A DNA stretch of 16,504 nt, taken from positions 1-16,504 of the forward strand of contig CAZGJX010000093.1 in assembly GCA_964525635.1 (NCBI GenBank), in the 5' to 3' direction. The DNA comes from an uncultured archaeon. GTDB taxonomy: Archaea > Asgardarchaeota > Lokiarchaeia > Sigyniarchaeales > SOKP01. The notes under the pieces were generated by a model. That model was not told the DNA's origin. It made no database searches and was given only the letters and a program-made list of their open reading frames with translations. Positions 1 to 16,504 of the stretch are shown piece by piece (position 1 is the first letter of the stretch; each line of letters begins with the position of its first letter). Made by a program: the position numbers and the translations under genes.

Positions 1-1
1 C

Positions 2-130
2 AAAGTGGATGAAAATACAATAAAAAAACTTACAAAGGGGAAACATACTTTTAAAATTGAATCTCCCTTATTTTCTTTAGAACTTAAATTGGATCTTTCA
101 GATAAGAATTTCAATATAAATTATCCCTAA
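2..130 (+). CDS. 3' end of a gene entering from the left edge (hypothetical)
   Basis: Frame +2 is open from the edge: KVDENTIKKLTKGKHTFKIESPLFSLELKLDLSDKNFNINYP, TAA at 128-130. Confidence 0.7.
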   Translation, partial: KVDENTIKKLTKGKHTFKIESPLFSLELKLDLSDKNFNINYP

Positions 131-385
131 TAAAAAGGAATATTTCATTTCCTAAATGAGGATTTTATGAACTAGACTACAAATAATAATAATATTTTAC
201 TTAACTTTTTAAGAAAATACTTAAATTTTTCACCAGACACCTTTAAATATCATTTTATGAATTATTTATTTATAATTTTTACGAACAAAAATAAAAAGGA
301 TGAGAAGTGGCGAAATCCTTTTTTTTTATTGTATAAAAAAATGGGGGTTTTTATTTTTCTATTTATAATTTAAATAGAGGATTCT

Positions 386-988
386 ATGACAATAACTAAT
401 ACAGAAAACTATGTAAATTTAAATGATTTAATTGACACAGTTCAAATTACTTTTATTTGTCCTGTCTGTAAATCTAAAAAAGAATTAACATTTCCAAAAT
501 CAATAACAGATCAAGCAAAAAATCTTACTACAATCTCTATTCCAAGAAATATTGTCTGTAATCATCCATTTCAAGCTTTTGTAGATAAACAATATAAAAT
601 TCGGGGATATCAAAAAGTTGATTTTGAAATTGATTCTAAATCTAATAAGCAACTAGATTCCTTTAATAATTCAAAATTTCTTAAAAGATCAGAGAATAAA
701 TTATTTGAAAACCTTATCACTGAAGATAATTATGTTGAATATATACCTGATTCAATAAAAAAAGCTAATAGATTAGGTCATCAATTAAATTATAATATAG
801 ATAAAGACAAAAGAAATCCCCAAAAGATTGAAGAAAAGATGAATAAAAGGGGATATAATATGGATAACAAGGAAAATAATCCTGAAATAGAAACACTCAA
901 AATGTTATATGAAGATTTTTGGGAGTTTATTGAAGATAACAATGAAACCTTTCAAAAATTAATTATAAATGATAAAAGAAGAAAGTAA
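386..988 (+). CDS. Hypothetical protein with an N-terminal putative zinc-binding domain (CPVC...CNH), Lokiarchaeia-type
   Basis: FICPVCKSKKEL...TTISIPRNIVCNHPFQAFVDKQYKIRGYQKVDF; SD-like GAGGA upstream; T8 tract at 1021-1028 downstream. Confidence 0.8.
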   Translation: MTITNTENYVNLNDLIDTVQITFICPVCKSKKELTFPKSITDQAKNLTTISIPRNIVCNHPFQAFVDKQYKIRGYQKVDFEIDSKSNKQLDSFNNSKFLKRSENKLFENLITEDNYVEYIPDSIKKANRLGHQLNYNIDKDKRNPQKIEEKMNKRGYNMDNKENNPEIETLKMLYEDFWEFIEDNNETFQKLIINDKRRK

Positions 989-1046
989 AGAGATCTTCTA
1001 TTTGAGTTTTAATACCTTACTTTTTTTTAATTTCTATATCATATCT

Positions 1047-1640
1047 TTATGAAAAAGTTATTTTCTTTAACATATATTCTAATTCTAAAGGTTCAGTCAG
1101 TTTTATATCACTTTTAATCCCAAATTCAGAATGGTCATATTTCGTGTGATATAGTGCCCGGAGTATAAAATCTGGCAAATAACCAAGTGAATAACATTTC
1201 AATTTAAAGAATTCTTTCTCATAGCCGAGAATTGTACATGAAATAACATATTTCAAATCTAAAGCAGATTTGAGTTCATCTTCCGGAAAATTCATCGCAT
1301 ATACACCTATATTTTCCTTAATTTGCTCCTCTTTTAGTCCACTTTCGATTTTTTCTACAGATAGAATATATTGCTCAACTTGTTTCCTATCTTTTTCTTT
1401 TAACACCTGCATCGTTATTTTAATTGAATTAAAAAATCTTTTATCTTCATCTAAAAGAAAAGCTCTAACATTAGTTAAAACATCATACTCTTTATTGAAA
1501 TGATTCTTATTTCTAACTCTGCATGAAATTTCCTCACTGGTAGATTGCCAAAAATACTTCTTTTTCCCACTTATATAATAAAAATCAGAGGTCACTTTTC
1601 CTACAAGACCTTCAATACGATAATCTTTTTTATTACCCAA
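1047..1640 (-). CDS. Hypothetical protein (197 aa, TTG start)
   Basis: Long ORF in very AT-rich DNA; SD-like GAGGG upstream; no family recognised. Confidence 0.7.
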   Translation of the reverse strand: MGNKKDYRIEGLVGKVTSDFYYISGKKKYFWQSTSEEISCRVRNKNHFNKEYDVLTNVRAFLLDEDKRFFNSIKITMQVLKEKDRKQVEQYILSVEKIESGLKEEQIKENIGVYAMNFPEDELKSALDLKYVISCTILGYEKEFFKLKCYSLGYLPDFILRALYHTKYDHSEFGIKSDIKLTEPLELEYMLKKITFS

Positions 1641-1754
1641 TTCTAATACCCTCTAATTTGTTAAATACTTCATGATACTTATATCAATATACTATAATAT
1701 ATTTTCCGATTTTGTTATTATTAAGTGTTAATCATAGTTAACAATTTTCTATAC

Positions 1755-2286
1755 AAATCTGGACATTATTTAAATATCGTTCCTATTCTCATATAGTTCG
1801 AAGTGATATGAATATCTTAAATCATCAATCCTTAAGACTCCTATCTTTTAAATAGTAAATCCTCTTTAATCAAATTATTATCAGTAATTATTCTTTTCTG
1901 GAGGATGAGGAAAAAAAAGTATTGAAAAGGTACTTCAAGAAGATCTTAAAAATGGATATAAACATTAATTTCATTATACATCCATATCAAAAAAAACTAC
2001 ATCCATCCATTATTACCTTAAAGAACTGTAATTTGTTTCTTAATCTTCCTTTAATACAATAAAAGGCATTCGAAACTAACTTTGAAGAAGATTCTTTTCT
2101 CTTTTGAGATGGGAATAGATTTAAGATTAAATCCTTTTACAGTTCTCAACATTTACAATATTCCATAAATTACCTACCTATTAGAAATACCAACAAAAAA
2201 ATTAAGACTCCCTATATGGGGGCTTATGACTGTCAGTTACCAGTCACTCAAGAGGAGTTTATGATTGACCATAAATGTCCAGATTT
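1755..2286 (+). mobile_element. Decayed IS/MITE-like remnant bounded by 13-bp perfect inverted repeats
   Basis: AAATCTGGACATT (1755-1767) and AATGTCCAGATTT (2274-2286) enclose a stop-depleted frame; no clear target-site duplication. Confidence 0.5.
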
Positions 2287-2293
2287 TTTGTAA
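1808..2293 (+). pseudogene. Degraded ORF, possibly an internally deleted transposase
   Basis: One frame from ATG 1808 to TAA 2291-2293 with only 4 internal stops in 162 codons; C-terminus INYLPIRNTNKKIKTPYM weakly recalls the YN..RPH....KTP tail of DDE transposases/integrases. Confidence 0.4.
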
Positions 2294-2401
2294 CTGTATT
2301 ATTTCTCTATTATTTATCAATCAAACATACATACTCAATAATTATTCCTTTTGATTAGTGTTATCTTGATTTCTTATTTAAAAGTAAAAGATAATTGATT
2401 A

Positions 2402-3376
2402 TTAAATTGCTGGATAGTAAGAATATTGGTATAAATTATTTAACTCTCTATTTGATCTATATGGTATAAATCCATTTTTTATACAATTATCATAAAAATT
2501 ATAGATTTTACTTGAACTTATAGGATAATCAATAATTAAAACGGTTTTATTTACATTTAAAGCATAATTTAGATTAGAAATTCCCTCGATCCTCCAAAAA
2601 TCACTTGTTTTAGAATCATCGTAATAAAATAAATCCTCCCGACCAATTCCATCTATATAGCTTAAGTATGTAGAATTTGATAGAAGTGCATCCCCATTCT
2701 GGACAAATACAAAGAAATCTGTTCCTCCAGAACTTTTAACATAACTTGAAATATTTCCAACAAAATCAATCATCAACCAATCTGAATGAGGGATATTGTC
2801 TTCAAAATATTCATAAGCATCAATAATATCCATATAAATCCCATCAAATCCAACACTAATAATTCGATCTAAATATTCATACACTATATCTTGCCAATCT
2901 TCATTCCAATATTCTACTTTATAATTTCCTTTCCATTCTGGATTGGACATATTTAACCAATCTGGAGCGCTTGGATCTGGTATTCCATCATAATTAGCAT
3001 CCCATGCATCGTTCCAATAAAATCTATAATCTTCCGCCTCCCCTATACTTATATAAGCAAGTAAATATTTTTCATAAATTCCCGAAGACTTCATGTAGGT
3101 AATATTGGTATATGAAAATTCTCCTGTCTCATTTCCATCAGAAGAATAATCTATTATCATTAAATCATATTTAGAATTTTTAATTTCTTCTATATCGATA
3201 TCTTGAAGCCAATATGCAAAATCATCTATAGTAGTATCTCCTAACTTGGAATAAATTCGCTCTAATGGTGAAAAATCATCCTCATCCTCTAAAAAATAAA
3301 GATACAATGTAAAACTAATAATAAAACAACAAATGACAAGAAAAGCACATATTATTATTAATCTTTTTTTTACCAT
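2402..3376 (-). CDS. Membrane-anchored MJ1477/TM1410-family putative glycoside hydrolase (GH114/PelA-like endo-alpha-1,4-polygalactosaminidase-like)
   Basis: Motifs FAYWLQ, YDLMIIDYS, AYISIGEAEDYRFYW, NPEWKGNYKVEYW, GFDGIYMDIIDAYEY, VQNG, GIGREDLF; likely start is ATG 3376 (MVKKR + TM helix), not the TTG at 3427. Confidence 0.85.
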   Translation of the reverse strand: MVKKRLIIICAFLVICCFIISFTLYLYFLEDEDDFSPLERIYSKLGDTTIDDFAYWLQDIDIEEIKNSKYDLMIIDYSSDGNETGEFSYTNITYMKSSGIYEKYLLAYISIGEAEDYRFYWNDAWDANYDGIPDPSAPDWLNMSNPEWKGNYKVEYWNEDWQDIVYEYLDRIISVGFDGIYMDIIDAYEYFEDNIPHSDWLMIDFVGNISSYVKSSGGTDFFVFVQNGDALLSNSTYLSYIDGIGREDLFYYDDSKTSDFWRIEGISNLNYALNVNKTVLIIDYPISSSKIYNFYDNCIKNGFIPYRSNRELNNLYQYSYYPAI

Positions 3377-3555
3377 TATTATTATTATTATAACACGGGA
3401 GCAATTTATAATTATATTAGAACTCAAATAGAAAAAAATATATCCCTTATTATATAACTGAGATTTTTTTTGTAAATATAAAGGTTTTCTATTGTAAAGT
3501 CGAATTATTAAATTTCTTCCTATAAAACAAAAATAATAACTTTGATAACTATTGA

Positions 3556-4260
3556 TTATGTTTGTATATTTATAGGTATGGATTCTTGGAGAAATTTCTT
3601 AATCCTTGGAGAAATGGATAATTCTTTATTTACATCCTCTATTTCAGTAAGAATGTTGTTCTTAACAAGTTTTTCTATACGACGATAGACTAATTCTCTC
3701 ACATCTTCGATATGCTTATGGATATCTGCTTTTTTGATTTTTTTAGATTGAAGGACAAGGTCAATAATTTCTTCATAAGAGGGATCATTTAGAAAAAAAT
3801 AGAGTGTCCCAATATCATCATCCATGTGTATAGGAAGAAATAGACTAAATTTTCCTACTTTAATCTTTTTTATTAAATTAAATTTAAGAAGCATTTTTAA
3901 ATGCCAGAGAAATTGTCCAGAACTTCCTGATTGGACGGGAAAAGCCTTCCCTCTGAGTAGAGAAAATGTTGCTCCATTATTTACATGTATCATCTCATAT
4001 ATTTTTCTTCTATATATATTATTGAGAATTGTTGTGCTGGTATGTCTTGATCCATCTATTAAAATTTTCCTGTTAAAAAGAAACTGAATTATTTGCAGTA
4101 ATCCTTTACGAGGTAATTTTAATGCTCTCTTTGCCCGATTATATATTATCTCCATATGTAAAACTTTATTCTCTTCAATAATTTCCTCAGCGATTTTAAT
4201 TACTTTCTGTACGCTGGGATGTTCCAATTGAAGAGAACTGGTGACCTTTGTGGAGAGCAT
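3556..4260 (-). CDS. Tandem winged helix-turn-helix transcriptional regulator (COG3398-like)
   Basis: RRKIYEMIHVNNGATFSLL...GQFLWHLKMLLKFNLIKK, then a second wHTH (ELVYRRIEKLVKNNIL); starts 5 nt after the upstream gene's stop. Confidence 0.8.
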   Translation of the reverse strand: MLSTKVTSSLQLEHPSVQKVIKIAEEIIEENKVLHMEIIYNRAKRALKLPRKGLLQIIQFLFNRKILIDGSRHTSTTILNNIYRRKIYEMIHVNNGATFSLLRGKAFPVQSGSSGQFLWHLKMLLKFNLIKKIKVGKFSLFLPIHMDDDIGTLYFFLNDPSYEEIIDLVLQSKKIKKADIHKHIEDVRELVYRRIEKLVKNNILTEIEDVNKELSISPRIKKFLQESIPINIQT

Positions 4261-4265
4261 TTATC

Positions 4266-5588
4266 TTACCTTAATAATTTATTATTTTTTGTATTTATAT
4301 CATCTAATTTTTTTATTTTGCTATCGAGTTCTCCTAATTCATCTATATTTTCATTATAAAATTCAATAAATTCTGTTGATAATCCTACTGGTGATTTCGC
4401 TAAATCTGTCTCTATATCCTCATATTCATATTTTTCAGCGAAAATATCTTTATATTTCTTCTCTATGTGATGGGGAAGCTTTAATTTTTTATGAGAGAGT
4501 AAGAGAGGGTGTCTTTTATCTTTAATAATTCTGTAAGGGAAGTTAGAAAAATATTTTTCAATTAACTCATAAGCAGTTTGATATTCATTCATATCTACAC
4601 ATGATTTCTTTAAAAGACGTTCAAATCTATTCTCAAAATCCTTTGAAAAACTAGTAACAGCATTTCTTAATAATTTAGAGGATTTTGAAGCAACTAATCC
4701 AATAGTTATGTATTCAGACTTATTTAGAATGATAATACCCTCATCTAATTGGATATCTACTAAGCTTCCTATATTCATAATTTCTTCACTCATAACTTGA
4801 ACTGTATTAAGAAATCCTGTGAAAGCTTTCTCATTTAAATTTGATTCTGACCAATCATGATCATATAAAGGATATCCCTCTTTATCTTTCACTATTAATC
4901 TAAAAATGGTAAAGGGCAATATATAAAGTAATTTGGGTTCTTTAATTATAGCATAAAAAACAATCGCTAAACCTAATATAAGGAAAAATTCCATACAATA
5001 TTTAAAAATAGGGGATATGAATAGTATAATTTGAAATATCAAACCTATAATAGAGCTAATCATCCCTCCAATAAGAAATACATTTGCTTCTTTTTTAATT
5101 AAATATGGAGCATTTAGCCACGTTTTTATTATCCAATAAAGCATATAAAAAGCAAATAAAGCAATAAAAGATAATACTAAGTACCGAAATAATCCCGCTA
5201 CTTTTACTACTTCATAATTAAAAGTAATTAGTTTTGTGATAGCTTCTGGTTGGGTTGCTAAATATAATGATAGAATACCAAATCCAAAGATTATATAAAG
5301 AATAAATGAATTAGCAGAATCCTTAATTGTAAAATTTATTCCTATTATCGCAAAAAAAACGGCAGGAAATATAAAAATACCTACAAGACGAGCTGATAAA
5401 TCATTATTTAGGGTGGCGAATCCATCAAAGAATTTAAATAAGCTAAAAAAAATGAATGAAATTCGTATAAAAAATACCGAACGAATAGTTTTAATTTTGG
5501 GTAAAATAAACATTAGAATTGTAAATATTAAAAAACATATTGAAGCACCAAATTCAATTAATAATTCTAATAGAAGTAATGTTTCCAT
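4266..5588 (-). CDS. Multi-pass (~7 TM) membrane protein with a C-terminal longin/roadblock-like domain
   Basis: About 7 hydrophobic segments in aa 1-225, then RLIVKDKEGYPLYDHDW...FTGFLNTVQVMSEEI...ITIGLVASK...FSKDFENRF (longin-like pattern) and an acidic tail. Confidence 0.75.
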   Translation of the reverse strand: METLLLLELLIEFGASICFLIFTILMFILPKIKTIRSVFFIRISFIFFSLFKFFDGFATLNNDLSARLVGIFIFPAVFFAIIGINFTIKDSANSFILYIIFGFGILSLYLATQPEAITKLITFNYEVVKVAGLFRYLVLSFIALFAFYMLYWIIKTWLNAPYLIKKEANVFLIGGMISSIIGLIFQIILFISPIFKYCMEFFLILGLAIVFYAIIKEPKLLYILPFTIFRLIVKDKEGYPLYDHDWSESNLNEKAFTGFLNTVQVMSEEIMNIGSLVDIQLDEGIIILNKSEYITIGLVASKSSKLLRNAVTSFSKDFENRFERLLKKSCVDMNEYQTAYELIEKYFSNFPYRIIKDKRHPLLLSHKKLKLPHHIEKKYKDIFAEKYEYEDIETDLAKSPVGLSTEFIEFYNENIDELGELDSKIKKLDDINTKNNKLLR

Positions 5589-5688
5589 TTCTTATCTCTT
5601 CATATTTTATTTATATTATTTTTTTTTATATATAAACATTAGTTATTTTAGAAATTCTTATACTTTGACAATCAATCTAAAAGAAAAC

Positions 5689-5700
5689 AAAAAAAAAAAA
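5689..5700 (-). terminator. Oligo-T (T12) archaeal-type terminator directly after the RF1-like gene
   Basis: A12 on the + strand immediately adjacent to the TAA at 5701-5703. Confidence 0.6.
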
Positions 5701-6360
5701 TTACCCTATTTCAGATTGAATATTCAATAATAGTTCCCTAAGACTTTCAAATCCACCATCATAGCAAGTATTATAAACTTTTAGAACTTTTATATTAGTT
5801 TTTTTCAAAAATCTAAGTTTAGATTTTCCACATCCGCCAACATAAAAATTAATTTTCATAGGTTCAACAACTTCAGCTATTCTTTTATAAAATTTCATTT
5901 CCATTTCTTCTCTAACTCTTTCAAATCTACGTTGAGAGAATCCTCCAGGCGAACTTTTTGAAGGAACTCCTGAAGTAAACTCCTTAATAATTTCAAAGTC
6001 AATTAAATTCGTAGATCCTATGGCTGCTCTTTTTCTCCCAATAACTAATAATCCATACATATTAGAATTATTATATAAGTCTAGCAATGGTTGTCTTAAT
6101 ATATCATTACCACAATAATATATGAATTTCTTTACCTTTTTCAATGGCTTAATGATTTCTATATTATCAGAAGCAAAAACAACTAATCCAAAATCAGTTA
6201 TTCAGGTAATAGAATTATATATCTTGTTTAAAAGAGTTAAAATATGCTTCCTACTACCCTTCTGCTTAATATTTCTTGATTCTGCTATTTCTTTTCTCAA
6301 GAAATTTCTCACAGCATTTATATCCTTATTAAAAGGAATATACAAACTAATTGATTTCAT
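5701..6360 (-). CDS. Minimal aRF1/eRF1-family release factor paralog (N+M domains, no C domain) with an in-frame TGA at codon 53; readthrough gene or recent pseudogene
   Basis: Own translation: MKSISLYIPF...KEIAESRNIKQKGSRKHI...IYNSIT*ITDFGLVVFAS...FIYYCGND...YGLLVIGRKRAAIG...SGVPSKSSPGGFSQRRFERVRE...VGGCGKSK...GGFESLRELL. Matches aRF1 ISLYIP, A(S/T)NIKS, NGLV.F, YxC, GGQS.RRF.R and GGPGxTK motifs. TGA at 6204-6202 is in the same frame as ORF 5701..6144. Confidence 0.85.
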
Positions 6361-6382
6361 ATGAGTATATAATTGTTATAAT

Positions 6383-6390
6383 TATTTAAA
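6383..6390 (-). promoter_or_regulatory. TATA box of the RF1-like gene (probably leaderless mRNA)
   Basis: TTTAAATA on the - strand, 23-30 nt upstream of ATG 6360. Confidence 0.5.
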
Positions 6391-6547
6391 CTTAGCATAA
6401 TCATCGGGGAAAATAATGGGAAAATCTATTTGAGTATTGTTATTAAAATTCCTCTTATTATTTTAAAAACAATTTAAATAAAAAAAGAAAAATATAATAT
6501 TTATTTTGCTATTTTTTAAATGGTTTTCATTCCATATAGTAGAGCTA

Positions 6548-8308
6548 TTAAAGGTCATCAATTAATCCTACATAATATTGAGCAACTAACAACGCGTCTA
6601 CGATATTAATAAAACCATCATGATTCACATCTGCAACATCAGTATAAAATGGTTGAGGATCAAGTTCAACATAATATTGAGCAATCAATAATGCATCAAT
6701 AATATCCACCAATCCGTCGTTATTTACATCTCCATTATTCCCAGTAGCAATAACACCATATACTTCAAATTCAAATAAAGAATATCCATATTCACTACTC
6801 CGCTGAATTGCATACATCCGGACATATCTGGTATTCACTTCAGAAAAACTTATATCATCAATACCTCCATCGCTACTTGTTGTTGAATAAACTGTTGTCC
6901 ATGTTGATGTATCAGAAGAAACTTGGATTTCATATACACTCCCATAGGCAGTTTCCCAATTAAGGATTACGCGATTAATATTATAAGTATTTTGTAAGTC
7001 AATATAAATCCATTGAGGATCACTGAATTCTGAAGACCATCGTGTAGTTAAAGATCCATCCACCGCATTTGATCCTTCGTAGCTTGTACTTTCGATAGAT
7101 GATACAGTAATAGGTTTATTCAGAGCAATATTAGTACCCTCAATCTCGGATAGGGTAGTTACACTCAATATATTACTTTCTGGAGAAAGATTACCCATAG
7201 CATCAAATGCCCTTATTGTATATGAATAAGTTGTTTCGAATGAAAGATTGGAAACTGTATATGAATTTGTATAAGATGTCCCAATTTCAACACCATTTTG
7301 ATAAATATTATATCCAGTTACACCAATATTGTCGCTAGAAGGATTCCAAGTTAATACTATACTAGTACTTAAGACGGAAGTAGACTGTAATCCTGTTGGT
7401 GTAGTTGGAGGCACCACATCAGGGATATCATCAAGATTATAAACTCTTACATAGTCAACAAACATAGCTGTTGGAAACATTTCATTATCAACACCCTGTT
7501 GACCACCCCAATCCCCTCCAATAGCAAGATTTAAAATGATATAGAACTCTTGATTAAAAGGCCAAGTAGTCCAGCCAGTACCTTCATTTAAAAAGCTAAA
7601 GTAGAGATTATCATCAATATACCAATCCATTCGATCAGCAGTCCATTCCAGAGCATAAACATGATAATTTGTCTGACAATCACCAACATATATAGATCCG
7701 CCCACCTGAGTTCCTGCGAGGTGATTATATGCATCACAGTGAATTGTACCATGAATCATTCCTGGATCATACCCAACATGTTCTAATATGTCGATTTCAC
7801 CACTATCCGGCCATCCACCATAAACAGAATCCCTTGGCATCATCCAAAAAGCAGGCCAGGTACCTACTCCTATAGGAAGCATAATCCTTGCTTCCATTCG
7901 CCCGTATTTCCAATCCCCTTTATACTGTGTTATAAGCCTTCCAGATGTGTATTCATATCCATTCCAAAAATCCCTCCTTGCTTCAATAGTAAGATGACCA
8001 TCCTCTACACGAGTATTCTCTAAACGCTCTCGGGTGTATTTTTGAAGTTCATTATTGACCGTATAAGGCTCCCAGTCTTCATAAGTCCACTTTGTAGGAT
8101 CTGGAAGACCATCGTAATCAAATTCATCTGACCAGACTAAAGTAGGTGGAGATGCTTTAAGATGAGTTTTTGTCCCATTTCTCTCATTATTAACATTAAT
8201 AAAAGTCTGCATTTGTAGATTAAGCAAACTCAGTACAGGGATCGTTATTAATATAACTGTAATTATTGAAAAAAATAGTAACTTGTTTATTTTTTTTCTA
8301 TTAAACAT
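6548..8308 (-). CDS. Secreted GH16 beta-1,3-glucanase/laminarinase with FN3, F5/8-type C (CBM32-like) and C-terminal dockerin domains
   Basis: Signal/TM N-terminus; LVWSDEF, WPAFWMMP, catalytic GEIDILE, NLAIGGDW; FN3 (PPTTPTGL..LTWNPSSDNIGVTGY..YTIRAFDAMGN); NIALNKP..AVDG..TRWSS..WIYIDL; duplicated Ca-loop GDVNNDGLVDIIDALL / ADVNHDGFINIVDALL. Confidence 0.92.
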   Translation of the reverse strand: MFNRKKINKLLFFSIITVILITIPVLSLLNLQMQTFINVNNERNGTKTHLKASPPTLVWSDEFDYDGLPDPTKWTYEDWEPYTVNNELQKYTRERLENTRVEDGHLTIEARRDFWNGYEYTSGRLITQYKGDWKYGRMEARIMLPIGVGTWPAFWMMPRDSVYGGWPDSGEIDILEHVGYDPGMIHGTIHCDAYNHLAGTQVGGSIYVGDCQTNYHVYALEWTADRMDWYIDDNLYFSFLNEGTGWTTWPFNQEFYIILNLAIGGDWGGQQGVDNEMFPTAMFVDYVRVYNLDDIPDVVPPTTPTGLQSTSVLSTSIVLTWNPSSDNIGVTGYNIYQNGVEIGTSYTNSYTVSNLSFETTYSYTIRAFDAMGNLSPESNILSVTTLSEIEGTNIALNKPITVSSIESTSYEGSNAVDGSLTTRWSSEFSDPQWIYIDLQNTYNINRVILNWETAYGSVYEIQVSSDTSTWTTVYSTTSSDGGIDDISFSEVNTRYVRMYAIQRSSEYGYSLFEFEVYGVIATGNNGDVNNDGLVDIIDALLIAQYYVELDPQPFYTDVADVNHDGFINIVDALLVAQYYVGLIDDL

Positions 8309-8552
8309 TTCTAACTCCTTTGCTATTAATTAGGTTTTTTTTTAAAATAATAGAAACAGAAAACTACAATATATTATGAATATGACTTTTTATTTGTTTT
8401 CTTTTTTAATTCTTTAATTACTCTTCTAGTTATCATTTAATAGATTTATACCTTGTAATAAAAAAAAAATCATATAAAATCCTATATACCCTTTTATTAT
8501 GCTTCTTGGAAAAAATAGTCTTTTTAAATAGTTTTTATATTATTACCATGCA

Positions 8553-8807
8553 ATGAATGATGAAAATGATACTGATGAGAATGTTGAACTTTCTTTTTTA
8601 GAAGGAAAAGGTAATTATGTAAAAGATCTTCTCTATATCGAAGAAACTGATAAATCAATTAAATTTTGTAGGAAGAAAGATAATAAAAGTGTTTGGATTC
8701 CCAAATCTCTTATTAAAGAGGAATGGAAAAAAGAAGTAGATGTGCTTCAGAATGTTTTCATTAAAGATTCCATTACCCATCTTGAGCTTAAATGGCGAGA
8801 TGAATAA
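8553..8807 (+). CDS. Small hypothetical protein (84 aa; ETDKS...VWIPKSLI, small beta-barrel-like)
   Basis: ORF with protein-like composition; TTTAAATA box ~25-30 nt upstream. Confidence 0.7.
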   Translation: MNDENDTDENVELSFLEGKGNYVKDLLYIEETDKSIKFCRKKDNKSVWIPKSLIKEEWKKEVDVLQNVFIKDSITHLELKWRDE

Positions 8808-9000
8808 AATGAGAAATATTATTTGAACTACCATTCCCTAAAGGAAATGGATTCATAGTCCCTAAGACTCCATGAGAACCTTAGACACTACAGGATAGTT
8901 CTCTATCCCTATATCATCAATGTGATGATCATAAACATATTTATCTAATATATTCATACACCCTACAATGTCCCTATCTTGCTTATATCCACAATAGCGA
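8803..9000 (-). ncRNA. Predicted TnpB omegaRNA/reRNA; 5' boundary is a guess; guide approximately AUAAUAUUUCUCAUUUUAUU
   Basis: Established TnpB architecture: scaffold from the tnpB 3' end and right end, guide from the flank beyond TCAA. Confidence 0.5.
8823..8854 (-). other. IS605 right end: GAAT guide, hairpin, TCAA cleavage site
   Basis: 9-bp stem (one G-T pair) at 8831-8839/8842-8850; TTGA at 8823-8826 on +. Confidence 0.85.
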
Positions 9001-10112
9001 CATCGAAAGGTTCTATCGCTTGGAACAACCTTCTTCTTACAGATAGGACATGTAGTAGAGGTATGTGATTCATCAATTAGAATTAATTTGATTTCAAATT
9101 CCTCACATTTATTGCGTATCTTCTTAAGAAAGAGATGATAAGACCAGAAATTTTGTATCATCTTATTAATCTTTTTCTTATTACGATAATAAGGAGGGAT
9201 TTGGGAAGTTCTAATTCCCTTTAGATCTCCAAGAATAAGCGCAGAAACATGATAGTGCTGCAATTTTCTAAATAAATGAGCAAGAATATTATTTAGGTAA
9301 TTGATAAGCTGTTGTTTTCTTTTAAGATAGAGTCTTCTTATTCTATGGGTGCTATATCGATTATTATCTGTTTTTGCGATTGCTTGATAATATGCAATCT
9401 TTTTCGAAATCCTAAGATAGTTTTCAAAGATATGTTCTGATTCATAAAGAAGACAAACATCCTTAGAATTTTTAATATAAGCTGTTATGTATCTCTTAAT
9501 TCCCATATCAATGGAACAGAGATTATGGTCTTCAGTTTGGAATGGTGTTGGGAATACTTCTTCAACCTGATAAGCATAAAATTTCTTACTATAGGCAAAA
9601 TATTTAATTTCCATAGTTTTCTTACCACCTTTCCATCGCCTTATTCCATTATATTTTATTTTAAGCAATCCTTTAATTCTATTTGCTTTTTTTAGGTCTT
9701 TTGAGCTTGAGATATATATATAGTTAGCATCAATTCGATAGCAATCGTTCCTACAAATCAGTAATTTAGGAAGTGTTTGATTGGTCTTGTAATTCTTATA
9801 ATAGGAGGGAATTGAAACTTTATGTTCTATTTTCTCAGAAGTAAGGGAGTTCCAAAAAGATTGCCATGAAGAATGTAATTTCTTTAGAATTTGTTGAGAA
9901 TAGGCACTTCCTAAGGAGGAATAAAGTTCATGAGTTTTTAAATCTTCACATAATTGAAAATAGGAGGGAATTTTCCTATCTTTTTTAAATAATGCCCGTC
10001 GTTTTTGATAATTACCCACGTTCCAAAGAGCACTGCTCCTTACTAACATCTCTTTTAGAATTTTTCCTTGTTGTTTTGTTGGTTTCAGTTCTAAGATATT
10101 AGTCCGAAGCAT
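8862..10112 (-). CDS. tnpB: RNA-guided endonuclease TnpB
   Basis: N-terminal LRTNILELKPT..LWN; RuvC-I SIDMG; RuvC-II ILGDL with downstream IDESHTS; Zn finger CPIC/CRYC; RuvC-III DRDIVGCMNI. Confidence 0.95.
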   Translation of the reverse strand: MLRTNILELKPTKQQGKILKEMLVRSSALWNVGNYQKRRALFKKDRKIPSYFQLCEDLKTHELYSSLGSAYSQQILKKLHSSWQSFWNSLTSEKIEHKVSIPSYYKNYKTNQTLPKLLICRNDCYRIDANYIYISSSKDLKKANRIKGLLKIKYNGIRRWKGGKKTMEIKYFAYSKKFYAYQVEEVFPTPFQTEDHNLCSIDMGIKRYITAYIKNSKDVCLLYESEHIFENYLRISKKIAYYQAIAKTDNNRYSTHRIRRLYLKRKQQLINYLNNILAHLFRKLQHYHVSALILGDLKGIRTSQIPPYYRNKKKINKMIQNFWSYHLFLKKIRNKCEEFEIKLILIDESHTSTTCPICKKKVVPSDRTFRCRYCGYKQDRDIVGCMNILDKYVYDHHIDDIGIENYPVVSKVLMES

Positions 10113-10192
10113 TATAAGAAAGAAGGTTAGATTTGTATTTAAAAAGAAAGACAGAATAGATTTAATAAAATATGTTTATAAAAGCATTCATA

Positions 10193-10233
10193 CATGTCCT
10201 AAAGGACATGGCTTTCTGCTTTAATTATGGTAA
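10193..10233 (-). other. IS605 left end: TTAC target, AAAG guide, hairpin
   Basis: Perfect 8-bp stem CATGTCCT/AGGACATG at 10193-10210; CTTT at 10212-10215; GTAA at 10230-10233 on +. Confidence 0.85.
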
Positions 10234-10424
10234 AATAATAGTATTCAACATATAAAGAATTAGATTGGATTTTTTCTGTTGTTTTTTATAAAATAATAAT
10301 ATTCTGCAACAATCTATTAGGGTAATTCTATTCATTATTATGTCTTATTTTTTAAAATAGCTATTATTAGGTTAAATTACAACAATTTCTCCTGATAATT
10401 AAAATCTCTTTTAGTTTATATGTT

Positions 10425-11304
10425 TTAATCAAGATAATGTCGATAAATAATATCTATGATGTAAAAAAGGGAAAGAACAAGAATAAAAATAAACTCCATG
10501 ATCATTTCAGGACCAGTACCATATAGGATGATATCAATTAAAAATCCTATTATAGTTAAAATAATAGGTATAAGAAGTAATCTAAAAACAAGATGACGAA
10601 CAGAAATTTTATGTAATCTCTCTCGTTTGAAGCGAATAATAATCATGCTAAAAAGTAAGCCTATTATAATTAACAACCATAATATAACAGTAAATAACTT
10701 TATAGATATATTAATAACGTTATTGTGAAAAACAGAGAAAAAAAATAAAAAAACTTAACAAAATAGGAGCTAAATATAAAACTAAATACAGTTTATTAAA
10801 TGATATAAACGATTTTAGTTCATCTTTTTCATTTCTATTCCATCTTTTTTCTTTATAGATTTTATTTTCTATAAGTATCTTCTTGAATTCATTATAATCT
10901 TGATCATTTAAGAATTTAATTTTAAGACAAAAATTGACAAGTACAATAGTTGATTTATATTTATAATCGATTATAAAATCATATTCCGATTTTAAATCAA
11001 TCGATAAGATGAAATTATCCAGATGGAAACCATCATTTAAGAAATCCGCTTCTTTGCGACGTATTTCCTCGAAATTTAATCCTATGCAGAAATATCTTTT
11101 ATTTGTGAGTACATGATGATATTGAAAAGATATTTTTTCTGTTTCTGGATCTATTGTAAAAATATTGTTTGGTAGTTGAGTGATATCATGAATCTGGTGA
11201 ACGTCATATTTATTAAGAATATTCACAAACTTTTCTCTATAAATCCATAGAATCTTCTCGTCTTTCTTTAAATGTATGTTTTCTAAATTAATTTCTTCAG
11301 TCAT
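10425..11304 (-). pseudogene. Single membrane protein gene (PH-like N-terminal domain + ~4 TM) split by a 1-nt frameshift in a T7-A-T8 tract
   Basis: Removing one T at 10738-10753 joins ORF 10720..11304 to ORF 10425..10676 through an open linker (FSVFHNNVINISIKLFTVILWLLIIIG), giving ~292 aa; LKKDEKILW...VLTNKRY resembles a bPH-type start. Confidence 0.7.
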
Positions 11305-11684
11305 AGTGTAAGAATTAAAGATTTAATATAAAAATATATTGATAATGTACTTACATTCTTTTTAAATCTTATTTTATTATTTTTAGCAATACTATATTTG
11401 AAATTATTTGTAATTATAATTTAATAATCTCTTTTTTCAAATAATTAACTTAAATTTTAAGGGAAAATAATCAACCTGATTGTTAGATTAGTTTCTTTTC
11501 TATCATTTTATTTCTAATGAATTTTTTAAAGGATAAAATAGAGTAAATATTAATATAAACATGATTTAATATATCTTAATAATCCAATTTTAAAGTAAAT
11601 AGTAATAAATTTAGAAAAGAAGTTCAAATATAAATATTAAACAAGAGAATTTTAAAGTAAAAATAGAATTGAATTGCGATTTAA

Positions 11685-11717
<33 letters not shown>

Positions 11718-11807
11718 TACATAAATTTAGCAATTAGATAACCTTCTGAAAAGAAAATGGATAACTATAATAAATAACTAAACGATTATAAAGTGAATTA
11801 ATCAATT

Positions 11808-14072
11808 ATGGACAAATCTTATTTGAAATATTATTGCATTATTGGTCTTTCATGTCTTTTAATGTTATTCACTCTTCAAATTAGAGCTTTTATCCCAAAT
11901 CGAAATCTTAAATCAAATACCATTGAGTTTTATAGATTAGATTGCGTATCGGATGGATTTAACAATAGTTTTTGGAACAATGAAAGGAGTCAAGCTGCCG
12001 TTATTGATATTGATAACAATGGTACTATTCATGTTGTATGGCAGGATAATTCATTTGGTACTTGGGGGGGTAGTTATCCTGATTCTGAAATAATGTATAC
12101 CTCTTATAAAGAAGGGTTTGGATGGTCAAATATAACAATCATCTCAGATGGATATAATGGTTATTATTGGAATGATCAGGTAAGTACCGACCCAGATATT
12201 TCTGTTGATAATTCTGGTACTATTCATGTTGTCTGGCAGGACAATACTAATGGTGTTTGGGGTACTGATGGTGAGATTATGTATGTAAACTATACTGATG
12301 GATTAGGATGGTCTAATGTAACAGTAATCTCAGATGGATATCTTGGATATTATTGGAACGACCTCGGTAGTAATTCCCCTTCCATAGCTGTTGATAATTC
12401 TGGTACTATTCATGTTGTCTGGAGCGATAATTCAAGGGGTATTTGGGGAGGTAATGGTGATCCTGAAATAATGTATGTATCTTATACTGAGGGATTAGGA
12501 TGGTCTAATGCAACAGTTATTTCAGATGGGTATAATGGATATTATTGGAATGATGAATTTTGTGATAATCCTTCCATATCTATTGATAATTCTGGAAATA
12601 TTCATGTTGTCTGGGAGGATTATACTGTTGGTATTTGGGGTGGAGGATCAGATGATTCAGAAATAATGTATGTTTTTTATACAGATGGATTAGGATGGTC
12701 AAATGCAACAGTTATCTCAGATGGGTATAATGGATATTATTGGAATGATGATTTAAGTGGTGGTGCTAATCTTGCTGTTGATAATAATGGAACTATACAT
12801 GTGGTATGGTATGAAACTACAGATGGTATTTGGGGAGCAGATTCAGAGTGTATGTATGTCAATTGTAAAGAAGGAATAGGGTGGGCAAATATAACGGTTA
12901 TCTCAGATGGGTATAATGGATATTATTGGAATGATGGATCTAGTGGTGGAGGTTGTATTGCTATTGATAAGAATGGTACTATTCATGTGGTATGGTCAGA
13001 TTTAACAGAGGGTATTTGGGGCGGAGGCAGTGATGATCAAGAAATAATGTATGTTTATTATACAGAAAGAGAAGGTTGGTCTAATGTTTCTATTGTTTCG
13101 GATGATGAAACAGGATGGAATAATGGAAATAGTTATATTAATGATATAGCTATTGATTCTGAAGGAAACATTTATGCCATTTGGGAGGAGAATACAGATG
13201 GTGTTTGGGGAAATGATTCAGAGATTATGTTTACCTCTTTTATTCATACTAGCTTTATAATTTCTTTAAAATCAGATTTTACTAATACATATCTAATAAT
13301 TAGTATCTCCATCTTATGTTGCATTGCAGTTTTCTTATTTTTGGATAAAGATTCTAAAAAAAAAAATAAAAATTTCCGTAAAAAAATTTTAATTTATATT
13401 TGCAATCTTTCTTTAGCAACATCACTTATCATTCTTCAGACTCACCAAATTGATAACAATGCGAAGAGAGGAATTAATTTATCAAAAGATCCCCTCAATT
13501 ATTTACTTCCTTATATCCTGCTTATATTTGCACTTTTAATTTTACTATTAATTTCTCTTTCTTTGGTTATTTCACTACAAGAATATAAATCATATCTAAG
13601 AATGAAAAACCAAGAAATTATATCTCATAGACAATTGAATTTGGAGAAAATTTTTGAAAATAAAAGTCGGCAAAAGATAATCAAAACAATCTTATCAAAT
13701 CCCGGGATTCATTTTCAAGAATTACTAAGAGAATGTCAATTACAACGAGGTCAATTACAATGGCATTTGAAAGTTTTATTAGAATATAAAATAATAAAAA
13801 AAAAAGAAATAGGACAATACATATCATTTTTCTCCCGATTTGATAATGTAGAATCAGTTAAATATAATCAACTTTTTTTGAAATCAGAAAAAAGATTAGA
13901 AATATTAGATTTAGTAGAAGAATTTCCAGGAATAACACCCTCTATATTAGCAAATAAATTAGATTTAAAAATGAGTACTATTCTTTATCATATCAAGAAA
14001 TTAGAGAATAGAAATTTGATTAATTCTCAAAAAGAAGGGCGTGAATTAAAAATTCATTTAGCTGATTTATGA
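11808..14072 (+). CDS. One-component membrane receptor/regulator: signal/TM, extracellular 7-bladed beta-propeller, 3 TM helices, cytoplasmic tandem wHTH
   Basis: Seven repeats of D..G.IHVVW.D...G.WG..D.EIMY..Y..G.GWSN.T.ISDGYNGYYWND; three hydrophobic segments; SRQKIIKTILSNPGIHFQELL..GQLQWHLKVL and KRLEILDLVEEFPGIT..LA..L....STILYHIKKL. Confidence 0.85.
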   Translation: MDKSYLKYYCIIGLSCLLMLFTLQIRAFIPNRNLKSNTIEFYRLDCVSDGFNNSFWNNERSQAAVIDIDNNGTIHVVWQDNSFGTWGGSYPDSEIMYTSYKEGFGWSNITIISDGYNGYYWNDQVSTDPDISVDNSGTIHVVWQDNTNGVWGTDGEIMYVNYTDGLGWSNVTVISDGYLGYYWNDLGSNSPSIAVDNSGTIHVVWSDNSRGIWGGNGDPEIMYVSYTEGLGWSNATVISDGYNGYYWNDEFCDNPSISIDNSGNIHVVWEDYTVGIWGGGSDDSEIMYVFYTDGLGWSNATVISDGYNGYYWNDDLSGGANLAVDNNGTIHVVWYETTDGIWGADSECMYVNCKEGIGWANITVISDGYNGYYWNDGSSGGGCIAIDKNGTIHVVWSDLTEGIWGGGSDDQEIMYVYYTEREGWSNVSIVSDDETGWNNGNSYINDIAIDSEGNIYAIWEENTDGVWGNDSEIMFTSFIHTSFIISLKSDFTNTYLIISISILCCIAVFLFLDKDSKKKNKNFRKKILIYICNLSLATSLIILQTHQIDNNAKRGINLSKDPLNYLLPYILLIFALLILLLISLSLVISLQEYKSYLRMKNQEIISHRQLNLEKIFENKSRQKIIKTILSNPGIHFQELLRECQLQRGQLQWHLKVLLEYKIIKKKEIGQYISFFSRFDNVESVKYNQLFLKSEKRLEILDLVEEFPGITPSILANKLDLKMSTILYHIKKLENRNLINSQKEGRELKIHLADL
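11940..13241 (+). repeat. Intragenic ~186-195-nt tandem repeats (propeller blades)
   Basis: GTTATCTCAGATGGGTATAATGGATATTATTGGAATGATG is identical at 12711-12750 and 12897-12936, with 1 mismatch at 12516-12555. Confidence 0.9.
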
Positions 14073-14079
14073 GTAATTG

Positions 14080-14131
14080 AAAAATACCTAGAAAAGTGTA
14101 CCTTATCTTTTATAAATGACTTTGTTTTTTT
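14080..14131 (+). repeat. Direct repeat copy 1 (promoter cassette containing TTTTATAAA)
   Basis: 50/52 identical to 14504-14555. Confidence 0.9.
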
Positions 14132-14171
14132 TTTAGCTTAAGCCCCTAAAAGGATAAAAATGTGATGAAAA

Positions 14172-14313
14172 ATGTGGAAACAAAAATTTAAAAAAAAATA
14201 CTGCTAAAATGTTTTTAGCTTTATTGATACTTCATTATTGTATAACTTTAGTCCTGATGGGTTTATATACTAACATCTGTAATTTATTATTAAAAATTAT
14301 AGATAACAAATGA
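14172..14313 (+). pseudogene. Relic gene start (signal-peptide-like), paralogous to the 14615 gene and frameshifted in an A9 tract
   Basis: With A9 (14190-14198) read as A8 it gives MWKQKFKKNTAKMFLALLILHYCITLVLMG..., versus MRKQKNNKLIAKVFIAVFII at 14615. Confidence 0.6.
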
Positions 14314-14503
14314 GGAAAAATGCGAAATCCAAAAATTGTAAACATTAATTATCCAACTTTTTTTAAATGATATTTAATATATGAAATTTCATTAAATTAA
14401 AATCTGGGGAAAATAACCAACCTGATCTTTTATAAATAGATCATGAATTAACTACATTCAATAAAATTAAGGAGATATTTATAGTAAATGAGGATAGATT
14501 TTT

Positions 14504-14555
14504 AAAAATACCTAGAAAAGTGTACCTCATCTTTTATAAATGATTTTGTTTTTTT
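14504..14555 (+). promoter_or_regulatory. Direct repeat copy 2; probable promoter (TATA TTTTATAAA at 14532-14540) of the 14615 gene
   Basis: Conserved in both copies, each upstream of a homologous start-codon region. Confidence 0.65.
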
Positions 14556-14563
14556 CCTCCTTA

Positions 14564-14578
14564 AACCCTTGAAGGGTT
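14564..14578. promoter_or_regulatory. Perfect 7-1-7 palindrome AACCCTT-G-AAGGGTT, candidate operator
   Basis: Lies ~24 nt downstream of the TATA box, near the expected transcription start. Confidence 0.45.
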
Positions 14579-14614
14579 AATAAAATAAAAATAAAATTAT
14601 AAAAATGATTAAAA

Positions 14615-16504
14615 ATGCGAAAACAAAAAAATAATAAATTAATTGCAAAAGTGTTTATTGCTGTATTTATAATCAATACCGTTTTTATTCTTGGATTTAC
14701 TTCTAATTCTTTAGCAACAACAACACTTTCAGTCGAAGCCTCTCCTGATGAGGTCTATATATATGAGTGTATTGCAATTTCATGGGAAACTGAGACACTA
14801 CCAAGTCCAGGTGGTGATTCATCATATGGAGGGTACTATTCAAAACTTTATAAAAGCATTAATGGTGAATATTGGCAATATGTAGCAAAAATTAATGGTT
14901 TAGGAGATCAAATATATAATTATCAACCAAATGAAATAGGAGATCATCGCTTTAAAATAGAAGAATACGCAAGTAAAATATACTATCCAGGAGGATCTTC
15001 AAATATATCTCCTGAATTTGTTGGAACCGGAATAAGCAATACAGTTCAGGTAAATTGTTTACCCTCAGTAACAACAAAAGAACTTATTGTTAGTTGTGAT
15101 TCAGATGAAGTTTGTATATATGGTGATATTAATATCTTATGGGATCCAGAAACACTTCCAAATCCAGACCCTTACATATCTTATGGGGGATATTATTCTG
15201 AAATTTATATGAGTACTGATAATGGACAATCATGGCAATTTTTAACTAAAATTGATGGATTGGAAACTAATGTATATAATTATCAAACATATGAAATAGG
15301 AAATTATCTCTTTTTGGTAAAGGAATATGTTAGTAAATTATTATATCCGGGAGGATCTTCAAACATACCTCTTGAATTGGTTGGAATAGGAACGAGTAAT
15401 ACTGTTCAGGTAAATAGCTTTCCTTTATCAATAACACCTCTCACTATTAATTCTACTTCTAAAGATGTGTATATAAATGATTATATTTCTCTCTCATGGG
15501 AAACAGAGACATTTCCAAGTCCAAGTTCAGACCCAGATGATTATATATCTTACGGAGAATATTATTCTAATCTTTATATGAGTAATAATAATGGACAATC
15601 ATGGGAATATATCGCAAAAATTGATGGTTTAGGAAATCAGATATATAGCTATCAACCAAATGAAATAGGATTTCACCTTTTTATGGTAAAGGAATTTGCT
15701 AGTGAAATATTATTCCCTGGAGGATCTTCAAATATCTCCCCTCAATTAGTAGGAATAGGAATTAGTAAAAAATCTGTTATTGTATTTAATATGCATACAA
15801 CCCCAGATTTTATAGATTATTCTACGTTAACAAATAATGATTCTGTTCGAGAAGTTACCTTATCATGGAATGTAGAAGATTTAGGGTATGATGACCACTA
15901 CAGTAAAATTTATCAACAAATAAATAGTTTAGGTTGGGAAGAAATAGATGATATTTCTGGAACTGGACAAAAATCTACAAATATTCCCTTAGATAAAGCT
16001 GGTGAAACCATTTTTAAAGTAGTTAAATGTGGACATAATGATGGTTCTGGTGGAGATAACATAATAGGAGAAGAACTAAGCAATATAGTAGATGTAACTG
16101 GTATCAATAAGTATGCTATAATTGTTTCAGGTTCAAATATAGAGTATGATCCCTCTCTACCAATTTATATTGGAATTGGGTCAGGTAGTGTATGGGATAG
16201 TACAGCTCACAGATATATTTACACAGGGAGGGCTAGTATTAACCTTATAGAGATGGCATTGGAATTTATCAACCCAGATATTCCTCAAATACCAAGTAAT
16301 TTAAGAAATTTCGATGCAATTCAATTTGCTAAAACACTTGTAGAAAATTATTATTACTCTATAGAAAACACATTTTTATTGATGAATCCAACAGTAGATT
16401 ATCGCGAGGAAGTATTGGATATATATCTTGGAAATTACACTGGAGATTATATTCCTGCTTCCATAGAAAATCTTAATTCAACATTTCATTATGTTAGCAC
16501 TCAT
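14615..16504 (+). CDS. Large secreted protein (partial, at least 630 aa): signal peptide, 3 similar + 1 divergent FN3/Ig-like repeats, start of a probable clan CD (caspase/C13-like) peptidase domain
   Basis: Frame +2 is open from ATG 14615 to the window end (absent from the ORF track). Signal MRKQKNNKLIAKVFIAVFIINTVFILGFTSNSLA; repeats SWETET.P.P...SYG.YYS.LY.S.NG..W.Y..KI.GL...Y.YQP.EIG...F...E..S...PGGSSNI; KYAIIVSG...NFDAIQFAKTL...ENTFLL...ASIENLNSTF from 16109. Confidence 0.88.
   Translation, partial: MRKQKNNKLIAKVFIAVFIINTVFILGFTSNSLATTTLSVEASPDEVYIYECIAISWETETLPSPGGDSSYGGYYSKLYKSINGEYWQYVAKINGLGDQIYNYQPNEIGDHRFKIEEYASKIYYPGGSSNISPEFVGTGISNTVQVNCLPSVTTKELIVSCDSDEVCIYGDINILWDPETLPNPDPYISYGGYYSEIYMSTDNGQSWQFLTKIDGLETNVYNYQTYEIGNYLFLVKEYVSKLLYPGGSSNIPLELVGIGTSNTVQVNSFPLSITPLTINSTSKDVYINDYISLSWETETFPSPSSDPDDYISYGEYYSNLYMSNNNGQSWEYIAKIDGLGNQIYSYQPNEIGFHLFMVKEFASEILFPGGSSNISPQLVGIGISKKSVIVFNMHTTPDFIDYSTLTNNDSVREVTLSWNVEDLGYDDHYSKIYQQINSLGWEEIDDISGTGQKSTNIPLDKAGETIFKVVKCGHNDGSGGDNIIGEELSNIVDVTGINKYAIIVSGSNIEYDPSLPIYIGIGSGSVWDSTAHRYIYTGRASINLIEMALEFINPDIPQIPSNLRNFDAIQFAKTLVENYYYSIENTFLLMNPTVDYREEVLDIYLGNYTGDYIPASIENLNSTFHYVSTH

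What the first reader, a model, noticed from the sequence alone, without database searches (positions are those of the whole stretch)
5701..6360. Minimal, chimeric-looking release factor: NIKQ, GGFSQ, no GTS loop, no C domain
Seen: 219 aa versus about 410-440 aa for aRF1/eRF1. It begins after the GTS-loop position, NIKS is NIKQ, YxCxxxF is YYCGNDI, and GGQ is GGF followed by SQ (5946-5932). It ends right after the M domain, lacking the aEF1A/eRF3-binding C domain. Known: a GG-aromatic-SQ loop with the later Gln as the key residue is typical of prokaryotic VLRF1 (Vms1/ANKZF1-like) and baeRF1 clades, and VLRF1s lack the codon-reading N domain. Inference: a GTPase-independent ribosome-rescue factor with altered codon specificity, an aRF1/VLRF1 intermediate, or a catalytically dead competitor of aRF1.
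Basis: partly seen in the sequence, partly recalled or inferred. Interest (0 to 1): 0.75.

Follow-up and report, generated by a model that had tools for sequence, protein, structure and literature searches.

The report
Truncated release-factor copy with conserved in-frame UGA
This is a shortened, fast-evolving copy of the archaeal protein-release factor aRF1, and it led to an apparently undescribed Lokiarchaeial family of aRF1 copies that all keep one stop codon (UGA) inside the gene, so ribosomes probably must read through it, as in bacterial RF2 and Mimivirus release-factor genes.

Summary
But the "219-aa" frame is not open. It has an in-frame TGA at 6204-6202, confirmed in independent assemblies.

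The gene is not an aRF1/VLRF1 intermediate. It nests inside the aRF1 clade of its own archaeal order. There it is the long-branched sister (support 96/90) of a family I found through relatives. All eight distinct full-length members examined (360-366 codons, 63-86% identical) carry exactly one in-frame stop, TGA at codon 75, in the same N-domain linker. Both flanks are under purifying selection (dN/dS 0.28 and 0.16). No Loki-type SECIS lies within 300 nt downstream. A family-specific 10-bp mRNA hairpin lies upstream of the TGA.

Seven of the eight keep GGQ, and all eight keep the C domain. GGF and the truncations are therefore peculiar to this copy.

The frame of the window copy has nevertheless been kept: 1 stop against about 12.6 expected under neutral decay. 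It also has a consensus TATA box and a T12 terminator at its present ends.

Best reading: the UGA is an inherited, programmed read-through gate. This copy is a derived N+M remnant that is either neofunctionalised or decaying.

The scan had already noted GG[W]SQ aRF1s on other DNA.

The parts
6383..6390 (-). Consensus archaeal TATA box TTTAAATA, 22 nt before the ATG, which suggests a leaderless mRNA.
   Evidence: Sequence. Genome-wide, TTTAWATA shows a modest peak 21-23 nt before ATGs of long ORFs. This is inference, with no transcript-start data.
6205..6360 (-). N segment, 52 codons from ATG 6360: strand beta1, helix, NIKQ loop (6273-6262), helix alpha3 of the aRF1 N domain.
   Evidence: About 40% identical to both family and canonical aRF1s, the same as the downstream segment.
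6202..6204 (-). In-frame TGA (codon 53) in the alpha3-beta2 linker. It lies within 2 alignment columns of the TGA-75 conserved in all eight related family members examined.
5704..6201 (-). C segment, 166 codons: rest of the N domain with a shortened hairpin, YYCGNDI (6120-6100), and the M domain with GGFSQ (5946-5932). It ends at the M/C boundary.
   Evidence: AlphaFold2 mean pLDDT 94.5. Best fold matches are aRF1 4af1 and accommodated eRF1 5lzu.
5701..5703 (-). TAA stop codon.
5689..5700 (-). T12 run directly after the stop codon, which looks like an archaeal oligo-T terminator.
   Evidence: A run of T>=12 within 25 nt of the stop occurs in 0.9% of long ORFs.
6204..6314 (-). Two predicted mRNA hairpins in the N segment. 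The 3' arm of the second ends at the U of the UGA.
   Evidence: MFE -26 kcal/mol, z -2.85, 1 of 200 shuffles folds as well. These hairpins are not homologous to the family's own hairpin.

Best explanation
**What it is.** The gene is a species-specific, truncated and fast-evolving offshoot of a Lokiarchaeial aRF1-paralogue family, which I call the 'UGA-75 family'. I found no description of this family in the literature I could search. Every examined member carries one conserved in-frame UGA in the linker between helix alpha3 and strand beta2 of the codon-reading N domain.

**The UGA.** In the window it is therefore inherited, not a fresh mutation. It most likely acts as a read-through gate. Ribosomes usually terminate there, by action of the canonical aRF1, and make a short N-terminal peptide. 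Only ribosomes that read through make the whole protein. Output would then rise when termination capacity falls. This is the logic of the bacterial RF2 frameshift and of the Mimivirus R726 read-through.

**This copy.** It has additionally lost helix alpha1, the whole aEF1A-binding C domain, the Ser of NIKS, the Phe of YxCxxxF and the Gln of GGQ. If it is made, it is an N+M protein that must reach the A site without a GTPase. It would release peptides poorly, or only through the Gln two residues later (GGxSQ).

**Shown:** family membership, conservation of the UGA, selection on both flanks, and loss of the motifs.

**Inferred:** read-through as the decoding mode, the feedback logic, and any present activity of this copy.
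For: **Family and UGA**
- A second aRF1 copy in genome G226 has TGA in the same linker.
- A search with it found 15 clusters, all called as 218-258-aa pieces. No full-length relative with a sense codon at that position was found.
- DNA of 8 distinct members shows 360-366 codons, a single in-frame stop (TGA at codon 75), and the context AAR-ATY-TGA-A.
- Members are 63-86% identical to each other. Median dN/dS is 0.28 upstream of the TGA and 0.16 downstream.
- The first possible restart codon lies beyond the conserved beta2 strand.

**Decoding**
- No Loki-type SECIS lies within 300 nt 3' of any member.
- The same genome's VhuD and CUU selenoprotein genes have one 15-24 nt after their stop.
- The TGA aligns with a variable residue, never Cys.

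**mRNA features**
- A 10-bp hairpin, CCAGAACAUU/AAUGUUCUGG, lies 38 nt upstream of the UGA. It has 10 of 10 pairs in most members.
- Canonical genes encoding the same peptide average 7.5 pairs there. One compensatory change is seen per helix.
- dS upstream of the UGA is about half that downstream.

**Placement of the window copy**
- It is sister to the family with support 96/90, and 94 with G226 alone.
- It shares the YDGG insertion, an aromatic residue after GG, and loss of Pro in GGPG.

**The frame has been kept**
- Neutral decay to the same identity gives 12.6 stops on average (minimum 5 in 400 simulations) against 1 observed.
- Nucleotide identity by codon position is 0.55, 0.64 and 0.44.
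- A TATA box and a T12 run sit at the present gene ends.
- A 151-nt identical contig is present in a metatranscriptome run.
Against: - No protein or transcript data show read-through.
- UGA-A is an ordinary terminator context in this genome: 36% of TGA stops are followed by A.
- The window TGA is offset by 2 alignment columns from the family TGA, next to a 3-4-residue deletion, so homology of the codon is probable rather than proven.
- The window copy shares only 2 of 10 family-specific invariant residues and lacks the family hairpin, with 7 of 10 pairs.
- Its end branch is 1.32 against 0.07-0.25 for family members, so constraint is very relaxed.
- It is absent from 3 same-genus genomes.
- Apart from G226's second copy, no copy was found in 400 Asgard species genomes.
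- Nonsense-interrupted paralogues are common in this genome.
- Both G000 and G226 have tRNA-Sec and SepSecS, so selenocysteine is not excluded.
Confidence: 0.5

Rival explanations
1. The window copy is a dead relic of the UGA-75 family. After losing its ends and catalytic motifs it no longer does anything and is drifting towards loss.
For: - It is a singleton in its genus.
- Its branch is 5-15 times longer than those of family members.
- It has lost alpha1, the C domain, and the key residues of NIKS, YxCxxxF and GGQ, and it lacks the family hairpin.
- It keeps 28 of 44 strongly conserved aRF1 positions.
- The genome holds many nonsense-broken paralogues.
- Another genome (G040) holds an aRF1 fragment.
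Against: - It has no stop other than the inherited UGA and no frameshift, against 12.6 stops expected.
- Third codon positions have diverged most.
- A consensus TATA box and a T12 terminator sit exactly at the truncated ends.
- The fold is predicted with high confidence.
- An identical contig is present in an RNA library.
Confidence: 0.3
2. The UGA encodes selenocysteine, and the family are selenoproteins that use a non-standard or distant SECIS.
For: - tRNA-Sec and SepSecS are present in G000 and G226.
- The UGA is strictly conserved.
- There is conserved mRNA structure upstream.
- An earlier scan note reports a core-less SECIS in this genome (untested here).
Against: - No lokiSECIS pattern lies in any 3' region, although the genome's known selenoprotein genes have one 15-24 nt after the stop.
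- Covariance-model hits are at noise level, though the model itself is weak.
- The site is a surface linker where homologues have N, K or E and never Cys.
- No redox motif is present.
- Release factors are not named in the main text of either selenoproteome paper I searched: no occurrence in PMC11227280, and none among the selenoprotein families that the text I read of PMC4989117 lists.
Confidence: 0.08
3. The window copy is an independent recent duplicate of the canonical aRF1 that acquired a chance nonsense mutation. Its resemblance to the UGA-75 family is coincidence or long-branch artefact.
For: - It is as similar to canonical aRF1s (about 40%) as to the family.
- The AU test does not reject a clade with its own genus's aRF1, p 0.27, on a tree built before the family was known.
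- Its TGA is offset by 2 alignment columns from the family's.
Against: - Sister placement to the family has support 96/90.
- It shares the YDGG insertion and other derived states.
- A second independent TGA falling within 2 codons of the family's site has a chance of roughly 1-2%.
- The open frame is kept over a saturated divergence.
Confidence: 0.07
4. One reading: a member of, or intermediate to, the VLRF1 or baeRF1 rescue-factor clades.
For: - It has a GGxSQ motif and an N+M architecture without the Pelota-like C domain, as described for aVLRF-1.
- It hits Pfam acVLRF1 (29.6 bits) and baeRF_family10 (35.3 bits), both above threshold.
Against: - It nests inside the order-specific aRF1 clade.
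- The canonical aRF1 scores higher on the same two Pfam models, 43.9 and 42 bits.
- There is no N-terminal coiled coil.
- The catalytic loop has the same length as in aRF1.
Confidence: 0.03
5. A split gene: the 52-aa peptide and a downstream product (147 aa from TTG 6144, or 119 aa from the ATG before YGLLV) are made separately.
For: Gene callers predict exactly these pieces.
Against: - The conserved beta2 strand lies between the TGA and the first restart codon, both here and in the family.
- No ribosome-binding motif precedes the internal starts.
- Both segments stay in one frame in all 9 genes.
Confidence: 0.02

Closest known systems
Canonical archaeal aRF1 (TIGR03676; structures 4af1, 3agk). 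The genome's own copy is at G000:C41:25356-26579.
   Same: - The N and M domain folds match.
- It is about 40% identical.
- It arose from the aRF1 of its own order.
- The Arg-rich helix after the catalytic loop is kept.
   Different: - No alpha1 helix or GTS position.
- No C domain, so no aEF1A or ABCE1 contacts through it.
- NIKQ, YYCGNDI and GGF replace the three hallmark motifs.
- It has an in-frame UGA.
- It scores 131 bits against a cut-off of 234.7.
Mimivirus R726 / Megavirus mg280 class-I release factor (Jeudy et al. 2012, PMC3521657)
   Same: An eRF1/aRF1-type gene whose 5' part holds a conserved in-frame UGA. That UGA must be read through and is interpreted as autoregulation.
   Different: - The viral genes also need a frameshift, and their context is the leaky UGA-C. 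Here it is UGA-A with no frameshift.
- The hosts are eukaryotic, whereas these genes sit in cellular archaeal genomes beside a canonical aRF1.
- Read-through was shown experimentally for the virus, not here.
Bacterial prfB (RF2) programmed +1 frameshift at an in-frame UGA
   Same: A release-factor gene gated by a stop codon that the release factor itself reads, giving negative feedback (established knowledge, summarised in PMC3521657).
   Different: - The protein fold is unrelated.
- RF2 uses a frameshift rather than same-frame read-through.
- The stimulatory element there is an upstream Shine-Dalgarno-like site.
aVLRF-1 and glutamine-less baeRF-1 families, including the hibernation factor Balon (Burroughs and Aravind 2019, PMC6514570; PDB 8rd8)
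   Same: - The N+M architecture without the C domain, and GGxSQ, match aVLRF-1.
- Loss of the GGQ Gln matches the baeRF-1 families proposed to occupy the A site without catalysis.
- Balon appears among the fold matches.
   Different: - Different clades: this gene is a recent derivative of Lokiarchaeial aRF1.
- No coiled-coil extension.
- No hibernation-factor neighbour.
- The loop length is unchanged.

Membership tests
aRF1/eRF1 class-I release factor (TIGR03676 equivalog) | Score above the curated cut-off across all three domains | tested here: not met
   131.3 bits against a cut-off of 234.7. The match covers model positions 23-255 of 403 only.
aRF1/eRF1 class-I release factor (TIGR03676 equivalog) | Catalytic GGQ, NIKS loop and YxCxxxF motif | tested here: not met
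   It has GGF, NIKQ and YYCGNDI. It keeps 28 of 44 columns that are at least 90% conserved.
aRF1/eRF1 class-I release factor (TIGR03676 equivalog) | C domain (eRF1_3) that binds aEF1A/eRF3 | tested here: not met
   No eRF1_3 hit. Only 112 nt lie between the stop and the next gene.
aRF1/eRF1 class-I release factor (TIGR03676 equivalog) | Descent from the aRF1 clade; N and M folds | tested here: met
   Trees. Pfam eRF1_2 at 51.6 bits. Fold matches to 4af1 and 5lzu.
UGA-75 aRF1-paralogue family (defined here) | Single in-frame UGA in the alpha3-beta2 linker of the N domain | tested here: met
   The window TGA is in the same linker, 2 alignment columns from TGA-75, next to a deletion.
UGA-75 aRF1-paralogue family (defined here) | Clade membership and shared derived characters (YDGG insertion, aromatic after GG, GGPG without Pro, FIY[WY]C) | tested here: met
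   Sister with support 96/90. The derived characters are seen, although it shares only 2 of 10 strictly invariant family-specific residues.
UGA-75 aRF1-paralogue family (defined here) | Full three-domain length (360-366 codons) with GGQ (7 of 8 members) | tested here: not met
   219 codons, no C domain, GGF.
UGA-75 aRF1-paralogue family (defined here) | 10-bp mRNA hairpin over the NIKS codons | tested here: not met
   7 of 10 pairs at the homologous place, the same as canonical genes. Other hairpins are predicted instead.
aVLRF-1 (Burroughs and Aravind 2019) | GGxSQ loop; no Pelota-type C domain | tested here: met
   GGFSQ, no C domain. But canonical local aRF1s also read GGQSQ.
aVLRF-1 (Burroughs and Aravind 2019) | Long N-terminal coiled-coil extension; longer catalytic loop; separate VLRF-1 clade | tested here: not met
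   The protein starts inside the N domain, and its loop length equals that of aRF1. It nests in the order's aRF1 clade. No bona fide aVLRF-1 sequence was in the tree.
baeRF-1 (bacterial aeRF-1 clade) | Specific match to a baeRF family model and bacterial-clade placement | tested here: not met
   It scores 35.3 bits on baeRF_family10, but the canonical aRF1 scores 42 on the same model. Its placement is archaeal.
Selenoprotein gene of Lokiarchaeia | lokiSECIS (AUGA, 9-bp stem, 11-nt A-rich loop, GA) shortly after the stop; Cys in homologues | tested here: not met
   None on the contig or 3' of any family member. Positive controls were found in the same genome. Homologues have N, K or E at the site.
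Autoregulatory recoding in release-factor genes (RF2, Mimivirus R726) | Demonstrated decoding through the internal stop, and dependence on release-factor level | not testable with these tools
   Only comparative evidence is available: a conserved UGA and selection on both sides.

The most novel reading that the evidence does not exclude
Lokiarchaeia possess a second, read-through-gated release factor. The conserved UGA-75, perhaps aided by the upstream hairpin, would sense termination capacity or Sec/UGA decoding capacity and set the level of an aRF1 paralogue. This would be the first such recoding circuit in a cellular archaeon. In this genome a derivative has become a GTPase-independent N+M protein with GGF. 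It would compete with aRF1 at stop codons, turning negative feedback into a switch.
Probability: 0.3. Interest if true: 0.85.

Novelty: new variant of a known kind. Interest (0 to 1): 0.7.

Why it matters
Stop-codon-gated synthesis of a release factor is a textbook feedback loop in bacteria (RF2). It has been seen once for an eRF1-type gene, in giant viruses. A conserved in-frame UGA in an aRF1 paralogue of Asgard archaea would extend this logic to cellular archaea, in the lineage closest to eukaryotes and one that also recodes UGA as selenocysteine.

It would give a concrete system for asking how archaea balance termination, read-through and Sec insertion. It also shows that gene callers systematically split these genes into 74-aa and roughly 220-260-aa pieces. 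The window copy adds a natural experiment: what remains selectable when a release factor loses its GTPase-binding domain and its catalytic Gln.

Tried and rejected
**Searches that found no relatives or no signal**
- Rfam scan of 5000-6600: nothing relevant.
- Near-length protein search with the window protein: only itself.
- HMMER search of 1.84 billion representatives: nothing closer than 44%.
- Viral contigs and phage records: no relative.
- Synteny in same-genus genomes was uninformative, because the flanking 440-aa gene belongs to a family with 9-12 copies per genome.
- Pattern scan for GG[FYW]SQRRFE in 135 family genomes: only G000 and G226 are real hits. The G010 and G244 hits are chance.
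- First metagenome pattern scan: 0 hits. Second: 99 hits, none a close relative.

**SECIS and RNA structure**
- The SECIS covariance model from 3 local elements is weak. The held-out VhuD SECIS scores only 13.6 bits, so its negative result carries little weight.
- No convincing conserved structure lies downstream of the UGA: -6.6 kcal/mol, with one small stem showing a possible compensatory change.

**Read and contig data**
- RNA and 2025-sediment contigs cover only part of the gene (5903-6053 and 5877-6167). They show neither the UGA nor transcript ends.

**Rejected ideas**
- TGA as a general sense codon: code 4 does not lengthen real genes.
- A recent copy of the genome's own aRF1: third codon positions are saturated.
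- A link to the virus-borne GGFSQ aRF1 family (P0004, P0155-P0158). It shares GGFSQ and a Trp near the site, but it is a distant clade.

Full report
**1. The observation**

On the minus strand an ATG at 6360 opens a frame that reads through NIKQ (6273-6262), YYCGNDI (6120-6100) and GGFSQ (5946-5932) to a TAA at 5703-5701.

The frame is not open, however. Codon 53 is TGA (6204-6202). Under the standard code the stretch yields two ORFs of 52 and 147 aa. The organism uses the standard code:
- Reading TGA as sense does not lengthen the real genes of the window.
- 317 of 2385 long ORFs in the genome end in TGA.

The TGA is not an error. Four other assemblies are 100% identical over it. Contigs of two further salt-marsh runs span it unchanged.

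Read through, the 219 residues match the aRF1 model TIGR03676 at positions 23-255 of 403 (E 4e-38). The score is 131 bits against a cut-off of 234.7. Pfam finds eRF1_2 clearly, eRF1_1 weakly, and no eRF1_3.

**2. The genome**

The window is a whole 16.5-kb contig of a 4.45-Mb, 26.8% G+C archaeal genome that earlier notes of this scan call Lokiarchaeon-type. The genome has:
- a canonical 424-aa aRF1 scoring 476 bits, and a Pelota-like gene;
- tRNA-Sec and SepSecS;
- selenoprotein genes with Loki-type SECIS elements 15-24 nt after their stop codons.

**3. My first reading, later revised**

At first the gene looked like a lone, recently broken copy:
- In 60 relatives, including three of the same genus, only the canonical aRF1 matched.
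- Nothing closer than 44% identity existed among 1.84 billion representative proteins.

Two results argued against simple decay:
- Neutral evolution from the aRF1 sequence down to the observed 39% identity gave 12.6 in-frame stops on average, with a minimum of 5 in 400 runs. One stop is observed.
- Nucleotide identity is 0.55, 0.64 and 0.44 at codon positions 1, 2 and 3.

A consensus TATA box (6390-6383) lies 22 nt before the ATG, within a modest genome-wide peak. A T12 run follows the stop directly, a feature of 0.9% of long ORFs.

**4. The family**

A survey of 400 Asgard genomes turned up one other extra copy, in G226, a different genus of the same family. It also has one in-frame TGA, and GGY in place of GGQ.

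Searching public proteins with its downstream part gave 15 clusters at 56-100% identity. All were called as 218-258-aa pieces. No full-length form was found.

I fetched the DNA of seven more distinct members. All eight genes share these features:
- They have 360-366 codons.
- They have exactly one in-frame stop, TGA at codon 75.
- The context is constant: ..GQLAKI-UGA-T[IFL]P[KE]NGL.., that is AAR ATY TGA A.
- The site falls in the linker between helix alpha3 and strand beta2 of the N domain.

The members are 63-86% identical to one another. Median dN/dS is 0.28 for codons 2-74 and 0.16 for codons 76-300, so both sides are protein-coding.

The conserved beta2 strand lies between the TGA and the first possible restart codon. 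This argues for translation through the UGA rather than two separate products.

Seven members keep GGQSQ. Five of the eight keep NIKS, with the last residue varying in the others (NIKL, NIKN, NIKD). All eight keep YxCxxxF. All keep a C domain, which is shorter than in canonical aRF1.

Gene neighbourhoods differ between members. They include GatDE with ribosomal protein L2 and TFIIB, a GH3 gene, an Arf-like GTPase and a WD40 protein. G226 also has a canonical aRF1.

**5. How the UGA is decoded**

*Selenocysteine is unlikely.*
- No Loki-type SECIS occurs within 300 nt downstream of any member, nor anywhere on the window contig under the pattern that finds the genome's known elements.
- Homologues have N, K or E at the site, never Cys.
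- Release factors do not occur in the main text of the Asgard selenoproteome paper, and the passages I read of the Lokiarchaeota paper list none.

*It is not excluded.* Both genomes have the Sec machinery, and my covariance model is weak.

*There is a family-specific mRNA feature.* A 10-bp hairpin, CCAGAACAUU/AAUGUUCUGG, lies over the NIKS codons, 38 nt upstream of the UGA.
- All 10 positions pair in seven of the eight members (all Watson-Crick in six, two G-U pairs in L192); G226 has 7 of 10.
- In 30 canonical genes that encode the same peptide, a mean of 7.5 positions pair.
- This hairpin and a second small one each show one compensatory change. 96% of cells pair, against 45-49% in slid controls.
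- Synonymous divergence upstream of the UGA is about half that downstream.

*Other points.*
- The UGA-A context is an ordinary terminator context in this genome, so read-through is probably inefficient.
- No convincing structure follows the UGA.

**6. Where the window copy belongs**

In a maximum-likelihood tree of the N+M region it is sister to the eight-member family with support 96/90. The two together are sister to the canonical aRF1s of the same taxonomic family, inside the order's aRF1 clade (98/94).

It shares several derived characters with the family:
- a one-residue insertion, YDGG against Y-GG;
- an aromatic residue after that GG;
- loss of Pro in GGPG;
- FIY[WY]C.

Its TGA lies in the same linker, two alignment columns from TGA-75 and next to a 3-4-residue deletion. 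An independent nonsense mutation landing this close would have a chance of about 1-2%.

The copy is nevertheless very derived:
- Its end branch is 1.32, against 0.07-0.25 for family members.
- It shares only 2 of 10 family-specific invariant residues.
- It lacks the family hairpin. Its own N segment is predicted to be structured instead (z -2.85).
- It is about 40% identical to family and canonical proteins alike, in both segments.

GGF, NIKQ, YYCGNDI, the missing alpha1 and the missing C domain are peculiar to it.

**7. What it does**

*Shown:*
- It descends from aRF1.
- Its N and M folds are predicted with confidence (pLDDT 94.5), although the alignment used was built from aRF1s.
- Its best structural matches are aRF1 4af1 and accommodated eRF1.
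- It cannot bind aEF1A through a C domain.
- All three hallmark motifs are altered.

*Inferred:*
- It can be made only by read-through of the inherited UGA, and so at a low, termination-dependent level.
- It would enter the A site without a GTPase.
- It would be non-catalytic, or weakly catalytic through the Gln two residues on.

GG[F/W/Y/M]SQ recurs in many archaeal aRF1-like proteins. The later Gln is kept in 13 of 16 non-self cases. This fits the GGxSQ motif of aVLRF-1 and acVLRF-1 in Burroughs and Aravind 2019.

Whether the copy still works or is a relic cannot be settled here. I put a working copy at about 0.5 and a relic at 0.3.

**8. Comparison with what is known**

The closest functional parallels are the RF2 frameshift and the Mimivirus/Megavirus release-factor gene. 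In the latter a conserved UGA in the 5' part is read through (PMC3521657).

The closest architectural parallels are aVLRF-1 (N+M, GGxSQ) and the glutamine-less baeRF-1 proteins, including Balon. The gene is not a member of those clades:
- It lacks the coiled coil.
- Its catalytic loop is not lengthened.
- Its Pfam hits to acVLRF1 and baeRF_family10 are weaker than those of the canonical aRF1.

I found no paper describing an archaeal aRF1 gene with an in-frame UGA. The library is not exhaustive.

**9. Verdict**

The 'chimeric intermediate' reading does not hold. The find is the UGA-75 family and this copy's place in it.

Noticed in passing
L186:1338-2423, L188:1537-2637, L189:2692-3777, L191:495-1580, L192:913-1998, L193:84-1169, L194:531-1616, L056:2357-3439(-): Eight distinct Lokiarchaeial aRF1-paralogue genes each have a single conserved in-frame TGA at codon 75. 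Public gene calls split every one into a 74-aa piece and a 218-258-aa piece.
   Followed up: yes
P0004, P0155-P0158; L058, L061: A separate roughly 350-aa aRF1-like family with GGFSQ sits on virus-like contigs from soda-lake sediments. The contigs carry many tiny same-strand ORFs plus ThyX, thymidylate kinase, RNA ligase, a T4 endonuclease V-like gene and an MT-A70 methylase.
   Followed up: partly
P0017, P0035, P0036, P0050, P0074, P0118, P0159, P0162 and others: GGQ is replaced by GG[F/W/M/S/Y] in many otherwise complete archaeal aRF1s from scattered clades, including ones named aRF-1 in Aenigmatarchaeota. A Gln usually follows two residues later.
   Followed up: partly
whole genome G000: ORF pairs joined in frame by a single stop are about twice as frequent for TGA (68 per 317 terminal TGAs) as for TAA or TAG (about 10%). 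In multi-copy families both TGA and TAG often align with Trp, which fits frequent TGG-to-stop pseudogenes besides the selenoproteins.
   Followed up: partly
window 4266-5588 (-): A 440-aa protein with a multi-pass membrane N-terminal half has no Pfam match. It belongs to a family with 9-12 copies per genome in this genus, and one copy in G001 carries an in-frame TGA.
   Followed up: partly
window 6548-8308 (-) and 2402-3427 (-): The window encodes a GH16-FN3-F5/8 type C-dockerin protein and a GH114 protein. Dockerin-type C-terminal modules recur dozens of times in the genus.
   Followed up: no
window 8862-10112 (-): A TnpB / IS605 OrfB-type gene (Cas12f-like TNB domain) lies 2.5 kb from the release-factor copy.
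   Followed up: no
L055:2704-3303 (G040:C353): Another genome of the order holds a 199-aa ORF that is the back half of an aRF1, from the GGQ loop to the C terminus. It sits beside a canonical copy elsewhere in that genome.
   Followed up: partly
G000:C37 near 14201 (+): A gene ending ..DPGC-U-U.. has two adjacent in-frame TGAs, with a Loki-type SECIS 24 nt after its stop.
   Followed up: no
search: 17 of 134 genomes of the family, some 97-99% complete, gave no aRF1 match with this query. This is unexplained. The first-look filter may have missed them, or their genes may be interrupted.
   Followed up: no
G000: a contig with a tRNA array at 19630-20308 (contig not identified) and C16:37961-38034: An A+T-rich array of tRNA-Cys, Gln, Ala and Ala genes sits together on one contig. 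The ARAGORN listing did not say which contig it is; it may be C54, which also carries the bona fide tRNA-Trp at 25926-25998. A doubtful second tRNA-Trp(CCA) lies on C16. These may be tRNAs of a mobile element.
   Followed up: no
L186, L189, L194, 30-45 nt after the stop: A conserved motif CGAAATCAGAC lies downstream of three family genes. Its meaning is unknown.
   Followed up: no
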